Part shown: positions 1 through 64,000 of the stretch, one piece after another
Layout of the letters: every line of letters starts with the position of its first letter
Position numbering within the stretch: the stretch's first letter is position 1
IMG/VR virus record: IMGVR_UViG_3300028840_003497
Coordinates: 112,268-176,267 of that record
Length of the DNA: 64,000 nt
From: a virus
Direction: 5' to 3' (one strand)
Program-made: the position numbers and the translations under genes
Notes under the pieces: generated by a model
What the model saw: the letters and a program-made list of their open reading frames with translations, nothing else
Databases searched by the model: none
Told to the model about the DNA's origin: nothing

Positions 1-257
1 TGAGGTCCTGTGCAGTCTTTACCTCCTCTTCACTAACGTCCACACCGGTCCCTTGCCATGGCATCTCGATCACGATGTCGTCGGTCTTTTGTGTTAATTT
101 TTTTTCGATTTCTTTTGTCATGATTGGCTCCTTTTTTCTCCGGCATCTTACCGGGATCGTTTACGGCCTAAAAACAGCTTAAATCCGAAGCACTGCATAG
201 TCAACCATAATTAGGGCGTTTTTAAAACTAATCAAAAATAACTGCGTATTTAAAAAA

Positions 258-848
258 TCACACAGGAGTTGTGGATATCATAAACGACGTGAATATCTCA
301 GGATCATTGAGATCGAATTCGAATTCGGCCCCACGGACAGCGACAATCCCGGACAGTTCACCGACCTCAGATCGGTCGACGCGCACGCGAAAACCTTTCA
401 TCTCTCGGAATTCCCCATGCTCTCCAGTTATCAAGTATTCGTCCTCTACCACGAACTTGCGTTCACCGAATTTATCGAACCACCCGATCACATCCTCTGG
501 GGAATCTCCGTACCCGCAGGTCAGCAAGCAAACCGCGTGGCGCATCAGGGCGTTCACAAAATCATCAAAGTGCTGGAGGCAAGACATAACTACCATTTCA
601 TCGACCATCTTAATCGACCCTGCGAGACGCCACTCCTCTCCCCAGTCTATAATCGATCCATGGACCTTCTCCTGGATTTCTCCGTTGAAGTCGAAGATGA
701 TCACATTCGTATTATCGTACTCAAACCGAGGCTTCCAATAGATATCAATGGCCTCGTCAGTCCGAACCCCCTTGATCCACAGACCTCTTCGACTTCGAGC
801 CAAATACTCCGATGGCCCGAGTCCGTTCGCTATTTCTGACTTTTTCAT
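258..848 (-). CDS. hypothetical protein
   Basis: 196-aa ORF with GGAGGAG RBS upstream; no recognised motif. Confidence 0.6.
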   Translation of the reverse strand: MKKSEIANGLGPSEYLARSRRGLWIKGVRTDEAIDIYWKPRFEYDNTNVIIFDFNGEIQEKVHGSIIDWGEEWRLAGSIKMVDEMVVMSCLQHFDDFVNALMRHAVCLLTCGYGDSPEDVIGWFDKFGERKFVVEDEYLITGEHGEFREMKGFRVRVDRSEVGELSGIVAVRGAEFEFDLNDPEIFTSFMISTTPV

Positions 849-1123
849 ATTCCTCCTCCGTCAGAACATCAGTGCGCCACACGTATCGAAAGATCCCCAT
901 TAAATATACACAGACAGCTTTTACATCCGGACCCGGACGTCTGTTGCTCTTCTCCTCCATCCGGTCCAGATGAGATCTGATCTTCTTTGTATAAGCTGGC
1001 TTTTTACAAGGCGTAAATCTAGGAATCTTCCTGATCCCCTTCTCTCGATTGATCACGAAGTTCATATCTTTGGCCGTCCATAAATCTATTTTCATCTTAT
1101 CAATATTGGACAGCACCCCACCA

Positions 1124-2197
1124 CTATTTCTTTTGGGATTCACGATCTTTCCGCATTTTCTCGCGCATTTCATCCAGATCGTTCTTGGCCTCCTCCTCGG
1201 ACTTGGCCTCCTTCTCAGCATCCTTTTCTACTTCCTCGTCACTCTTTTGCTGATCGATCATGCGCTGCTCAAGGGTATCGACTGCAGACGAAACCGAGGC
1301 GATACGCTTACGCTTCATCTCTTCGACGCCCATTGCCATAAACTCTGGCATCATAACGTTCTCCTCGTCGCCATTCGGAGACTCGTCGACAACACCCATT
1401 TCATTTTCCAACTCATCCTGGTCGTTCTCCGGTCCGTTCGTGTTGATTCGATTCTCACTTGGATCTTCATCCGGAATCCCGCCAAGAAGTCGTTCTAACA
1501 TCGAAGCCTTCTCCAGGATGTTACCGATCTTGACTTTCGCCATGTTCGACCACACAGCACCTTCCTCCTCCGTCGGGACCGATCCGATGCGACCAACATC
1601 TCCATCCGGCATCGCGTTCCCGGCCTCCTCGTAGGAACTCGCTGCCTCAGCCAACGATCCGAATACCTGTGTAACATCCCCATCTTTAATCACGAACACA
1701 TCCAATTCTTCTGCACTAACAGTGAATTTCTCTAATGCGTCCTCGCGCTGCAATTCCTGCATCGCCTTCGGGATCATGCCGATTGGAAATGTCGCCCCCG
1801 GAGGAAGCACCCAAAGGTGCGCCTGATGATCGGCGATCTGACCCATGCGGCGCATCTCGGACGGAAACAGTTCGACACCCTCCGCCATTCCGCTGAGCAA
1901 CTCACTCTTGATAGCCTGCTTTTCGGCCCACGGAATCTCAATTTTTTTCCTGTCATGACGAGCAATGATGAGGTGGATAACTTCCATCGGCTGCGGACGA
2001 CCATCAGGCCCTGGAACAGAGAACGCATCCGACATTGTCTTCTTCAGAAAAACGCCGTATTTATTGTTCTCGAACGTGGCGATGACTCCCATCTCCTCAG
2101 CCCCCTCCGGATTCTTGATCCGAAAGAACTCCGTCATTGGACCACTCATCTTGTTGCGATCGATCCTGTGAACTTTTCTTGTTTTTTTGCCAGCCAT
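1124..2197 (-). CDS. phage protein with conserved N-terminal domain (DUF7694-like) and acidic coiled-coil tail
   Basis: HLIIARHD..PWAEKQAIKSEL....GVELFP.......HLW pattern typical of this phage family. Confidence 0.6.
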   Translation of the reverse strand: MAGKKTRKVHRIDRNKMSGPMTEFFRIKNPEGAEEMGVIATFENNKYGVFLKKTMSDAFSVPGPDGRPQPMEVIHLIIARHDRKKIEIPWAEKQAIKSELLSGMAEGVELFPSEMRRMGQIADHQAHLWVLPPGATFPIGMIPKAMQELQREDALEKFTVSAEELDVFVIKDGDVTQVFGSLAEAASSYEEAGNAMPDGDVGRIGSVPTEEEGAVWSNMAKVKIGNILEKASMLERLLGGIPDEDPSENRINTNGPENDQDELENEMGVVDESPNGDEENVMMPEFMAMGVEEMKRKRIASVSSAVDTLEQRMIDQQKSDEEVEKDAEKEAKSEEEAKNDLDEMREKMRKDRESQKK

Positions 2198-2418
2198 TAT
2201 TCTTCTCCTTCAATATCCATGCGCTCACATTCGAGCGTTGTGATTCTCTTCGTCATCAGAAAGTTTCCGTTCTTCTCATTCTCCCAAAGGATCTGAAACA
2301 TCCGAACTTTCTTCCTCATGGACAGCCATGAGATCAGGGTACCAACAAGCATTCCCCCAGCGAACAATCCCACATTTAAAACCCAGTACATCACTTGTCT
2401 TTCATCTCCTCGGACCAC
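2197..2418 (-). CDS. small membrane protein
   Basis: One hydrophobic helix; stop abuts start of next gene. Confidence 0.55.
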   Translation of the reverse strand: MVRGDERQVMYWVLNVGLFAGGMLVGTLISWLSMRKKVRMFQILWENEKNGNFLMTKRITTLECERMDIEGEE

Positions 2419-2924
2419 CGTACAAGATTACGACGTAGAATCATCGCAGAAGCGTGCAATGGACCCCTCTGAAAAGTCGGCCCCGATTCACCTGTTTCCG
2501 GGTTTACACCGCATATCTGAGGACAATACCCCGACGGATACCCTTCCACCATAATCCACTCATCTATAATTGTGCCAATACCAGCCTTCCCTGTCTGAAG
2601 CAGGTTTGATGCCATCCGGCACTCGTTCTCTACCCAAGACCGCGCCAAATCAAATCTGGTTGTTTCCAAATTGACCATATGCTCGGACTTGGGGAGATCT
2701 TCAACTATCCCGCGACCATGCGATAGAGTTATGTCTATCCGAACAATACGCCCCTTGAACCACGCAGTTTTCAGATAAAGATCATGCTGTCCGATTTCGA
2801 TCTTTGCACTAATACCAGAGAGTCCGACCCCGCGCATCGCAGCATCGATCTCCCGCCATTCCTTGTTTTCCGAAAGGGACGGTCCATCTGCAAGCAATTC
2901 CTGTAACTTGTTTTCTTGGTTCAT
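2391..2924 (-). CDS. stand-alone TSCPD-like domain protein (resembles the C-terminal domain of class II ribonucleotide reductase)
   Basis: KIEIGQHDLYLKT...RIDI...ASNLLQTG...YPSG resembles NrdJ KIGGHKVYL...ISLGLQYG...FEPSG. Confidence 0.45.
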   Translation of the reverse strand: MNQENKLQELLADGPSLSENKEWREIDAAMRGVGLSGISAKIEIGQHDLYLKTAWFKGRIVRIDITLSHGRGIVEDLPKSEHMVNLETTRFDLARSWVENECRMASNLLQTGKAGIGTIIDEWIMVEGYPSGYCPQICGVNPETGESGPTFQRGPLHASAMILRRNLVRWSEEMKDK

Positions 2925-3247
2925 ATCTGTGGAACCTCTCTTATATCCTCTGGGACATTTTTCATAGCCTCAAGAAACATCCGTGTGGCCTCACACTCCC
3001 CTACAACTCCAACCAGCGCGTTCATCGCACCCATATAGCGTCTCATAAACTGAAGGCAGTTCTGTTCCAGCATCCCGTGCCTGAGACGAATATACTCTAC
3101 CGATAACATGTGGGATATTTGTCCATGATTCGCTGGATCATCGAGGCCAAGGATTTTCTTGGCAGTGTCCGGAATTTGTTCAATCCGGGCCTCTATATAA
3201 TCCTGCGGCTCCATCGTCGCAATATTCGGTTTTCCATCAGTCATCAA
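2921..3247 (-). CDS. hypothetical protein
   Basis: 108-aa ORF, ATGA overlap with downstream gene. Confidence 0.65.
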   Translation of the reverse strand: MMTDGKPNIATMEPQDYIEARIEQIPDTAKKILGLDDPANHGQISHMLSVEYIRLRHGMLEQNCLQFMRRYMGAMNALVGVVGECEATRMFLEAMKNVPEDIREVPQI

Positions 3248-3265
3248 ATATCAGCCTTCAACAAC

Positions 3266-3335
3266 AAAAAAACTGCCGACTGCCCGGGTTCGGATGTGGG
3301 GGGGGACATCCGGGAGACCCGGGTCAGCCGGGCAG
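3266..3335 (-). terminator. long GC-rich hairpin followed by T7, probable intrinsic terminator
   Basis: Minus strand CTGCCCGGCTGACCCGGG...CGGATGT-C-run-ACATCCG..CCCGGGCAGTCGGCAG then TTTTTTT, right after stop at 3341. Confidence 0.7.
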
Positions 3336-3340
3336 CAAGA

Positions 3341-4192
3341 CTAAATCTCGTTAGACTGCGCTCCTAGCTGCCGAGCCCACCGAGTTATTTTAGCATCATA
3401 CCATTCACAACGGTAACCACGCCAGTATAACCATGGCCTTTTCGACTTAAAAATGCGCCCTCTCTTCCTCATTGCATAAGCCGCCTCCGTAGCGCTCCCA
3501 CGAACAGACAGCATATTCGCAAAATCCCGTGGGTTCGAATAAAACCTCGACAGCAATTGCGCCGTCCCGAGATCGAACCCCGATTTATTGTAATACGTGT
3601 TCATGTCTTCATTCTGAACCACGGCAAGAATCTCATCCTCTGTGTGCGATATGCATCGCTTCTTCTTCTTAAGGATCCCTAGCCGATATGCCGTCTTCCT
3701 CGGATGCGTGCCGAGAGCACATCTGTCGAACTGAGACTCGTTTCGGATCGTCCCGGCCAACCCCCAAGGATTAAGAGTGAACCCTGCATCATCGGATTCA
3801 TCGGAGACCTCGTCAGCGGCTCTCACAATTTCATATGCATAGAACAGCGCCCTATCCTCGATCTCCTTTTCTCCATCCATCAACTCTCCGCACTCCCACC
3901 ATCCATCCTTTTTATAATTGGCAATACCATCTGCCAAACGACCAATGATCTGCAATTGATGCTTGCTCAGTGGATCAATGGTTACCTTCTCTTGTCCTGT
4001 ATCTTTCTTCACATTCGCCAATGTTACAGGAAGCTCATCTGGTTCAAAAATATCGCTCCCACAAAACGGCACATAATCTCCCCCTCGATCCTGCGCCTCC
4101 AAAACAATATCAGAACTCGGCCACGCCACGGCAGCCAATGCTCCGATGGCCAATATAGAGGCCATTACAATCAATCTAATAATCTTTTTCAT
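3341..4192 (-). CDS. secreted or membrane-anchored lytic transglycosylase (SLT)-like protein
   Basis: N-terminal hydrophobic segment; IRNES (catalytic Glu) and DLGTAQL motifs; start moved to MKKIIRL after GAGGAGG. Confidence 0.55.
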   Translation of the reverse strand: MKKIIRLIVMASILAIGALAAVAWPSSDIVLEAQDRGGDYVPFCGSDIFEPDELPVTLANVKKDTGQEKVTIDPLSKHQLQIIGRLADGIANYKKDGWWECGELMDGEKEIEDRALFYAYEIVRAADEVSDESDDAGFTLNPWGLAGTIRNESQFDRCALGTHPRKTAYRLGILKKKKRCISHTEDEILAVVQNEDMNTYYNKSGFDLGTAQLLSRFYSNPRDFANMLSVRGSATEAAYAMRKRGRIFKSKRPWLYWRGYRCEWYDAKITRWARQLGAQSNEI

Positions 4193-4277
4193 CTCTTCCT
4201 CCTCGCCAGACACTGCACAATCCAATAAATGTTCCGGCTTTAGAACAAGACATTATACCCTTTATCTCTATTAATCG

Positions 4278-4658
4278 TCAAAAGTCCCCTCGCAGAGAAT
4301 CCACAGTATGGCTCCCGCATCTCGGACAGACATGATTTTCTTTCTGATCCAACGTCTGAGGCTCTGGGGAATCCAGACCGTTCCACCCGCATTCTTCTAC
4401 CTCCAAGCGGAGATGTTTGCACGTCTCCCGGAACTTAAACCCAGGGCATGTGCATCCTATTTCTCCCTGAACAAAAGACCCGCTAACCTCGTACATAGTT
4501 TCTGGATCCGACGAAGACGGAATAGAAATCACAAACGTCTTTCGATCAGCTTGGCACGCCTGGAACGTCCTTATCTTACGTTGATGATCCTCTTCTTTTT
4601 TTACAGTATCAAACACCTGGTCCTCCCTGCCGCAATCCTCGCAGCCATCGATCAACAT
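4278..4658 (-). CDS. SWIM zinc-finger protein
   Basis: YEV...CTCPGFKFRETCKH SWIM motif plus extra CxxC pairs. Confidence 0.75.
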   Translation of the reverse strand: MLIDGCEDCGREDQVFDTVKKEEDHQRKIRTFQACQADRKTFVISIPSSSDPETMYEVSGSFVQGEIGCTCPGFKFRETCKHLRLEVEECGWNGLDSPEPQTLDQKENHVCPRCGSHTVDSLRGDF

Positions 4659-4668
4659 ACTGCCGTCT

Positions 4669-5100
4669 TTACACCGATTTGTCAACAGCATCCTCCGGAT
4701 CAATCCCATAGATCTTACACGATCCTTTTGCAAAAATAATAGCCCGTTCACATTGCTTCTTTGTGAATCGCCCGATGTGACAATCGCTCTCCGTCATCCG
4801 CATATGAGATTGCAACTTACGATACGCTCCCCCGCGCGAGAGGTTCCCTGTCTTCCATAAAGCATCGAACCAACGATGCAATTCCCTCCTGGCATCGCGA
4901 GTTTCCTTATTAGCCGGAATCCCCAGCGGAGATCCGTCAGGATGACACCCGTGGAAACACTTGCATTTAGGAAAGTTGTCACAGCTATAAAAACGTCCAC
5001 TCCTCATGTCAACAAGATGCATCTGCCCACCGCACTGTGGACACTCCAATACCGTCTCGCCATCATTCGACTCACCAGTAAACGCATTAACTATCCTCAT
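4669..5100 (-). CDS. zinc-finger protein (DUF3268-like)
   Basis: CPQCG...C..C..GCH...PLG..A....R.AR...H..FD.LW...AY..L.......CHIG.F...QC. Confidence 0.8.
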   Translation of the reverse strand: MRIVNAFTGESNDGETVLECPQCGGQMHLVDMRSGRFYSCDNFPKCKCFHGCHPDGSPLGIPANKETRDARRELHRWFDALWKTGNLSRGGAYRKLQSHMRMTESDCHIGRFTKKQCERAIIFAKGSCKIYGIDPEDAVDKSV

Positions 5101-6779
5101 TAATTTCTCATCGACAGCTTGAATAACTGACTACCGCGTGCAAACAAGACCTCATTTCCACGTTTAAACAGACGCATATCGCCTCCTATCATCGGATCCG
5201 AGATGCGCTTCACACCGTCTACTGTCGGCGTCGCCCCGAAGAGTACCAGATCCTCCACCTCGTCGATATGAGCACAGACCCCCTTGTCCAGGGTCACGAA
5301 GTTGATCCCGGAGTAGGCGACGTCCTCGTCCTTCCAAAACAGGATCGCATTCACGTAATCGCGCTCGAAACGATAGACAAACTTGTCGTACTGGCCGTTC
5401 TTCGTACCGATCACAATCATCACCCGGTGATCATGTTTGGCATCAACAATCCGGTACCCGTCCAACTCTTTTAGCCGAACCTGATTACACATCTGCGATC
5501 CAGGAAACACCGAGGCATACCAGGATCCCAGCATGTTTTGGATCGCCACTCCATCAAACAGTTGTGTTGCCATCGGCATCACATTCGCCACAGGATGTGG
5601 GAAGACCTGCGTGTTATTCCCGACCTTCCTGATCATCAACTCGATCACGTTCTCGTCGTAATGAATGTAAAAACGGCCATCGTAGGCCATCATTGATTGA
5701 CAGGGCGCACGTTGCCCCACAGGGAGCAGCGTCTTTGCATTGACCAAGTATGCCTCCCCACCTTCACGTCGCCCGTACAAGGGATCCTGATCGCTCGTGT
5801 GGCCGAAACATCCGTCCCCCTGGATGGAGAACGGTGTCCCTCGATCCTTCGTGAGGCACACGACAGACCCGTCCATCGCAATAAGGTCGAACCCATCAAT
5901 CCTATCGTATCGAAAGATATTCCGTTCGAGGCCGAACACCTCGGATATCTTGAGTCGGTCCGTACTCGAAATATTTCGAGGAGCTACAAAGACCACCCCC
6001 AATCCTAAACCCTTCGGCGGAGGCACCCGACGACCATCCTCGAACACTGCCTTATACCAGCGCCTGTACGCCTCCGGGATCGTCTCGAAGCTCGGGACCA
6101 TCTTCGGGACCTTCACGTCGTCGTTGAACACCGAGAGGTTCTGCAGCATCCGATCTGCCATCTTCTTCACCGACGGGTGCTTGCCCTTAAACGGATGAAT
6201 CCCGGTGAACAACTGAAATGTCACAATGCCCCAGGAAAACCAGTCGGTCTCCCGCGTCCAACTCTTGGCCTGCCAGTCCCGGATGCTGTCCATGATCGCC
6301 GTCGCCGGATAACTCTTAGTCTGATAACTATCGACATCGATCCAGAAAACATCGCTCCCTTTCAGAAGCAGATTCATCTCGTTCAAATCGACCACTAGAA
6401 CATCGGCGGAGTGGATCCCCTCTAATCCGTCCTGCATATCGCGGACGATACCGAACACATCGTCGGGGCCGATTCCATTCCTCTTCTTGTACGCCTTCGT
6501 GAATAACTGACAAATGGGGGACGCATCCTTCACAAATCTCATCGAATATCCAACCGGTTTGTTGCGTGAATCCAATAGCACATTGAGAGGCTTTATGACG
6601 TTCTTGTTTCTGATCTTCGACAACTCCTCGATTTTTTGCTCTGGGATCATTTTTTTTGGGTTTGCATAGATCTTGTATGCCGTGCTGCCACGGACATACA
6701 CACTACCTTCGCCACCCGAACCCACAAAATCACGCTTCGACAGACTAACCTGACCGCCCCCCAGGATCTTGATTTTCAT
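5100..6779 (-). CDS. Ser/Thr protein kinase (YegI/TerY-P type) with beta-rich C-terminal domain
   Basis: GSGGEGSVY glycine loop, AYKIY lysine, VVDLNEMN catalytic loop, IDVDS, TDWFS..I..FQLFTGIHPF. Confidence 0.9.
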   Translation of the reverse strand: MKIKILGGGQVSLSKRDFVGSGGEGSVYVRGSTAYKIYANPKKMIPEQKIEELSKIRNKNVIKPLNVLLDSRNKPVGYSMRFVKDASPICQLFTKAYKKRNGIGPDDVFGIVRDMQDGLEGIHSADVLVVDLNEMNLLLKGSDVFWIDVDSYQTKSYPATAIMDSIRDWQAKSWTRETDWFSWGIVTFQLFTGIHPFKGKHPSVKKMADRMLQNLSVFNDDVKVPKMVPSFETIPEAYRRWYKAVFEDGRRVPPPKGLGLGVVFVAPRNISSTDRLKISEVFGLERNIFRYDRIDGFDLIAMDGSVVCLTKDRGTPFSIQGDGCFGHTSDQDPLYGRREGGEAYLVNAKTLLPVGQRAPCQSMMAYDGRFYIHYDENVIELMIRKVGNNTQVFPHPVANVMPMATQLFDGVAIQNMLGSWYASVFPGSQMCNQVRLKELDGYRIVDAKHDHRVMIVIGTKNGQYDKFVYRFERDYVNAILFWKDEDVAYSGINFVTLDKGVCAHIDEVEDLVLFGATPTVDGVKRISDPMIGGDMRLFKRGNEVLFARGSQLFKLSMRN

Positions 6780-6910
6780 CTCAACCCCTTGTCAGGATGT
6801 TCGATCAGGACAAACTTTGAAATATCATCTTGAAAATGATTCCCGTATTCTGGGCTGTCGTCGATCATCAGATCAATCTCGTATTCCTTGCAAATCTTCG
6901 CCTTCCCCAT
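6776..6910 (-). pseudogene. C-terminal remnant of a HAD-family (5'-nucleotidase-like) gene
   Basis: Frame reads GKAKICKEYEIDLMIDDSPEY (HAD motifs III/IV); its TGA overlaps the kinase ATG. Confidence 0.55.
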
Positions 6911-7217
6911 GAATTAAGATTTCACCAGGATCCGGACGATAACTCTCCAGCCACTCCAGGTAATACCGATAAAAATAAGGACACTTGCTCCGAAGGAAGT
7001 CTATCTCGTCCTTGGTGAACTTGAGTTCGCAATATGCCTGAATCTGTTCCTTGAGCCGATCCACGAAGGATGACCCCCAAGGCGTCTCGCCCCTGTCGAT
7101 GAAACGGTATTCGACAACCGCGTCCGGGAAGAGCCGGAACACGGCGTTCTGCATGCTAAATTTATAGAGATCATCGTCTAAAAGGCTACTAATAATACAA
7201 CTATCAATATTGCTCAT
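6873..7217 (-). pseudogene. pncB: nicotinate phosphoribosyltransferase, N-terminal fragment only
   Basis: IISSLLDDDLYKFSMQNAV...YRFIDRG...LKFT.DEIDFL is the PncB N-terminus; only 114 aa of a roughly 400-aa enzyme. Confidence 0.8.
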
Positions 7218-7221
7218 TTTG

Positions 7222-7827
7222 TTAACACTCCACGCCAAACTCGCGCTCGGCCATCCTCTGGTTGTCGATCGGAATCAGAGCACCAAGATTCGATTCGTAA
7301 AGCGCCACGTAGACATCCCCTGCCCACTCCCCCAGTGCATTGTACGGCATATTGGCGATATAGAATAGCTGGCTCATCGAGTGCTGCCCGGTCGGACCTG
7401 AGTGGCAAAGAACACCCTCCACGAATTCCGTCGCGTTCCCGAAGTCCACCTCCTTATGCATCTCATCCTTCGAGTACGACGGGAGCGGCTTGACTATGTG
7501 CATCTGCTCCCTGAACCGGTTACCACCCTCGTCGTAGTCGGCGTCGTCCCCGACGTAAATGTACGGCCCATTGGCTTCGAACTGCCATCTGGTTGGATCG
7601 AAGATCGTCCCGTCCGGCATCAGCACCCAGCCATGAACAACAAGGGTCTTGTTACCACACCGCTCGTCCCACGGAGATCCATCCTCGATGTACCCGAGAA
7701 AGTGCCCGTAGACCGGATGCCCATCGACAACCCCGGCCTTTACGCACTCGCACGCAATCCCGTAACACTGAGCCACCCAGTCCTCGACCGGAATACCAAT
7801 TTCCTCCGCCACTTTGTTAATATCCAT
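7222..7827 (-). CDS. transglutaminase/papain-like fold protein
   Basis: QCY..A ... HGWV ... DPT gives a Cys-His-Asp triad pattern. Confidence 0.5.
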   Translation of the reverse strand: MDINKVAEEIGIPVEDWVAQCYGIACECVKAGVVDGHPVYGHFLGYIEDGSPWDERCGNKTLVVHGWVLMPDGTIFDPTRWQFEANGPYIYVGDDADYDEGGNRFREQMHIVKPLPSYSKDEMHKEVDFGNATEFVEGVLCHSGPTGQHSMSQLFYIANMPYNALGEWAGDVYVALYESNLGALIPIDNQRMAEREFGVEC

Positions 7828-7868
7828 TTGTATCCTCCCGCCGTCATCTCGACGGCTATCTTACAGAC

Positions 7869-7898
7869 ACCTTAGTCCGTCCAGTAGCGTTTGTCAAC
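7869..7898 (-). promoter_or_regulatory. sigma70-like promoter
   Basis: TTGACA-17 nt-TAAGGT; member of the GTTGACWAAC family. Confidence 0.6.
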
Positions 7899-8784
7899 CT
7901 ACATGAACCGCTCCCATAGACAGATCGTCGTCGTGGCTCCACCCGCGCTTCTCACATTCGCGCAGGAAGCCCTGCATTCGCCGCTTAACGAACTCTCCCT
8001 TGTACCCTTTGAACTCCATCATCTCGCGGACCACGTCCAGCCAGGGAACGCTCTGGCGATCCTGATCGACGAAGCTTTTCACTCCGTCCGAAAATACAGC
8101 CACTGTCTCGATGAAATCATCATCGTCCACGCAACCCGGATCTTCGCCATCGGTCGTCAGATCCCTCACCCCATCCGGATATCCCCGGAAATAATCCTGG
8201 CGGAACAAGTCCAGATCGTTGCTCCAGAAACATCTCTCGTCTTGCTCAATCGTGTCTCCGTTCTCGTGAACGTAGTCCACCCTCCACCCCTTCTCGGGAT
8301 CCTCTCGCATCCTCTGCTGGACCGCCATCAAACGGGACCGGCTCAAAAAATAGGACGGGTAGAGAGGAAATCCCGACGGTGAAACGATGTCAAAAATCGC
8401 GATCCCTCCTAAATGCATCCGGAACGCAATCGTCCCGTCGCCCATCCCGAAAACGTTAATCCTGTGATCGACAAACACCCCGAGCAACGTCGCATCAAGC
8501 ATCTCCTCCGGCATCCCCATTAGACGCTGGATCGCAGCTGCCGAAGCGACGATATGACGCATGTCATGTGCGTCCTCGATTCCGAGCCGCCGCAGAAGAA
8601 ACTGCTCCGCCGAAGACACAATCACCCGGGCTCCCACATCCGAGTCCTGGCTACCGGAACACCCGTCCGACACGAAGGCATACCCGAGCCCCTTTGCGCG
8701 CCCGGCAACCTCCCCAGATCTCGCGTAGTCCTCGCAGACCTTGTGCGAGTGCCCTATCGTAAATGCGTGATCAGCTTGCATCAA
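7894..8784 (-). CDS. PP2C-like protein phosphatase (YegK/TerY-P type)
   Basis: H...CED, VSDGCSG, GDG, FSDG, DDLS motifs. Confidence 0.9.
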   Translation of the reverse strand: MMQADHAFTIGHSHKVCEDYARSGEVAGRAKGLGYAFVSDGCSGSQDSDVGARVIVSSAEQFLLRRLGIEDAHDMRHIVASAAAIQRLMGMPEEMLDATLLGVFVDHRINVFGMGDGTIAFRMHLGGIAIFDIVSPSGFPLYPSYFLSRSRLMAVQQRMREDPEKGWRVDYVHENGDTIEQDERCFWSNDLDLFRQDYFRGYPDGVRDLTTDGEDPGCVDDDDFIETVAVFSDGVKSFVDQDRQSVPWLDVVREMMEFKGYKGEFVKRRMQGFLRECEKRGWSHDDDLSMGAVHVG

Positions 8785-9338
8785 CCACCTCCGTTGGCGG
8801 CCAGGACCTTCAGGTACTCGACCACCTTCTCGTCGGTCCAGGCATGAATACCAGTTTCCAACTTGGTAACGTTCTCATCCGGAAACAGTTCTCTACCGCT
8901 CTTCTCGATCAGCGTGTCCTTCCAATCGATACTCGTCACCCTCTTGCGGTCGCCGATCTCTATGTGACCGAGGCGTGTCATCACCTTGAACCATGGTCTG
9001 TGGAGGCAGCACGAATTGGGGCAGTAGCCGTTCGGTAGTTCCTCCATAAAAATTGGACCAAGCCCAGCATCGAGAAACATCCCCATGAACCGATCTCGCA
9101 TCGCCTTCTTCTTGACCTCCGTCTCCGGGTCCAACATCACCGTCGTAGCTTCCAAACCTTCTAAGAGAGCACTCCTGGCTTCACGGAGAGTATTCCAGTC
9201 AGCGTCATTATCCAATGAACGCTGTGACATCTTCACGTAGATCATCACGCCTATCATGTCAGATCCTAAGCGCTCCTCGTAGGTGGCCAATTCGTACCCA
9301 TCGTCCAGTGGCCTCGCAGGGTCAAGTCCAGCACGCAT
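8781..9338 (-). CDS. hypothetical protein
   Basis: 185-aa ORF coupled to both neighbours; PNGYC...PWF.V.T..G.I.IG.RKRV pattern. Confidence 0.7.
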   Translation of the reverse strand: MRAGLDPARPLDDGYELATYEERLGSDMIGVMIYVKMSQRSLDNDADWNTLREARSALLEGLEATTVMLDPETEVKKKAMRDRFMGMFLDAGLGPIFMEELPNGYCPNSCCLHRPWFKVMTRLGHIEIGDRKRVTSIDWKDTLIEKSGRELFPDENVTKLETGIHAWTDEKVVEYLKVLAANGGG

Positions 9339-10093
9339 CAGATACTCAGCGACGTTGGCTGCGACGCTCCTCCTGTGCCCAACGCCTGACTTTGAGCACT
9401 AATGCTCTTGCTTACAAACTCGGCCAACTTAGCGAGCGTCTTTGCATTGGCATCTTTGGTCTCGACATACTGAGTAATGCCAGCCGCATCTTTGAAATCA
9501 TTCAAGTACTTGTCAATGTCTGGGTAACTGCCCACGCCCACGCCGACAAGGATCGACACCATGCTCTCTGTCGCCTCGGATCTGGTCGCATCAATCAACG
9601 CTTTTTTGACCGCGCTTGCGCTCACCGCCGAACTGTTGTCGTCTCCGTCCGTGAGGATGAAGACGATGCTGTTCACCGCGAAATCGCTGTCGGTGAGACT
9701 CTTGGCGTAGTCGACCGCCGAGAGGACCGCGTTCTCCGACGCATCGAACAGGGCTGTCCCGCCTCCGCAATTCAGGATCCCGTCGTAGTCTCCGATATTG
9801 CAGTTTTCCAACAGCTTGTATCCGTGAATCTCATCCATCCGCTGGTTAAATGTCACCAGTCGGATCATCAGGTTGTCAGCCCTTGGCGAGAGTTTACAAG
9901 CATTGACGATCTCCTGAATCGCCTTCTCCAGATCGACACTGAACCGATCAACACTCCCGCTCACATCCACGATTAGATCGACGGTAGTGTACTCGGTCGC
10001 ACCCAACTCATCGATCCTGGTCGCGCTGTATCCGAAGGAAGTGTTCGGGAGCGACTTCTCCTCCATCATGGATTCATCATTTAGTTTCGGCAT
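9338..10093 (-). CDS. von Willebrand factor A domain protein (TerY/YegL-like)
   Basis: MIDAS DVSGS, GGTALFDA, ILTDG. Confidence 0.9.
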   Translation of the reverse strand: MPKLNDESMMEEKSLPNTSFGYSATRIDELGATEYTTVDLIVDVSGSVDRFSVDLEKAIQEIVNACKLSPRADNLMIRLVTFNQRMDEIHGYKLLENCNIGDYDGILNCGGGTALFDASENAVLSAVDYAKSLTDSDFAVNSIVFILTDGDDNSSAVSASAVKKALIDATRSEATESMVSILVGVGVGSYPDIDKYLNDFKDAAGITQYVETKDANAKTLAKLAEFVSKSISAQSQALGTGGASQPTSLSI

Positions 10094-10177
10094 ATTCTTA
10101 TCCTTTCCACAGGCTCATCTGGAACCATTTTAAAATTTTCAGACCTAAATTTTAATCCGCCACCGACGTTTTAAAAT

Positions 10178-10978
10178 TTACCTCAAAACCTCTGCCGCCG
10201 TTGTCGTCCGCATCCCTCTCCCTGTCATCTCCGTGATGAAATCATCCTGAAGGCTCTCGAACCCTGGGACCGGGCTCGTGCCATCAGTCAAGAGCACGAA
10301 CTTGGCAATGTAACTGTCATCCGAGAATCCGTTGGCGATGTCGAGAACAGTATTGGCCAGGCAATGTGAGCCAGCCTCTCCGGCGATCAACACCTCATCT
10401 GCATCCTCCAGAGTCTGGATCAGTCGAGTGTTCAACTGCGTGCTCGGGTCGCCTGGATCGGGCACCTCGGCCTTCACACCCGAGTAGTGCTCGGTCCAGA
10501 TATTTGATCCCTTGGACACGAAATCAATAATCGCCGGACTATCCTTAACCCAAAGATCCAGAGCTTCCCGGATCGGCTCGACGATGCAGGCCCCCGGAGT
10601 CCCGATCATGCAGTGTGGCGGCCAGATACAGAGAGGGTATCGCCCACTGAACTCCAACCCCTTCGCGTACTCGATCATCTTGCGAGTAAAGGATGGCCGC
10701 ACCGGCGTCCAATTGCCCTCCTCGATGTCCTTTGCTGTGATGATCGTAAAAGGATCCGGAGGGTTGCCGTCCTTGTCGCGCCACATCAATGGATGGGCAA
10801 CGTCGAGGAGGTGATGCTGGTCCAGTGTGACGTGGATATCCTCCAGCTTGCTCCCGAGCCGAACAATCATATCAGCCACTCGCTGCATGTCCGCGTCCGC
10901 GCCAGGCACGGACAAAGCCCCCGCCGGGTCTGCGAAGTCAAATTGAGGGTCTATCAATAATAAATGCACCTTCTTCAT
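10178..10978 (-). CDS. pncA: nicotinamidase / isochorismatase family cysteine hydrolase
   Basis: IDPQFDF, D.H..H, WPPHC..GT.G, SKG, GEAGSHC catalytic and metal motifs. Confidence 0.85.
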   Translation of the reverse strand: MKKVHLLLIDPQFDFADPAGALSVPGADADMQRVADMIVRLGSKLEDIHVTLDQHHLLDVAHPLMWRDKDGNPPDPFTIITAKDIEEGNWTPVRPSFTRKMIEYAKGLEFSGRYPLCIWPPHCMIGTPGACIVEPIREALDLWVKDSPAIIDFVSKGSNIWTEHYSGVKAEVPDPGDPSTQLNTRLIQTLEDADEVLIAGEAGSHCLANTVLDIANGFSDDSYIAKFVLLTDGTSPVPGFESLQDDFITEMTGRGMRTTTAAEVLR

Positions 10979-11120
10979 TTCATCACTCCTTTGCCGGACT
11001 GTCATCGTCCGGATCGTTATCGTTATCCGCCGTTTTCCCTACTGGTTCTTCTGGTCTGCCCATCTTGTCCTCCTTCTCGCCATCTCGGCAAGTATCATGC
11101 AGCCACTGCTGTATTACCTA

Positions 11121-11813
11121 CTAATCCGCGTTAGTCAACTTCTTTCTGGCAACAAAAACGAGCGTCTTCCCGTTGTTGAACTTGTCATACTGCACCTCTT
11201 CAAAATGCTCATGAAGCGTCAACATAAAACTCTGCGGAGGTATCCATTGGAATGTCGACTTGTGAGTATCAGCACCACACTTCTGCAGATGGACTATCTT
11301 GTCGCCAACCATCCACACTTCCTCAGAGTACCTGCGCCCATCTATCTGATACTCGTACCGGCTCGGAGCATCCCCTGGCCTCTGAATGAAGGTGTTAAAA
11401 ACGAACGATCCAGTGTCTTTCAGCCCCTTAGATATCCTCTCAACAGCATCCTCATTCCACCAGTAGTTCACCGCCTGCTGACAAATCGCCAAATCAAACT
11501 CGCCGGTCCCTAGAAAAAAATTGGTCTTACTGCAGCGCGTGAGATCGGAAACAACACACCGGTCAGGAGCGTTCTCCATTTTCTTGGCCCGGCTCATCAT
11601 TTTTCTTGAGATATCAACAGCAAGGACAAACTTTGCCCCTAGCTCTTTCGCTCGCACGCTCGCACGCAACCCTCCAGCACACAAATCCACCATTATCTTC
11701 CCACTTATTGGACCTGCAGCTAAAAGTAAATCGTCTACCGGCCTCTTGAGGAACCGAGCATACATTCGATCATACTCATCCCCACACATTTTAGAAAAAT
11801 CGTGTACTCCCAT
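11121..11813 (-). CDS. class I SAM-dependent methyltransferase
   Basis: VDLCAGG motif I, AVDIS..M, FDLAIC. Confidence 0.8.
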   Translation of the reverse strand: MGVHDFSKMCGDEYDRMYARFLKRPVDDLLLAAGPISGKIMVDLCAGGLRASVRAKELGAKFVLAVDISRKMMSRAKKMENAPDRCVVSDLTRCSKTNFFLGTGEFDLAICQQAVNYWWNEDAVERISKGLKDTGSFVFNTFIQRPGDAPSRYEYQIDGRRYSEEVWMVGDKIVHLQKCGADTHKSTFQWIPPQSFMLTLHEHFEEVQYDKFNNGKTLVFVARKKLTNAD

Positions 11814-11815
11814 GA

Positions 11816-13039
11816 TTACCTCACCACCAGAAATTCACCGTGCCCAGCAATCGTGAATCGAATTTGGCCATTTTCATTCCACTCGACCGGGAAATCCCTG
11901 TCAGTATCTCGCACCGTCCCAGGTTGAGCATATGGAAGAGTATGCATCGGCGTCATCCTCCTCTTGTCATGCTCATGCCAGTGTATCACGGCATTAGCTT
12001 CCGGGACCTTTTTAAAGATCCTGTCAATCAGCGGCGCATTGAGAGATGCCTTGTTGATTTTAATTCTTTTGCTCGTGTATTTGTTCTCAGGGACCACCAG
12101 CGTCCTATCTTTGTGATCAACTCGACAAACCACCGTCCAGTCTAGCAGTTGAGTCTTTCCCCTCGCTGAGATCACGAATCGCCCAGTATTATCAGCCACC
12201 CGTACCGCAACACATCCAAAGAATATACCACTCTCCTGCTTGCCGAGTTCCAAATCACATCGGTAACGCGCGACCTCCTCAATGAGCCGCTTGGCCGCAT
12301 CCCGCACCGGCTCCTCTTTCGGGAGTCCGGGATGGTCTTCATAACAGAACTCTCTCCTATCCGAAATTGACTTATAGTGCTCGTCCGTTGCCATGTCGAA
12401 AATAATCTGGGCAAGGTCCTCGACGAAGAACTCGCCTCCTTCCGGCGTAACTCCAAACCTCTTATGAAGGTCCGTCGCGTCGTTGGCAAAAACGAGATTC
12501 GCCTTGGACTCGCGCTGTGTCAGTTGCGCGGCCCGGATAAGAGAATCATGATCGACCCCGCTGAGCAGCTTGAACCCGATCAGTTTCGTCTTTGGAGCGT
12601 GCTTCCGAACCGTATTGATAACCCTCGGAGCGATCCGCATAAGGACCGGCACCGGATCTCCCTCCTCGTAATTGTGAGAAGGAAACTTGCCATCCTGTAG
12701 CGTCAGCTCCTGCCACCTTTTGTCCAGTATCAGATTCGCTACCGCCGCCCCCAAGACAACCGCATCGCACGATTTCGACAATAACTGGACTTTCTCCATG
12801 TAGTCGTCGAACCCGGAATGCTTCACCCATTCCACACCCTCTAATTGAGCATCATACCTTGGAAGATCGCTGGCGAGGTAATTAACCCGAGCACCCAGTT
12901 TGCTCAGAGAATGAGCAAGACTCAACATCCAACCGCCTTTGAATTTGTTTGTGATAAGCTTGACCGCGTCCAGTTTGGCCGCTACAGCTCCGCCTGTGAC
13001 CAAAATACGTGGCCTACTCATCGGATGCATCCTCATCAT
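11816..13039 (-). CDS. CoaB/DFP-like phosphopantothenate-cysteine ligase domain fused to a class II aldolase-like domain
   Basis: ILVTGG...LDAVKLITN, AAVAN, IGFKL, FAND; C-terminal ISARG...ASLNAP...AVIHWH...PYAQPGT. Confidence 0.7.
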   Translation of the reverse strand: MMRMHPMSRPRILVTGGAVAAKLDAVKLITNKFKGGWMLSLAHSLSKLGARVNYLASDLPRYDAQLEGVEWVKHSGFDDYMEKVQLLSKSCDAVVLGAAVANLILDKRWQELTLQDGKFPSHNYEEGDPVPVLMRIAPRVINTVRKHAPKTKLIGFKLLSGVDHDSLIRAAQLTQRESKANLVFANDATDLHKRFGVTPEGGEFFVEDLAQIIFDMATDEHYKSISDRREFCYEDHPGLPKEEPVRDAAKRLIEEVARYRCDLELGKQESGIFFGCVAVRVADNTGRFVISARGKTQLLDWTVVCRVDHKDRTLVVPENKYTSKRIKINKASLNAPLIDRIFKKVPEANAVIHWHEHDKRRMTPMHTLPYAQPGTVRDTDRDFPVEWNENGQIRFTIAGHGEFLVVR

Positions 13040-13604
13040 CGCTCAAAGCAGCATCCGGGTTCACATAGCCGTTCTCGTCGCGCTCAGCGACTCCTTCGCC
13101 GGGATCTCCACCACCGGACTGCGGAACATCGATCCAATACTTGATTTTTCGACCGACATGCTCCTTGTCCACGATTAAACGATTCCCAGGGCGATCCACA
13201 TAAAGATCCCGTAAACCGCTGGAAATAACCCTATGAACCTGCCAGTCGTGATACCCCTCGGTCTCGCTCGGAAACACCGACCGAAACCTCTCCACCATAT
13301 CCTCCGTCAGGGATCGGTTCGAATACCCAACATTCTCCATCTGCATGAACCGCAGAAGAGCATACCGACGGTCGGCCCTATCAAACATTTTCTTCGAACG
13401 CCTCACGTCGTTCCGTGGAGGAGAATGCTCCGTGGTATCTGGCACACCGTCAATACCAACCTCTGCCTCCATCTCCTCGATGTCCTTGATCCGACGATCT
13501 ATATCCTCGATCGCCACCACATGTTCGGATCTCTCCCGAAGAAGATCCTTCTTCTTTTTCTGAAAATACTCGCTCGCAATCATGGTCGCCTCCCCTCGTC
13601 GCAT
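13014..13604 (-). CDS. hypothetical protein
   Basis: 196-aa ORF with coiled-coil N-terminus. Confidence 0.6.
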   Translation of the reverse strand: MRRGEATMIASEYFQKKKKDLLRERSEHVVAIEDIDRRIKDIEEMEAEVGIDGVPDTTEHSPPRNDVRRSKKMFDRADRRYALLRFMQMENVGYSNRSLTEDMVERFRSVFPSETEGYHDWQVHRVISSGLRDLYVDRPGNRLIVDKEHVGRKIKYWIDVPQSGGGDPGEGVAERDENGYVNPDAALSDDEDASDE

Positions 13605-13627
13605 CCTGCGACGTATCTGGGAAGAAA

Positions 13628-13927
13628 CTAGCTTATCAGTCCAGCAGCCCTCATTACTGCCTCGCTGTCGTCGAATTCTAATTCCGACTTCTGCGCCAGT
13701 TCTTCATCTGTTTTAATCTCAATCTCTGTTTTGAGAACATTGTCCCACACCATCTTAGAAATATCCGCCTCCACTTTCTTGTGACAAGCGGGACAAAATC
13801 GCAATTGAATCCTCTTCTCTTCGTTGTCCGCGCTGTACACACTCACATTAATAGAAAGCATTTCATCACGCGGAACCCACTTTCTACATTCCCCTCGACA
13901 AAATCCGTACTTGGTATTTGTGCTCAC
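13628..13927 (-). CDS. small Cys-rich (zinc-binding?) protein
   Basis: CxxxC and CxxC pairs. Confidence 0.6.
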   Translation of the reverse strand: MSTNTKYGFCRGECRKWVPRDEMLSINVSVYSADNEEKRIQLRFCPACHKKVEADISKMVWDNVLKTEIEIKTDEELAQKSELEFDDSEAVMRAAGLIS

Positions 13928-14241
13928 TTTTGTTTCCTCTCCAGTGTCCGAGAAATATTTGCCAACTCCCTGGCGATCTTCTCCAATGCCTTAACCTCAC
14001 GCCGCCGCAACGCGCTCTGCCGCGCATCTTTATCCCTCTGGCAAATCATAGCCTCCGGAGCACCAAGTCTGTCACAAGCCTGCGCTTGCACATCTGGAAC
14101 TGAGCACTGATTCATTAATATTCCAACAATCATCGCCACGCCCAGAATAGTCCACACCACCTTGAGAGGAAATGGAAATCCCCGAGGCTCATCCTCCCAT
14201 GGTCTTACAAGCTTTTTAATCCGAGTTGATCGCATCCTCAC
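13924..14241 (-). CDS. membrane protein
   Basis: One TM helix then coiled coil. Confidence 0.55.
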   Translation of the reverse strand: MRMRSTRIKKLVRPWEDEPRGFPFPLKVVWTILGVAMIVGILMNQCSVPDVQAQACDRLGAPEAMICQRDKDARQSALRRREVKALEKIARELANISRTLERKQK

Positions 14242-14271
14242 CTCCTGGCATCTCGCCTGGCATCTACTAGA

Positions 14272-14301
14272 ACATTACGCCACGACGCTGCATTTGTCAA
14301 C
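14272..14301 (-). promoter_or_regulatory. sigma70-like promoter
   Basis: TTGACA-17 nt-TAATGT. Confidence 0.6.
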
Positions 14302-14311
14302 AAGATGCAAA

Positions 14312-14620
14312 CTACTTATAGAGCCCCAAAACGTCCTCAAACTTGATAACCACAAATTCATCATCATCAACAATAACGTTTGTTCCAGTAAACGTCCCCA
14401 CAACAACTGTGTCTTTGGCCTTGATTCCATCAACATCAGGTCCGACAGCTATAACCTTGGCCGTGTTCGGGGGCTTCTTGGCCGATCCAGGGATATACAG
14501 TCCGCCCGCCGTCTTCGTCTCCTCGGTGTCCACCTCATCCTTCAGAATCAGAACGTTGTCATGCAACGGCTGAAACGATGGCCCCTTGTTTTTGGAAACT
14601 TTCTTCTTCTTGTCAGTCAT
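14312..14620 (-). CDS. groES: co-chaperonin GroES
   Basis: PLHDNVLI, KTAGGLYIP, VIAVGP, DVLG. Confidence 0.9.
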   Translation of the reverse strand: MTDKKKKVSKNKGPSFQPLHDNVLILKDEVDTEETKTAGGLYIPGSAKKPPNTAKVIAVGPDVDGIKAKDTVVVGTFTGTNVIVDDDEFVVIKFEDVLGLYK

Positions 14621-14823
14621 CTGTTCTGCTCCTTCCATTCTTTGCACTTCATACCCAATTTCATAACGCGCCTACGGTCGTCAGGCGTCAACATCGACCT
14701 CACCGTCTGGCAACCTTTCTTCTTTCTAGCATCAGCCATAAACAACAAATCATCCACTGTCAGAGCCTTGTCTCCAAATTGCTCGGCCAAATCAAACGCT
14801 TCGAGCATTCCTATTCCACCCAT
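14617..14823 (-). CDS. hypothetical protein
   Basis: Overlap-coupled small ORF. Confidence 0.5.
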   Translation of the reverse strand: MGGIGMLEAFDLAEQFGDKALTVDDLLFMADARKKKGCQTVRSMLTPDDRRRVMKLGMKCKEWKEQNR

Positions 14824-15083
14824 TATTTCCCCCGGATAATCAACATCTGACCGGTCATCAAACGCTGATCCGTAATCACGGAGATGTTATTTTCATCATC
14901 CCAATCGTACGCAAACACAGCATCAGAAATGCCTTCGATAATAGGCGCTCCAGCCTTGATAGCTGTCCCGATTGCAATACTGATTTGCTTCTCACAATCC
15001 TCTCGCGACAACCCCTGAAACGGTTTAGCTGCATGCTCCGCCCACATTCGAACCATCTCTTCTGTTTCATTGCTCATTGGCAA
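14823..15083 (-). CDS. hypothetical protein
   Basis: Overlap-coupled small ORF. Confidence 0.55.
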   Translation of the reverse strand: MPMSNETEEMVRMWAEHAAKPFQGLSREDCEKQISIAIGTAIKAGAPIIEGISDAVFAYDWDDENNISVITDQRLMTGQMLIIRGK

Positions 15084-15292
15084 AAGAAACCTCCCTTCTT
15101 AAGAAGTTCCTCCTCGTCCGGATTGATCTCCACGACACATCTCGGAAACTCCCAAAACATCATCCCGGCAACAATCGGACCAAACAGATCCCCATCTTCC
15201 ATCCGCAACATAGGGAATGGTTCGACATCCAAAACTTCAAGCTCGACAATATGACCACAAAAATGCATCAATTTCATCACTGCTCCCGCCAT
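15074..15292 (-). CDS. hypothetical protein
   Basis: Small ORF in tight operon. Confidence 0.5.
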   Translation of the reverse strand: MAGAVMKLMHFCGHIVELEVLDVEPFPMLRMEDGDLFGPIVAGMMFWEFPRCVVEINPDEEELLKKGGFFCQ

Positions 15293-15340
15293 CTTCGGCG
15301 ATATCTAGAGTGAGAGTCTTACCACGTAGAATTGAATTTA

Positions 15341-15559
15341 TCAACCATTTTCGATGTAGCCCGGATTAATCCAACGCTCCACCGTTTCAAGTTCCTCTTT
15401 GTCCGCAACAAATTCAGTCACACCGGCATCATGCTTATCGGCAATCAGATCAGCTCGATCCCGCGTCGTAAAGATACCAAACACCGTCATCTCCGCAACT
15501 TCAATCTCACCAGTGCGAGTCTCCTCCTGCGAAGCCTTGCTAACTAGAAAAAGTTCCAT
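15341..15559 (-). CDS. hypothetical protein
   Basis: MELFLVSK start after GGAGG. Confidence 0.55.
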   Translation of the reverse strand: MELFLVSKASQEETRTGEIEVAEMTVFGIFTTRDRADLIADKHDAGVTEFVADKEELETVERWINPGYIENG

Positions 15560-15609
15560 CAATATCCTCCGTCTAAATCCTACAGCAGCCAAGCCGCGAA
15601 AGCAATATC

Positions 15610-16716
15610 CTACATTGACCTGACACATCGAACCTTCTTAGTAACCAAAAGATTATAGTTTAGACTAGTCAAACCAGTCTCGAAATCCATCATATTACTC
15701 GTGCCCCCATCCATCCAGTATGTCCCTGTATCCATGCCAAACAACTCTCCGCAATCACTCCCAGTACATGATCCACACTCATACTGACCACCAACCGGAA
15801 TATGTGTGCATTGTAATACACCCCACAAACGATGAAACAAGTGATACATCTCATTAGATTTAGGAACTCTCCACCCGGTAACACCACCCATATTCAAACC
15901 GGCACAATATGATTCTACCGCATTCCTATTCATCTCAATCGGAGAAGGAGGATCCTGCCAACACAAATCCGGCCAACTTTCTGGGTAGTCTTGATGATAC
16001 CCGTCTATCCTATCCATGAACCGTCCCCCCGCACAGTCTAGGTCGTCTCCCGTGCCGCCATCACTATCCGTGTCCGTGTCCGTATCGGCATCAGAGTCTG
16101 CGTCACCACCTCCAGAGATGTCGCAACAAAAGTCAGTACCAGGACAAATCTGCTCAGGATGTTCAATGCCTTGCGATACGCACCAAGCTTGACTCGGTCC
16201 ACAAAAGTACTCACAAGGAACGTCGGTGTCACTATCGGAATCGGAATCGGTATCCGCATCTGAATCAGAGTCGCTGTCGGAGTCACTATCGGTATCAACA
16301 TCTAGATCCATCCCTCCGTCTTCTTCACCCCCTGCGTCCTCACAACCCGCTTCCACGTCCGTCTCCCACTCCGTAGAAGTGTCCCCACCATCGGTATACC
16401 CTGTCTCAGTGTCTTCCTCCGTGTCGCTATCCGTGTCCGTGTCGGTATCGGTGTCTGCATCCAGATCACCATCCGAATCACTATCACTATCAGTATCGCC
16501 GTCAATATCAGTGTCGCCATCTCCATCTCCATCTCCATCAGAGTCCGTGTCACTATCCGTGTCGGAATCGGTATCCGCGTCGGTGTCTAGATCAACACCG
16601 GCATCCTCCATGCCGCTCTCGTTAGACTGCCAGACGCCTCCATCTCCAACGTCAAAACTGCCACCATCTCTGCCGCATGCCGAAATCAAAATCGCAATTA
16701 AAAACAACCGCCTCAT
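15610..16716 (-). CDS. lipoprotein with Asp-rich (DSDTD) linkers and a C-terminal DUF1566/Lcl-like domain
   Basis: Lipobox ISAC; long D-S/T/G dipeptide runs; LCWQ...YC..L...G..GWRVP...YW...VRCVR. Confidence 0.8.
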   Translation of the reverse strand: MRRLFLIAILISACGRDGGSFDVGDGGVWQSNESGMEDAGVDLDTDADTDSDTDSDTDSDGDGDGDGDTDIDGDTDSDSDSDGDLDADTDTDTDTDSDTEEDTETGYTDGGDTSTEWETDVEAGCEDAGGEEDGGMDLDVDTDSDSDSDSDSDADTDSDSDSDTDVPCEYFCGPSQAWCVSQGIEHPEQICPGTDFCCDISGGGDADSDADTDTDTDSDGGTGDDLDCAGGRFMDRIDGYHQDYPESWPDLCWQDPPSPIEMNRNAVESYCAGLNMGGVTGWRVPKSNEMYHLFHRLWGVLQCTHIPVGGQYECGSCTGSDCGELFGMDTGTYWMDGGTSNMMDFETGLTSLNYNLLVTKKVRCVRSM

Positions 16717-16804
16717 CGTCACCTCCTTGGACATGTTTGGAAAAATGTCCATCCTGTAACAATGATTAAGCTATTAAGTTAGTTTGTCAACTATCTTTAG
16801 AGAA

Positions 16805-17227
16805 TTAGCGAGCGGCTGCTGGCTTCTTACCACTGGAACGCCGTCGCTTCTTGCTTGCTGTCCGATTTTCATTCCTGGCCGGATTCATGGCATTTGGTCG
16901 GTTCTTTTTCTTAGGAGGAGCCATCCGCCACCCCTTCCTTCCGATCATCGTGTATCTGTATCTATTCCGCAGACGCTCCCACACGAATTTACCCTTGCTC
17001 TTCGCGTAATAGAGCTGCATATAAATGCGCTTTTCAACGTTGAAATATTTGTAAACCGGACCTGGAACCTGGGATCGTTTGCTCTTGCTCTCCTGCCAAA
17101 AACGGACAAAGAGCGTCATTGTCGGCTCATCGTACCCAATAGAATGAACATTCGAACTACTAAAATCCGAGTCCATCACTGGAAGGGTTTTCATTATAGC
17201 CTGCTTCTGTTCAATTAACTCACGCAT
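16805..17227 (-). CDS. KTSC domain protein with basic tail
   Basis: SSNVHSIGYD...L.VRF...VYKYFNV....Y..L..A.SKGKF. Confidence 0.85.
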   Translation of the reverse strand: MRELIEQKQAIMKTLPVMDSDFSSSNVHSIGYDEPTMTLFVRFWQESKSKRSQVPGPVYKYFNVEKRIYMQLYYAKSKGKFVWERLRNRYRYTMIGRKGWRMAPPKKKNRPNAMNPARNENRTASKKRRRSSGKKPAAAR

Positions 17228-17359
17228 TGCTCCGAAAATGATCCTATCAAAAGCAACCAATAATCACAAGAAAAAGAACCATTCAATACGTCTGCTTATA
17301 CTGGCCGAGGAGGGTCGGCCTAACCATACCCTCCTGGATGGGTGGGAATGTTGGGATTG

Positions 17360-17878
17360 CTATGCTGTCTCGATCTCTGGCTCCTCGTCCGCTACGACAC
17401 CGATCTCGATGTCCGCCGGTGTGGCCGCCTCGATCTCCGAGACGTTGCCCTTCCAGGTAACCTTGCCCTTGCTCGGGATACGTGGGAGGCTGTTTTTAAA
17501 CTCCGAAAAAATGGCTTTGATCTTGCCGTCGGGGTCGATCTCCTCGACCTTGGCCTTGCGAGCAGCCTTGGCCTCCTCTTTATCCTCGTCGCTCCCCGTC
17601 CAGTCGACGAGGTAGTCGCTGGCAACCTTCTCGATCAGCTTGGTAGCCGCGTCTCGCGTGATACCAGCGTGGTGGAGGACCATCGTCAGGAAGTCTGCAT
17701 TGAGGATCGAAGCAGTCGGCGCGATTTCATGGGCCTCGCCGATCTTCATCGTCCCTGTTATATGGACCGTGGTGTCGATCTCATACTCGCCCGGGTTCAA
17801 AGCCTCGCGTGCTTCTTTGGCGACCTTGCTTCTCCCGCTGACGAGCTTCGTGATTGCGATTGTTGTTGCGTTTTTCAT
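17360..17878 (-). CDS. hypothetical protein
   Basis: Strong GC3 codon bias, GGGAGG RBS, own promoter at 17960-17965. Confidence 0.75.
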   Translation of the reverse strand: MKNATTIAITKLVSGRSKVAKEAREALNPGEYEIDTTVHITGTMKIGEAHEIAPTASILNADFLTMVLHHAGITRDAATKLIEKVASDYLVDWTGSDEDKEEAKAARKAKVEEIDPDGKIKAIFSEFKNSLPRIPSKGKVTWKGNVSEIEAATPADIEIGVVADEEPEIETA

Positions 17879-18027
17879 CTTGTAACCTCCCGCCAGGATC
17901 TTCCTGGCCATCTTGGTTTCCCCTGCTAACATCTACATCATGCTCACTGCCGAGGCGTTTGTCAACCTAATAACCCGACAATTCGTCGACTCATTCCAGG
18001 TCTGAATAGACTTGAGTTTTCGGGTGT

Positions 18028-18642
18028 TTACAGGCGAATCATGGACACCATGCGGAATGATTTAGATTTCTTTCTCCTCTTCCACCATTTGATCGCAACC
18101 TTAGACGTGCCAGTGATGACACCACCACGCTTCACGACCTTCCCAGCGATGATCAAATGCTTCTCGGCAATACGCCGATCAGCCTTTCCTATTGAGTAGC
18201 TCTTGAGAATGTTAGCGAGGCTCTTCGGAGGCAGAAGCTTGCCGGTGAAAAAGAAGAACATCTCCATTGTCGCCCGGTACGCATCAGCCTCGTAGTAAGC
18301 CCGGCTCGCATCGCTCGTGAGATACTTCATCGGCTGACTCGGATCGCGGTCGGCCTGGACAACATGCTGACACTCGTGAACACACGTTGCGATCTGATTA
18401 ATCAGCTGCGCCTGGGATCCATCCCCGATCTCGAACGGAACGTATACGCATCTCCACCCGCCGACAATGACCGTCGTCGTGTAGCTTCTCAGAAAGTCAT
18501 CCTTGGTCTGAACACCCATCAGGTCGAGCGCCCACCCAATGGCCCTCATCTCCTGAGCATCGCCCTTCTGCACGATCTTAAAATCGTATTTCTTGGCCAT
18601 ATACTTCCAAAAAGACTCGACATCTTTTCCTGTCACTTTCAT
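18028..18642 (-). CDS. putative zinc metallopeptidase
   Basis: HECQH plus downstream EADAY. Confidence 0.6.
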   Translation of the reverse strand: MKVTGKDVESFWKYMAKKYDFKIVQKGDAQEMRAIGWALDLMGVQTKDDFLRSYTTTVIVGGWRCVYVPFEIGDGSQAQLINQIATCVHECQHVVQADRDPSQPMKYLTSDASRAYYEADAYRATMEMFFFFTGKLLPPKSLANILKSYSIGKADRRIAEKHLIIAGKVVKRGGVITGTSKVAIKWWKRRKKSKSFRMVSMIRL

Positions 18643-18950
18643 CAGTTACCTCCATCCCCGGCATCCGGATCGCCAGCACACTCATCCGCCGGGAGGCACG
18701 AGTGAAGTCCGTCATCTGGATCGACGCAACACGTCCATTCTATCCCAATACCAAAATCCTCGATCTCTCCGCAGTCTGCTTCTATTTCCCAGTCTGTTTC
18801 CGTGTTGCAAATCTCGACACTATCACCATTGCATCTGGTTGCATCTGATTCACATCCATCATGACACCCTGAGATCGTCACAACCAACACGAAAATGAGA
18901 CCAACCAAAACAAACACTTCTCTCATCACATTTTTCATTGCACAACCCAT
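18642..18950 (-). CDS. Cys-rich lipoprotein
   Basis: Signal peptide with ISGC lipobox; many Cys; DAG tail. Confidence 0.65.
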   Translation of the reverse strand: MGCAMKNVMREVFVLVGLIFVLVVTISGCHDGCESDATRCNGDSVEICNTETDWEIEADCGEIEDFGIGIEWTCCVDPDDGLHSCLPADECAGDPDAGDGGN

Positions 18951-18960
18951 TTCTACGAAC

Positions 18961-19596
18961 TCAAGTTCGCTTCTTTAATACCGACAAACCGCTCCTAGCC
19001 GGTGCAGCCTCTTCAATATAATCCCGAATGTCTTTTTCGTCCAGTTCGAGACCTGTCTGATCCCAGCCTGGACATTTATCTCTGGCAAATATCTCCACCC
19101 TCGGAATATCTCCAAACAGATCCACAATCCGATTCCGAACTTCTGGAGGTTTAGCCGAGTGCCGAATCATCGGAGACATGACAACCGAATGCACACTGGC
19201 CGACTTACGCTCCAGCTTACCCTTCAGTCCAAGCAAAACAAATTCACAATTACTACGCGAATAATGCCCCATCCCAGTAAACAAACCACCCGACTTGCTA
19301 TTAGTCTTCACCCAAACAAAAACAACCCCCTTGTAGTCAAACCCCCAGTTCTGCAGCAGACGAATACCGTTCAGCATAAACGGGCCTGTTACCCACAAAA
19401 AATGAGCGCAATTTTCAGCGGCCAGATCCCCCACGCGCAACAACATCAAATCTCTCATGCTCAATGTTGCATAGTGATGATCGGCTCCCCTCTTGCCACC
19501 TTTGTCCGAGTAAGACCAAGGGCAATCACTCAATATCACGTTGAACTTTCCCAACTCAGATCCACCCTTTCTTCTCGGCCCACGAGGAATAGACAA
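18961..19596 (-). CDS. MT-A70 family adenine methyltransferase
   Basis: ILSDCPWSY (DPPW variant), FLWVT, WGF.Y, GMG.YSRSN.E, HSAKP, RVEIFAR. Confidence 0.9.
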   Translation of the reverse strand: MSIPRGPRRKGGSELGKFNVILSDCPWSYSDKGGKRGADHHYATLSMRDLMLLRVGDLAAENCAHFLWVTGPFMLNGIRLLQNWGFDYKGVVFVWVKTNSKSGGLFTGMGHYSRSNCEFVLLGLKGKLERKSASVHSVVMSPMIRHSAKPPEVRNRIVDLFGDIPRVEIFARDKCPGWDQTGLELDEKDIRDYIEEAAPARSGLSVLKKRT

Positions 19597-19750
19597 TCAA
19601 AGTCCCATCATGTCCTTTACCGTAAACCTCGGAATCGTCATGGATCGCAAACTTCGGAACCCATTCTGGTTCGTCAAAATCTGGAGCCTCAACCAGGATA
19701 GCCTTACCACTGTCACGGATAACCTCCGCACTCTCAATCTCGTGTATCAT
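19556..19750 (-). CDS. small hypothetical phage protein
   Basis: KAILV...WVPK..I...W pattern. Confidence 0.55.
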   Translation of the reverse strand: MIHEIESAEVIRDSGKAILVEAPDFDEPEWVPKFAIHDDSEVYGKGHDGTLIVYSSWAEKKGWI

Positions 19751-19936
19751 TCGAATAACCCTCCGGCATTGATCATTTCTTAATCTTTCTCACCGCGAAT
19801 CGACTCGTCAACACACGGTACCTGTCCTCAAATTCAACGAGGATGCTGTTCATCTTCCCACGAGCAAGCACCCGACACTTCTGGCCCTTGCGATCTCCCA
19901 ACTTGGCCCTCCAGAACCATACATACGGATACTCCA

Positions 19937-20230
19937 TCAGACCGCTGTTTTTTTCGCTTTGATTTCTCTATCCGCCATAAAATTCTTCATATACCTCCTC
20001 GATGCTGCCTTGGCACCCATCGCTGTGGGAGATCTCACAAACAACCGAGCACTACTATCCGAATCGATAAACAACATACTAGAACGTTGAATATCCGGAT
20101 ATGGATCATCGTAGATCTCGCGCGGCAATTTTACCGTTCCATCCACAAGGTTACAAACGATACAGAACCAAGGGTCGAGCTTCTTGTTTTGCAGCTTCGA
20201 AAACGTGCCCATATCACACTCTGCCTCCAC
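19937..20230 (-). CDS. hypothetical protein
   Basis: 97-aa ORF. Confidence 0.5.
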   Translation of the reverse strand: MEAECDMGTFSKLQNKKLDPWFCIVCNLVDGTVKLPREIYDDPYPDIQRSSMLFIDSDSSARLFVRSPTAMGAKAASRRYMKNFMADREIKAKKTAV

Positions 20231-20780
20231 GTGACTTTTCCAACAAAAACTGCTGAATTGTCATTTCTAATTCCTGATTAGTATTAACCTTCCAGAGCCG
20301 TTGTTTCCCTTTCGCCGGAATCGGACTAGGGAATATTGACACGTCCGAAAGATGCCAGTGAGCCATGCCAGGAACTCCCCATCTGGGAAAATCGTCATGT
20401 TCCACTTTCTCTATTACAGCCGTTCCAACAATAGCCCCCTTCACCAGCCTTTTACATTGAGGCGACAATTCCCGATCATCATCCAGCAAGTACATCTCGC
20501 ACACACCGCCCAGAGAGTTGTTCGTCGGAATAAATGACATGTAGTCCATGTATTCACCGAACATCCATCCCCAGCCTTCACGAGACGCCATGTTGCCAAC
20601 GGACTTCAGCCCGGACCTCATCGCAGACATTCCTGGTCTACCCCCCACATGCGCGCCCGCATGTAACGCAATCCTCTCCCCAATAAAACCAGCAGGAGGA
20701 GTCCAGCTTCGATTCTCCACGGTCTTCCCCAAATACTGAATCGCCCATATCCACTCCGGCCAGATCGTAAGCGCTCTCAT
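20214..20780 (-). CDS. ASCH domain protein
   Basis: ALTI...W..AI...GKTVENRSW...IALHAG...GAIVG...PIPAKGKQRLW. Confidence 0.85.
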   Translation of the reverse strand: MRALTIWPEWIWAIQYLGKTVENRSWTPPAGFIGERIALHAGAHVGGRPGMSAMRSGLKSVGNMASREGWGWMFGEYMDYMSFIPTNNSLGGVCEMYLLDDDRELSPQCKRLVKGAIVGTAVIEKVEHDDFPRWGVPGMAHWHLSDVSIFPSPIPAKGKQRLWKVNTNQELEMTIQQFLLEKSRGGRV

Positions 20781-20838
20781 TCGGCACCTCTATCCACATG
20801 TTCTCCATCTTTCAAATTTTTCAGATTATTATCGTCCA

Positions 20839-21147
20839 TCAGTTTGCTCTCACTCTGAGCGCCTCATTGACGCAACTCCCCGCCATCTTTTTCCAGGCGT
20901 CACGGTCCCGTTCCGAGCAGTCGAGTGCGTGCTCGATCTCCGGGCACGTCCTCGACATCTGGCATGAGTGCAGGTCTGCCTGACACTTGTCGGACACATC
21001 TCCAGCGGCGTACTCATACACACGCGCAGCATCCAGCTGGTCCCTCAACTCGTCCCTCTGACGAACCGCGAAGAACGCGAGCACCGACTCCACACAGAGC
21101 ATTATCGAAACAACTAGCAACATCCACCACGGAACACATCTTTTCAT
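20839..21147 (-). CDS. membrane-anchored coiled-coil protein
   Basis: N-terminal TM helix, Cys-containing coiled coil. Confidence 0.55.
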   Translation of the reverse strand: MKRCVPWWMLLVVSIMLCVESVLAFFAVRQRDELRDQLDAARVYEYAAGDVSDKCQADLHSCQMSRTCPEIEHALDCSERDRDAWKKMAGSCVNEALRVRAN

Positions 21148-21151
21148 TCAT

Positions 21152-21700
21152 TCACTCCCAAGGGCAATCCACCTGTTTCACCCAGTCATTCCTCTGCAGA
21201 TCCCATTGCAAACTTGCCGTCCCGAGGAAAGTAGGACTCCCTCCCGGAGCAACAGATGCCGGGTCCATATCCATGAATTCTTTATACATGCCTTCGCATC
21301 GCTGTAGGTATGTTGCCATAAATTCCGAGCAAAACAACTCACCTTTTTTGTGTAGCGGATTCACAATCCTTCTTCCAAATACACGCCACATGTAAAGCTT
21401 AGCCAAGAACCCAGCAACGCCATCCCAATCGTACTTATCTCCAACGAGATACCTGACACGAGACATGCCACTGGCCAGGTCCAACTTGAAGAAATCGTAG
21501 CACTCCACGTAGCTGTACTCGACTCGCTCAGCCGGGATCTTTACGACACCGCGTTCGTCAACCTGGACCGCCCACCAACCACCCCATTCACCCGAGGTAT
21601 ACGCTAGGAACGCGTGGTTTACATTGCTGCGAGTAATCTTCCGGATCGCCTTTCCGTACCACTTGTCAGAAGCTGACAAACATACAAGAACTTTGCTCAT
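21152..21700 (-). CDS. permuted papain-like (NlpC/P60, YiiX-type) enzyme
   Basis: S.VNHA (His) precedes G.KYD and LFCSEF (Cys). Confidence 0.75.
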   Translation of the reverse strand: MSKVLVCLSASDKWYGKAIRKITRSNVNHAFLAYTSGEWGGWWAVQVDERGVVKIPAERVEYSYVECYDFFKLDLASGMSRVRYLVGDKYDWDGVAGFLAKLYMWRVFGRRIVNPLHKKGELFCSEFMATYLQRCEGMYKEFMDMDPASVAPGGSPTFLGTASLQWDLQRNDWVKQVDCPWE

Positions 21701-21701
21701 T

Positions 21702-21920
21702 CTATTCCTCCTGGTTGATCGCCTTCAGAAGAGCCTGATAAGCGATATTGAAGTTCTTGTGACGAGCTACTTGGCCTCCAATATAGTCGTCACAGATCTC
21801 CATTTTACCAGTTGGAATATGGGTAAGTCTAACGAAACAACTCTCGTCACAAAGATTACTCGAAGGGCGACACCATTCGATCTTCAGATCCTTATCTGGA
21901 ATACGCTCAGACGAGATCAT
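21702..21920 (-). CDS. peptide chain release factor-like mini-protein
   Basis: IPDKDLKIE..R.S ... VRLTHIPTG...C.D...HKN matches RF domain 3. Confidence 0.65.
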   Translation of the reverse strand: MISSERIPDKDLKIEWCRPSSNLCDESCFVRLTHIPTGKMEICDDYIGGQVARHKNFNIAYQALLKAINQEE

Positions 21921-21978
21921 TCTCCAACCTCCTCTGCAACTCCGGAACCTCGACCCACCCGTGACCGCGCATGAACTC

Positions 21979-22506
21979 TCATCTCTCATTCCATTTCCGC
22001 CAGCAGGCCACGCATAGATGATTCGTCTCGCCACTAACTATCTTATCTATCAGTTCTTTGAGAGCGTCAGGATTAGACTCAAACCTGAACATTATTCCGT
22101 GGCTGATATGGCGTGTCACATGATCCCCGCAGTCTGGACACTTCCATCCTATCGAATATCCACCATCCCCTGCGCGACCTGTCTCGATCTCATTCAGCTT
22201 CTCCTTCGGACCGGTCCACCCAAAAGGCCACTCGTCATGGATTATTTCCTCCTCACGACCGGCCCTATCGCGAACATGCCTCTTAAATCGCGCAAGCCCT
22301 TTCCGAGACACCCGATCCGCCATGTCAGCCATGCTGGTTGGCATCGCAGATCGGCCCAATTCGCGCCTGCGATCTTCCTCGGAACGAACCTTCCACTCGA
22401 TTTCCCGGATCCGGGCCATCGCACTTTTGCGCTCGTTCTCCGGAGTTTTAGGATGATCAGCGAGCGAACGAAGCGCCGACAATTTCTGACGTGTCGCTCG
22501 CCTCAA
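21979..22506 (-). CDS. hypothetical protein with DUF2786-like N-terminus and zinc finger
   Basis: KL.AL..LA.HP.T..NER..A; CPDC and CVAC. Confidence 0.6.
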   Translation of the reverse strand: MRRATRQKLSALRSLADHPKTPENERKSAMARIREIEWKVRSEEDRRRELGRSAMPTSMADMADRVSRKGLARFKRHVRDRAGREEEIIHDEWPFGWTGPKEKLNEIETGRAGDGGYSIGWKCPDCGDHVTRHISHGIMFRFESNPDALKELIDKIVSGETNHLCVACWRKWNER

Positions 22507-23069
22507 GGCTCCTCTTTCTCCAAATCAATACCGGCCACTTCAAGAACCGAATCAACAAAAATGCTCATCGCCGCATCAAATACATCTTCTGACAGTTTGT
22601 ATTCGCCACGGCCAAGCCAGTAGTCAGACCCACGCTGGTCGAGAAAATCCACCCGTCGATCGATCATTGTCCGATTCGTAAATTTAGGCCAATTTTGTTC
22701 CAACATGAGAACTGTCTCTATCATTTCATCATCTATCCGACGCACGGCCCCATTCTCACCCTTGGCATAGATCGGAAACGTAACCTCATGCTGCTCCTCC
22801 TTACCATCTACCCCGATTACCCGAACCATCACCGGATCAGGCTCCAGATTCAACTCCAGCGCCTCTAGTGTGCCAGCCAGTTCGCCCTGCAACCTCTTGG
22901 CCCGATCCAAACAGCCTCGCCGATCTTCAGGGCTTAGATTCGCACACACGGCCTCTCCCAGAGCACCCTTCGCCGCATCAAGAACCCGGCTCAAACGCTC
23001 CAGATCTATTGTTTTGTCCTGGGGCTCTTCTTCGGTACCAGGCATCGGAACCACTTTTTCATCAACCAT
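22503..23069 (-). CDS. hypothetical protein
   Basis: MVDEK start after AGGAG. Confidence 0.6.
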   Translation of the reverse strand: MVDEKVVPMPGTEEEPQDKTIDLERLSRVLDAAKGALGEAVCANLSPEDRRGCLDRAKRLQGELAGTLEALELNLEPDPVMVRVIGVDGKEEQHEVTFPIYAKGENGAVRRIDDEMIETVLMLEQNWPKFTNRTMIDRRVDFLDQRGSDYWLGRGEYKLSEDVFDAAMSIFVDSVLEVAGIDLEKEEP

Positions 23070-23070
23070 A

Positions 23071-23337
23071 TCAATCTCCTGTCTGCGATGAAGCGAGGAC
23101 GATTCCACTCTTCAGGCCGACCCATTTTACATCCACATCAACACCCGTGGAGATCGCCCTCGCAATACCCTCGGATTGAAAATGTGATATAGCCATATTC
23201 ATCTGAAAACGATCCAGATCAGACGCCTTCTCCGGACTCATCATTTTGACCTCTTCGTACAATTTAATCGCTCGCGCGGAAACATTCTCTAAGATCTCCA
23301 TGTAAGCCGCATCCGCATATTCGGTTTTGAATTTCAT
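23071..23337 (-). CDS. hypothetical protein
   Basis: 88-aa ORF in operon. Confidence 0.55.
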   Translation of the reverse strand: MKFKTEYADAAYMEILENVSARAIKLYEEVKMMSPEKASDLDRFQMNMAISHFQSEGIARAISTGVDVDVKWVGLKSGIVLASSQTGD

Positions 23338-23349
23338 ATTAATTCTTTT

Positions 23350-23673
23350 CTATTCCGTCCCTGGCTTGCAAACGCAGTCCATCGAGCCGTTGCCGACCAT
23401 CTTGTTAATGAGCTTCAAACTCTCAATTTCTCGATCCATCTTCTCGATCATCCGATGGTACCGAGTGTTATTTTCCCGATCACGCTCTTCCCGTAAATTG
23501 TTCCCCTTGATCAAAAACGCACTATAAGCCCCGATAATGATCACCGCCGAAAACCAAATAAAGAACCACTTGATCCACGGCCCGAAATCGATCGCCAACC
23601 AATCACCCCGGACCCACCGCCACCGATTACTATTGTCTTTGTTTTTCATCTTGCTCCTCCTCGACATCAACAT
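23350..23673 (-). CDS. membrane protein
   Basis: TM helix plus coiled coil. Confidence 0.55.
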   Translation of the reverse strand: MLMSRRSKMKNKDNSNRWRWVRGDWLAIDFGPWIKWFFIWFSAVIIIGAYSAFLIKGNNLREERDRENNTRYHRMIEKMDREIESLKLINKMVGNGSMDCVCKPGTE

Positions 23674-23710
23674 CGAGTATCATGCGAACATGCTACCGTT
23701 GTGCGCTGCG

Positions 23711-24016
23711 TTAGTCAACTTCATCTTCGTTCGGTCTAACCAAACGCAACCCCGGTCGCTCCTTCTCCTGCGAACTTGAGTTCGTGGCCAAGTCTGGAAC
23801 CCAGCATTTCTCAAAGATCCTCCCGGCAATATCCAGAGCATCCCGGGACACTAACCGCAGCCTGTGGGCCAACTGAAAAAGAGCCTCCTCCGCTGTGTCC
23901 GACGTACACACTATCCGAAACGAATCCGACCCAGCCAGATCGCGCATGGTCACGCGAGCGAAATGATGCCCGTCGCTCTCGCGATCGAACTCCTCCAACT
24001 GGATCTCATGCTTCAT
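23711..24016 (-). CDS. hypothetical protein
   Basis: 101-aa ORF. Confidence 0.55.
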   Translation of the reverse strand: MKHEIQLEEFDRESDGHHFARVTMRDLAGSDSFRIVCTSDTAEEALFQLAHRLRLVSRDALDIAGRIFEKCWVPDLATNSSSQEKERPGLRLVRPNEDEVD

Positions 24017-24205
24017 TTCACATCTTGCCTATCGCTCACATTCACACTGATCCTCACTTCTCTTTTCGCAGCAACATTTTCACAAAACGCACGCTCATGC
24101 TCAACAGAAAATAACAAAAGCATGCCTCCAACACCCCCAGATCAAAACGAATCATCTGGCCAGCAAATACCATTCCAACACAAAACCACAGCCACTCTTT
24201 TACGT

Positions 24206-24424
24206 TCATCGCGAACCTTCCAAAATCCTGCGTATTTCTTTATCGTACTCTCGTTTTTCTCTCTGGGATTTCTTATCAATACGCCTGTGATCCAACATAA
24301 TTGAAATCGGAAGCCATATTGCCGCGATGAGATACGCTGCCATAAAAGCCAAAGCGCAAAGTGTGTCGTCATTCATTTCGTCACATCTGCTTTCTCTCCA
24401 ACATGAACCTCCGTCAATCCCCAA
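24206..24424 (-). CDS. small membrane protein
   Basis: One TM helix; probable start at MNDD (24376). Confidence 0.45.
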   Translation of the reverse strand: MGIDGGSCWRESRCDEMNDDTLCALAFMAAYLIAAIWLPISIMLDHRRIDKKSQREKREYDKEIRRILEGSR

Positions 24425-24717
24425 CGCTCAACCCCTGCTCTTTCCGCCGAGTGATATTGGAACGCCCATTTGTCTCCGAAATGCTCAACCATCTTCTCTC
24501 TGGCACTTCTGTGTGTCCCATGAAACACCACATAGCATCTGTCCATCCTCCTGCCGTCGTGGATGTGATTGTAACCAAAAGTAAAAAACCAATCCCGCCC
24601 TGCATTCTCTTCGGTCTCTTCAACCTCTTTCAATATTTGGCAGTACCAGCAGTCATCCCCCGAACACCTGGACATGGTTCCGTTTCCCATATACTTCTCG
24701 CCCTTGAATTCTTCCAT
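24373..24717 (-). CDS. hypothetical phage protein
   Basis: WFFTFG..H...YV...GT...AR..M...FG.KWAFQY pattern. Confidence 0.65.
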   Translation of the reverse strand: MEEFKGEKYMGNGTMSRCSGDDCWYCQILKEVEETEENAGRDWFFTFGYNHIHDGRRMDRCYVVFHGTHRSAREKMVEHFGDKWAFQYHSAERAGVERWGLTEVHVGEKADVTK

Positions 24718-24900
24718 CGAATCTCCTACTGCTCGCCGAGGTCTTAATCTCGGACTCTTCAATAATGCAAACTTACCCAAAAGTTCCCCAAATGCAAAAC
24801 CCACCAATTTCCGTCATACCAAGTGTAGTAGCATCCAAACTGAGGTATTCTCTGAAGGCCACAACAAAGCTCTCCGAGACTCAGAATCGACCAAATGTGC

Positions 24901-25164
24901 TCAATCTTCTCCATCGCTCAAATCCGTCTTGCGAGCCCACATTTGTATATAATTGCCGATCTCGTCCCGACTGGACGAATAAAACTCCCAGCCACACCCC
25001 CTGAGCAATGATTCGGCAGATGTCTTAAAATGCACACCAAGATCTTCGATAACATGAGTCGTGCCGTCATAGTATTCTTCAACCAATGCAATCGCTACCT
25101 TTCTCGCATCTAGAACAGTAAGACCACTATTCACGACCTTTATTCGCTCACTTTTCTTCGCCAT
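24901..25164 (-). CDS. hypothetical protein
   Basis: 87-aa ORF with RBS. Confidence 0.55.
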   Translation of the reverse strand: MAKKSERIKVVNSGLTVLDARKVAIALVEEYYDGTTHVIEDLGVHFKTSAESLLRGCGWEFYSSSRDEIGNYIQMWARKTDLSDGED

Positions 25165-25386
25165 TTCATCTCCATTCTATTCTATCGGCTTAGAGCCTCA
25201 CAGTATTTACCCCACAACTCGTGGGACAATTCTTGTTCAGCCTCTGTCATCAGCAAGCTCGAATTCGAACCTTGAAAAATAGCCGCTTCATGGCCTTGAT
25301 CCTCGCAGAATTTCAAAAACGCTGCAGCTTCGTCAATGTCGCTATCGATTAGTAACGTCATTTCAATCTCCTATTTTGGTATCCAT

Positions 25387-25623
25387 CTAGTCGTTCTCCA
25401 GCCTGCTGACCTCCAGCCGAACGAGGAGTTGCCGCTTAGCTTCCGCCAGATCAGCCTCCAGGGCCGTGACCTCGCCGAGTGCCCTGACCAGCGCGCTACT
25501 CTTCTCGCGCCCGAGGGCACCGAGAGCCCCGCTTTCGAGAACGTCAACCAGATCAAAACTAACACTAACAAGGACTTCCCTGTCGCCTTCGTCTCGCCTG
25601 TCACAAACTTTAACCGTTGCCAT
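25387..25623 (-). CDS. hypothetical protein
   Basis: GGAGGAGG RBS; promoter at 25695-25700. Confidence 0.6.
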   Translation of the reverse strand: MATVKVCDRRDEGDREVLVSVSFDLVDVLESGALGALGREKSSALVRALGEVTALEADLAEAKRQLLVRLEVSRLEND

Positions 25624-25919
25624 CTTGAACCTCCTCCCGGCCATCGCAGCCGGTATCCTTGGGTTGTCAGTAACATAAACCAGCTTGCGGCGTTTGTCAA
25701 CCCTGTTACGGACTTAAATGGGTGTGTTGACCCATATAGTATTCCTCTCTGCTTCTTTCCTGAATTTTAAGCGGAGGCAATATATGGCGTGCCATCCCGG
25801 CTCAAGTCAAGTCATCATTTTCATATTCGACATTACCCCCTGATTACGCATAGTTAGTGGTTGGATGTAATCGCGAACTTGAGTTCGTTCAAGATGGTCC
25901 GAGATGTTATTCTCTCGAA

Positions 25920-26927
25920 TTAGCGGTTGATTCTCAGCTGCGTTGTCAGTTGCGACCACGCGTACAATTCGCGCATAGCAAATTTCTCCAGATCGGACCA
26001 TGGCGTCCCCCGGACCTCAGTCGCCTCGTATGCAGCCCGAGCCTCTTCCTTCAGTTGCTCGGCCCACTCCTCGATCTCGGCTGCCGAGTACTTGCCCTGC
26101 TTCACATCGAGAATCTCCTGCGCGTAGGTCAGCGGGAACTTCAACTCGCCAGTCTCCATCAGTTCCTTGCCGCTCATCAGGAGGTGGATCAGGTTCGACG
26201 CGAACTTCGTGTCGTAGCCAAACCGCGTAAAAAGGACCACCCGGCTCGTCGCATTGTCCAGCCGGTGCCGGATCATCTTCTTGGCCTTCTTTACGGACAC
26301 CCCGCGCTCAAAGGAGAGGTCGCCGCATCTGACGTGCTTGCCTTTGCCCTCCCAGGTAAACGGTGGATGCTTCCCCTCATTGGTGCCGATCTCGACAGGG
26401 TCGATCAGCATGACAATCTCGGCCATGACTCGATGTTCGTCCTCCTTGTCCAGGATCTCTAGCCCTCGCAGAAGGTCCTTATAGTTCGCGGGCTTGATCC
26501 GCATCTTGTGAAGCTGGGCATCAGCATAAGCAACGAATCGTCGGTACGCACCCTTGTGGACGATCTTGTCCTTCAGGGCCAGCATCCGGTCCGCAAACCC
26601 ATGCTCGTCCCGGAACAGGATGTTCTCCTCATTCACAAAGATCGTGTGGATAAAGTTCGGGTTATTCTCCATCACGGTCTTCACGAACTTTCGATAGTCG
26701 TGGATCTTATAGTCGATCGCATCCTTCGTGTTGCGCCCGGTGTCGTCCTTGTCCACCTTCCCCAGATCGACCTCATCGCACCGCTGAAACCCGAAGATCG
26801 TCTCGTCCGGCGGCATAAAAATCCCAAAATAATCCTCGTCGCTGTCGGGAGTGCTCGTGCCAAAAAGGTGAGATCCCACCCGTATTTTCAGAATCGCGTT
26901 GTCCTGTGCCCATTTGCTGAAGTCCAT
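25920..26927 (-). CDS. predicted nucleotidyltransferase (Pol-beta superfamily, YcgL/RlaP-like)
   Basis: GSHLFG.STPDSDED.GIF; NPN; YD.KFA....LL..G.EL..TG. Confidence 0.85.
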   Translation of the reverse strand: MDFSKWAQDNAILKIRVGSHLFGTSTPDSDEDYFGIFMPPDETIFGFQRCDEVDLGKVDKDDTGRNTKDAIDYKIHDYRKFVKTVMENNPNFIHTIFVNEENILFRDEHGFADRMLALKDKIVHKGAYRRFVAYADAQLHKMRIKPANYKDLLRGLEILDKEDEHRVMAEIVMLIDPVEIGTNEGKHPPFTWEGKGKHVRCGDLSFERGVSVKKAKKMIRHRLDNATSRVVLFTRFGYDTKFASNLIHLLMSGKELMETGELKFPLTYAQEILDVKQGKYSAAEIEEWAEQLKEEARAAYEATEVRGTPWSDLEKFAMRELYAWSQLTTQLRINR

Positions 26928-27000
26928 GTCTCCTCCTATCTATTACTGACAGTTTATTTTTAATCATTTACCAACACACCCATCCGCATCCAACCCGCCA

Positions 27001-27441
27001 TCATGATCCAGATATAATCTTGTCCCTGTGTACTGTATACTCCGGGTCATCATCGCCTGAAGCCAAGCCCAGATTGGCCTCGGCCCACTCCAGAGCTTTT
27101 TCCAGCCGCTTAATCCTAGTCTCCCTATTAGCCAACATGATCTTCATGCTGGCAATACGATGAATATCAGTCGGTAACAACAGACCATACTCACGCTTGG
27201 CTGCATCTGTAAGCCGAAGAAACCTCGATCGAACAACTGACTTGTCTGCAGGGATTACATACCCCTTCTTCTCAAAAGCCTTCACATAATCGTGTACCGC
27301 ATTTGTCGACGAGATACCCAGGGCCTTCCCCATCTCCCGCCACGTAGGAGGAACCTCATGCTTTTGCATAAAATAGACAATAAAATCCATCATCAACCTC
27401 TGCCTGTCAGTCAACTGGCCTAACGCCTTCGATCCATTCAT
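27001..27441 (-). CDS. LexA-like winged-helix repressor lacking the peptidase domain
   Basis: LTDRQ...PPT.RE....LGISSTNAV.DY...EKKGY; C-terminus is a short coiled coil with no Ser/Lys peptidase domain. Confidence 0.8.
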   Translation of the reverse strand: MNGSKALGQLTDRQRLMMDFIVYFMQKHEVPPTWREMGKALGISSTNAVHDYVKAFEKKGYVIPADKSVVRSRFLRLTDAAKREYGLLLPTDIHRIASMKIMLANRETRIKRLEKALEWAEANLGLASGDDDPEYTVHRDKIISGS

Positions 27442-27442
27442 T

Positions 27443-27688
27443 TTAGTCCTCCAAAATTCGCACACTTGCTATGGCATCATAGTTACTGTCTTCTTCTAGA
27501 GTATCCCAGTATTTCCAACTATCCTCTGGACCGCCGGGAATGAGTTCTACTATCTCACCCCAGCCATCATTGTTTTTATCAATCTCCAACGGCAAACTGG
27601 CAGGCTCATACACCTCTCGCGCCTGTTCTACTCCCCAGCATTGACCAGTCCACCACTGTCCATTCGTGTTTTCGATTGCTACTTTCAT
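27443..27688 (-). CDS. hypothetical protein
   Basis: 81-aa ORF with GAGG RBS. Confidence 0.55.
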   Translation of the reverse strand: MKVAIENTNGQWWTGQCWGVEQAREVYEPASLPLEIDKNNDGWGEIVELIPGGPEDSWKYWDTLEEDSNYDAIASVRILED

Positions 27689-27738
27689 TTTCTAACCTCT
27701 CTTCCGGCATCGCGCCGGACATCTTTAATTGCTGTCAG

Positions 27739-27822
27739 TATGTTAAGCTATCGCACAGGTTTGTCAACTTGTTTCCTCGATAAAAATAAAAGGTTGACTA
27801 ACGGGGCTGTAGGCTTTAACGT
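27739..27822. promoter_or_regulatory. divergent sigma70-like promoter pair
   Basis: Minus: TTGACA at 27762-27767; plus: TTGACT(27794)-17 nt-TAACGT(27817). Confidence 0.65.
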
Positions 27823-27869
27823 ACCCATCAGGCAAAACGATACTCGGGAAGATCCCGGGAGGAGATTTC

Positions 27870-29327
27870 ATGAAAAACACTGACGAACAACAGGCCATCA
27901 TCAACTCAACACCGTCCACTGGGGGATCGCTTCTAGTCACGGCCTTCGCCGGTACCGGGAAGACCTTCACCCTCCAGAAGTACGCGGAGGAGCGTCCTGC
28001 GGACAAGATTCTATACGCCGCGTTCAATAAAGCGATCCAACTGGAAGCCGAGCGGAAAATGCCGATGAACGTGACCAGCAGGACAACGCACTCACTGGCC
28101 TATCGCGCGTGCGCGCTACCCTATCAGAAGGCCGGGCTCCTGCGCGGATACATCCCGCTATGGGGAGTTGCCAAAATACTGGAGACCAACATCGTGATCG
28201 CAAACTTCGCGCTCTCCGTAGTCAATAACTTCATCGCATCGCCAGATCCGAAGATCACAAGCGCCCACATCGGGCAGGAGATCCACGATTACTACGAACA
28301 GGCTGATCACATGCCACCATTTGTAGAGATGGCGAGAATGATCTGGGACGACATGAAGAGCCTTGGCCAGCGAAGTCTCCCGATGACACACGACGGGTAC
28401 CTGAAACTCTTCCAGCTCTCCGGCCCCGATCTACGCTTCGACTACATCCTGCTCGACGAGGCCCAGGACACCACGCCATGCGTCTGGGATATTATGACCA
28501 ACCAGAGCTGCCGGAAAATAGTCGTGGGCGATGAACACCAAGCGATCTACTCCTGGCGAGGTGCCACTGATGCCTTGAAACTCGTCGAAGATGCCGAACA
28601 CCTTTATCTCACCCAGAGCTTTCGATTCGGACCCGAGATCGCAGCACTGGCCACCACCATGCTGCAGCGATTCAGAGGAGAGAAAAACAAACTCCTTGGA
28701 TTGGAGTCGATCCCTACAAAGATCCATACAGGAGGCCGCCCGGAGAAAAGAACCATGATCTGCCGGGGCAACATGCAAATATTCCGATCCTCCGCCACCG
28801 AGTGCCAATTTGGAGAGAAGAGTCTGGGTTTCGTAGGAGGAGACCACCGTAATTACCGCTTCCAGACCGTACTCGACGCTTACCACGTCTTCGATGATCA
28901 GCCCGAAATGGCCAAGGATGCACTCATCAAATCCTTCGAGACATTCGAAGATCTCCTGGAGTTTGCTGGCAAAACCAAGAACAATGAATTAGAAGGAGCC
29001 TGCCAACTGGTAGAAGAGTACGGTGCAAGGATCCCCATCATATTCCACGAAGTAAAGAATAGAGACGTTGGTGCTAAGTTTGGAGACCTAGCGTTTGCCA
29101 CCGGCCACAAGGCCAAGGGGATGGAATTCCCGGTCGTCGAAATTGGATCAGACTTCAGCGCCCGGATCGAGGCCCACCAGAAGAACCCGAAAGAGGGCAT
29201 CATGAATTCCCACGAGATGAACCTGCTATACGTAGCCATCACCAGGGCCACAGAGCACCTATACCTCTCACCCAGTATTGTGGACTTCATTCAGCACGGA
29301 ACCATCAAAAAGGAGGGACAGCTATGA
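27870..29327 (+). CDS. superfamily 1 (UvrD/Rep-like) DNA helicase
   Basis: AFAGTGKT, AFNK, LLDEAQD, VGD.HQ.IY.WRGA, LTQSFRFG, T.HKAKG.EF, LLYVAITRA. Confidence 0.95.
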   Translation: MKNTDEQQAIINSTPSTGGSLLVTAFAGTGKTFTLQKYAEERPADKILYAAFNKAIQLEAERKMPMNVTSRTTHSLAYRACALPYQKAGLLRGYIPLWGVAKILETNIVIANFALSVVNNFIASPDPKITSAHIGQEIHDYYEQADHMPPFVEMARMIWDDMKSLGQRSLPMTHDGYLKLFQLSGPDLRFDYILLDEAQDTTPCVWDIMTNQSCRKIVVGDEHQAIYSWRGATDALKLVEDAEHLYLTQSFRFGPEIAALATTMLQRFRGEKNKLLGLESIPTKIHTGGRPEKRTMICRGNMQIFRSSATECQFGEKSLGFVGGDHRNYRFQTVLDAYHVFDDQPEMAKDALIKSFETFEDLLEFAGKTKNNELEGACQLVEEYGARIPIIFHEVKNRDVGAKFGDLAFATGHKAKGMEFPVVEIGSDFSARIEAHQKNPKEGIMNSHEMNLLYVAITRATEHLYLSPSIVDFIQHGTIKKEGQL

Positions 29328-29617
29328 GTGCAGACAACTGGGCGCTTTGCCCACGGTGCAAAGAGAGGGACATCGAGAGACTCCGCACTGCGGTCGAGAT
29401 GGTCAAGAAATCGTACGGCAAAGTCCCCGAGGAAGAGTACATGCAGATGAAGGAGGATCTCGCCAAGGCAGATCCGGGAAACGCCACCGACCCCACACTG
29501 CGCGAGGACTACGAAATCGGAATCGGGAAGGACGGAATGTTCTCGATAACCTTCCGGGCAAGCTGCAAATGCGGCTTCAGGTTCACGTTCTCGTTCAAGG
29601 AGAAGGTGTTAACATGA
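29324..29617 (+). CDS. small zinc-binding protein
   Basis: MSADNWALCPRC ... TLREDYEIG ... CKC; ATGA overlap with helicase. Confidence 0.7.
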   Translation: MSADNWALCPRCKERDIERLRTAVEMVKKSYGKVPEEEYMQMKEDLAKADPGNATDPTLREDYEIGIGKDGMFSITFRASCKCGFRFTFSFKEKVLT

Positions 29618-29696
29618 AAACTTGATATGATTCGCCTTTAGAGCGATCATGTCTTTAGATGCGGCGCAAGATGCGTCACTGTTGAAAGGATGCAAG

Positions 29697-30380
29697 ATGT
29701 ACAGAGTAAATGTAGAGTTGAACGGTTGCACGGATGTTGGAGGCAGCGACCTCCTGATGCATAACGACAATTTGACGTGGCGGGATGAAATGGATTTGTG
29801 GTTACAAGAACCCTTAAACAAGAATTCCAGCAGGGCCGGGGATGATCGTTCTCCAGCATGGCGCTGGCTCGGTTACTGCTACCACGACGGCGAAGTCGTA
29901 GGAATCCCAAGCGACAACCTGATGACCTGTATGCGGGGCGGAGCAACAATGATCAACGTCCCAGGCAAAGGCAAGAAGACATATAAAGCTCAGAGCCAGA
30001 GCGGACTCTTGGTTAACGAGATTCTGTGGCCAATCACAGTCAATGACGGCCAGATCATCAAATGGGAAGATATTGCTTCCTTGGCAAATGAAGAGGACTT
30101 TAATAAACACGTTGCCCGCGCCAACGAGCTAGGGATCGAATTGTTCGTCAAATCGGTGAGGATCGGGCAGTCCAAGAACATTCGAGTGCGCCCGAGGTTC
30201 AAAAACTGGAAAGCGAAAGGATCAATAACGGTCCTGGACGACACCATCACAATCGATCTATTGAAACGATTTCTGGAATGTTCTGGAATGTTATGCGGAC
30301 TCTGCGATTGGAGACCGTCATCGCCGAGATCACCTGGACCGTTCGGAAAATTCGTCGCCACGGTTACGAAGGCTAAATAG
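29697..30380 (+). CDS. Cas7/RAMP-like protein adjacent to the GGY-NN array
   Basis: N-terminal strand plus LLMHN; GIPSDNLMTCMR (compare RAMP IPGSSLKG.LR); RVRPRF..W; G-rich C-terminal loop G..CGLCDWRP....GPFGKF. Confidence 0.65.
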   Translation: MYRVNVELNGCTDVGGSDLLMHNDNLTWRDEMDLWLQEPLNKNSSRAGDDRSPAWRWLGYCYHDGEVVGIPSDNLMTCMRGGATMINVPGKGKKTYKAQSQSGLLVNEILWPITVNDGQIIKWEDIASLANEEDFNKHVARANELGIELFVKSVRIGQSKNIRVRPRFKNWKAKGSITVLDDTITIDLLKRFLECSGMLCGLCDWRPSSPRSPGPFGKFVATVTKAK

Positions 30381-30390
30381 GTAGACGCAT

Positions 30391-30706
30391 GGATCTGGGT
30401 AAGGCTAGGCCAGGCTTGGCGTGGCATGGCAAGGCGAGGATCGTGGCAAGGCGAGGCATGGCGCGGCAAGGCGAGGCGCGGCGAGGAACGTGGCAAGGCG
30501 AGGCATGGCAAGGCGGGGCTGGGCAAGGCGAGGATCGTGGTAAGGCTAGGCGTGGCTTGGCAAGGCTGGGCATGGCGAGGAACAGGGTAAGGTGTGGCAA
30601 GGCAAGGCGGGGCAAGGCATGGCGAGGAACATGGCAAGGCAAGGCAAGGCGCGGCATGGATCGTGGTAAGGCAAGGCTAGGCGTGGCCGGGCAAGGCGAG
30701 GAACGT
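30391..30706 (+). repeat. non-coding array of 7 units: GGAWCNN delimiter plus (GGY-NN)x5-8; probable guide-like ncRNA
   Basis: Delimiters at 30391, 30438, 30485, 30532, 30579, 30626, 30658, 30700; 52 pentamers; five units are exactly 47 nt. Confidence 0.9.
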
Positions 30707-30748
30707 GGAAAACATCATGGAGTACAACAGTATCAACGGAGGAGTACA

Positions 30749-31234
30749 ATGAACGAAAACAAGAAAGATGGCCTGTTTTTCGGAGGAGTCCCCACCGATG
30801 GAGACATCCGTCTCCTGGAAAATGAGTACGGAATTCCTGAAATCGGCAAGATTATACCCTACGAGGAGGTGGCTGCCGTCATCAAGTATGACAAGGATTC
30901 GTCACGGTTTAAAACAGTGACACAGCGCTGGCGAAAGAAGATCGAGCGCGACCACAACGTCATCATTGGCACCGAACGCGGGATCGGTTTTGTCGCACTC
31001 GACAACGCCTCTCGTGTTGATCTGGGATCCGACAAATTCAAATACGGCATGAAATCTGTTCGACGCGCGAACAAGGTCGTCTCTTCAACCGACCACTCAG
31101 ATCTTACTGATGATCAAGTTCAAGTCGCCCACCACGTACGACACGTCACCGCCGCACTGGTCGGAGCGGCCAGAATGGAGTCGAAAAAACTTCGGGCTCA
31201 ACTTCCCATGCCTGTCCAGCAGAACAGAAAGTAG
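30749..31234 (+). CDS. hypothetical protein downstream of array (possible nucleic-acid-binding partner)
   Basis: GGAGGAG RBS then MNENKK; 161 aa, basic and helical. Confidence 0.8.
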   Translation: MNENKKDGLFFGGVPTDGDIRLLENEYGIPEIGKIIPYEEVAAVIKYDKDSSRFKTVTQRWRKKIERDHNVIIGTERGIGFVALDNASRVDLGSDKFKYGMKSVRRANKVVSSTDHSDLTDDQVQVAHHVRHVTAALVGAARMESKKLRAQLPMPVQQNRK

Positions 31235-31310
31235 AACAAATCCCCGAAGTAGTAGGAGGGGTCAGATTATAATTATCATGGATTTAATCGAAAAAGGAAA
31301 GATCGCACGA

Positions 31311-31934
31311 TCAGAATCGAAGTCTTGCCTCCTTCGTCTTTTTGATCCCTATACGAACAGCCTCATCCGCATCGTCCAACACCTCAGCAAGAAGAGCGAT
31401 ATTGCGATGCAGCCTGTCGCGGTAGTCGAGTTGATCCTCGGTGGCAGACTGCCAGTCCCCTTTGATCCCGCACTCGATCTGAACTAACCTTGCAACATTC
31501 GCAATCTCACGATGGAACACAGATTTGTTCTTCGACCTCCGGTAGAGAGCCCCGCACATTAGATTATAACTGTCCCCGCTATCGTTCCTGTACCGAATCA
31601 AATGATCGTACAACCACTGGTAGACTTCGATCTTCAACTTCGGACTGATCGCCAAGGCCATGTCGATAAACAACATCGGATGAACCCAGGTGTGCTTCCC
31701 GCGTCCGCGACCGGCGATCTTGACTTCTCCAAACCTATCCTCCAACTCCCTGATAAACTCCTTCGTTCCTTCGAGCTGAAACCAATGAGACATCTTAAAC
31801 GGAGACATCCCGTTCATGATGCGCCACTTATTCCCGGCACGAACCAAATCAGTCGCGCTGAACATCTCCGACTTGCTCTTTTGGGATATCTCCTCCCCGA
31901 AAAGCTGTCGCCTCATAATTACCTCTGTTTTCAT
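31311..31934 (-). CDS. KilA-N domain DNA-binding protein
   Basis: FSATDL...W.....TKEFI..L...GRG...TWVHP.L...A..ISP. Confidence 0.85.
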   Translation of the reverse strand: MKTEVIMRRQLFGEEISQKSKSEMFSATDLVRAGNKWRIMNGMSPFKMSHWFQLEGTKEFIRELEDRFGEVKIAGRGRGKHTWVHPMLFIDMALAISPKLKIEVYQWLYDHLIRYRNDSGDSYNLMCGALYRRSKNKSVFHREIANVARLVQIECGIKGDWQSATEDQLDYRDRLHRNIALLAEVLDDADEAVRIGIKKTKEARLRF

Positions 31935-32035
31935 GATATTAACTCCTTTTGAAATGGCGTCTTTTTTAGAACAATAAAGGAGCTTTTATAAAAGTCAACA
32001 CAATAACGGCGCTAATCTCGCCATTTCCAAGATAG

Positions 32036-32122
32036 TGGGCCGGGAAGGATTCGAACCTCCGAAGGGACTAGCCCGCCGGATTTACAATCCGGTGCCTTTG
32101 AACCGCTTGGCGATACCGACCC
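32036..32122 (-). tRNA. tRNA-Tyr(GTA)
   Basis: Anticodon arm CCGGA-TTGTAAA-TCCGG; long variable arm; GTTCGAATC. Confidence 0.9.
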
Positions 32123-32123
32123 A

Positions 32124-32215
32124 TGGTGCGCGGGGCGGGATTCGAACCCGCCCTGTCTCTGAAGTGTTACCCCGGGGCCTGAACCCGGTGCCTTTACCAG
32201 CTTGGCTACCCGCGC
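32124..32215 (-). tRNA. tRNA-Leu(CAG), CCA encoded
   Basis: CCGGG-TTCAGGC-CCCGG; long variable region. Confidence 0.85.
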
Positions 32216-32216
32216 A

Positions 32217-32290
32217 TGGTGATCCCGACTGGAGTCGACCCAGTGTCTCCGGCTCTTCAAGCCAGCGCTAAACCCCTCAGCTACAAGACC
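32217..32290 (-). tRNA. tRNA-Phe(GAA), CCA encoded, atypical T-loop
   Basis: CTGGC-TTGAAGA-GCCGG; T-loop GTCGACT; several G-U acceptor pairs. Confidence 0.75.
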
Positions 32291-32291
32291 A

Positions 32292-32374
32292 TGGACGGAT
32301 CGAAGCACATCTGCGCATTTTACATTGCCGTCGAACTGAATCGTCGGTTGCTGCCGTGTGAAATCCGATCCGTC
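32292..32374 (-). ncRNA. unidentified rod-like hairpin RNA within the tRNA array
   Basis: 9-bp terminal stem GACGGATCG/CGATCCGTC, 3' end reads CCA; no cloverleaf. Confidence 0.4.
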
Positions 32375-32377
32375 TTG

Positions 32378-32451
32378 TGCGCGAGCTGGGAGTCGAACCC
32401 AGAACCACAGACCCCTCAAGCCTGCTCCTCTTCCAGTTGGGATACTCGCGC
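32378..32451 (-). tRNA. tRNA-Leu(GAG), short variable loop
   Basis: CAGGC-TTGAGGG-GTCTG; A73. Confidence 0.85.
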
Positions 32452-32457
32452 ATATAT

Positions 32458-32530
32458 TACGACTGAGTGGATTCGAACCACCAACTTTCGGTTCTTGAAA
32501 CCGACGCCTCTTCCGTTGGGCCACAGTCGC
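32458..32530 (-). tRNA. tRNA-Leu(CAA), short variable loop
   Basis: TCGGT-TTCAAGA-ACCGA; A73. Confidence 0.85.
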
Positions 32531-32531
32531 T

Positions 32532-32607
32532 TGGTGCGCCCCCTCGGATTCGAACCGAGCCTGAACCGGGCTTAAACCGGATCCCTCTTCCACTGGGGTA
32601 GGGGCGC
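32532..32607 (-). tRNA. tRNA-Leu(TAA), short variable loop, CCA encoded
   Basis: CCGG-TTTAAGC-CCGG; A73. Confidence 0.85.
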
Positions 32608-32613
32608 ATATAG

Positions 32614-32689
32614 CAAGTGCGGAAGGATTCGAACCTTCAACCTTTGGATTTGGAATCCAACGCTCTGACCAAATTGGAGCCACGCACCC
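32614..32689 (-). tRNA. tRNA-Trp(CCA)
   Basis: TTGGA-TTCCAAA-TCCAA; G73. Confidence 0.9.
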
Positions 32690-32694
32690 ATAAG

Positions 32695-32778
32695 CGGAGG
32701 TAGAAAGATTCGAACTTTCAAGCCAGTTTCCCGACCACAGTTTAGCAAACTGCTGCGTTACCATTACGCTATACCTCC
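32695..32778 (-). tRNA. tRNA-Ser(GCT)
   Basis: GCAGT-TTGCTAA-ACTGT; long variable arm; G73. Confidence 0.9.
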
Positions 32779-32782
32779 CTTG

Positions 32783-32855
32783 AGTCTCGGGCCGGGTTCG
32801 AACCGGCGTCCTTCTTGGGTTGCAACCAAGTGCCTCGCCTCTTGGCTACCGAGAC
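32783..32855 (-). tRNA. tRNA-Cys(GCA)
   Basis: CTTGG-TTGCAAC-CCAAG; U73. Confidence 0.9.
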
Positions 32856-32929
32856 GTTTGCGGAGAGAGGGAACCGATGGATTTATCCAGTTAAGGCTAA
32901 TCACCATTTTGCTGAGAACCATCTCCATT

Positions 32930-33871
32930 CTATTGAACCCCTTTCTTTAACCATTTCCTTATAGCATTATCAGAAACCCCATACTTCCTCCCAGCCGCAC
33001 AATATCCATTCTTATCAACAAACTTTTTAACTTCATCAAGTATCGGTCTTGGGACTTTCCGCTGCGCAACACTAGCAGCACGTCTTCTCTTTTCACTTTT
33101 CAAATCAGAACGATAACACTCTACAGAACAATACTTTTGCCCAGTTTTGTAAGGGAAAGCATTGCTACACATAATACACGAAACAATCTTTCTTTTTCTT
33201 TCTGATAAACGATCAGCAATAATCAAACCCTGTTCCCGCACATACCTCCTAACTGCAGCCTGATTCCTTGGACTGTTTTTACGTCCAAGTTTATCAAGAA
33301 CCTCCCCAATAGAAGAACTGTTTTTAACAATCAATCTAAGAATGTCATCAGTATACATGTCAATCCATGACTCTCTTTTTCTTCTTCCTTTATGAACCAA
33401 TGCTCTGTTTTTGAAATTTTTAACTCCATAATTACTAGTTTGAGAATGACAATTAGGACAAAGAAACCTCAAATTCCCTTTGATATTATTAAACGGATCC
33501 CCGTCAATGTGATCAACTTGAAGAGTGATCTCATTACCCATCCACTCCGATAATCCACAACATGCACAAACATATTCTACGCCTGATTCAATAAGAGCCC
33601 TTCGCAAAGCATACGCATGCTCTCGGGAACCGTCTTTTCTGGATAAAACATCAGAAGGACTACGCTTATTGACAGAAATCCTGCCTTTGTTCCAACCCCC
33701 TCTTCCAGAAGCAAAATGAGAAAAATCAACACCATGTCTAACTGCCATTCTCTTCGCATGGGCTTGAGAAGAACCATGAGTAGAACTTTCAAAAATCCTA
33801 CAGACATCAGCCCATGTGGCCGATTCAGCCACAGCCTTTTCCAGTCTCTCTTTCGTATATTTCGATTCCAA
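32930..33871 (-). CDS. HNH (homing) endonuclease
   Basis: CACCG...LQVDHIDG...NN...NLRFLCPNCHSQT; TTG start after GGAGG; visibly AT-richer than flanks. Confidence 0.9.
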   Translation of the reverse strand: MESKYTKERLEKAVAESATWADVCRIFESSTHGSSQAHAKRMAVRHGVDFSHFASGRGGWNKGRISVNKRSPSDVLSRKDGSREHAYALRRALIESGVEYVCACCGLSEWMGNEITLQVDHIDGDPFNNIKGNLRFLCPNCHSQTSNYGVKNFKNRALVHKGRRKRESWIDMYTDDILRLIVKNSSSIGEVLDKLGRKNSPRNQAAVRRYVREQGLIIADRLSERKRKIVSCIMCSNAFPYKTGQKYCSVECYRSDLKSEKRRRAASVAQRKVPRPILDEVKKFVDKNGYCAAGRKYGVSDNAIRKWLKKGVQ

Positions 33872-34152
33872 AACAGCCTCCGTATGGTAATGCAAAATAT
33901 TGCACCAAATACAATACCATACATAATGGTAAACGACCAAGGTGACGCTATGCCATTCAGCCACACCCCATAAGGGTTATGACCTAACTAAAATATGAGG
34001 ATAAATATAGATGTAGGGACGAACACCACAACCGAGCGGTCGTAGTGGCAGGGATCGCGATCATCGGGACATTTTTTTTGATGGGCTGTTCCATTTGTCG
34101 TCTCCTGCAAACCAGTGTCGGCTATGTTCGCCAGAAAAGTCAAGAGGAAAGT

Positions 34153-34806
34153 TTAGTCGTCCTTCGATCCATCCTCTTCCTCCCAATACTTCGCCGGGTC
34201 CTTCCAGTCAGGATAACACTCCTTGAGCCACTTCTTACACGCCGCTATCTGCTCCTTGTCAATGGCTATCGATGCCTGGTAGTCTTCCTTGCCCTCGGCG
34301 CTCACGGGCGTGTCCACGGGATCCACAGAGAACACCGGGGTGCCGACGTCAAGAACCTGGTACTGAATCTTGGTCAAAAACGCGCCCGGCATCTTTTGAA
34401 AGTCATCAAAATTCTGCTCAACAGAAAACCGATTGCACAATACAATAAAAGCGCTACGGTCGTAGAACGCAGCTTTATAAAAAACCTTGGCCCTCTCACG
34501 CCCCTTGTCATCCACCAACCTATTCCACATCGAATGGTCTGTTGGCTTCTTCTTCCAACCTTCAGGCAATTCCACGGGCCGGAAGATGGGATCGTGCGGG
34601 TATGGCTCACCGAGCTTGATTCCCCAGCCCACCAAAACATCATCCATCTCCTTGCCAGCACCAGTGTTCACCGCCGCAGGAAGATCTGCGCTGTTCACAA
34701 AACTCTGTTGACCCCTGGCCTCTTGATTCTCGATAGCCCCAGATGGACTGTTTGTGATCAATCCCTCCAAAAAGACCATCTCACCGTCTTCTTTTCTTGT
34801 TTTCAT
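34153..34806 (-). CDS. conserved hypothetical phage protein
   Basis: IE.QEARGQ...LP...LP.GW....TDHSMW..L.D.KGR.RA..FYKAAFYDR.A. Confidence 0.75.
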   Translation of the reverse strand: MKTRKEDGEMVFLEGLITNSPSGAIENQEARGQQSFVNSADLPAAVNTGAGKEMDDVLVGWGIKLGEPYPHDPIFRPVELPEGWKKKPTDHSMWNRLVDDKGRERAKVFYKAAFYDRSAFIVLCNRFSVEQNFDDFQKMPGAFLTKIQYQVLDVGTPVFSVDPVDTPVSAEGKEDYQASIAIDKEQIAACKKWLKECYPDWKDPAKYWEEEDGSKDD

Positions 34807-36761
34807 TATTCATCCTCCTTCGGCCCGTTTTTGTTACCGACCGTCTTGTTTCCAGCGTGGTATTCTTCCGCCATAAGCAGCATCGGAGCCCACTTTAGAT
34901 ACTCTGCACGCGTTCGAGGATCGTCGAAAAACATTCGAAAGTCCCCCGGTTTGTACGCGCTCACATTCATCAACCTCGACTCCGGACAAGTGACAGACGA
35001 ACGGATCCATGGGCTCCGCTCCTTGCCCCATCCAGAAGAATCGTAGCCCTGGCGCTCCCGGTACCAATGAAATGTCGCCTTGCGCGCCCGTGGCATGAAC
35101 TTTACCACCTCGGCCAATTCTCCAGGTCCATCATTCCCGTACGGAGAGTACAAATCAACGTTGCTGTAATCGCCCCTGATTCGCCAGTCCCTTGACCGTC
35201 GATCGTTTTCCTTCTTAGCCTCCCTCCTCATCCAATATCGTTCCTGTCCGATCGTTACAGATCCCACCTGAAGCGACTCGTTTAGATGCATACGGTACTT
35301 CTCGAAGTCAGGCTTCTCTCCGGCAACCAGTGCCCGGTCCTGATCAAACACCAACCTGATCCCCGCACGGAACCCGTCGTCCGTCCAGACCCGCCAGGGA
35401 GGGTGCGGGTGCAAGATCTCCGAGCGATCCAGTATGCCCTGAAGGACCATCACCACCCGGTTATGATCTTCGACATCCTTCTGGATATTCGCCACCATGT
35501 CGTCATAATAAATATCTTCCGGTCTAAATAATCGATAATCGCTGCTCGTTTTAGATGGTCCAAAGCCGGGCCAAGACAAATCATTGTCTCGATCAAGCTT
35601 CTCATCTTCCGTCGCAGCATTCCATGCACGTTCATTATTTCTCCACTCCCGGATCTTGCGAGCGTCCTCGTCTCGAATAGCCTTATATTCATTGTCGGAG
35701 ATGAACCCTCCTACCCTCCCAAAATCGTCAACTTTGACCCACATCTTCTGCCCGCTGGATATTAATTGCCTATCGCTATCAGGAAAGAGCTTTTCCCCAA
35801 ATTCTATCAGGGTATTGACTCGCCAGATCTGATCACCATTCCGGATGTACAAGAAAGTCACGTTGTCCATCTTCTCCGACGCCATGATACTAATAAAGTC
35901 CGATATCGTTTTACCGCTTCGGTGCTTCCTCTTCCGGCGCACACGGAATGCCACCAAACACCGCTGGAACGGTAGCAGCCGATCAACCACCCCATCTTCC
36001 AGTAGCCAATTATCAAAGTCGTCGATGTCCCTAAAATCCATCCCGCCGTGCTTGTAATTGGCAAGACACTCCTCATCCATGTAGTGGCGACGCTGGACCA
36101 GTCTCACCGGCTCGCTCAGATCCGCTGGATCCCCATCGCGGATCTTTACAGCGTCCTCGCTAATCCCGGCGTACAAATCGACAGCGAGGATCCTCCGGTC
36201 CACACGATCGATCATTGCGTTCATTTCACTTCGCTGACCCCGCAAAGGAATCGACTCAGCCTTGAGCCACTCCTCCATGCTCTCGGCAGTCTTTTCTATT
36301 TCCTTGAACAACCCCGGGATCTTGTCATCTTTAGCCTTGACCAGGGACTCGCGATACTCCGGCATCGGCTCGCCAGTTCGAACAGACAGGGCCTCCGTAT
36401 CGGATCCCTCGCCGATAGCCAACGACGGAGCCACACCGAGCCGAGACGTGAGCAATTGGAGCTCTTCCGTCAACTCGCCTATCCTCGCCCGACACGTATC
36501 CGCGTTCTTGCGAATGATAACCAGCGCATCTGGGACGTACTCACAGCAGCCCCAGAAATCGTCGAAATGGATCCGTATGTGCCCACCGCCTGTGCTCACA
36601 ATTTTGACATAGTTAGATCCGACGTGAGTAACGCACCCTAGCCACCTATCGTCTTCCTCATCGGTAACCCAGTACCACTTACCTATCTCCGGATCATCAT
36701 CCGACTTCTTCCGTGGCATCTTGTTCGACTCCGGTTTATGGACTGTAATATCATCACTCAT
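34806..36761 (-). CDS. large hypothetical protein with coiled coil
   Basis: 651-aa ORF, ATGA overlap with upstream gene. Confidence 0.8.
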   Translation of the reverse strand: MSDDITVHKPESNKMPRKKSDDDPEIGKWYWVTDEEDDRWLGCVTHVGSNYVKIVSTGGGHIRIHFDDFWGCCEYVPDALVIIRKNADTCRARIGELTEELQLLTSRLGVAPSLAIGEGSDTEALSVRTGEPMPEYRESLVKAKDDKIPGLFKEIEKTAESMEEWLKAESIPLRGQRSEMNAMIDRVDRRILAVDLYAGISEDAVKIRDGDPADLSEPVRLVQRRHYMDEECLANYKHGGMDFRDIDDFDNWLLEDGVVDRLLPFQRCLVAFRVRRKRKHRSGKTISDFISIMASEKMDNVTFLYIRNGDQIWRVNTLIEFGEKLFPDSDRQLISSGQKMWVKVDDFGRVGGFISDNEYKAIRDEDARKIREWRNNERAWNAATEDEKLDRDNDLSWPGFGPSKTSSDYRLFRPEDIYYDDMVANIQKDVEDHNRVVMVLQGILDRSEILHPHPPWRVWTDDGFRAGIRLVFDQDRALVAGEKPDFEKYRMHLNESLQVGSVTIGQERYWMRREAKKENDRRSRDWRIRGDYSNVDLYSPYGNDGPGELAEVVKFMPRARKATFHWYRERQGYDSSGWGKERSPWIRSSVTCPESRLMNVSAYKPGDFRMFFDDPRTRAEYLKWAPMLLMAEEYHAGNKTVGNKNGPKEDE

Positions 36762-37330
36762 GCACACAGCCTCCTTGGAACCTTGATATAGTTGTCCGCA
36801 GCGTACTGAGCTACCTCCAACCACCCCTCCACTTCCTCTTTGTTATCGGCGTAGACACACAGGATCTCGCGACCCCAAACCTTCCACTTGCCGAGGAGTC
36901 CACCGGCCTGTACATCCATATTATCCAGAAACAGTTGCGTTCTGTCGATCGTCAGAAACCCCACATCCGGATCGCCTTCTATCTTAACACCAATCTCCGT
37001 GACCCTCTTCTGGGCATTCCTGCGCTCGTTGGTATTGGTATTCGGATGGTCGATCAGATTCCGGAGTTTCCGGAGCAGAACCACCTCGGGCGTCGGAACA
37101 ACCGGCTCGTCCTTGACCCGGTACGCACCGTGCCCGCTGTAAACGAAGCAATGTTTCCTGTACCGACGAGGGAGCATGTGAAAGTCAACCTCGAACATCG
37201 TCAGAGTCCTGGTCTCCATCAGATCGTCTTGCGAGGGAGACGCATCCGGATCGAACACCAGCATAGCATCTCTGTCTGGAGAAATATCTTGATTAAGGTG
37301 TGGCATCGGTAATTTTTTGAAGTGTATCAT
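36758..37330 (-). CDS. hypothetical protein with internal DUF2786-like helix pair
   Basis: LRKLRNLIDHPNTNTNERRNA resembles the N-terminus of the 21979-22506 protein. Confidence 0.6.
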   Translation of the reverse strand: MIHFKKLPMPHLNQDISPDRDAMLVFDPDASPSQDDLMETRTLTMFEVDFHMLPRRYRKHCFVYSGHGAYRVKDEPVVPTPEVVLLRKLRNLIDHPNTNTNERRNAQKRVTEIGVKIEGDPDVGFLTIDRTQLFLDNMDVQAGGLLGKWKVWGREILCVYADNKEEVEGWLEVAQYAADNYIKVPRRLCA

Positions 37331-37551
37331 CCTCTTGCCGCCTTTTGAATAGCCATCCGGACATTGAACCGATCAGCATACATTTCCACCGAAATCTTAT
37401 CTTCCAGCGAGACACTGTCGTCCGCCCACATTCGCTCGAATAAAAGTTTCACACAATTGTCGTCGATACTGTTCGGATCTTCGATGTCACAATCCTCTAC
37501 GAATTCCATGACTAAACGGCGAACTAGGACCACAAAACCATTCCCCATCAT
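37327..37551 (-). CDS. hypothetical protein
   Basis: Overlap-coupled ORF. Confidence 0.5.
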   Translation of the reverse strand: MMGNGFVVLVRRLVMEFVEDCDIEDPNSIDDNCVKLLFERMWADDSVSLEDKISVEMYADRFNVRMAIQKAARG

Positions 37552-37782
37552 CTCTTCTCCTTCTTGAGATGATCCCTGAGAACATCCCCAAGACTCGTCT
37601 TCACGACAGTCTTCTTTACTCTCCTGCGAAGACGCTCCCGCTTGTCGTCTTTCTCAAACTCGCGGTCCAGAATCTTTTGAAACTCGTCATCCTCAGATAC
37701 TTTTTTTAACATTCTCTTCACCTCCTGCCGAGATCGTCCCGGCCATCATGGTGTACTATAAAGCTTTGTGCGCGTTTGTCAA

Positions 37783-38121
37783 CTAGGAAATTCGGGCGAC
37801 GTAACGGGCGTACTTGTAACCCTCGGTGCTGATGAGATAGTGCTTGTCGCTCGGATCCACGACGACGAAGGACATGCTGGGGGGCTCGCGGTCGAAGTTC
37901 GCAGCGGCAGGAGCTTTCGGCCACTCGGCATAGACCTCCTGCCATGGGACACGTTTCAGCTTGGAGACCATATTCTTGTCCATCTTTTCGAGTTTATTCG
38001 GATCGATCTTCGGGGCGTGGCCCCATCTCGTGACCTTGCTTCCCATCTTGTCGAGGATGCTGTCCGGCAACTGTCCACGAATAAGCGCCTCATCCATTTT
38101 TCTCTCGATTAACTTCTTCAT
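37783..38121 (-). CDS. putative internal head protein (MKKLIE family)
   Basis: N-terminus MKKLIERKMDE. Confidence 0.55.
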   Translation of the reverse strand: MKKLIERKMDEALIRGQLPDSILDKMGSKVTRWGHAPKIDPNKLEKMDKNMVSKLKRVPWQEVYAEWPKAPAAANFDREPPSMSFVVVDPSDKHYLISTEGYKYARYVARIS

Positions 38122-38130
38122 AATAACCCC

Positions 38131-38496
38131 CTACGACGTGACCATCTGAACGATCACTGGATTGGTCGGATCCGTCGTCCCAGGGGTACCGGGGGCCGTC
38201 ACAACCGCAAACGAAAGCGCCGCAAAGTCAAGCCCATCCGGACAGACAATCTGTCTCCGCTGATTGACGGGAACCTTGAAAATAAAGTCCGGGTCCGACG
38301 TGCCAACTGTCGGAGCCGCGTCGTCGTATATCTTCAGATACGCCACGTCCGCCGGGTTGCCACGATTGTCAATGTCCAACATGTAAAGGGTTCCGGCTGC
38401 CCCCGTGACGTTCGTCTCAGGCGTCGCGTTGGCTTCCGTGTCCTTGATTAATTTAGTCCCGACTGGCGAGACCTGTGTCGATACTGAAAGTGTCAT
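38131..38496 (-). CDS. small beta-rich protein, probably virion-associated
   Basis: AGTLY...I.N.....YLKIYD.A.PTVGT..PD pattern. Confidence 0.55.
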   Translation of the reverse strand: MTLSVSTQVSPVGTKLIKDTEANATPETNVTGAAGTLYMLDIDNRGNPADVAYLKIYDDAAPTVGTSDPDFIFKVPVNQRRQIVCPDGLDFAALSFAVVTAPGTPGTTDPTNPVIVQMVTS

Positions 38497-38551
38497 ACCT
38501 TACCTCCAAGACCCATGGCACCATCGCCACGTTTCTTCTCTATGAATTCCT

Positions 38552-38869
38552 TCACATCTTTTTCCCTGTATCGGGATCAATCCCGCTCAGAACCATCCTC
38601 TGTGTCTCCAGGATCATCAGCATATCGTCCGCTGCTTCGGAGATCGTTCTGAAAAGTACTGCCACCTCTTCTCCGTCTCCATCCGGCATATCGAACAAAT
38701 TCTTGTTCTTCTTGAATCGGCTGTACTTGTCGTCCGCCCATGATCCTACATCATCAACCTTGTCCATCAGCTTCTGGAGCCGCTTGGCCTCTTTAGGATC
38801 CGGATCAGAAAAAGCGTCCGGGCCAACTTTGCGTTTTTCTTCCAATTTTTTCTAGATAATTTTCTTCAT
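38552..38869 (-). pseudogene. MKKII-family gene with in-frame TAG at codon 6
   Basis: AGGAGG RBS, ATG AAG AAA ATT ATC TAG AAA AAA TTG GAA; neighbour reads MKKIIEKK. Confidence 0.6.
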
Positions 38870-38878
38870 AGTACCCTC

Positions 38879-39145
38879 CTATTTCAGCAGCCCCTCGAAC
38901 TGATCGAGCAAGATGCCAGCTTCGTTAAGATGATCAATCGCCGTAAGCAGGTTGCCATCCAATTCCTGAAGATCCATAGAGTCCATCCCCCACTTCACAC
39001 GTCCCGCACGGTCGACCTGACCCTGCACAAACTTGGCGTCCGATGCAGCTCTCTTCACGCGCTCCGAGAGCTTGGAGACCGTCTTGGCAAACGACCCGGC
39101 GCGAGCCTCCGCCAGACCCTCTTTTTTCTCGATAATTTTCTTCAT
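38879..39145 (-). CDS. putative internal head protein (MKKIIE family)
   Basis: MKKIIEKKEGLAEA. Confidence 0.6.
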   Translation of the reverse strand: MKKIIEKKEGLAEARAGSFAKTVSKLSERVKRAASDAKFVQGQVDRAGRVKWGMDSMDLQELDGNLLTAIDHLNEAGILLDQFEGLLK

Positions 39146-39435
39146 TATTTACTCCTCTGATCAACGTTTTCCGCCCAGTCACGAAGCGTCTGATTCGCAT
39201 CTTTGAGCGTCTTGATCGCAGAATTGATCTTGGTCTCCAATGCAGACGCTTCCTTGTCTGGAACCTTCCATTTAGATCGCGCTCGCAAGCTCATGTTCGA
39301 GATCACCGAGGAAGCCTCACTGGCAGCCTCCTTAAGACGATCAGCTGTTTTCTCGATATCCTTACCAAGATTCGTGGTAGACATGGAAACACGATGTCCT
39401 GCTTTGCGAGACTTCTTCTCTATCAGTTCTTTCAT
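39145..39435 (-). CDS. putative internal head protein (MKELIE family)
   Basis: MKELIEKK; helical body similar to 38879-39145. Confidence 0.6.
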   Translation of the reverse strand: MKELIEKKSRKAGHRVSMSTTNLGKDIEKTADRLKEAASEASSVISNMSLRARSKWKVPDKEASALETKINSAIKTLKDANQTLRDWAENVDQRSK

Positions 39436-40037
39436 TATTTCCTCTTCATTTCTGCCTGAACGGTAACCGTCAATGGAACCCACACCTCGGTCCTTCCGCT
39501 CGGCCACTTGCGCCGCGTAGGATCGATCATCGTGCCACTCGTACGAATACCAGCAATTTTCACGTTTGGTTTAGTCCATGATTTACGCTCGCTCCATCCA
39601 ACGACTCGCCACACCCAGTTGTCAGGATCTCCAAACCACTTGTGCAACTGCTGCCCCAGAGTCTTGGTCGCGCCTTTTACGCTCGTTCCAAACGCGTCTT
39701 TCATGGCCTTGACGTTCTTGGAGTCTGTCCCTGCGATGTTAAAGTAGTGGTTAGAGGATGCCGCATCAATAGTCGCCCCTGCACCTCCACCCTTGCCGGG
39801 CTTTAACTCCAGATCAAACTTAAAAATCGTCCCACTCTTCGTGTCCTTCTTTTTGAGACGTTTGATGTTGATATCGCCATCAAATCCAGCTTTGATCGCG
39901 GGCTTACCACCAGTCGATTTGTCACCGTTAGGAAGAATGCCCTTTGACAAAAAATTCTTCGCCTGATCGTATTCCTTACCCTCCATCAACGGTTCCACGC
40001 CGATGAACTGACCGAGTTTTTCCATGAGTTTTTTCAT
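39435..40037 (-). CDS. putative internal head protein
   Basis: MKKLMEKL...PLMEG; Lys-rich. Confidence 0.6.
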   Translation of the reverse strand: MKKLMEKLGQFIGVEPLMEGKEYDQAKNFLSKGILPNGDKSTGGKPAIKAGFDGDINIKRLKKKDTKSGTIFKFDLELKPGKGGGAGATIDAASSNHYFNIAGTDSKNVKAMKDAFGTSVKGATKTLGQQLHKWFGDPDNWVWRVVGWSERKSWTKPNVKIAGIRTSGTMIDPTRRKWPSGRTEVWVPLTVTVQAEMKRK

Positions 40038-40046
40038 AACAGACTC

Positions 40047-40448
40047 CTAATTCATACCAACATAATAGCCGAGTTTCGTCCACCCTGTCTTGCCATAGAC
40101 ATCCTTGACCATCTGAATCGCAGCAACCGTTGATGCCTCTCGGACCGGCGTGTCATCAGCTCCAACAGTATCATACTTCCTATGAACCGGAGATATGATT
40201 TTAGTGTAAAGCTTCCCAGCAATGGGTCCGGCGACTTTCGTGTCGTACTCCGGAATCTTCGCCAGTTTTGAACGAATGGCTTTCTTGAATTTCGCCATGG
40301 CCGAATTGAGTTCCGACACTGCCTTGGAGACAAGAACTTCCTCTTGCTTATCCTCCGGCTCGTACAACCCCCAGAATTTCCAATCCGCCTTCGGAATCCA
40401 GCCCTTCTGGGACTCTTCTAATTTTCTGTCGATTAGTTTACGCATCAC
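40047..40448 (-). CDS. putative internal head protein
   Basis: MRKLIDRKLEES. Confidence 0.6.
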   Translation of the reverse strand: MMRKLIDRKLEESQKGWIPKADWKFWGLYEPEDKQEEVLVSKAVSELNSAMAKFKKAIRSKLAKIPEYDTKVAGPIAGKLYTKIISPVHRKYDTVGADDTPVREASTVAAIQMVKDVYGKTGWTKLGYYVGMN

Positions 40449-40729
40449 GACATTCCATGTTTTTTGAGAAGCGTAGCGACGGATTTCCCAGTCGCGTCCG
40501 TCTCCCTGGTAATCACCATCCGGACAAACGCCTTGTTGTTTTTTGAATCGAATGTCATCGACGCCTCGTCTTCACCGGCATCGATATACACCTCGTCGGT
40601 GGCCCGATGAACCCGACGGAACCGCTCTGCCTTTAACTCCTGCCGGACACGCTCCGCCGTCTTCTCATCATCGGCCCACCTGTCCTCGCGGCTTATCTTT
40701 TCGATTAAATCTCTCATGAAATCCTCCAT
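40445..40729 (-). CDS. putative internal head protein
   Basis: MRDLIEKISRE. Confidence 0.55.
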   Translation of the reverse strand: MEDFMRDLIEKISREDRWADDEKTAERVRQELKAERFRRVHRATDEVYIDAGEDEASMTFDSKNNKAFVRMVITRETDATGKSVATLLKKHGMS

Positions 40730-40767
40730 GTTTTCAAGAGCTTACAACCCTGAAAGGTGTTTGTCAA

Positions 40768-41166
40768 CTATCTCTCCCGCTCCTGCCAGGCCCTGGAAAT
40801 CTTGCGTGAAATCTCCCGAACTTCATCGGCAGCATCACCCAACCCCTCCTTCTCCAGGAGATGAATAGTCCACCCCAGTAGCGAACCTGGATCGTATTTA
40901 TTCAGTTTAGGCTGAGATTTCTCTACCAACAATTCGCCGGTCGCACTCTCAATGACAATATCCCCGCTCCACCGATGGCCGTTCTCGCATTCATTCCCGT
41001 GCCCTCGCCGGAACTGATCCAAGCTGTGAGGAAGAACTCTGGATGAGCAACGACACCCAGACACTTTGGCCCCTCCACAAACAGGACATCCGACTTTCTC
41101 GACCTTCGAATTTTCGATGCTCACTAAATCAGACATCTTCTCAGAAAGTAGTCTTATGGTGTTCAT
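40768..41166 (-). CDS. zinc-ribbon protein
   Basis: CPVCG...CRC...CENGH.W. Confidence 0.6.
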   Translation of the reverse strand: MNTIRLLSEKMSDLVSIENSKVEKVGCPVCGGAKVSGCRCSSRVLPHSLDQFRRGHGNECENGHRWSGDIVIESATGELLVEKSQPKLNKYDPGSLLGWTIHLLEKEGLGDAADEVREISRKISRAWQERER

Positions 41167-42881
41167 AATTTCCTCGTCGCCACAAGTGCCAACTTGCGCG
41201 CGTTCTTGGCTTTCTTTAGATCCTTGGCCGACTGGGAGTGTATTGCAACACGGAACGACTCAGCGGCCTTCTCGTGACTCTCAGCGGCCTCTAGTGCCAT
41301 CTCAGCATCGACACCGTTTTTGTTCTTGGCCTGTTTCCGGAGGTAGATCGCGTCCTGCTCGTGCCAGCCCATCATCTGCTCGGCCTCGCGAAGCTTCTTG
41401 CTCGACACGCCCTCACAGAACACGGCCAAATTCTCGGCCAGAATCTCCAATTCATTCTCAGGACCCACACTCTCACGTATTGCGCTCCGCAACCGATCTA
41501 CATGCGGACCCTTGAGCCGACCAAGGACGTAAAACGCGAAGTTCTCGGCGAATTCTTCCTCAGCATTCCGCGACGCGTAGTCAGTAGAAAATTCTGCCTT
41601 CTTAAAATTTCGTGCCCACTGCCTACGCTGCGCGCCGCTCATAAACCTAGCCCAATACCTGTGCGCCATCTCGTGCAGGAGGTCCTTCGCTCCCACACCG
41701 GCGTACATAAAATCCTTGGGTTTGGAGTAGATATGAATCTTATCAGCCCCTGGTAAATAGGCTGCTGACGCCTGCCATGTCTTTCCTGTCTGACCACCAA
41801 GCCACGATTTCGCTGCATCCTTGCCGATCTTGCGCTGCCCCTTGGAACGGCCTTTCACAACGATTACACCGTACCACAACTTTCCAAACCCCTTCTTATT
41901 TAAGAGTTTCTGAGTCCGGATTGCCTCCTTAACATACTGATGCAGTTGCTTCGGACTGCGCTGAACGTCCTGGCCACCTTTTTTCGCATTCGCTGGATTC
42001 ATCTCTATCGGAAGCGTATCCAGAACTAAAGTAACCTTTCCGATCTTCGCCTCTGGAAGCGCCTCGTAAAAACCAGAAAGTTTCACACCATCCTTGTTTA
42101 GACTATCCTGCGCCTTCTTCATAGGAAGGAGTATTTCTTTCTCTATCTTCTTGAGTTGGTTGAAAATCTCATCAAGAAGTACGCGATCAACACGCTTTAC
42201 TTTATCCCTGGTCCGTTGGAACAACGCGCGCCAGAAAGACTGCCCATCCTCCGCAGTTATTTTTTCGAAATCATTGCACCCCTTGGACATATAATCTGCA
42301 ATTCCCCAGATCATGTTTTCGACATCGTCTATCTTATAAATCAAACGCGCCTGGAAATTTCGCAAATCGTACGCTTGGACAGTCCCATCCGTATTCATCA
42401 TGGCGTATTGGCCACCGTACTCTTTGTGATCCTTTGTCTTTTTTCCAGATCCTTTATATGGCCAAAAACCCTGAACATATAGCAAATTGTCACGGAGCCT
42501 CCGGATCCGGGTGATCCCCTCGGCCAGAAATTTGTACGCATCACAAATGTGCTTCCGATCGTAATAATCCATGTCTGGGAGGGCCTTCTTCTCGCCCTTT
42601 TTCCACTGCAACCACCATTTCCGAACGCCTTTGATCCACTCCTGAGTTATCTTTTCCTCGATCAGCACTCCCATCGTGCCGGGCTCAGCGGCCTCCGCCT
42701 TGGAAATCCAACAATCGAAATCCGGGCTCTTGCATACGTTTTTGTAAATGGTGGTCACCAAAGAGTAGAACTTATCGGGATCGCTCTTTTCGAGCCCCGC
42801 ACCATATTCCTTTGCAACGATACCCTTCGCCTTTTTCCAGGCTTTTTCTCCGTCCGGCGTTCTTACAAAATTAGCTGGCAT
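41163..42881 (-). CDS. multidomain protein with C-terminal zincin metallopeptidase domain
   Basis: LLHEMAH.YW ... STDYA..NAEEEFAE.FA.YV; N-terminal E..W.KAK......Y...Y..VT.IYK module. Confidence 0.75.
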   Translation of the reverse strand: MPANFVRTPDGEKAWKKAKGIVAKEYGAGLEKSDPDKFYSLVTTIYKNVCKSPDFDCWISKAEAAEPGTMGVLIEEKITQEWIKGVRKWWLQWKKGEKKALPDMDYYDRKHICDAYKFLAEGITRIRRLRDNLLYVQGFWPYKGSGKKTKDHKEYGGQYAMMNTDGTVQAYDLRNFQARLIYKIDDVENMIWGIADYMSKGCNDFEKITAEDGQSFWRALFQRTRDKVKRVDRVLLDEIFNQLKKIEKEILLPMKKAQDSLNKDGVKLSGFYEALPEAKIGKVTLVLDTLPIEMNPANAKKGGQDVQRSPKQLHQYVKEAIRTQKLLNKKGFGKLWYGVIVVKGRSKGQRKIGKDAAKSWLGGQTGKTWQASAAYLPGADKIHIYSKPKDFMYAGVGAKDLLHEMAHRYWARFMSGAQRRQWARNFKKAEFSTDYASRNAEEEFAENFAFYVLGRLKGPHVDRLRSAIRESVGPENELEILAENLAVFCEGVSSKKLREAEQMMGWHEQDAIYLRKQAKNKNGVDAEMALEAAESHEKAAESFRVAIHSQSAKDLKKAKNARKLALVATRKL

Positions 42882-42893
42882 TTCTCTTTTTTC

Positions 42894-43274
42894 TTACCCT
42901 TTCAAGAGCCCTTTTATTACAGCTTTTAATATCACGCCGAGAGCACTTCCAACAACAGAAAAGAAATCCTTAGCCCTGGATTTCTCGTCAGCTTCCATGT
43001 TTTGCAGCAGCGCCAGAGCGTCACTACGAGCCTTCAAGGAGGCAAATGACAGGTCCGGCGACTTCCCGTTGCTCAAATCATCAACGGCCTTCTGGACGCG
43101 CTCCACGCCCTCCCAGCCGTACTTCTCGACGGCATCGCCCAGCATATCCACCACGGCGCGCTTCCAGGGTTCGTCCATCTGGCTCTGGAGCTTGTCCATT
43201 GCCTCTTCGGCCTTCTTCATTCCGACAACACCCGCGCTCCTAACCATATTCTTTAACAGTTTATCCCACTCCAT
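42894..43274 (-). CDS. hypothetical helical protein
   Basis: 126-aa ORF with amphipathic C-terminus. Confidence 0.65.
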   Translation of the reverse strand: MEWDKLLKNMVRSAGVVGMKKAEEAMDKLQSQMDEPWKRAVVDMLGDAVEKYGWEGVERVQKAVDDLSNGKSPDLSFASLKARSDALALLQNMEADEKSRAKDFFSVVGSALGVILKAVIKGLLKG

Positions 43275-43277
43275 GGA

Positions 43278-43454
43278 TTACCTCCCCTTTTTGAACTTCT
43301 TCTCGAACGGGGCCTTGCCGGGACACCGGACAAGCACCGTTTCGCTATCGATTTTTTTCACATCACAACGTGGATACCGCTGCTTGGCGTAATTCACCAT
43401 CGGATTGCACCCGCTCAGCATCACCACTAGGACCATCGCCAATAAACGCATCAT
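43278..43454 (-). CDS. small lipoprotein (absent from ORF track)
   Basis: MMRLLAMVLVVMLSGC lipobox; 58 aa; fills the gap exactly. Confidence 0.65.
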   Translation of the reverse strand: MMRLLAMVLVVMLSGCNPMVNYAKQRYPRCDVKKIDSETVLVRCPGKAPFEKKFKKGR

Positions 43455-43918
43455 CACTCTCCCGCGTCGACTCCTGCATCCCCACCGTAGTCAAGTTCGT
43501 CCGGGATCGGTTGAGGCTCGCTAATACCTTTTTCCGCCTTCGGACAGAGCGACGAAACATCAGGAATCTCCGGTGGCTCCTTCGGCGGGCGCTTCTCATG
43601 GAGTCCACCAAGGTATTCCATAAAAAGAAGATGATACTTCATCCGGTACTGCACTACGAGAATCGTCTCGGCGAGATTCTGGCACTCCTCAGATGTAAAG
43701 CCCCGGACGCCGAGCACCTCGTCGCAGACACAGTACTCATCGATCATTGCCATGCCACGCTCCACCTGTTCAGTGGCAGCCGCCTCCATGAAGTTGACCT
43801 CCGCAGAGTAAACCTCTGAATCCCGGACAGACCCGGAACAGCTTAACAAGACTATAGCAACTAGAATCGTCGCAATCAAAATACCCAGTTCGCGGAAGCA
43901 CTGATCGTACATCCTCAT
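43454..43918 (-). CDS. lipoprotein
   Basis: Signal peptide with LLSC; C-terminal DAGVDAG. Confidence 0.65.
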   Translation of the reverse strand: MRMYDQCFRELGILIATILVAIVLLSCSGSVRDSEVYSAEVNFMEAAATEQVERGMAMIDEYCVCDEVLGVRGFTSEECQNLAETILVVQYRMKYHLLFMEYLGGLHEKRPPKEPPEIPDVSSLCPKAEKGISEPQPIPDELDYGGDAGVDAGE

Positions 43919-43934
43919 CGGACACCTCCCTCCC

Positions 43935-43950
43935 GCGAACTTGAGTTCGT
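43935..43950. promoter_or_regulatory. 16-bp quasi-palindrome GCGAACTTGAGTTCGT (one of five identical copies)
   Basis: Copies at 18955, 23770, 25873, 43935, 58731 in both orientations. Confidence 0.75.
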
Positions 43951-43956
43951 CGCGGG

Positions 43957-44199
43957 TTATGAAATCGTGCCCGGGGCTGTACCGCTCCCGGGCTCCACGT
44001 CGGTCACCTCGACCTCCGTGTTGGCGACTAAATAATCAATAATCGCCGCCGCCTCCAGATTGATCGCTTTCGCATCATCCTTCAGTGGATATTTCTTTCC
44101 CCATGCCTCTTTCCGGGCATCTGCAATTTTCCCGGCGAGACCTGTTCCTTTCATCGCATCTCCAGCTTCAAGCGCCATCAGATTTCTCAACTTTCGCAC
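43957..44199 (-). CDS. small virion-associated protein
   Basis: AII.Y...N.EV....V..G.GT..GTI ending resembles spike-tip-region proteins. Confidence 0.45.
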   Translation of the reverse strand: MRKLRNLMALEAGDAMKGTGLAGKIADARKEAWGKKYPLKDDAKAINLEAAAIIDYLVANTEVEVTDVEPGSGTAPGTIS

Positions 44200-44488
44200 T
44201 CTTGAGGGCTTCCTCTAACAACTTCAGGGCCGTGCTCATCGCCTGCGCTGCAGACCCACCATGGGCAGCAGCGAGCACCTCAAACGCGTCCCAGGTTGCC
44301 CTCGGCATCATCACCATAATCAACTCATCGGGATTGGGATCCTCGTCCCCTTCACCCGACAGAGGCCGTATTTCTCGCTCAGGAAATTCCACTTCTTCAC
44401 GATCCTTGTAGCCGTCGCCCGGCTTCGGATCCTTCGACTTAGAACCCTGACGTTCGATTACACGCCCCTTTTCAGCTTTCATCCCCAT
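44168..44488 (-). CDS. hypothetical protein (possible ribbon-helix-helix C-terminus)
   Basis: IMVMMP...W..F..LA...G.S....M..AL. Confidence 0.5.
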   Translation of the reverse strand: MGMKAEKGRVIERQGSKSKDPKPGDGYKDREEVEFPEREIRPLSGEGDEDPNPDELIMVMMPRATWDAFEVLAAAHGGSAAQAMSTALKLLEEALKSAKVEKSDGA

Positions 44489-45255
44489 CCGTCTAGTCCG
44501 TTCTTACTACGATTACCACCAGGAGCAGGAGGATCGGCCTCGGTACTATCCCAAATGCTTCCAGGGTATTGAAATTTAGGATCCTGATTAAAACCAGCCT
44601 GAATAATAACATTATTGATCGGATCCTGCACGACCTGCTTAAAAGTCAGCGACACCGACGCCCGTCGCGGAGTGCCATCTGGGAAGGCCAGGATGTAGTT
44701 TACATCGCAAGCAGTCATCACCGCATAAATCACATCGCTCGCATCGGTGTCTGAAATCCGCGATCCAGGAACTGATAAAATCGCAATAGGAGGCGGGAAT
44801 ACCGACCGGTAACCCTCAACATCCTTATAGCTTGGATAGCAAAACGCGCGCAGGTATTTAATTTCTGCCGCGACATCCACGTTGTATGGGCGATTATCCT
44901 TTAAATACTCAGAGTTCGGTGTATTGAGCTGGAAAGGATCAAGGATCGTCTCAAACGTATTCCGATCACTGACCGGCTTCATGAACCGATGGAAGTGAAC
45001 TTCGAATGTGATCGTGCGACCACCATTACTGGCCCACTGCGCGAGCGAGTGCGACGCACCAGGGATGTCTTTAAAATTCCACCCGATCTCAATCGTGTCA
45101 GCGATCGACTCCGGCCAAAACTGAAAAGTTCTTTCCGGGAGCATCACTGTCTGATCTGTTGGGCTCACTCCGGCGATGGACATGGCTTTGTAATCCATGC
45201 CCTCTGGGCCGTACAGCATAGCCTCAGTTAACGCTCCTATAACTCCAAATGCCAT
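44479..45255 (-). CDS. contractile tail tube-initiator-like protein (CIS tube N-terminal family)
   Basis: FQFWPESI, GGRTITF, PPP, V.Y...FPDGTP.RASVSLTF.Q. Confidence 0.7.
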   Translation of the reverse strand: MAFGVIGALTEAMLYGPEGMDYKAMSIAGVSPTDQTVMLPERTFQFWPESIADTIEIGWNFKDIPGASHSLAQWASNGGRTITFEVHFHRFMKPVSDRNTFETILDPFQLNTPNSEYLKDNRPYNVDVAAEIKYLRAFCYPSYKDVEGYRSVFPPPIAILSVPGSRISDTDASDVIYAVMTACDVNYILAFPDGTPRRASVSLTFKQVVQDPINNVIIQAGFNQDPKFQYPGSIWDSTEADPPAPGGNRSKNGLDGWG

Positions 45256-45264
45256 CAGCTACCC

Positions 45265-45822
45265 CTATTCATATTCCATATGGCCTGAGATTAACGATAC
45301 CACAAACGCAGCGAATTCGTCAGGTTGCATATCTCGTACACCCTGCTCAACGATACTCATGTTAACTTCGCTGAATTTTCTCGGCGGCTGTGCGATACCC
45401 TCTGTTGCCTTAATATCTCTCGCTGCAGCCCTGGCCGCAATAATCCTCATCGGCAATGGAACCGGAGCGTCCTCCGTCTTGGTAACAGGGGCAGTCGGAA
45501 CCGGCCCAACAACCTCACCATCACCCAACTCGTCGAGCTGCGTGGCAATTCCATCACGGATCGTTGTGATCGATATGATCATCGAATCCAACTCTGCACT
45601 TGCCGTCGGATCTTCGTCCTCATACGCATCGCCCTCTTCCGTCTTGAAATTCTCGAACAAAATAATACTGGCGTCGAGTCTACTTTTAAGACCCTTTGCG
45701 ATCAACTTCGAAATCGACTTCCGCCGAGTGAACGAGTGCAGCAGGGAAGGAAGCACTTCCACCTCTGACAACACCTGCTGCTTGCTCGTCTGCCCCGTGA
45801 TTTTTTTGTACTTAATACTCAT
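45265..45822 (-). CDS. hypothetical protein
   Basis: MSIKYKK start just after upstream stop. Confidence 0.6.
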   Translation of the reverse strand: MSIKYKKITGQTSKQQVLSEVEVLPSLLHSFTRRKSISKLIAKGLKSRLDASIILFENFKTEEGDAYEDEDPTASAELDSMIISITTIRDGIATQLDELGDGEVVGPVPTAPVTKTEDAPVPLPMRIIAARAAARDIKATEGIAQPPRKFSEVNMSIVEQGVRDMQPDEFAAFVVSLISGHMEYE

Positions 45823-45823
45823 C

Positions 45824-48421
45824 TCAGTACCCCATGATATTCGGCACTCGGAACAACCAACCACGCCCGGCACCCGTCGCTGTGTTTTGCTCAGGAGCGA
45901 ACCAGATATTCTCACCATCAAATGCCGGATCAGCATAGATGTCATTCACCCCGGACCACGCAATATCAGGAACAATGCCTGCATGAAAATCGCGAACTAT
46001 CGTCTCAAGAGGTTGGCCTCCAGCTGGAGACACTGGCCAGTTTTGATTGGCACGCTGAACACCCAGTTTGGCAATAACATAGGTTTCATCCACTTCATCC
46101 CAGATCGGTGCCCAAATATTCTTCCCGTCAAAACAGGCACCTCCGATGTACGAATTTGGATAAGCAGTCGGCAGGAAATTCTTAACTTGCAGAGTCGCGC
46201 CCAACGCCACAGAGCGCTGCATTGCGACCCCAATCTCGCCAGCATTGTCACCTTGCCCAACAGCCCACACATTGTACCCGTCATAGTAAAGGCCCCTCGC
46301 GTGTGTGTACAACGCGGCATAATAGTACATTCCCCAGTTTGGAGTATTTACTGTCTGAAAGTCGCTAATGTTCAACTGGTAGATGTACTTAGCATTCAGC
46401 TGAGCACCTGTGTTTTCGTAAGTGGAAAAATAAACATTCTGACCATCAGACACCATCGGACCCATCGCATAAGTAGGATTCAAGAGAGCGGGACCGCTGC
46501 CAGTAGTGCAGTCGCCACAGCCGAAACTCATAATAGCCCCATCGGCCTTGCGTATCTTGCGTAGGCCAGCAGTCGCAGGAGTTCCGCCAAACAGATTCTG
46601 ACCACTTGCGTTCGCTGCCAAATAGCTATCGTCGATGCATATCAAACGGTTCCTTTTGTCGTACCACGGAGCCGCGCTAAATGACGGACCCACCTGTGCT
46701 CCTGCTGCGGGCCACGACGAATCAAGTGTCGTGCCAAACCCAAATTTATAAACACGACTATCGCTGAGATTGCCTGCATCCGTGACTCTGATATAGACAT
46801 CCTCACCATCGACGGCAATATCATCATATACCCACGCGCTTGTTGGAGCAGGAAGAGATGCTATATAATCGTACTCCGTCAATGTCCTCGTCACAGGATC
46901 GTACCATCCAACCCTGTCCAGAGTTATCGGCGTCAACGAACTACGCATGAGCATGACAAGAGTCGTCGAATCACCAAGACGCCAAGGAATGATCTTGTCA
47001 ATGGCATAAGGGTTCAGCAACGAGTCAGCAATATAGTGAGAATTCAGATAAGCATACGAAACTGCGTCATTGCGGGATAAGACATGCAAATGCTGTGTGA
47101 GATCTTCGTCGCGCATATTTTCGGACGCGGTTCCACGCACCCGACGATGCAGCGAATTAAGCACTGCCTGGGCATTCAAATCTTCGTCAATATCTTCCGC
47201 CAAGGGCCACAACGGTGGCGCTTCTTTGTGCTGAGATATTACCTCGATAGAGTGCGGCTGAACGTTCACCGGAGAAGCCTGAACCGGAGCCTGATCCGTG
47301 GTTGAAAAAGTTGTCTTCTTATAACCAGTTACCAAGAAATCCTGTGCTGCCTGATCTTCAGTGAAAAAAGAAATCTCCAAGACCGGGTTGTTGTAAAAAC
47401 CCTCAGAGTCAGCGTCTGTAGATGGTCTCATAGCTGTCGCACCACCCGTTAGCCATAACCTAAAAACGCGCAGACCACCTTGATCCTCCTCGAAATAGGC
47501 TGGCTCCCACTCGTGTTTATTAGGGTGCAAAAGACCGTCGTAATCGGAGGCGAGTTTGAAGTATTTACTCGCATCACTAGAGTCCCCACCTTTTCCGACA
47601 TACCAATCTCCGGTTAAAGTAACCTTAACCGGATTCGATCCAAGGGGGTCTATGTTAATCAGTTCGCTGGCAGGCTCCGCGACATACTTATTTGCTACAT
47701 CATCCATCGTAGCAAACGGATTCGATGTATCCGGGCTGTTCGCCGCGTCCATCCCCTCTTTCTGATCGTTTGAAGGAATTCTCCACGCGCTAATAGAGTC
47801 CAAGTAACCCCACCGACTATCACCCCAGACAAGCCCAGCGCCCGTCTGATCCTGTGTCGGAGCGGGAAGCCTTCTCCCGCTGAAAACGTCAGCTATCACC
47901 AGTGGATTTGTGATATCAAACGAGATGATCGAGGATCCAGGTGTCACTGGAATGCGACCGATTTTGATCACGTTCATGTCATAGTTCGAGGAGGCAACGT
48001 TGTACGGATCCTCATCCGAAACATCGTAAGTCACCACCGTCGTAGACCCTATCTGGTACTGCGCCGTGATATATGGATACAAATAGGTCACGCCAGCCGG
48101 TATGGGGATCAATGAAGTTCCGCTCAAATCTATCTGAACGTCACTGACCTCCCGAATCGAAAGAGCATACGCATCGTAGTTGGGAGCGCCGTCATTGTAC
48201 TCCGCGTAAATAGCAAAAGAGTCAACGTCGATACCGAGTCCAAGTGGATCAACTCCGAGCCAAAAACTGGCATCAGGAACAGTCGACTGCCTCGGGATAA
48301 ACCCACGGTAGCACCCACGCGGAATAGCAGTTGCCTTCTCATTCACGCCTTCGGTGACATAACGCTCCCGGTACCGGAGCTTGACCTTTTCCACACTGAC
48401 AGAAAAATTTTCAACCGTCAT
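45824..48421 (-). CDS. baseplate/tail structural protein with beta-propeller-like C-terminus
   Basis: 865 aa in tail module; repeated (F/Y/S)DG.N(I/V)(W/Y) motifs. Confidence 0.65.
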   Translation of the reverse strand: MTVENFSVSVEKVKLRYRERYVTEGVNEKATAIPRGCYRGFIPRQSTVPDASFWLGVDPLGLGIDVDSFAIYAEYNDGAPNYDAYALSIREVSDVQIDLSGTSLIPIPAGVTYLYPYITAQYQIGSTTVVTYDVSDEDPYNVASSNYDMNVIKIGRIPVTPGSSIISFDITNPLVIADVFSGRRLPAPTQDQTGAGLVWGDSRWGYLDSISAWRIPSNDQKEGMDAANSPDTSNPFATMDDVANKYVAEPASELINIDPLGSNPVKVTLTGDWYVGKGGDSSDASKYFKLASDYDGLLHPNKHEWEPAYFEEDQGGLRVFRLWLTGGATAMRPSTDADSEGFYNNPVLEISFFTEDQAAQDFLVTGYKKTTFSTTDQAPVQASPVNVQPHSIEVISQHKEAPPLWPLAEDIDEDLNAQAVLNSLHRRVRGTASENMRDEDLTQHLHVLSRNDAVSYAYLNSHYIADSLLNPYAIDKIIPWRLGDSTTLVMLMRSSLTPITLDRVGWYDPVTRTLTEYDYIASLPAPTSAWVYDDIAVDGEDVYIRVTDAGNLSDSRVYKFGFGTTLDSSWPAAGAQVGPSFSAAPWYDKRNRLICIDDSYLAANASGQNLFGGTPATAGLRKIRKADGAIMSFGCGDCTTGSGPALLNPTYAMGPMVSDGQNVYFSTYENTGAQLNAKYIYQLNISDFQTVNTPNWGMYYYAALYTHARGLYYDGYNVWAVGQGDNAGEIGVAMQRSVALGATLQVKNFLPTAYPNSYIGGACFDGKNIWAPIWDEVDETYVIAKLGVQRANQNWPVSPAGGQPLETIVRDFHAGIVPDIAWSGVNDIYADPAFDGENIWFAPEQNTATGAGRGWLFRVPNIMGY

Positions 48422-48424
48422 TTT

Positions 48425-51400
48425 CTACCTCAAATACTTCGAAACGGTGAAGGTGAATCGCACGTCTCCATACGAAATCCCACCCGTGTCCAGCGCCTCG
48501 ATTTTGACGGGGCTGTTGTTTCCAATAAGGGCTGTCACATCCAGCCCGTCTACTACGTTATACCACACATCAGGATCGCTCACGTTCGTCGTGTCCATCA
48601 CATCCCAAACAGGCAGCAGATTCACTACTCTAGTCCAAACCACAGTTCCATCATTTGTCGTATTCCCAATTACAGTATCCCAAGTTGGCTCAGCACCGCC
48701 ACTCGTTCCCGTAGTAGTACACTCATATCTGTCACCAGCAGAAGAATAAACATAATCACCAAGTTCATATGCAGTATCCGACTCCCAAGGAGGAGAAATC
48801 GCAGCCTCATTAAAGAGCTTCATGTGCTGTTGCTGACCGAGGCTCATATCGCCTCGCTGATCCACCTTCATTAGAATCTTGGACGGCATCGTGTACAATT
48901 TACCATCCACAGTCGCATCGGGAATCGGGCCAATAACCTCAATCACAGTATCACTGCCATCATAAGTCACTCCGACAGCCGAATACTGACCATCGTTCCC
49001 GGTCGACCCACGGATCGTGAACACATCTCCAGCAACCACCTCAGATCGATGATCTCCATTGATAGTAAATGTGTCGCTTCCGATGTCGACCCCAGAAATA
49101 TCCGCAAGATCATCGGACAGAAATTCCCCGACCAGATTCTCGTCGATCGTGTTGCCGCCGGAAACATTCTCCAGGACCCACTCCTTCGTGATAGCCCAAT
49201 CCACCACCCTTGCGTGAATAGGAACAATTGAGGACCGAAATTTAGTCGCTCCCCCCACTCTCGGCGGGGCAATTTTATTCCTCATCCTGCTGATAGCCGC
49301 ATCCAGCATCTCGTCCGTATCGTAAAAGTCGTAAGCTTCTGCCGTCGGCTCGATCTCCACGCGCATCTTATAGGATCTGCAGAAGCAACAGTTTCCCATA
49401 TCAACCTCCGGGTAGTATCGGACCGCGACATCGGTCCACCCCATATCCCCATCGGCCACCGCACTGGATATTACCTCGTTTACAACGACTTCAGTATCCG
49501 AACCGGCCAAAGTAACAGTAGCCACTGTGTAGATCTGATCATTCCCAGTCGACCGCATCACCGCAACGGAATCCCCGGGCGAAATAGTCGCAGTATGATC
49601 TCCGGAGATAGTAAACTCCTTGCCCGGCTGATCCACCGCGATAATGTCAGCATGACCCACAGTCGGTCCCGGGTATGGGTTCCCACTGGAATCCTTGCCG
49701 ACCCCGACAATAATAGTCCACTCCCCAACGTCTTCATCGGTCGTCGGTCCGGCAGCCGTCAAAGTCCATGGAGTATAAACATCGTCAATCCAAAAAACAC
49801 TATCGTCCAGCACCGGAGGAACTCCCTCCGCCTTGTCGTACTCGGTCAGACCGAATGGACCCTTGATCCAGTTAAATGCGTACTCCTGACACCGCATCAT
49901 CCTGACCACCACCCGATACCCAGCCACGAAACCGTAGGAGGCGGCCTCTGTGTCCGTCAGGAGCGTCGCAGAAACCACCCCGGCAGGATCCCTTGGGGTC
50001 GCCGAGGAAGGGTGCGGTGGGGGCGCTACAAAAGCGTAGAAGCCCTGCGTAACATCGAGTCCATATGCCAGGGCGATCGAGTATCCGTCCGTCGATGTGT
50101 CCTCGTACATCACCGCATTGTCCATCAAGGTCGCCCACATTGACGTATCCGGATCCCATAGCTCTTGATCTCCGGAGATGTCATCGAACCGAATATAGCG
50201 CGGATCCACGTCCGTGTAGAGTTCTCCGTGGTAAACGAACTGATGATAAGATGAGAGAGAACCCCACAAACCCGAATCACAAACAGCCCACATCGCCCGA
50301 GCGTACACCGTGAACAAACTGATTTCACCACGTATACGGTAAGAATCCTGTGTCGATTTCAGCCCATGATACTTCGTAATATTTGCGATCGTAGACCGCT
50401 GCACAGCCTCGGGATCGTTCTTATCATTGTCAAACCCAAAATCCCGGGCCAAATAGTCGATAATTCTCGGCGGGTAGAATGGCAGATAGTACCCACGCAC
50501 ATTCCACTTCGCACGGATATCACTATCCGAAATCGAAACATCTCCAGCCGCCGTCAGATCAATAGCAATCTGCCCGGTCTGATAGTTGATCGTCCCGTAG
50601 GAAGTTGTCGTGTCGATCTGTCCAGGTGTCCCGCTCTCCGGATACAAATTACCCGTCTCAGTGGCGACCCCGTCAGGCACATCGTAGAGGTCGAAATCCA
50701 CGCCTCCAACCGACAGATCAAGTCGCACACGGAATTTAGCATCAGCAGTCAGCCATGGTGACCCGCCAGTCGTATTAAACTCAATCCTCACCGGAGTGTA
50801 TGGAAACTCAGCATCCGGAGTCGCCGACGCATCACCTTCGCCAATATTCGTCCAGTCCGTCCTCCAGACAACTCCATCCGTAAAGTAGTCGAAGAAGATT
50901 CGGAGATCCCCCCCCGCTACCCACACCTCATTCGCCTGGGAATTATCTGAATCGTATGGTGTCTCGGGCCAATCAAAACTGCGTGTTCTAACGCGCGCAA
51001 CCTTATAAGGAACTTGATCCCAGGTCGCTTCCCACCATCGAGCAACCTTCGAGATCGGAGCATACGGCCACCATCCCCACCACTCCTCCAGCTCATCCTC
51101 GTCGGAAGTGGGGATATCATCCTCGTCATGGTTCGGCATGTCTCCATAGACCTTCTCGCCGACCAGCCTGACAACCTGACCCCAGAAAGGATCCTCATAG
51201 TTGAACGCCTCAGTGAAGTAGAACCACTCCTCTTCACCCGCGCGTGCGCGAACCTCGTAAGGCTCACGCTGCCGAGGGAGCGCACCGATTTGCTGCAGGA
51301 ACGATTCGCACTCGTCCCCCCATGCCTTCATCTGACTCTCCAGATGGCCTTCAACGTCCAGCTGTCGATGCTGGCCTGGAATCTTCTCCCAGAAAACCTT

Positions 51401-51460
51401 CCGGCCCCAGTATCCCTGGCCAAAAAATCCGTAGCTGCTTGGATCACTCGGTCCTGGCAC
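48425..51460 (-). CDS. baseplate wedge-like protein with a carbohydrate-binding-like module
   Basis: IDYLARDFG...K.T..SY pattern; duplicated FTI.GDH.....GD...V..STGND..Y module; WESDTAYELGD...YEC...GTSG..EPTW...DGTVVW. Confidence 0.65.
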   Translation of the reverse strand: MPGPSDPSSYGFFGQGYWGRKVFWEKIPGQHRQLDVEGHLESQMKAWGDECESFLQQIGALPRQREPYEVRARAGEEEWFYFTEAFNYEDPFWGQVVRLVGEKVYGDMPNHDEDDIPTSDEDELEEWWGWWPYAPISKVARWWEATWDQVPYKVARVRTRSFDWPETPYDSDNSQANEVWVAGGDLRIFFDYFTDGVVWRTDWTNIGEGDASATPDAEFPYTPVRIEFNTTGGSPWLTADAKFRVRLDLSVGGVDFDLYDVPDGVATETGNLYPESGTPGQIDTTTSYGTINYQTGQIAIDLTAAGDVSISDSDIRAKWNVRGYYLPFYPPRIIDYLARDFGFDNDKNDPEAVQRSTIANITKYHGLKSTQDSYRIRGEISLFTVYARAMWAVCDSGLWGSLSSYHQFVYHGELYTDVDPRYIRFDDISGDQELWDPDTSMWATLMDNAVMYEDTSTDGYSIALAYGLDVTQGFYAFVAPPPHPSSATPRDPAGVVSATLLTDTEAASYGFVAGYRVVVRMMRCQEYAFNWIKGPFGLTEYDKAEGVPPVLDDSVFWIDDVYTPWTLTAAGPTTDEDVGEWTIIVGVGKDSSGNPYPGPTVGHADIIAVDQPGKEFTISGDHTATISPGDSVAVMRSTGNDQIYTVATVTLAGSDTEVVVNEVISSAVADGDMGWTDVAVRYYPEVDMGNCCFCRSYKMRVEIEPTAEAYDFYDTDEMLDAAISRMRNKIAPPRVGGATKFRSSIVPIHARVVDWAITKEWVLENVSGGNTIDENLVGEFLSDDLADISGVDIGSDTFTINGDHRSEVVAGDVFTIRGSTGNDGQYSAVGVTYDGSDTVIEVIGPIPDATVDGKLYTMPSKILMKVDQRGDMSLGQQQHMKLFNEAAISPPWESDTAYELGDYVYSSAGDRYECTTTGTSGGAEPTWDTVIGNTTNDGTVVWTRVVNLLPVWDVMDTTNVSDPDVWYNVVDGLDVTALIGNNSPVKIEALDTGGISYGDVRFTFTVSKYLR

Positions 51461-51507
51461 CCTTTGCCTCCTCGTTAAACACTAATTGTCTCCCTGAATA
51501 TTTCATA

Positions 51508-52470
51508 TCAGGAAACCCTATCAATATCTTCTTCCCACTGAAGCCAAACACCGGCAACTCCAACATCCTGTGCATAGTCATCATCACCATGACTGACATC
51601 TCTATTAATCTTCAGGAATAATCCATCTCCTGCGTTCACGGCCATGTCATCTGACCAGTCAGTAATGAACCTGTCGTACTGATCCGTTACACCAGCGGCA
51701 TACAAATCTGCTAAAGACGAAACCACCGGAGTCGGTGTTAAAGTACCTCCAAGAGTTCCGCCCTGAGCTATTTCGAAATTAGCCAGTTCAAAAGCAACAC
51801 CCTCACCAGAAGCCGGTCCAGTAGCCTCAGAAATCCAACCGACCACCCTGTAAGCAAACGTATCATCGACAACATTGCCCGGCATCTCCATCATGATGTT
51901 TACATCCTCATCAGCTGCGTCATCGAATTTTCGTATCCGTACTGACCCAGGTGAATCTGTCAGAGTCTCCGCAGCAGCTGGTGGTGTACCTCCGTCAATA
52001 AAATCCTCTATAGGTACAAACATCTGTTTCTTTACACGTTTAGGGCCATTGAAAAAACATTGCGCACCCGTGGTTACATCTGTCCACAGACCTTGACCGT
52101 TTTCCGCGAACCAACCCGTAGCTCCATCAGAACGCAATTTTATCAGGCCGAAATATTCCGATGTTCTCACATTGTTTACCGTAGAGCCGATGGCTCCTGG
52201 AAACGATATGGCCTGCCCAGAGTGCGCCTTGATGTCCATACTAGCAATGTTGATTATGACTATCCAATCACCCATTTTAGTGAGCGTTGCGTCAGGGGCC
52301 GTAAACACATATGGAGGGCTGCCTCCGGGATACGCCAGGAAATACGAGTACAGATCATCTACGGTCAGAACTCGATCTGCTGTGACCTGGGTCATGCCCT
52401 CAACTAAAGCTGCATTTTTCAAAGACCCAAATTCAAAACCTAATGGACCGTCTGTTTTTATGTCTTTCAT
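51508..52470 (-). CDS. tail fibre-associated protein
   Basis: Position in tail module; beta-rich composition. Confidence 0.55.
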   Translation of the reverse strand: MKDIKTDGPLGFEFGSLKNAALVEGMTQVTADRVLTVDDLYSYFLAYPGGSPPYVFTAPDATLTKMGDWIVIINIASMDIKAHSGQAISFPGAIGSTVNNVRTSEYFGLIKLRSDGATGWFAENGQGLWTDVTTGAQCFFNGPKRVKKQMFVPIEDFIDGGTPPAAAETLTDSPGSVRIRKFDDAADEDVNIMMEMPGNVVDDTFAYRVVGWISEATGPASGEGVAFELANFEIAQGGTLGGTLTPTPVVSSLADLYAAGVTDQYDRFITDWSDDMAVNAGDGLFLKINRDVSHGDDDYAQDVGVAGVWLQWEEDIDRVS

Positions 52471-52480
52471 TTTAATCTCT

Positions 52481-55400
52481 CTACGGTGCTGGGGTGTACA
52501 GCTCGTCTACAGTTAAAGCGCACAGCCAATCCACGTTCTTACCTATATCCCCTGTAGCTAAGACCCTAATCTCATCCGGTGTCGGCGTCGTGTTTATATC
52601 GAAATCTATATCCCAATCCGCTTCGGCGTATCCTGATTCATTGGTCTGAGTAACTGTTTCTACGTTTAATGAACCGGTCACTATGGCTCCATCAATAACC
52701 CCAAACTCACCCTTCCATGCTCGCATAGCTGTATTCTCGGAAGCCGCCGTGATACGGAAACTAATCTGCAACGCTTTACTGGTAGGAAGCGGCAAACCCG
52801 TACCTGAACTGGCATACGAATAAAGGTTCATGGCTGTCTCGGTGTCATCAGTAGTGCGTAGAGTCAACTCGATGTCCACCACCTGTGCTCGACCAATACC
52901 TGCACTAGAACCATGGCGCGTTCCCTTTACTGAAGCACCATACCATCCTTCATTGCCTTCACCGTATCGACCGAGAATCCTTTGAAAATCATCGTTGCCA
53001 TCACCGTTTAGCCCGTCAAGGATCGAGTAAACCCCAGCAGTAATTGCATTAGGATATTCATCGCTGTGACGGATTCTGCCACCAGACGAAAGGTCGGCAT
53101 GCAACCCTGCGCCCATACTTCTCCACCAGTCAACTCCCTGAATGCCATTAGTCCAGTCGTTGGCAGTTGAAGAGAAACCAATGTCGATCAACTTTTGCAA
53201 TGTTGCATCATCACCCATCAACGCCTGAGCATCTCTCGCAGCCTGAGCAGATCCCATAACAACAGTGGAACCTGGGAACCAAGTCACTCCCTGCATACCA
53301 AGAAGTCCCTGATGAATACCTATGCTATCTGGTGCGCCATCGATCATTCCACCGTATCCAGACGATCCGTCAGTAGGGTCATCATCGGGGTCGCTGTCTG
53401 CCAACGCAGTATTAGACAACGAGGTCAGCATAACCTCACCACACAACGTCATTCCAGTTAGTTTGGAATCAACTGCAAAAAGTCTGAGTGCATTGCGCTG
53501 TGCAGCAGTAGGCGTTGCAGCTTCTTTCTGTCCTCCCCAACGATGACCTGAAGTGTTTTGAGAAACCCTGGTTAGATACGTATCAACATCACCTGTAGGC
53601 ACACCAGTGTTTCCAGAAGGTACAGTTTGGAGATCGCCCTCGGCTAATATATTTTCTAAGAACAGATATTTTGTTTCAACGGCTCCAGCTGCGGGAGTTG
53701 TATTTTGAATGTACAGATCTCCAATACTGCCGAAAGTCCCTACGCCCTTAATTATAAGCTCTGGCGGATGTGTTGTAGGGCTCGTAGTAGCCGCCCAATC
53801 AGCAAACCTCAAGTCCCAGGTGATGACACCGGTAATCGATGCACCATTTCGTAGCTCAATTTCAATTTTCTGAAACGTCTGTCTAATTGTCAGAGCATCA
53901 CTGAACGTCCCGCCTGTAACCACGATTCGTGGGTTCCAAACAAACGCTGTAGCATTCAACGGCGTCATAGCCGCCCAATCATCAAACACCTTGTCCAACG
54001 TAGCGTATGGGAATTCTTTCGAGCCATCGCCTTGTGTATCGTCACCATGAAAACCGTCGACATATATCGTGTTGTTGACCCCAGCTTCGTAATCCTGTCG
54101 CCGTGGAATATGATACCAACCTCCCACACCATACCAAGCAGCCGCTCCCGTAGTCACACCAGACTTCATAAACGAATGCCTCGTATACGCATCACCATAA
54201 AACGGATACGGTGTCCTAGCTACATTCTCGGAACCTACTCGCAACACTGACGAAACCGAATAAGCCCGATTGCACTTGATAAATGTTGGGCTCTGTGACG
54301 GATAACCAGACACACCACCAATAGCATTCTGAATCAACCCACCGTAACTGCCTGAACCATCGGACGGGTCCATATCTGAATCAATGTCATTCAGAGTTGT
54401 GTTAGATACATGTGTTATATCGACTTCACCACATAAGGTAGACATTCCGTAATAAAACAAACCGTTAACAATTCTCAACTTCAACTGATTACGGCCTGCA
54501 CCGTACACATCATATGTAGAACCGCGTACCCCTCCAACTCTGCCAACGAACGTTCCACCAATACTATAGAGGGTCGTAGCTCCTGTCTCCACGGAAGCGT
54601 CATCGGTTGGCAGATTAAGAAGGTTTCCAGTAACCGCCACGTTATCTAAAATCACTGTCTGATTCGACGTTGGTCCCGCCGCCGCACTTGGATTAGCATT
54701 GACTATGTGCAAGTTTGTTATCGCCCCAAGACCTGCATCACCACTGACAACTAAAGTAGCATTCGTTCCGCCGCCAAAGGCTTTGTCCGTATCCAACTCC
54801 CAAGTAAAAGTTCCCGTGATAAGCACCTTGCCATTTAACTTCAGTATCGTGTTCCACCGCATGGGGAGCGTCCCAGCAACATATGAACCTGGAGCAAAAA
54901 TGTACCTTATAGGCGTGTTGTATTCACCGACCGTCGTGGGGTCTCCCTGTTGGGCTCTGGCATATGTATAAGACGCATAGGGCAACCCTGGAGAGCCATT
55001 GTTCGGCGCTGCATCTAAACCGTTCGTAACGTCAATATAAACATCCTGAAGACCGGCAGGCATACCACCGCCATCATTCGCAGCCCACTTCATTCCGCCA
55101 GATTTCGTACTATCAGCTACTAAAACAAAATCATTGGTCGGCCCAGTATCTAGCTTCAAATTCGCTTCATCAATAACGTTATCTGCAACTGTAGCTGGGA
55201 AAGAACCTGTGCCACTTCCAGTGACTTCACCGGTCAACTCAATAGTCTGATCTCCTGTATTGCTGCCTGACAGCGAAACACCAGAATCTTTAATAATCTT
55301 TCCAGTAGATCCATCGAATTTTGCAACATTATCATCTGTCGCACTACCTGGACCAACAACATCTCCTGATCCGCCAGTAGCCGATATCTCCAACGTCTCG

Positions 55401-56005
55401 TTGCTGCCTGGATCTACTTCCGTAAGGGAAATTCCAGAACCCGCAACTAGCTTGCCGTTCAAATATCCAGCTGTAGTATCGTCTAGAGAAACTTTCACAG
55501 TATCCCCGATACTTCCGCCACCGGTAGGAGCAAATAGCCTCTGAGGTCCACTAGCAGTAGTCAGCTCAACACCCGTGTACCAAATAATATTATAGGAGTC
55601 GTCCACGTACCCGACTGGAATCACCTCCGGCGCGGTGTCCATACCCTGCGGATATACCTCCCAGCTAATATTCTGTGGCCCAACAGCCCCAGGAGTGAAT
55701 GTCAACCCCAACACAGAATCCGCATCCAACGAGATCTGCTCCTGCGCGAGCCGGATCTCCGTGAGGTGTGTACGCGAAACAAAGACAGCGGGACCGCTCA
55801 TCGACATAATATAGTTGCCAGGAGTCGGCTCCGTAATTTCAACGTTCGGCAACTCTTTCATAATAAGCTTCGCGTTGCTCATCGATGCGAAGACAGTGGC
55901 TTCAATATTCCGGATCAAATCCGAAAATATTTCCTGCCACTTCTGCCAGTCAGCATTCCACGCCGGGATAGGCCAATTAAATCGTTCGGTTTCGTTGCTC
56001 GCCAT
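52481..56005 (-). CDS. tail fibre / receptor-binding protein with two tandem domains
   Basis: VKVS.DDTTAGYL.GKL.AG.GI.L and GDV.GP.SATD fibre motifs; duplicated YID...G.D...GS...PY domain. Confidence 0.75.
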   Translation of the reverse strand: MASNETERFNWPIPAWNADWQKWQEIFSDLIRNIEATVFASMSNAKLIMKELPNVEITEPTPGNYIMSMSGPAVFVSRTHLTEIRLAQEQISLDADSVLGLTFTPGAVGPQNISWEVYPQGMDTAPEVIPVGYVDDSYNIIWYTGVELTTASGPQRLFAPTGGGSIGDTVKVSLDDTTAGYLNGKLVAGSGISLTEVDPGSNETLEISATGGSGDVVGPGSATDDNVAKFDGSTGKIIKDSGVSLSGSNTGDQTIELTGEVTGSGTGSFPATVADNVIDEANLKLDTGPTNDFVLVADSTKSGGMKWAANDGGGMPAGLQDVYIDVTNGLDAAPNNGSPGLPYASYTYARAQQGDPTTVGEYNTPIRYIFAPGSYVAGTLPMRWNTILKLNGKVLITGTFTWELDTDKAFGGGTNATLVVSGDAGLGAITNLHIVNANPSAAAGPTSNQTVILDNVAVTGNLLNLPTDDASVETGATTLYSIGGTFVGRVGGVRGSTYDVYGAGRNQLKLRIVNGLFYYGMSTLCGEVDITHVSNTTLNDIDSDMDPSDGSGSYGGLIQNAIGGVSGYPSQSPTFIKCNRAYSVSSVLRVGSENVARTPYPFYGDAYTRHSFMKSGVTTGAAAWYGVGGWYHIPRRQDYEAGVNNTIYVDGFHGDDTQGDGSKEFPYATLDKVFDDWAAMTPLNATAFVWNPRIVVTGGTFSDALTIRQTFQKIEIELRNGASITGVITWDLRFADWAATTSPTTHPPELIIKGVGTFGSIGDLYIQNTTPAAGAVETKYLFLENILAEGDLQTVPSGNTGVPTGDVDTYLTRVSQNTSGHRWGGQKEAATPTAAQRNALRLFAVDSKLTGMTLCGEVMLTSLSNTALADSDPDDDPTDGSSGYGGMIDGAPDSIGIHQGLLGMQGVTWFPGSTVVMGSAQAARDAQALMGDDATLQKLIDIGFSSTANDWTNGIQGVDWWRSMGAGLHADLSSGGRIRHSDEYPNAITAGVYSILDGLNGDGNDDFQRILGRYGEGNEGWYGASVKGTRHGSSAGIGRAQVVDIELTLRTTDDTETAMNLYSYASSGTGLPLPTSKALQISFRITAASENTAMRAWKGEFGVIDGAIVTGSLNVETVTQTNESGYAEADWDIDFDINTTPTPDEIRVLATGDIGKNVDWLCALTVDELYTPAP

Positions 56006-56009
56006 CTCG

Positions 56010-58265
56010 TTACCCCTGATATAGCGTGTTCCCGTCCTTGTCAGTGATTAAGAGAGATCCGTACTTAATCACCTGATTTGGAGCGGGGAACAAATTGCCC
56101 TCACCATCAATGACAGAAGGTGTCAGTGAGGGACCAGTAATTTCTACATTCGCGCGGACAATCCCATTGGATGTATCCATCACGTTCTCGTACAAATCGG
56201 ACAAATACAGCGGCTGATTAAAATCTCGACCCTTAAGCATGCCGACGATCGTTGCCACCACATCCGAGACAACCTCGGCCTCGATGTACGCGTCCTTATT
56301 GACTTCCAACAAAACCTCTACCGCAGCAGGAACCAGGATTGCACTGCCGTCGATCACCTCAACGTACTGCGTGACTTCTTTAATCTGCGTCAGATAGGTC
56401 TGTAGACCAGTCATCAGCCCCACTGAAGGAGCCGAGTAGTTGCCGTCCACATCCAGGCTCAAGATCGGAACCTGGACATAATTGCTCATACAATCCGCAT
56501 CGAACAGAGCTCCAATTCGGTCCTGCATCAATACCAATTCAGGAAGGATTAGATCCTCCAGGGTCTGCGCCTGCCCAACCATCGTACTGATCTGATCCTG
56601 TAGCCCGCCAGATCCCTCGACAATCGTGTCGATGGAAGTAATGTCAGCAGACATATCGCTAATAATCGACGGGATTGAAAAGTCCGGTGGAGTAGCCACT
56701 TCAGTGATTGAGACATAGGCCGGGTTCAGAAAGTTATTGATCGCCGTTGCCAAGGCAATATTCGCTGACCCAGCAGACGTCTGAGACTCCAAAGAGTTAT
56801 CGCTCGCCAGCCCAACAGACCGCAGCGTCACATTAATCCTCCGGATAACCTCATCCTCCTCGACGGTAGGCAATCCAAGCGTCTCCACATAAACGATCAG
56901 GTCATTCAGCTCTGTGTCAGCATCCGCGCAACTCGAAACAGAAAGGGCAGAGTTTGCCTCGGAATTTGCCGAAGAAGACTTCGCCGACGTGGCCTGAGTA
57001 ATCGCCGTGCCAATCTCGGATTCCAAATTCGTCCGAACCGTCTCCAGATTAGTAACATCATCCTGCAGCCCAGTAATGAGCGGAGACAGCGAAGCAGCGT
57101 CATCGCTCAGCGTCTGCTCAAGGGCGAGCATCCCAGTAAAAGGACCGCCCCCGTTCAAATACTGATCCAGGTGCTGCTCAACCTGATCAACATACCCGTT
57201 GAAGATAATATCATCGTAGGATGTGCGTGGGTTGAACGCATACGACTTCGCAACCGATCCGTAAGTTGGGTCGGTGTAACTATTCGACAGAGCCTCGTAA
57301 TCCTGCTCGGTAATCGCCGCACCGCGTGCTGCAAACGCAAACGGAGCCAGCCTCTTGGCCCGCTCTGGATCCTCTGGATCGGTTCCGCCGTTCGCCCCCG
57401 TCGGATTGGTCATTGTGAAATCCACGGCGCTCCCGCCGATTGTCAACGTGTCGAGTGAGGATGTGATCGTGTTTGTTTTAACGTTCCCCTTCTCTCCGTC
57501 GATGATCACGAACCGGATCTTGACCTCCGCTCCCAAGGGGGGAATGTTTCCAGCAATCCCATCTCCAAACTGAGCAATTGGCGGGTCGTCGTTGTAGCCC
57601 ACCTCGTAGTGGTTGGTCTTCTCAAACTCCAAGAATGGATACTCGGTCCACAAGAGACCATCCACCCAGGAGTCCACGGTCCCGTTCCCCAGGAATCGAT
57701 CCGTGCCAATATTAGTCATCCGGTACTGCTGGTTTTTAGATCCATCTGATGTGTAGGTCAGGAGACGCGTCTCGCCCTGCCGCACCGCAATATTTATCGT
57801 CGCACCCGGCGCGAGCGCCACCGGCTGGTTGTACTCGGCGTAGGACTCGTAAATCAAACCGTCAGGCCCCTGGAAGCGCCACCGTGCTGGCATCGTAAAG
57901 GGTCCAGTAGTTCCGTCTGGGAAGGTCAGAACAAGGACTGTGGAGGCAGCAGCTGCCGCTCCCATCTTGTATCCAATCTGCTTGACCAATCTCGCCACTG
58001 CAGCCCGCGTCCGCGCTGTCTCCAGGAAACAATCACTCGCTGTCCGATCCAGGTACCACTGCAGCTGAGCCGTTGCATACGCCATTAGCTCAACAAACAT
58101 AATCGCCTGGGTTGTCGTCGCATAATCGTTGTAGACGCTCTGGTACTCAACCTTGAGACGACGAAGCAGCGAGTCAAAAATGCTCGGGTAGTCCCTGGCC
58201 GCGTACTTAACCTCGTTCAGAGGAACGAGATCTTGAACCAGAGGATTATAGGGATCCGTTGCCAT
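56010..58265 (-). CDS. baseplate wedge subunit (T4 gp6 / baseplate J-like)
   Basis: YAARDY.SI, ELMAY, FLETA..R, FGDG..G.IPP.G, GG.DPE, A.T..DYE. Confidence 0.9.
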   Translation of the reverse strand: MATDPYNPLVQDLVPLNEVKYAARDYPSIFDSLLRRLKVEYQSVYNDYATTTQAIMFVELMAYATAQLQWYLDRTASDCFLETARTRAAVARLVKQIGYKMGAAAAASTVLVLTFPDGTTGPFTMPARWRFQGPDGLIYESYAEYNQPVALAPGATINIAVRQGETRLLTYTSDGSKNQQYRMTNIGTDRFLGNGTVDSWVDGLLWTEYPFLEFEKTNHYEVGYNDDPPIAQFGDGIAGNIPPLGAEVKIRFVIIDGEKGNVKTNTITSSLDTLTIGGSAVDFTMTNPTGANGGTDPEDPERAKRLAPFAFAARGAAITEQDYEALSNSYTDPTYGSVAKSYAFNPRTSYDDIIFNGYVDQVEQHLDQYLNGGGPFTGMLALEQTLSDDAASLSPLITGLQDDVTNLETVRTNLESEIGTAITQATSAKSSSANSEANSALSVSSCADADTELNDLIVYVETLGLPTVEEDEVIRRINVTLRSVGLASDNSLESQTSAGSANIALATAINNFLNPAYVSITEVATPPDFSIPSIISDMSADITSIDTIVEGSGGLQDQISTMVGQAQTLEDLILPELVLMQDRIGALFDADCMSNYVQVPILSLDVDGNYSAPSVGLMTGLQTYLTQIKEVTQYVEVIDGSAILVPAAVEVLLEVNKDAYIEAEVVSDVVATIVGMLKGRDFNQPLYLSDLYENVMDTSNGIVRANVEITGPSLTPSVIDGEGNLFPAPNQVIKYGSLLITDKDGNTLYQG

Positions 58266-58275
58266 TTACCTCTCC

Positions 58276-58713
58276 TTACGCCGCATTCTGCATGATCGAC
58301 CCGACAGGAATTGGGACCTGCATCTGCGCCGATTGGTTCGCTATTCGATACCAGATGTCCAAGAGAATCGTAGACTGCGTGCCATCCTCATTCTTGTCGA
58401 TCGTCGGTAATACACGCAGCACTTGAGCCTCCGGTACCCACTGTTCAATCGCACTCGTCACGACAGCAGAAATTCTCGCCATCGTGATTGGCGTCAAATT
58501 TTCAAAGACATAGGAATGAATGTTCACTCCGAAGTCCGGATTCATAACTCTCTCATTTTTCCCAGTTAAGAGCAATGACGTGATGTGGTAAAACACAACC
58601 TTCTTCGGATCGGCCATCGCCGGAAATCCCGTCGCCCCTAATTGAAATGGAAACGCAAGACTCAGCGTAATCTGAGCATCCGAAACTGGGGGTGGTTGGT
58701 TTGCATTAGTCAT
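58276..58713 (-). CDS. gp25/GPW-like baseplate wedge protein
   Basis: LLLT.K.ERVMNPDFG..I...VFE...I..W.P. Confidence 0.9.
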   Translation of the reverse strand: MTNANQPPPVSDAQITLSLAFPFQLGATGFPAMADPKKVVFYHITSLLLTGKNERVMNPDFGVNIHSYVFENLTPITMARISAVVTSAIEQWVPEAQVLRVLPTIDKNEDGTQSTILLDIWYRIANQSAQMQVPIPVGSIMQNAA

Positions 58714-58751
58714 TACTATATCCTATCACCACGAACTCAAGTTCGCAGCCA

Positions 58752-59111
58752 TTATCCTAAATCCAATGGACATGACGGTGGTTCCGGCATCTCCGGCAAT
58801 CCCGGAACCGGAGGAATCCCAAAAGGAGCCGATGGAATCGGGAGTGCCAATGATACTGTCGGAGGCTTCAAAACAATCCCTGGCAAGCTCGGAGTATCTG
58901 GCATCTCCGGCAGGCTTGGAAACGGTGGGATCCCAAATGGAATTGATGGCTTTGGAATCGCCAGTTTCAAAACAGGAACCTTGATCCCAGGGATATCGGG
59001 GTCCGGCATCTCCGGCAGAGCAGGATATGGAGGGATCCCAAATGGAGCCGATGGGATTGGAATCGCCAACGCCAAACTCGGCGGAATCGGTATTTTGCAT
59101 TTGCTCGCCAT
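58752..59111 (-). CDS. proline-rich triple-repeat protein
   Basis: Three copies of LA(I/L)P.PS.PFGIPP.P.LPEMP. Confidence 0.6.
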   Translation of the reverse strand: MASKCKIPIPPSLALAIPIPSAPFGIPPYPALPEMPDPDIPGIKVPVLKLAIPKPSIPFGIPPFPSLPEMPDTPSLPGIVLKPPTVSLALPIPSAPFGIPPVPGLPEMPEPPSCPLDLG

Positions 59112-59114
59112 GTA

Positions 59115-60089
59115 TCATCCTATGAAAACCGTATCCGACAATTCGTTGTACATCATCGGTGGTGGAGTCGGCCCAACAACAGTCGCGCCAATCGGGGATG
59201 GCATAGTATGCTGATGAACAAGACTCCAGTTCATGAACTTCATCCCGCGCACAGCAGGTTCCGTAGCATTCTTCCCGAGCTTCACCGATCCTGCATTCGC
59301 AACAAACTCTTTAGAACAATCAGCGATCACGTTGTCTCCAGTGATCGTGTGATTTTTTCCATCAATACCGTAGGCACCTCCGCTTTTCGTCGCTAATGTA
59401 ATCTTGTCGTCTCCCAGCATTAGTAACGACGTAACTTCACCATCTTCATTGGCGGTCATCAGAGACGTCTCGGGCTTCTCCCCATTCATATAAAGAATAG
59501 ACCCGAGTATGTTCGTCAGCATGGTATGGCCTTCCTTCGTGAAAGAAAGGAACATCGGGCTTTCTGCACCCTCGCCATCGCCACGACCAATTGTCAGATG
59601 TAAATCTTCCGGATCGTCGCTCATCCTTAAATAGTGGCCAGTCTTAGTACGGATCCCCTTGTATAGTGCGTCCGCGTTGGCAAAGGTATCCGAGACATTC
59701 TTCGTCGTCATGAAACCACCGATGTAAACCGGAAACTCGGGGTTCCCGTATCGGAACATAATCCAAACATTCGTCCCCACGTCTGGTGGATGAAAAACAC
59801 CAGTTGAATTTCCCGTCTCGGGATCGGTCCCGAGCCCAGGCATAGAAGGCATCATCCAGTAGTCATTAGAGACGTCATCTTCTTTCACCAATTTAATGGC
59901 CGGGCACATCGCTCGCACACGCCCGCGTTGCTCCGGGTCAGCATTGTCAATCACAACACCGTCATACAATCCGTAATAGCGCCCAGCAAACCACTCCAGC
60001 CCACGCGTCATATCGGACAACATCTCCTTCATCCAACCCACCGGGTCCGTGATCATCTGGAGCGCATTTCTGGTTTTTCCTGCTGTCAT
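59115..60089 (-). CDS. baseplate spike (gp5/gpV-like OB-fold protein)
   Basis: G.Y.GVV.DN.DPE.RGRV...P.VG..VW..F..G.P.FPVYIG; C-terminal HQH. Confidence 0.9.
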   Translation of the reverse strand: MTAGKTRNALQMITDPVGWMKEMLSDMTRGLEWFAGRYYGLYDGVVIDNADPEQRGRVRAMCPAIKLVKEDDVSNDYWMMPSMPGLGTDPETGNSTGVFHPPDVGTNVWIMFRYGNPEFPVYIGGFMTTKNVSDTFANADALYKGIRTKTGHYLRMSDDPEDLHLTIGRGDGEGAESPMFLSFTKEGHTMLTNILGSILYMNGEKPETSLMTANEDGEVTSLLMLGDDKITLATKSGGAYGIDGKNHTITGDNVIADCSKEFVANAGSVKLGKNATEPAVRGMKFMNWSLVHQHTMPSPIGATVVGPTPPPMMYNELSDTVFIG

Positions 60090-61414
60090 TAGCTTGGCAT
60101 CTGTCCTTCTGATGTTTCCTTTTGTTCACCGGCCTTGATCATGCTTCCCTCCCGACGAGCAACAAGAGACATCTCCCAAGATCCTGCGGAGTAGGAATGT
60201 GTCAGTTTGTCAATTGCGTACACATCGTCGTAAATTAATCCAGCGCCCTTGAGCCTACAAAGGTTCCCAGTTCGCTCATCAGGCAGACCAATGCATGTGA
60301 TCGTTCCATTCTGAGCCGCGTTACCCTGACGCTGCCGACTCTGCACCTGAGCCTTTGCCATATCCTCTGCGCCTGCAGCAACAGGCATACTAGTATACGA
60401 ACCGAGAGACCCATCTGGACGCGACTCGTTATTCTTTATCCCGTCAACATCCACATCCTCCGGAGCATTGTCTGTAATAGATCCTTTGATAGCAACTGGC
60501 TGATCCTCCGGCGAAACTGCGATACTCTTTATCTCCCCGGTTGATTCGTCGGTATAACTCATGTCCACACCGTGAGCTGCTGGATCCGGTTTTGATGCGA
60601 GCCACGTTGTGTCAGACACGCCCTCCGGGCTCCACGCGAAGCATGGGTACACGTCGTTCGCCTCGTCAATCTGGCCTCGGATCATGTAGGTCCGAATTAG
60701 TTCATCCTGATCCGTACCTTTAGACGCTTCCGCAGCTGTGTATACAAACAGATTGCGCGCATTATCCTTCGCACCAACTTTTGGACCAAGCCAAAAAACA
60801 AGATTGAACTCATTACAAATCTTCTTGACAATTTCCCAGTACGACAAGCACAGAAGGCTGCTCGAAAAGTCGAATGTCTTCTTTCGGATCGCTTTCCCGC
60901 GTCTATCTCCGATTACTTTGTACGCGTTTAGCACCCCAGACGAACCATTGGAAATAACAGGCACAACCCCCATCCCCTCCGCGCACCCTTTGAGGATCTT
61001 GATCGGATCCCACCCGGCAGCTTTCAACACGTCCGGTGAAACAGGATACTCTCCGCTCTCAGAAACGCCCTGTACAGAAATCTGCCCGGTCACTCCGTTC
61101 GAGTCTATAGAGAGGCCATCGCCGCCAGTTTTGAGAAAACCGTTTACCCAGTTCGTCCACACGTTCGCACCGGCATACCCAATACGAGCCTTCACCACAT
61201 TGTTCTGTTTGAAAGGGCTAGGGACTTGCATCATGCCTATTCCGTACTCGTATGGAATATCAAATCCGATCGTAAACACAGTAACACGTGGCCCACGCTC
61301 GTAGTTTATTGTCACCGAAGTCAGAAACGGATAATCTGGAGTGGTCCACTTCCATTCTTGTTTGCTCTCGGGATCGGTGATAATAACCTGCGCCACTGGG
61401 TCAGTGAAAATCAT
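60089..61414 (-). CDS. baseplate hub protein (gp27 / late control D-like)
   Basis: IGY..W.NG; G.I...G.P....G....L.G.G..YD..Y.I..LTH. Confidence 0.75.
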   Translation of the reverse strand: MIFTDPVAQVIITDPESKQEWKWTTPDYPFLTSVTINYERGPRVTVFTIGFDIPYEYGIGMMQVPSPFKQNNVVKARIGYAGANVWTNWVNGFLKTGGDGLSIDSNGVTGQISVQGVSESGEYPVSPDVLKAAGWDPIKILKGCAEGMGVVPVISNGSSGVLNAYKVIGDRRGKAIRKKTFDFSSSLLCLSYWEIVKKICNEFNLVFWLGPKVGAKDNARNLFVYTAAEASKGTDQDELIRTYMIRGQIDEANDVYPCFAWSPEGVSDTTWLASKPDPAAHGVDMSYTDESTGEIKSIAVSPEDQPVAIKGSITDNAPEDVDVDGIKNNESRPDGSLGSYTSMPVAAGAEDMAKAQVQSRQRQGNAAQNGTITCIGLPDERTGNLCRLKGAGLIYDDVYAIDKLTHSYSAGSWEMSLVARREGSMIKAGEQKETSEGQMPS

Positions 61415-61800
61415 CTGCCTTCGCCTCTCAGAGTCAGTCCTTGTGTAAGCAGCTTGCTCTCCACCCAGTCCCGGTTCGGAATCTTCAATTTCATTCCCTT
61501 GTAGAGCTGCGCGTCGGGGAGGTCGAGATGGTTGCGAGCCGCAATCACATACATCATCAGCGGATCTTTGTATTCCTTGTTGGCAATTTGCTGAAGCGTG
61601 GTCCAACTCTCATCGACAACATACTCACTCTCGTTATCCTCTACACCAGTCCAATCCGGCATAATAAACGGACCCCTGAACCTCACCAACGAGTCCCGCT
61701 CCACGTCGAAAATTAGATGTTCCTTCATAAACTGCATCGGAGATCCAGCATCAGACTTCAGAAGGTTTTCCCTTGGCTGTGGATCAGTTGATCTCGGCAT
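61411..61800 (-). CDS. LysM/gp53-like baseplate protein
   Basis: TLQQIA...Y.DP....VIA..N.L......G..LKIP. Confidence 0.8.
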   Translation of the reverse strand: MPRSTDPQPRENLLKSDAGSPMQFMKEHLIFDVERDSLVRFRGPFIMPDWTGVEDNESEYVVDESWTTLQQIANKEYKDPLMMYVIAARNHLDLPDAQLYKGMKLKIPNRDWVESKLLTQGLTLRGEGR

Positions 61801-61809
61801 GTATATCTC

Positions 61810-64000
61810 CTAACTCGGCAGCACAACACTCATGCCACCAGAACTGTTAACTTTGCTATTTTTAACCAAATCAGACTGAGCAATCGCGTCCGTATCCTTC
61901 TGGATCCTCGCCAGCAGAACCCGTGTCTTGTGGCCATCCGATGCGATGGCAGCAATCACACCACCGAGACCAGGAATATTCAGCGCCGCTTCAAACGTTT
62001 CTTTGGCGCTCAGGCTCTGCTCGCCCTCTACCTTCACGGTTCCGAGATCCAATTTCCCACCGAAATCCCTGGCCATGGATTTAGCAATCCCCGACAACAT
62101 CGACTTCTTCTCGGCCAGCTCGTTTACCTTCTTCCCATACTCTTCCATGGTGAGGAGAATTGAATCGTTAAGAACCTGAGAAACCGCATCTTTAACTATG
62201 GAAGCACCGTCTACAATACCATCCGAGAGAAGCATCATCATCCCCAACCCGCCATTGTAGAGAGGGTTTCCAGCCTGCGCTGAAAGTGGACCTTCCTCTG
62301 GGGGAGAATTCGCCTCTACTACTCTCCGCACACCATTAAGAGCATCTTCAGCTGATTGCTTCACAACTGGTGCAGCCTCGTCTATACCTTCAGCTACTCC
62401 GGTGAAAAGTTCTTTCCCACTCTCAACCGCATAACCCATATTCTCAGCCTCAAACAATGCCGAATCTATAAGAGCCTTATCTCCAGAGGCTAGTTCTCCA
62501 GTCATGCGACGCATATCTTGCGTATTCTGAATAATGGAATCTTTAATTATCTGCATTTGCTTATCAGCATTTGCTACAGCTTTTTCACTCGTTGTTTCCT
62601 CTCCCATTAAAGTTTTCGTGAAAAAATCACCAACTGAGGTTGTCGTAAACCTCGAAGCTTCTTCTTTTTGCCTTGACAGTTTATTGAACACCTTTTGTTT
62701 CTCTTCCAAGGTCCCTGTCCTAGCAACACGCTCTCCCTCGTTGGTACCCGAGAGGCCCATCATTGTGCTCCATTGCCTGTCTGCCTCTCCCTCCAATTCC
62801 TTACTAATGGCTGTGCCTATTGCTATACCCAAACCTCCGGCAGCAGCTACCAGCATCCCACCCGGCCCCATAGCCTCTGCCAGATTACTAACTAATGAAC
62901 CAGTGACATCAAAACCGGCCTTGAGCGCACCGCTAATCGCAGTGCTGAGCAGGGATCCTCCTCCCATAAACAAAGCAGCTAATCCACCTGCAGCCGCAAC
63001 ACCACCAATACCAAATTCCTCCCAAACAGCAGAAAAAACATCCTTCAATGCGTCTAGTATCTGACTCCCTACTCCACCTTCCTTGGTAAATGCTTTGATG
63101 CCACCTATGATGGCTGGCAAGATCTTATCATTCCACCATGAAGGCCAATTAGTACCAACCCAGTTCGCCAGCGTAGCCCATGCTTCTTTAGCTGCAGGTA
63201 AAACTTCGTTCTTCCAGACAGGGACAATATATTTCGTCCATATTGGCTTGATCGTTTCCCAGATGGCTTTCCGCTGTCCGCTGTCCAGCATGAAAAATCC
63301 AACGATCCCACCGGCTGCAATCCCAAGAGGACCAAACATCCCCATCGTCTCCATTAATGGAGCCATAGCACCACCGACGTCTTTGATCTTGTCGAAAACG
63401 AAATCAAATTTAACGCCCATTTTAGACGCTTCTTTAGCATTAAGACCGAGTTGCTCTCCAAAGGCCAAAAACACCCCGCGAGTACCCATTTGATCAAAAA
63501 TAGAAACCGCATTCATCAACGGTCCCCATGTCTCATCAGATCCCAGCGATTTAAGTTCTTTCCCAACTTCGCGATACGCCTTCATCTGATTTCCGACCAA
63601 CCCCCTGACGTTGGCCCTGGCAATCGATCTAACCTGTGTCTCGAAACCCTCTTTTGCAAGATCAAACGCTTCCTGCAGCGTTCTTCCACTAGAATAGGCC
63701 TGATTCCCGTATTTCTTGAGAGCATCCTTCCCCTTGACAGACATATTGGACATTTTTTCAAGGGCCGACGTCCCAGTATCCGTATTGCTGGCCAACCACC
63801 CAAGACCAGCCGCGCTGCTCCCCATTGCCTTGTTCAACTCACCAAGCGCGTACTGAACCTGCGGCGTCTTGTCTCCGCCCATCTTAGAAAATATGTTATT
63901 GATCTTTTGAACCCCGCCAACAACATCCTTGGACCCATCCATAATAATGTCTTTGGCCTCGTCGCTCGTAACGCCGAGTTGAGTCAGGAATTTAAACAGC
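61810..64000 (-). CDS. tape measure protein, C-terminal part (runs off window)
   Basis: Long Ala/Gly-rich helical ORF with Trp periodicity and SPPEEGPLS motif, upstream of baseplate genes. Confidence 0.85.
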   Translation of the reverse strand, partial: LFKFLTQLGVTSDEAKDIIMDGSKDVVGGVQKINNIFSKMGGDKTPQVQYALGELNKAMGSSAAGLGWLASNTDTGTSALEKMSNMSVKGKDALKKYGNQAYSSGRTLQEAFDLAKEGFETQVRSIARANVRGLVGNQMKAYREVGKELKSLGSDETWGPLMNAVSIFDQMGTRGVFLAFGEQLGLNAKEASKMGVKFDFVFDKIKDVGGAMAPLMETMGMFGPLGIAAGGIVGFFMLDSGQRKAIWETIKPIWTKYIVPVWKNEVLPAAKEAWATLANWVGTNWPSWWNDKILPAIIGGIKAFTKEGGVGSQILDALKDVFSAVWEEFGIGGVAAAGGLAALFMGGGSLLSTAISGALKAGFDVTGSLVSNLAEAMGPGGMLVAAAGGLGIAIGTAISKELEGEADRQWSTMMGLSGTNEGERVARTGTLEEKQKVFNKLSRQKEEASRFTTTSVGDFFTKTLMGEETTSEKAVANADKQMQIIKDSIIQNTQDMRRMTGELASGDKALIDSALFEAENMGYAVESGKELFTGVAEGIDEAAPVVKQSAEDALNGVRRVVEANSPPEEGPLSAQAGNPLYNGGLGMMMLLSDGIVDGASIVKDAVSQVLNDSILLTMEEYGKKVNELAEKKSMLSGIAKSMARDFGGKLDLGTVKVEGEQSLSAKETFEAALNIPGLGGVIAAIASDGHKTRVLLARIQKDTDAIAQSDLVKNSKVNSSGGMSVVLPS

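What the first reader, a model, noticed from the sequence alone, without database searches (positions are those of the whole stretch)
29697..31234. Candidate RNA-guided system: Cas7/RAMP-like gene + punctuated GGY-NN array + partner gene
Seen: 10 nt after the stop of a 227-aa gene lies a 316-nt array. Each unit is a 7-nt GGA(T/A)CNN delimiter followed by GGY-NN pentamers (8, 8, 8, 8, 8, 5 and 7 per unit). GGY is invariant while NN varies: U1 AA TA CA TT GT AT AA GA; U2 AA GA AT GC AA GA GC GA; U3 AA GA AT AA GG TG AA GA; U4 AA TA GT TT AA TG AT GA; U5 AA GT AA AA GG AA AT GA; U6 AA AA AA GC AT; U7 AA AA TA GT CG AA GA. Every unit starts GGYAA and six of seven end GGCGA. Periods of 5 and 47 nt argue against protein coding. 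The protein shows RAMP-like hallmarks (IP..NL...R helix, terminal G-rich GLCDWRP...GPFGKF loop). Established: Cas7-family RAMPs polymerise along guide RNA with a fixed periodicity. Inference: each unit is processed at the delimiter, one subunit binds each GGY, and the exposed dinucleotides together specify a gapped target. No cas1/cas2, CRISPR repeats or obvious nuclease are present, so it may silence rather than cut. I recall a recent description of RAMP plus GGY/NN arrays under the name VIPR but cannot verify it here, so novelty needs checking.
Basis: partly seen in the sequence, partly recalled or inferred. Interest (0 to 1): 0.95.

Follow-up and report, generated by a model that had tools for sequence, protein, structure and literature searches.

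The report
VIPR guide-RNA system in a phage
This 176-kb phage carries a complete VIPR system, the CRISPR-related, RNA-guided DNA-silencing system first described in 2026 preprints: a small Cas7-like protein, seven short guide RNAs made of GGY-NN five-base repeats, and a DNA-binding partner, so it is a well-supported new example of a known kind.

Summary
It consists of 52 perfect GGY-NN pentamers in seven units (8,8,8,8,8,5,7), bounded by eight 7-nt GGAWCNN elements at 30391-30706. It lies between a 227-aa gene and a 161-aa gene.

The reading is essentially right, and the recalled name is correct. VIPR was published in bioRxiv 10.64898/2026.04.26.720920 and .720927.

- **Protein:** it matches the solved SUSP1 Vipr by sequence (E 1.8e-8) and keeps the GGY-reading residues. 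Its confident model (pLDDT 95.5) hits Csm3/Cas7.
- **Relatives:** period-5 GG arrays lie on the vipr strand in 20 of 22 fetched viral loci. GGY is fixed and NN differs.
- **Partner gene:** it has a winged-helix-like fold and falls in the same PHROG as the gene next to vipr in SUSP1-like phages (vap1-like).

Differences from the characterised type II system:
- There is no structured 3' tail, only a GGC-RA/GGAWC/RN boundary shared by a large metagenomic clade.
- Guides are short, at 8 repeats.
- The array sits between vipr and vap.

Targets could not be identified, because 16-nt gapped guides give chance-level database hits. The adjacent UvrD-like helicase is not conserved beside vipr.

This scan has found VIPR loci before on other DNA (79 notes, at least 72 genomes).

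Verdict: new member of a known kind, with modest interest.

The parts
29697..30380 (+). vipr: 227-aa Vipr (ancestral RAMP/Cas7-like) protein, P0001
   Evidence: PDB sequence hit to 36pp_D 'SUSP1 Vipr protein', E 1.8e-8. phrog_4652, E 2e-17, the same PHROG as the wV8 Vipr at 1e-96. BLASTP to the Felixounavirus wV8 Vipr gives 25% identity and E 2e-16 over residues 15-223. AF2 pLDDT is 95.5. Foldseek top hits are Csm3/Cas7 of type III-A and type VII, E 1e-5, prob 1.0.
30391..30706 (+). vrRNA array: seven guide units of GGY-NN pentamers bounded by eight 7-nt GGAWCNN elements. The delimiters lie at 30391-97, 30438-44, 30485-91, 30532-38, 30579-85, 30626-32, 30658-64 and 30700-06.
   Evidence: It is the only such array in the 176-kb genome. 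The same architecture occurs in relatives.
30398..30437 (+). Guide unit U1, 8 pentamers, NN = AA TA CA TT GT AT AA GA
30445..30484 (+). Guide unit U2, 8 pentamers, NN = AA GA AT GC AA GA GC GA
30492..30531 (+). Guide unit U3, 8 pentamers, NN = AA GA AT AA GG TG AA GA
30539..30578 (+). Guide unit U4, 8 pentamers, NN = AA TA GT TT AA TG AT GA
30586..30625 (+). Guide unit U5, 8 pentamers, NN = AA GT AA AA GG AA AT GA
30633..30657 (+). Guide unit U6, 5 pentamers (short, possibly truncated), NN = AA AA AA GC AT
30665..30699 (+). Guide unit U7, 7 pentamers, NN = AA AA TA GT CG AA GA
30749..31234 (+). vap (vap1-like accessory gene): 161 aa, P0123. N-terminal winged-helix-like domain (about residues 14-89) plus a C-terminal pair of long helices. 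GGAGG lies at 30738-30742.
   Evidence: Conserved next to vipr in L002-L008 at 35-39% identity. phrog_5926, E 7e-5, the PHROG of the gene after vipr in phage wV8 at E 7e-76. hhalign to that gene gives E 6.5e-4 and prob 28%. AF2 pLDDT is 73.5. VIA-align top hits are PurR and ScpB winged helices, Z 7.9 and 7.4. The family has 1826 representative clusters.

Best explanation
This is a VIPR (Viral Interference Programmable Repeat) locus of a 176-kb tailed phage, ordered vipr - vrRNA array - vap.

**Shown here**
- The protein is a Vipr homologue with a RAMP fold and the residues that read GGY.
- The array is a canonical GGY/NN array.
- The partner gene is a vap1-like, winged-helix-like protein.
- Protein, array and partner co-occur in a large clade of phage contigs, with hypervariable NN.

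**Taken from the published SUSP1 work**
- One Vipr protomer binds each pentamer.
- Two neighbouring protomers sequester each GGY.
- The exposed NN pair with double-stranded DNA in the register NNx (1-nt skip). This forms an R-loop triplex that blocks transcription of a competing mobile element.
- Vap enhances the effect.

**Inferred for this clade**
- The locus is read rightwards as one transcript from upstream of vipr.
- Each GGAWC-NN element ends a Vipr filament. It puts a purine where the Y pocket excludes purines, and it shifts the register by 2 nt.
- The exposed linker is cut, by an unknown RNase or by trimming. This would yield seven tail-less guides of about 40-47 nt.
- Each guide specifies at most 16 nt, and about 12-14 variable nt once the constant first AA and the last GA/boundary are set aside.
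- The targets are probably coding, sense-strand sequences with the skipped base at the wobble position, in an unidentified competitor or host-resident element.
For: **Membership**
- phmmer hit to PDB 36pp_D 'SUSP1 Vipr protein', E 1.8e-8.
- BLASTP to the wV8 Vipr, E 2e-16.
- The published GGY contacts map onto the window protein: H17, R138, C173, D177, W178 and R179 correspond to H22, R165, C200, D204, W205 and R206. R39 corresponds to R46, and G87-K88 to G92-K93.
- R165, G201, R206 and P207 are invariant and D204 is at least 90% conserved across 47 homologues.
- AF2 pLDDT is 95.5. Foldseek top hits are Csm3/Cas7 and viral RAMP-like proteins.

**Array**
- 19 of 22 viral loci encoding a homologue have runs of 4 or more GGYNN, all on the vipr strand. 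One more has an NNNGG array.

**Clade architecture**
- 45 internal boundaries from 9 loci read GGC-[G/A]A | GGA[A>T]C | RN | GGY.
- Unit length has a mode of 8 and a range of 4-18.
- NN differ completely between relatives, including the closest.

**Vap**
-.

**Context**
- The record is a complete virus record with direct terminal repeats. Relatives sit in phage contexts.
- There is no Cas1 or Cas2, no Rfam ribozyme in the array and no self-target.
- NN composition fits sense codon positions 1-2 best, at +9.4 bits for the window and +10.3 bits for the clade. In the clade the other five registers are all negative; in the window one of them is weakly positive (antisense positions 2-3, +2.4 bits) and the other four are negative.

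**Published mechanism**
-.
Against: - No transcript, RNP or binding data exist for this locus.
- Guides have 8 repeats, below the 9-16 quoted for characterised vrRNAs.
- NN are of low complexity: AA is 19 of 52 and GA is 9 of 52.
- U6 has only 5 repeats.
- No structured 3' tail or pseudoknot is present to cap the filament.
- No natural target was found. Exact NNx scans of IMG/VR gave 110, 68, at least 117 and 47 hits for U1, U4, U2 and U3. These are chance-level numbers, scattered over unrelated genes, with no contig hit convincingly by two guides.
- The link of Vap to vap1 is weak: PHROG E 7e-5, hhalign prob 28%.
Confidence: 0.93

Rival explanations
1. A decaying or idle VIPR locus. The protein is intact, but the array has drifted to short, low-complexity units that no longer direct useful binding.
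For: - 8-repeat units, one 5-repeat unit, and 28 of 52 NN being AA or GA.
- No target found.
- The closest relative's array, L135, is visibly degenerate, with pentamers such as CGCGA, GCCTG and GACAA.
Against: - GG is 52 of 52 and Y is 52 of 52, with perfect phasing. That would not survive drift.
- 8 repeats is the modal unit length of the clade.
- All GGY-contact residues are kept.
Confidence: 0.08
2. A helicase-assisted, target-destroying VIPR like types III-V. In this reading the upstream UvrD-like helicase (27870-29327) and the 97-aa protein (29324-29617) are functional partners of the system.
For: - They form the only + strand island together with vipr-array-vap.
- The paper says types III-V carry nuclease or helicase vaps.
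Against: - tblastn finds neither protein within 3 kb of vipr in any of 22 related loci, whereas Vap is found in all seven complete close relatives.
- The helicase has ordinary homologues in 285 phage records as a replication-type DNA helicase.
- Long-contig relatives show other neighbours.
Confidence: 0.05
3. The repeat tract is protein-coding: an N-terminal G/A/R/K-rich extension of the downstream protein, as the 281-aa ORF 30389-31234.
For: One + frame is open through the whole array and is in frame with the downstream gene.
Against: - Periods of 5 and 47 nt are not multiples of 3.
- GGYNN can form stops in only a few ways, so open frames are compositional. The related arrays in L003 also carry long ORFs.
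- There is a strong GGAGG and ATG at 30749.
- Vap homologues start at residues 1-9 of P0123.
- In relatives the array lies after vap or before vipr.
Confidence: 0.01

Closest known systems
Type II VIPR of Escherichia phage SUSP1 and the Pseudomonas fulva prophage (bioRxiv 10.64898/2026.04.26.720920, 10.64898/2026.04.26.720927, 10.64898/2026.10.15.759431)
   Same: - A single small Vipr RAMP with the same GGY-reading residues.
- GGY/NN pentamer guides on the vipr strand.
- A small accessory gene of the same PHROG (phrog_5926) with a winged-helix-like fold.
- Phage-borne, with no cas1, cas2 or CRISPR array.
   Different: - Only about 25% protein identity. The window protein has a roughly 30-aa helical insertion (residues 123-148) and a 7-aa longer G-loop (SSPRSPGP).
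- Guides are 8 repeats rather than 9-16.
- There is no invariable structured 3' tail or pseudoknot. Units abut, separated by 7 nt.
- The array lies between vipr and vap.
'Staggered vrRNA arrays' mentioned in the VIPR discovery preprint (fig. S18 legend; not confirmed there by sRNA-seq)
   Same: In both, vrRNAs directly abut, so that the end of one marks the start of the next, without long tails or ribozymes.
   Different: I could read only the legend, not the figure or data tables. Whether that architecture is the GGAWC-NN punctuation seen here, with its 2-nt register shift, is untested.
Class 1 CRISPR backbone subunits (Csm3/Cas7 of type III-A, Cas7 of type VII)
   Same: - RRM core, thumb and glycine-rich loop.
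- One subunit per fixed step of guide RNA, with the thumb flipping bases at a fixed period.
- Foldseek E 1e-5 and prob 1.0.
   Different: - TM is only about 0.46 and sequence identity about 10%.
- The step is 5 nt with three bases sequestered, against 6 nt with one flipped.
- There is no repeat-spacer array, no Cas6 or Cas5, no adaptation genes and no large subunit.

Membership tests
VIPR system | Vipr protein: a minimal RAMP with RRM core, thumb and G-loop, homologous to described Vipr proteins | tested here: met
   PDB 36pp_D SUSP1 Vipr, E 1.8e-8. BLASTP to the wV8 Vipr, E 2e-16. Shared phrog_4652. AF2 pLDDT 95.5 with Csm3/Cas7 as top folds.
VIPR system | Residues that read the GGY motif (SUSP1 H17, R138, D177, W178, R179, C173) | tested here: met
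   These map to H22, R165, D204, W205, R206 and C200 in the pairwise alignments. R165 and R206 are invariant and D204 is at least 90% conserved in 47 homologues. Helix-1 E71/M72 align to N74/L75, so that part of the Y pocket is not identical.
VIPR system | vrRNA gene(s): at least 4 tandem YNNGG/GGYNN repeats beside vipr, on its strand | tested here: met
   52 pentamers in 7 units, starting 10 nt after the vipr stop, on the same strand. It is the only array in 176 kb.
VIPR system | GGY conserved and NN hypervariable across related loci | tested here: met
   Arrays of L002-L008, L135, L139, L377 and L379 keep GGY and share almost no NN strings with the window.
VIPR system | vipr-accessory (vap) gene in the operon | tested here: met
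   The 161-aa gene is conserved beside vipr in all seven complete close relatives. It falls in phrog_5926, like the gene after vipr in the Felixounavirus wV8.
VIPR system | Non-CRISPR context: no cas1, cas2 or CRISPR array; mostly viral or proviral | tested here: met
   PF01867 and PF09827 are absent from the genome, with positive controls. The record is a complete DTR virus record.
VIPR system | vrRNAs are expressed, bind Vipr, and direct dsDNA binding by the 1-nt-skip rule | not testable with these tools
   Indirect evidence only. NN composition fits sense codon positions 1-2 best. No natural target was found.
VIPR type II (SUSP1/P. fulva architecture) | Each vrRNA ends in an invariable structured 3' tail (a pseudoknot in the SUSP1 clade) | tested here: not met
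   Units are separated by 7 nt only. The conserved boundary is GGC-RA/GGAWC/RN. There is no discrete hairpin in the fold and no Rfam match.
VIPR type II (SUSP1/P. fulva architecture) | vap1 accessory gene | tested here: inconclusive
   Shared PHROG at E 7e-5 (relatives at 6e-6 and 2e-8), but hhalign to wV8 gp94 gives only 28% probability, E 6.5e-4. That wV8 gp94 equals vap1 is inferred from synteny.
Class 1 CRISPR-Cas | Repeat-spacer array with cas genes (Cas5, Cas6, large subunit, Cas1-Cas2) | tested here: not met
   No Cas1 or Cas2. The only repeat array has a 5-nt period.

The most novel reading that the evidence does not exclude
In this clade the 7-nt GGAWC-NN element would be a self-contained guide terminator. 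A purine in the pyrimidine pocket plus a 2-nt register shift would stop Vipr polymerisation. Guide boundaries in a multi-guide array would then be set by filament assembly itself, followed by trimming of the naked linker. This would need no structured tail, ribozyme or Cas6-like nuclease. It would be the most compact multiplexed guide array known, at 47 nt per guide.
Probability: 0.3. Interest if true: 0.5.

Novelty: new member of a known kind. Interest (0 to 1): 0.3.

Why it matters
The locus adds a complete, clean example of VIPR from a large uncultivated phage. It belongs to a populous clade: 741 Vipr homologues in the 90% clustered collection and 1826 Vap representative clusters. The guides of this clade are tail-less, abutting and as short as 8 repeats.

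If the boundary rule holds, it gives a very compact way to multiplex VIPR guides, at 47 nt each. It would also set a lower bound on functional guide length. Both points are useful for anyone engineering VIPR.

It does not change what is known about the mechanism. The scan has already met VIPR loci in at least 72 other genomes.

Tried and rejected
**Self-targeting.** The best NNx match in the 176-kb genome is 14 of 16, no better than with 0, 2 or 3-nt skips.

**Cross-targeting among 23 related loci.** There is no enrichment at skip 1 (26 near-matches against 32, 44 and 42 at the other skips).

**Exact NNx scans of IMG/VR for U1, U4, U2 and U3.**
- The hits number 110, 68, at least 117 and 47, with a median GC of 36% against 51% for this phage.
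- Recurrent hits are database redundancy in unrelated genes:
  - a podovirus nozzle protein ('KYHFVIND');
  - a DUF2201 metallopeptidase-like protein ('NYQLVINE');
  - an unknown 325-aa ORF ('KEIAKEAD');
  - a phrog_6604 small protein of 60-62% GC proviruses ('NEIANDAD').
- Three whole proviruses and one 68.7-kb phage (G001) with a perfect hit for one guide show only background for the others.
- I therefore make no target claim.

**Skip-rule test with a long relative's guide.** The 20 specified bases of L002 U10 gave one IMG/VR hit. It is in phase ('PSGVFYRVTG*') but lies in a tiny ORF and is compatible with chance.

**Hammerhead or other ribozymes in the array.** None were found.

**Helicase, 97-aa ORF, KilA-N and HNH as system parts.** They are not conserved beside vipr.

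**Direct BLASTP of Vap against wV8 gp94.** There is no similarity (E 0.51).

**Type assignment (I-VII).** This was not possible, because the preprint's supplementary tables are not held.

**Host assignment.** This was not possible.
Full report
**1. Observation**

- An ORF at 29697-30380 (227 aa, P0001) ends 10 nt before a 316-nt array at 30391-30706.
- The array has seven runs of perfect GGYNN pentamers (8, 8, 8, 8, 8, 5 and 7; 52 in all).
- The runs are separated by 7-nt GGA(T/A)CNN elements. An eighth element, GGAACGT, closes the array at 30700-30706.
- G1 and G2 are invariant, and position 3 is C in 47 and T in 5. N4 and N5 carry 1.6 and 1.5 bits of entropy.
- TRF finds periods of 5, 47 and 94.
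- Simulated 64-kb sequences give 0.1 runs of 4 or more pentamers. Sequences with the array's own dinucleotide content never exceed 5.
- The whole 176-kb genome has no second array.
- A 161-aa gene (30749-31234, P0123) follows, with GGAGG 6 nt before its ATG.

**2. What is known**

VIPR (Viral Interference Programmable Repeat) was described in bioRxiv 10.64898/2026.04.26.720920.
- A single ancestral RAMP protein, Vipr, binds vrRNAs made of alternating GGY and NN.
- The NN pair with dsDNA with a 1-nt skip.
- The result is transcriptional silencing of competing mobile elements.
- The loci usually hold only vipr and one vap gene and are mostly viral or proviral.
- Seven types are distinguished.

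The companion structural paper (10.64898/2026.04.26.720927) shows one protomer per repeat and names the GGY-reading residues. Two later preprints extend the biology and the census.

**3. The protein is a Vipr**

- P0001 matches one PDB sequence only, 36pp_D 'SUSP1 Vipr protein', at E 1.8e-8.
- It matches phrog_4652 at E 2e-17. The Vipr of the SUSP1-like Felixounavirus wV8 hits the same PHROG at 1e-96.
- tblastn finds 119 phage records at about 25% identity, nearly all Felixounavirus-like.
- BLASTP to the wV8 protein gives E 2e-16 over residues 15-223.
- In these alignments the published contacts are kept: H17 to H22, R138 to R165, C173 to C200, and D177-W178-R179 to D204-W205-R206. R39 maps to R46 and G87-K88 to G92-K93.
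- Helix-1 E71/M72 align to N74/L75, and K82 to T84.
- In 47 homologues R165, G201, R206 and P207 are invariant, and D204 is at least 90% conserved.
- The AlphaFold model is confident (pLDDT 95.5, pTM 0.89).
- Its best PDB folds are Csm3/Cas7 of type III-A and Cas7 of type VII (E 1e-5, prob 1.0, TM about 0.46).
- Its best viral models include a 'Cas system-associated RAMP superfamily protein'.
- Compared with SUSP1 and wV8, the window protein has a roughly 30-aa helical insertion before the thumb hairpin and a 7-aa longer G-loop.

**4. Arrays travel with the gene**

- Of 22 IMG/VR loci encoding a homologue, 19 have runs of 4 or more GGYNN. All of these lie on the vipr strand and none on the other strand.
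- One more locus has an NNNGG array, and one is cut at the gene end.
- The close clade (52-61% identity; L002-L008, L138/139, L377, L379) shares the window's architecture of units separated by 7 nt.
- Over 45 internal boundaries from 9 loci the consensus is GGC-[G/A]A | GGA[A 37, T 5, G 2, C 1]C | R-N | GGY-NN.
- The last NN before the boundary is R in 44 of 45 and A in 38 of 45. The first NN after it is unbiased in the clade.
- The conserved element is therefore a short 3' boundary of about 11-12 nt. The window's terminal GGCGA belongs to it.
- Unit length ranges from 4 to 18 pentamers with a mode of 8, so the window's 8-repeat guides are typical of the clade.
- NN strings differ entirely between relatives, including the closest (L135, whose Vap is 77% identical).
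- The family is large and unnamed, with 741 homologues at E of 1e-3 or better.

**5. The partner gene is a vap**

- P0123 is found directly beside vipr in all seven complete close relatives at 35-39% identity. The helicase, the 97-aa ORF, the KilA-N gene and the HNH gene of the window are found in none.
- Gene order varies. It is vipr-array-vap in the window, L135 and L138/139. It is vipr-vap-array in L002-L007 and L379. Units lie on both sides in L008 and L377.
- P0123 and its relatives hit phrog_5926 at E 7e-5, 6e-6 and 2e-8. The gene right after vipr in wV8 hits the same PHROG at 7e-76.
- Profile-profile comparison with that gene is colinear but weak (E 6.5e-4, prob 28%). Plain BLASTP shows nothing.
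- The model (pLDDT 73.5) has an H-b-H-H-b-b domain followed by two long helices.
- VIA-align's best matches for residues 14-89 are winged-helix domains: PurR at Z 7.9 (rmsd 2.8 A over 70 residues), ScpB at Z 7.4, and the SSV1 F-112 winged helix at Z 5.6.
- Foldseek gives only weak wHTH matches. These Z values are in the range where only a common arrangement may be shared, so 'winged-helix-like' is as far as this goes.
- The result agrees with the preprint's statement that the vaps of several types are predicted DNA-binding proteins.
- A profile of the family finds 1826 representative clusters.

**6. Context**

- The window is the last 64 kb of a 176,267-bp IMG/VR virus record with direct terminal repeats, rated complete.
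- The locus lies in the only + strand island, from about 27.8 to 31.2 kb. It sits behind a UvrD-like helicase and a 97-aa ORF, and before a KilA-N gene, nine tRNA genes and an HNH endonuclease on the other strand.
- There is no Cas1 or Cas2 anywhere in the genome.
- No Rfam family, ribozymes included, falls in the array.
- The array RNA folds somewhat better than shuffles (z = -3.3), but only through periodic 2-bp contacts, without a discrete hairpin.
- Long-contig relatives sit among phage replication or packaging genes.

**7. Is the ORF through the array real?**

- One + frame is open from 30389 into the vap frame. The other two + frames have 5 and 2 stops.
- GGYNN can form stops in only a few ways, and related arrays also carry long spurious ORFs.
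- The periods of 5 and 47 nt are not codon multiples.
- Vap homologues begin at residues 1-9 of P0123.
- In relatives the array is not upstream of vap.
- I therefore treat the 281-aa ORF as compositional.

**8. Targets**

- Under the published NNx rule the guides have no match better than 14 of 16 in their own genome. That is the same as under wrong skip rules, and it agrees with the absence of self-targeting reported for VIPR.
- NN composition fits sense codon positions 1-2 best (+9.4 bits for the window's 38 internal NN and +10.3 bits for 369 clade NN). For the clade the other five registers are all negative; for the window one of them is weakly positive (antisense positions 2-3, +2.4 bits) and the other four are negative. 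This is a weak internal sign of coding, sense-strand targets with the skip at the wobble base.
- Exact scans of IMG/VR gave chance-level numbers for 16 specified bases, mostly in low-GC contigs.
- In-phase recurrent hits fall in unrelated genes that are merely abundant in the database.
- Complete records carrying a perfect hit for one guide show only background for the rest.
- A 20-base gapped pattern from a relative's 12-repeat guide gave a single hit that chance can explain.
- The targets, and the host, remain unknown.
- One point worth follow-up: the NN string CC AG GG GT TT TA recurs in the arrays of three different relatives.

**9. Mechanism proposed**

- The shown and borrowed steps are as in the best explanation.
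- The clade-specific inference rests on two facts. The structural paper states that the Y pocket sterically excludes purines. Every boundary here has A at that position, followed by a 2-nt phase shift.
- That should end a filament and leave a short naked linker. This offers a simple route to tail-less guides.
[quoted passage not shown] This may be the same architecture, but I could not see the figure.

**10. Verdict**

- The kind is already known: four 2026 preprints, and this scan has noted it in at least 72 other genomes.
- This locus is a new member from a populous, uncharacterised clade. It differs from the characterised type II systems in boundary and tail architecture, guide length and gene order.
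- Interest is modest.

Noticed in passing
window 32035-32855 (- strand): A cluster of nine tRNA genes: Tyr, Leu-CAG, Phe, Leu-GAG, Leu-CAA, Leu-UAA, Trp, Ser-GCU and Cys. The 250-aa 'ORF' at 32012-32764 lies across it and is spurious. An 86-nt gap at 32291-32376 within the cluster holds no tRNA call.
   Followed up: partly
window 27870-29617 (+ strand): A UvrD-like SF1 helicase (485 aa; phrog_1967, E 2e-82) overlaps by 4 nt with a 97-aa ORF. Together with the VIPR locus they form the only + strand island of the window. Neither is found beside vipr in 22 related loci, so they look like neighbours, not parts.
   Followed up: yes
window 31311-31934 and 32930-33964 (- strand); 25920-26927 (- strand): A KilA-N domain protein, an HNH endonuclease (phrog_10822, E 1e-58) and an RlaP-like nucleotidyltransferase (phrog_388) flank the locus.
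   Followed up: no
L002 4303-4347 and 4670-4729; L004 1556-1600; L007 1913-1967: Guide units in three different relatives begin with the same NN string, CC AG GG/GT GT TT TA, and then diverge. Decoded at a 1-nt skip, the string reads P-[S/R]-G-V-[F/L]-Y. This suggests either a shared conserved target or an inherited guide.
   Followed up: partly
L134 (phage wV8, EU877232.1) 2235-2292 and 3628-3685: The 2008 GenBank record annotates two 58-nt direct repeats ('DR_4') on either side of the vipr-vap pair. They lie just after GGY-rich tracts and are probably the conserved vrRNA tails of the SUSP1-type system.
   Followed up: no
L135 556-740: The closest relative of the window's locus (Vap 77% identical) has a shorter, visibly degenerate array between vipr and vap, with pentamers such as CGCGA, GCCTG and GACAA. 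Arrays in this sub-clade may therefore erode quickly.
   Followed up: no
window 30398-30699: GG repeated every 5 nt, (G2N3)n, is also a canonical two-tetrad G-quadruplex motif. Naked vrRNA or the non-template DNA strand could form such structures when not coated by Vipr.
   Followed up: no

What the first reader, a model, noticed from the sequence alone, without database searches (positions are those of the whole stretch)
30398..30699. Array dinucleotides read like codon positions 1-2, with the wobble base skipped
Adding one free base after each NN gives protein-like strings: U2 [KN][DE][IM]A[KN][DE]A[DE], U5 [KN]V[KN][KN]G[KN][IM][DE], U7 [KN][KN]YVR[KN][DE], U4 [KN]YV[FL][KN][CW][IM][DE]. 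The dinucleotide set is dominated by purine-first pairs (AA, GA, AT, GT, GC, GG), as codon starts are, and is much more A-rich than this genome. Inference: targets would be NN.NN.NN stretches in coding DNA of an AT-richer competitor, immune to synonymous escape. The fixed first AA and last GA may be structural. I found no matching target in this window by eye.
Basis: inference. Interest (0 to 1): 0.8.

Follow-up and report, generated by a model that had tools for sequence, protein, structure and literature searches.

The report
Phage VIPR guide-RNA array

Summary
Window 30391-30708 parses without indels into 7 units, each a GGAWCNN delimiter followed by 8 (or 5, or 7) GGY-NN pentamers.

The gene 10 nt upstream (29649-30380) is a Vipr protein. 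It matches PDB 36pp "SUSP1 Vipr protein" by profile at E = 2e-16, has a Cas7-like fold, and conserves all five GG-contact residues. The gene downstream (30749-31234) is a conserved accessory gene. The locus is therefore a VIPR system (bioRxiv 10.64898/2026.04.26.720920, .720927, 2026.10.15.759431).

Those papers show that NN dinucleotides pair with DNA under a 1-nt skip rule and that the skipped base usually falls on the codon wobble position.

My own tests:
- NN composition fits codon positions 1-2, sense strand, better than 11 other phase or gap models. It fits AT-rich codon tables best, but much of that signal is simply A-richness.
- Across 385 guides from 120 loci, the wobble-skip model wins strongly.
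- No natural target was identified. Exact gap-1 hits in IMG/VR were no more frequent than for permuted guides.

The compact architecture (8-repeat guides, 7-nt delimiters, no structured tail) differs from the characterised type II. This scan has already found VIPR in at least 57 other genomes. It is a new member of a known kind.

The parts
29649..30380 (+). vipr gene, encoding a Cas7-like RAMP protein of 243 aa. The true start may be the ATG at 29697, giving 227 aa, because homologues align from about residue 28.
   Evidence: A profile of 59 homologues matches PDB 36pp 'SUSP1 Vipr protein' at E = 2e-16. BLASTP against the Felixounavirus wV8 Vipr gives E = 2e-16 at 25% identity. The AF2 model has pLDDT 92.7, and Foldseek's top hits are Csm3 and type VII Cas7. 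The SUSP1 GG-contact residues H17, R138, D177, W178 and R179 align to H38, R181, D220, W221 and R222. There are 735 homologues in 1.8 billion representative proteins.
30391..30708 (+). vrRNA array of 7 guide units delimited by GGAWCNN, with 52 GGY-NN pentamers, starting 10 nt after the vipr stop codon.
   Evidence: Parsed. Tandem Repeats Finder reports periods of 5, 47 and 94. blastn finds similar arrays beside Vipr homologues in Mycobacterium phage BobaPhett and Cyanophage Cy-LDV1. More than 120 IMG/VR contigs hold 8 or more consecutive GGCNN repeats.
30391..30437 (+). Unit 1. NN = AA TA CA TT GT AT AA GA.
30438..30484 (+). Unit 2. NN = AA GA AT GC AA GA GC GA.
30485..30531 (+). Unit 3. NN = AA GA AT AA GG TG AA GA.
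30532..30578 (+). Unit 4. NN = AA TA GT TT AA TG AT GA.
30579..30625 (+). Unit 5. NN = AA GT AA AA GG AA AT GA.
30626..30657 (+). Unit 6, short with 5 repeats. NN = AA AA AA GC AT.
30658..30708 (+). Unit 7 with 7 repeats, NN = AA AA TA GT CG AA GA, plus the closing delimiter GGAACGTGG.
30749..31234 (+). vap-like accessory gene of 161 aa, with its own GGAGGAG ribosome-binding site.
   Evidence: It is homologous to the gene next to vipr in relatives: L123 at E = 1e-25 and L124 at E = 6e-21. It matches phrog_5926. The AF2 model has pLDDT 83. The N-terminal ~80 residues give weak winged-helix matches (PurR N-terminal domain, OmpR-type DNA-binding domains; E 0.02-0.1), and a long helical hairpin follows. 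BLAST finds no similarity to the Felixounavirus vap1.
27870..29617 (+). Upstream neighbours in the same plus-strand island: a UvrD-like SF1 helicase (27870-29327) and a 97-aa CxxC protein (29324-29617). They are context only and are probably not part of the system.
   Evidence: Pfam and PHROGs matches are. The genes upstream of vipr in six relatives are unrelated to these two and mostly unrelated to each other.

Best explanation
The array is the guide-RNA (vrRNA) array of a phage VIPR system. The proposed mechanism runs as follows.

1. It is transcribed on the plus strand, probably together with vipr.
2. Each unit of about 47 nt supplies one guide.
3. Vipr protomers bind one GGY-NN pentamer each and polymerise into a helical filament. 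They bury the GGY bases and present the NN pairs.
4. The filament pairs with one strand of double-stranded DNA, with one target base flipped out after every two paired bases. Eight NN therefore read 16 bases across a 23-bp site.
5. Binding represses transcription of a competing mobile element. Because the skipped base coincides with codon position 3, synonymous mutations do not free the target.

Shown here: Vipr membership, array anatomy, the conserved accessory gene, absence of self-targets, and NN composition that best fits codon positions 1-2 on the sense strand of AT-rich genes.

Taken from the preprints on type II systems: filament formation, the 1-nt skip and repression.

Inferred: (a) this rule applies to this distant clade. 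(b) The GGA of each delimiter, which has a purine where the Y pocket excludes purines, together with the 2-nt register slip, ends one filament and starts the next. (c) The targets are genes of an AT-richer competitor that was not identified.
For: - Vipr identity and fold.
- GGY-NN array 10 nt after the vipr stop.
- Same clade, same architecture: L468 and L469 have vipr then an array with GGAWCNN delimiters, and in L469 a following 141-aa gene (only 17% identical to this vap). L123, L124 and L127 have vipr, vap, then an array with GGAAC delimiters.
- The vap is conserved.
- Published mechanism: 1-nt skip rule, wobble alignment, programmable repression; structures.
- Composition of this array: the wobble-skip sense model is best of 12, and AT-rich codon tables fit best.
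- Family-wide composition: in 385 guides (4033 NN) from 120 loci, 'gap 1, skip = codon position 3' beats 'skip = position 1' by 166 nats and the cycling (gap 0, 2 or 3) models by about 240 nats. It wins 226 of 385 guides. It exceeds within-guide base shuffles at z = 14.8.
- No self-target in the 176-kb genome, as the preprint reports for its own systems.
Against: - No natural target was found.
- This Vipr is only about 25% identical to the characterised type II protein. It has a 7-residue insertion in the G-loop region, which is the low-pLDDT stretch around residues 221-230.
- The guides are short (8 NN, against the 9-16 stated in the preprint) and lack the 3' tail and pseudoknot.
- Within this one array the codon-phase signal beyond plain base composition is weak (p = 0.03 and 0.09).
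- A first AA in all 7 units and a last GA in 6 of 7 is odd for freely programmable positions.
Confidence: 0.87

Rival explanations
1. It is a VIPR array, but the A-rich, purine-first NN set reflects RNA or filament constraints, or descent of the units by duplication, and not the codon structure of targets. Candidate constraints are avoiding C that would pair with the GG scaffold, and fixed terminal AA/GA handles. On this view the codon-like look of this particular array is incidental.
For: With NN base composition held fixed, the codon-phase score is only marginal (p = 0.03; margin p = 0.09). C makes up 6% of NN bases. All seven units start with AA and six end with GA. U2 and U3 share their first three NN, and U1 and U4 share their first two, which suggests duplication.
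Against: Other VIPR arrays use C-rich NN freely, so C-avoidance is not a general constraint. Family-wide, the position-specific codon 1-2 signal far exceeds composition-preserving shuffles (z = 14.8). The published natural targets lie in frame.
Confidence: 0.1
2. It is a VIPR-like system whose distant Vipr clade uses a different reading rule, such as another skip length, RNA targets or non-coding targets. In that case the wobble reading would not apply here.
For: The protein is about 25% identical to the tested one and has a G-loop insertion. The delimiter architecture and guide length differ from type II. The exact gap-1 search showed no enrichment.
Against: The GG-contact residues are conserved. 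The preprint reports GGY/NN or related repeats in all seven types and 1-nt-skip hits for types III and V. The composition of this array and of 385 diverse guides prefers a constant codon phase with the wobble base skipped over the cycling phases that gaps 0, 2 or 3 would give.
Confidence: 0.06
3. The array is translated as a Gly/Arg/Lys-rich N-terminal extension of the downstream protein, through ORF 30389-31234.
For: One frame is free of stop codons from ATG 30389 through the array and continues in frame into the vap gene.
Against: Conservation is at nucleotide level with periods of 5 and 47 nt, neither a multiple of 3, so the 'repeat' changes frame. The vap has its own ribosome-binding site and ATG at 30749, and homologues start there. 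In relatives the array lies after the vap or is not in frame. With only 7 stop triplets in the array, an open frame arises by chance in roughly 1 in 6 such arrays.
Confidence: 0.02
4. The array is a protein-binding scaffold without guide function, for example iterons of a replication origin, or a sponge RNA for a ring protein in the manner of TRAP binding to (G/U)AG-NN repeats.
For: The regular 5-nt spacing of a fixed triplet resembles the binding sites of multimeric RNA-binding proteins. The locus sits among replication genes.
Against: The adjacent protein is a Vipr, for which guide function is shown experimentally. NN varies while GGY is fixed, and NN carries codon-phase information family-wide, which a plain scaffold does not need.
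Confidence: 0.02

Closest known systems
VIPR systems (Vipr + vrRNA + vap), notably type II of Escherichia phage SUSP1 and the Pseudomonas fulva prophage (bioRxiv 10.64898/2026.04.26.720920, 10.64898/2026.04.26.720927, 10.64898/2026.10.15.759431)
   Same: A small Cas7-like Vipr with the G-loop motif G-x-x-D-W-R-P and conserved GG-contact residues. Tandem GGY-NN pentamers with fixed GGY and variable NN. An adjacent small accessory gene. Phage-borne. No self-targets. NN composition consistent with the 1-nt skip and wobble rule.
   Different: - The Vipr is only about 25% identical and has a 7-aa insertion after WRP.
- The scaffold is GGC-dominated, whereas Felixounavirus uses GGT.
- Guides have 8 repeats (also 5 and 7), against 9-16.
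- Guides are packed head to tail with 7-nt GGAWCNN delimiters. The type II guides each carry a ~40-nt tail with a pseudoknot and are spaced apart.
- The array lies between vipr and vap.
- BLAST does not relate this vap to vap1.
- I could not determine which of the seven published types this clade belongs to, because the supplementary tables are not held.
Staggered and ribozyme-interspersed vrRNA arrays of other VIPR types (same preprint, figs S18 and S19; legends read only)
   Same: Several guides are packed into one compact array without long tails.
   Different: Staggered arrays overlap by 1 nt. That matches the GGCA|GGC arrays I saw in mycobacteriophages and many IMG/VR contigs, not this array. 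No hammerhead or any other Rfam family lies in the locus.
Class 1 CRISPR-Cas Cas7 backbones (Csm3, Cmr4, type VII Cas7)
   Same: RRM, thumb and G-loop fold. One protomer per fixed-length RNA segment. Periodic base flipping. The best structural matches to the model come from this group.
   Different: There are no CRISPR repeats or spacers, and no Cas1, Cas2, Cas5, Cas6 or large subunit. The period is 5 nt with three guide bases hidden, whereas Cas7 backbones use 6 nt with one base flipped. The guide information is noncontiguous.

Membership tests
VIPR system | Vipr protein: a stand-alone RAMP (RRM core, thumb, glycine-rich loop) homologous to published Vipr | tested here: met
   Profile match to PDB 36pp 'SUSP1 Vipr protein' at E = 2e-16. 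BLASTP to wV8 Vipr at E = 2e-16. AF2 pLDDT 92.7 with Csm3 and type VII Cas7 as the best folds.
VIPR system | Residues that hold the two G bases of the GGY motif (SUSP1 H17, R138, D177, W178, R179) | tested here: met
   They align to H38, R181, D220, W221 and R222. These columns are 90-100% conserved in 59 homologues, except W221, which is not listed among them. K33, the contact for the skipped base, aligns to Q53 in a weakly aligned region, so that position is unclear.
VIPR system | vrRNA locus: tandem pentamers with conserved GGY and variable NN, next to vipr and on the same strand | tested here: met
   52 of 52 pentamers are GG[C/T]NN, using 11 different NN. The array starts 10 nt after the vipr stop codon.
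VIPR system | Adjacent vipr-accessory (vap) gene | tested here: met
   The 161-aa gene is homologous to the gene next to vipr in L123, L124 and L127. Its winged-helix-like N-terminal domain is only weakly supported.
VIPR system | The array is expressed and processed into vrRNAs that bind Vipr | not testable with these tools
   Only DNA metagenome runs hold this sequence. The contigs laid on it give no information about RNA.
VIPR system | Target recognition by the 1-nt skip rule, with the skipped base on the codon wobble position | tested here: inconclusive
   Composition favours it and favours it strongly family-wide. Exact gap-1 hits for U1 and U4 are no more numerous than for permuted guides: 52 and 49 clusters against 48 and 59. 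Long guides of relatives found nothing convincing.
VIPR system | No self-targeting | tested here: met
   The best matches in the 176-kb genome equal the permuted controls at gaps 0-3.
VIPR type II (SUSP1 clade) | Each vrRNA ends in a conserved ~40-nt 3' tail with a pseudoknot, and the accessory gene is vap1 | tested here: not met
   Delimiters are 7 nt and there is no tail. wV8 shows the type II layout for comparison. This vap shows no similarity to the wV8 vap. The locus is therefore a VIPR member but not type II.
CRISPR-Cas | Repeat-spacer array with contiguous spacers, plus adaptation or other cas genes | tested here: not met
   The only repeats have periods of 5 and 47 nt. The neighbouring genes are a helicase, a CxxC protein and the vap.

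The most novel reading that the evidence does not exclude
This clade may represent a VIPR array design that the preprints do not describe. Guides are minimal (8 repeats, as few as 5) and are strung head to tail. They are separated only by a 7-nt GGAWCNN delimiter, whose purine at the Y position and 2-nt register slip would themselves end one Vipr filament and start the next, so no tail, ribozyme or overlap is needed. One guide (U1) spells, in frame with all seven wobble positions varying, the conserved KYHFVIND motif of the nozzle (tail tubular B) gene in 20 T7-like marine phage contigs. That could be a real competitor target.
Probability: 0.25. Interest if true: 0.45.

Novelty: new member of a known kind. 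Interest (0 to 1): 0.3.

Why it matters
The mechanism itself is no longer news. The three 2026 preprints cover the code, the structures and the biology.

What this locus adds:
- It is a distant, environmental example, from a 176-kb myovirus found in marine sediment and seawater metagenomes.
- It has an unusually compact array, which bears on how vrRNA ends are defined and how short a guide can be.
- The target-free composition test used here recovers the skip-the-wobble rule from guide sequences alone (385 guides). That gives independent support across diverse VIPR clades and a cheap way to test the rule where targets are unknown.

Tried and rejected
- **Self-target search.** I searched the whole genome at gaps 0-3 on both strands, with permuted guides as controls. 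Nothing exceeded the controls.
- **Exact gap-1 scans of IMG/VR.** U1 gave 110 hits in 52 sequence clusters and U4 gave 68 hits in 49. Two permutations of U1 gave 76 hits in 48 clusters and 80 in 59. There is no enrichment. With 16 specified bases, roughly 50 independent chance hits are expected, so the test has little power and does not refute the rule.
- **Codon phase of those hits.** It tracks composition. Background hits prefer NN on codon positions 2-3, and U4 does so too.
- **The two largest U1 clusters.** They have 20 and 12 contigs, both in frame and sense. They fall in the T7-like nozzle gene and in a DUF2201 gene. They exceed the largest control clusters (7 and 6), but these gene families are very abundant in marine viromes, and no other guide matches nearby. 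I do not claim them as targets.
- **Long guides of same-clade relatives.** 12-NN, 11-NN and 10-NN patterns from L124 and L123 gave 0 hits in viral, genome and metagenome contigs. One pattern gave 3 unrelated hits at about the chance level.
- **First search for relatives.** The search for related loci with the single protein found no relatives.
- **RNA evidence.** No RNA holder is listed. Contigs from four metagenome runs show the same phage with an identical array, plus many other GGYNN arrays, but no informative variants.
- **Ideas considered before the PDB hit and dropped.** These were TIGR-Tas (from memory: 36-nt tigRNAs and a Nop-domain protein; neither fits), TRAP-like ring-protein sites, G-quadruplex runs and origin iterons.
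- **The helicase as a system component.** The neighbours upstream of vipr are not conserved in relatives.
- **RNA fold of the array.** The z-score is -3.3, but the frequency in the ensemble is 0.0003 and the pairing is diffuse G-C/G-U pairing between repeats. I do not read this as a defined structure.

Full report
**What is in the sequence**

Window 30391-30708 (plus strand) parses without any indel into seven units. Each unit starts with a 7-nt delimiter GGA[A/T]CNN and continues with GG[C/T]NN pentamers. Five units have eight pentamers (47 nt), one has five (32 nt) and one has seven (42 nt). A last delimiter closes the array. All seven units begin with AA and six end with GA.

The array starts 10 nt after the stop codon of a 243-aa gene (29649-30380). 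It ends 40 nt before a 161-aa gene that has its own Shine-Dalgarno sequence (30749-31234). These genes, together with a UvrD-like helicase and a small CxxC protein, form the only plus-strand island in a window otherwise transcribed on the minus strand.

The genome is a single 176-kb viral contig. It carries myovirus baseplate genes and eight tRNAs. No close relative exists among isolated phages. It recurs nearly unchanged in marine sediment and seawater metagenomes from several studies.

**What it is**

blastn with the locus matched only the array, and the matches were similar arrays in Mycobacterium phages (Cheoctovirus) and in Cyanophage Cy-LDV1. In both, a homologue of the 243-aa protein lies next to the array.

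The arrays there show many delimiter styles. The protein has 735 homologues among 1.8 billion representative proteins, typically about 220 aa long.

A profile of 59 homologues matched one solved structure, PDB 36pp "SUSP1 Vipr protein", at E = 2e-16. The AlphaFold model is confident (pLDDT 92.7), and its best structural neighbours are Cas7 backbone subunits such as Csm3 and type VII Cas7.

The literature search then found three 2026 preprints that describe VIPR (Viral Interference Programmable Repeat) systems. A small Vipr RAMP protein polymerises on a vrRNA made of alternating GGY and NN segments and silences DNA targets. The SUSP1 residues that hold the two guanines are H17, R138, D177, W178 and R179. 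They align to H38, R181, D220, W221 and R222 here.

The downstream 161-aa gene is homologous to the gene next to vipr in relatives. Its model shows a weakly supported winged-helix-like N-terminal domain followed by a helical hairpin. This fits the preprint's statement that several vap genes encode DNA-binding proteins. The locus is therefore a VIPR system of vipr, vrRNA array and vap.

On that view the targets are NN.NN.NN stretches in the coding DNA of a competitor, and they are immune to synonymous escape. This is the published mechanism.

The discovery preprint tested 0-3 skipped bases. Only the 1-nt skip gave good natural matches, competitor-resistant binding and GFP repression. The inferred targets lay mostly in coding sequence, with the skipped base "overwhelmingly" at the wobble position. 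The authors draw the same conclusion about synonymous escape.

The structural preprint shows the thumb displacing all three GGY bases of the guide but only one base of the target. The third preprint shows a guide that matches the codon periodicity of a satellite's recombinase gene.

**Tests on this array**

- *Self-targets.* No site in the 176-kb genome matches any unit better than permuted units do, at any gap from 0 to 3. This agrees with the preprint's finding of no self-targeting.
- *Composition against the phage's own codon tables.* The model "constant codon phase, NN = positions 1-2, sense strand" is the best of twelve. It scores +17.0 nats over genome dinucleotide background for all 52 NN and +9.3 nats for the 39 internal NN. 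It leads the next model by 5.6 and 3.9 nats.
- *Fit across GC content.* Phase 1-2 is the best phase in every GC bin of codon tables I could build. The fit improves toward AT-rich tables (20-40% GC), by 2.5-6 nats for internal NN compared with the phage's own table.
- *A caveat on composition.* Thirty of 39 internal NN start with a purine (p = 0.001). However, when the NN base composition is held fixed and the bases are shuffled, the score is exceeded in 3% of shuffles and the margin in 9%. In this one array, most of the signal is A-richness and C-poverty.
- *Direct target search in IMG/VR.* Exact gap-1 patterns for U1 and U4 gave 110 and 68 hits, which form 52 and 49 independent sequence clusters. 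Two permutations of U1 gave 76 and 80 hits in 48 and 59 clusters. There is no enrichment.
- *The largest U1 clusters.* They hold 20 and 12 contigs, and both are in frame and sense, with the wobble bases varying. One lies in the nozzle gene of T7-like marine phages (peptide KYHFVIND). The other lies in a DUF2201 gene. No other guide matches nearby, and these families are very abundant in the database. I record them as candidates only.

**Tests across the family**

I took 385 uninterrupted GGY-NN runs of six or more units (4033 NN) from 120 fetched loci. Each was scored with codon tables from its own contig, and orientation was marginalised.

- "Gap 1, skipped base = codon position 3" beats "skip = position 1" by 166 nats and "skip = position 2" by 738 nats.
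- It beats the phase-cycling models expected for gaps 0, 2 or 3 by about 240 nats.
- It wins 226 of 385 guides and 80 of 120 loci.
- It exceeds within-guide base shuffles at z = 14.8, and its margin is 166 against 67 ± 17 for the shuffles.

This recovers the published rule from guide sequences alone, without any targets.

**How this locus differs from the characterised systems**

In Felixounavirus (type II; wV8 examined here) each vrRNA is a run of GGT-NN units. It is followed by a tail of about 40 nt, and the vrRNAs are spaced apart. In this phage the guides are GGC-dominated and have eight repeats or fewer. They abut one another with only GGAWCNN between them.

The closest Vipr relatives are 50-55% identical and share this style. 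L468 and L469 have vipr followed directly by an array with GGATC/GGAAC delimiters and units of 8-9 repeats. In L469 a 141-aa gene follows the array, but it aligns poorly with this vap (17% identity). L123, L124 and L127 have vipr, vap and then an array with GGAAC delimiters and units of up to 20 repeats.

In these relatives GA often precedes the delimiter, but the first NN varies. The invariant first AA in this phage is therefore local and not a clade rule. Rfam finds no ribozyme in the locus.

My inference is that the delimiter itself ends each filament. It has a purine where the published Y pocket excludes purines, and it shifts the register by 2 nt.

The helicase and the CxxC protein are not conserved neighbours of vipr in relatives. 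I do not count them as part of the system.

I could not assign one of the seven published types, because the supplementary data are not held.

**Verdict**

The locus is a new, distant member of the VIPR family with a compact array design, and its targets remain unknown. This scan has noted VIPR-type loci in at least 57 other genomes.

Noticed in passing
window 30389-31234: One reading frame has no stop codon from ATG 30389 through the whole array and runs in frame into the vap gene. The other two frames hold 2 and 5 stops. With only 7 stop triplets in the array this is roughly a 1-in-6 chance event, and rarer if the frame must also match vap. Another note of this scan reports an open frame through a VIPR array elsewhere.
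   Followed up: partly
L001 4002-4253 (Mycobacterium phage BobaPhett) and about 20 other Cheoctovirus phages: Cluster-F-type mycobacteriophages carry a GGC-NN array delimited by GGCA|GGC one-base slips. It lies directly upstream of a Vipr homologue (gp52), between a Rha-like regulator and the excisionase. The annotated 54-aa 'gp51' lies inside the array and is probably not a gene.
   Followed up: partly
L469 2605-2742: In this relative, a called 45-aa ORF upstream of vipr has a G/R/K-rich translation typical of a GGY-NN array. A second array probably flanks vipr on the other side.
   Followed up: no
L131, L152, L169 and 17 other IMG/VR loci: Guide U1 matches 16 of 16 NN positions in frame in the nozzle (tail tubular B, PF25675) gene of T7-like phage contigs at 38-41% GC, at the conserved peptide KYHFVINDEYYF. 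The skipped bases vary among contigs. This cannot be distinguished from chance given the permuted controls.
   Followed up: partly
window 30391-30699: The units are related to one another. U2 and U3 share their first three NN. U1 and U4 share AA TA, and TT at the fourth position. U3 and U5 share AA GG at positions 4-5. U7 contains the TA GT of U4 shifted by one repeat. This suggests growth by unit duplication, or guides against variant alleles of one site.
   Followed up: no
window 30392-30652 in metagenome runs X3, X5, X6, X7: Dozens of other short contigs from the same sediment and seawater metagenomes align to the array at 80-90% identity and then run on into unlike sequence. Many different GGY-NN arrays therefore coexist in these samples.
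   Followed up: no
window 32038-32855 (minus strand): A cluster of eight tRNA genes lies just downstream of the VIPR island.
   Followed up: no
window 30438-30708: Delimiters alternate between GGATCGT and GGAACGT/GGAACAG/GGAACAT, which gives the 94-nt super-period seen by Tandem Repeats Finder. The GGATC forms contain a GATC site.
   Followed up: no
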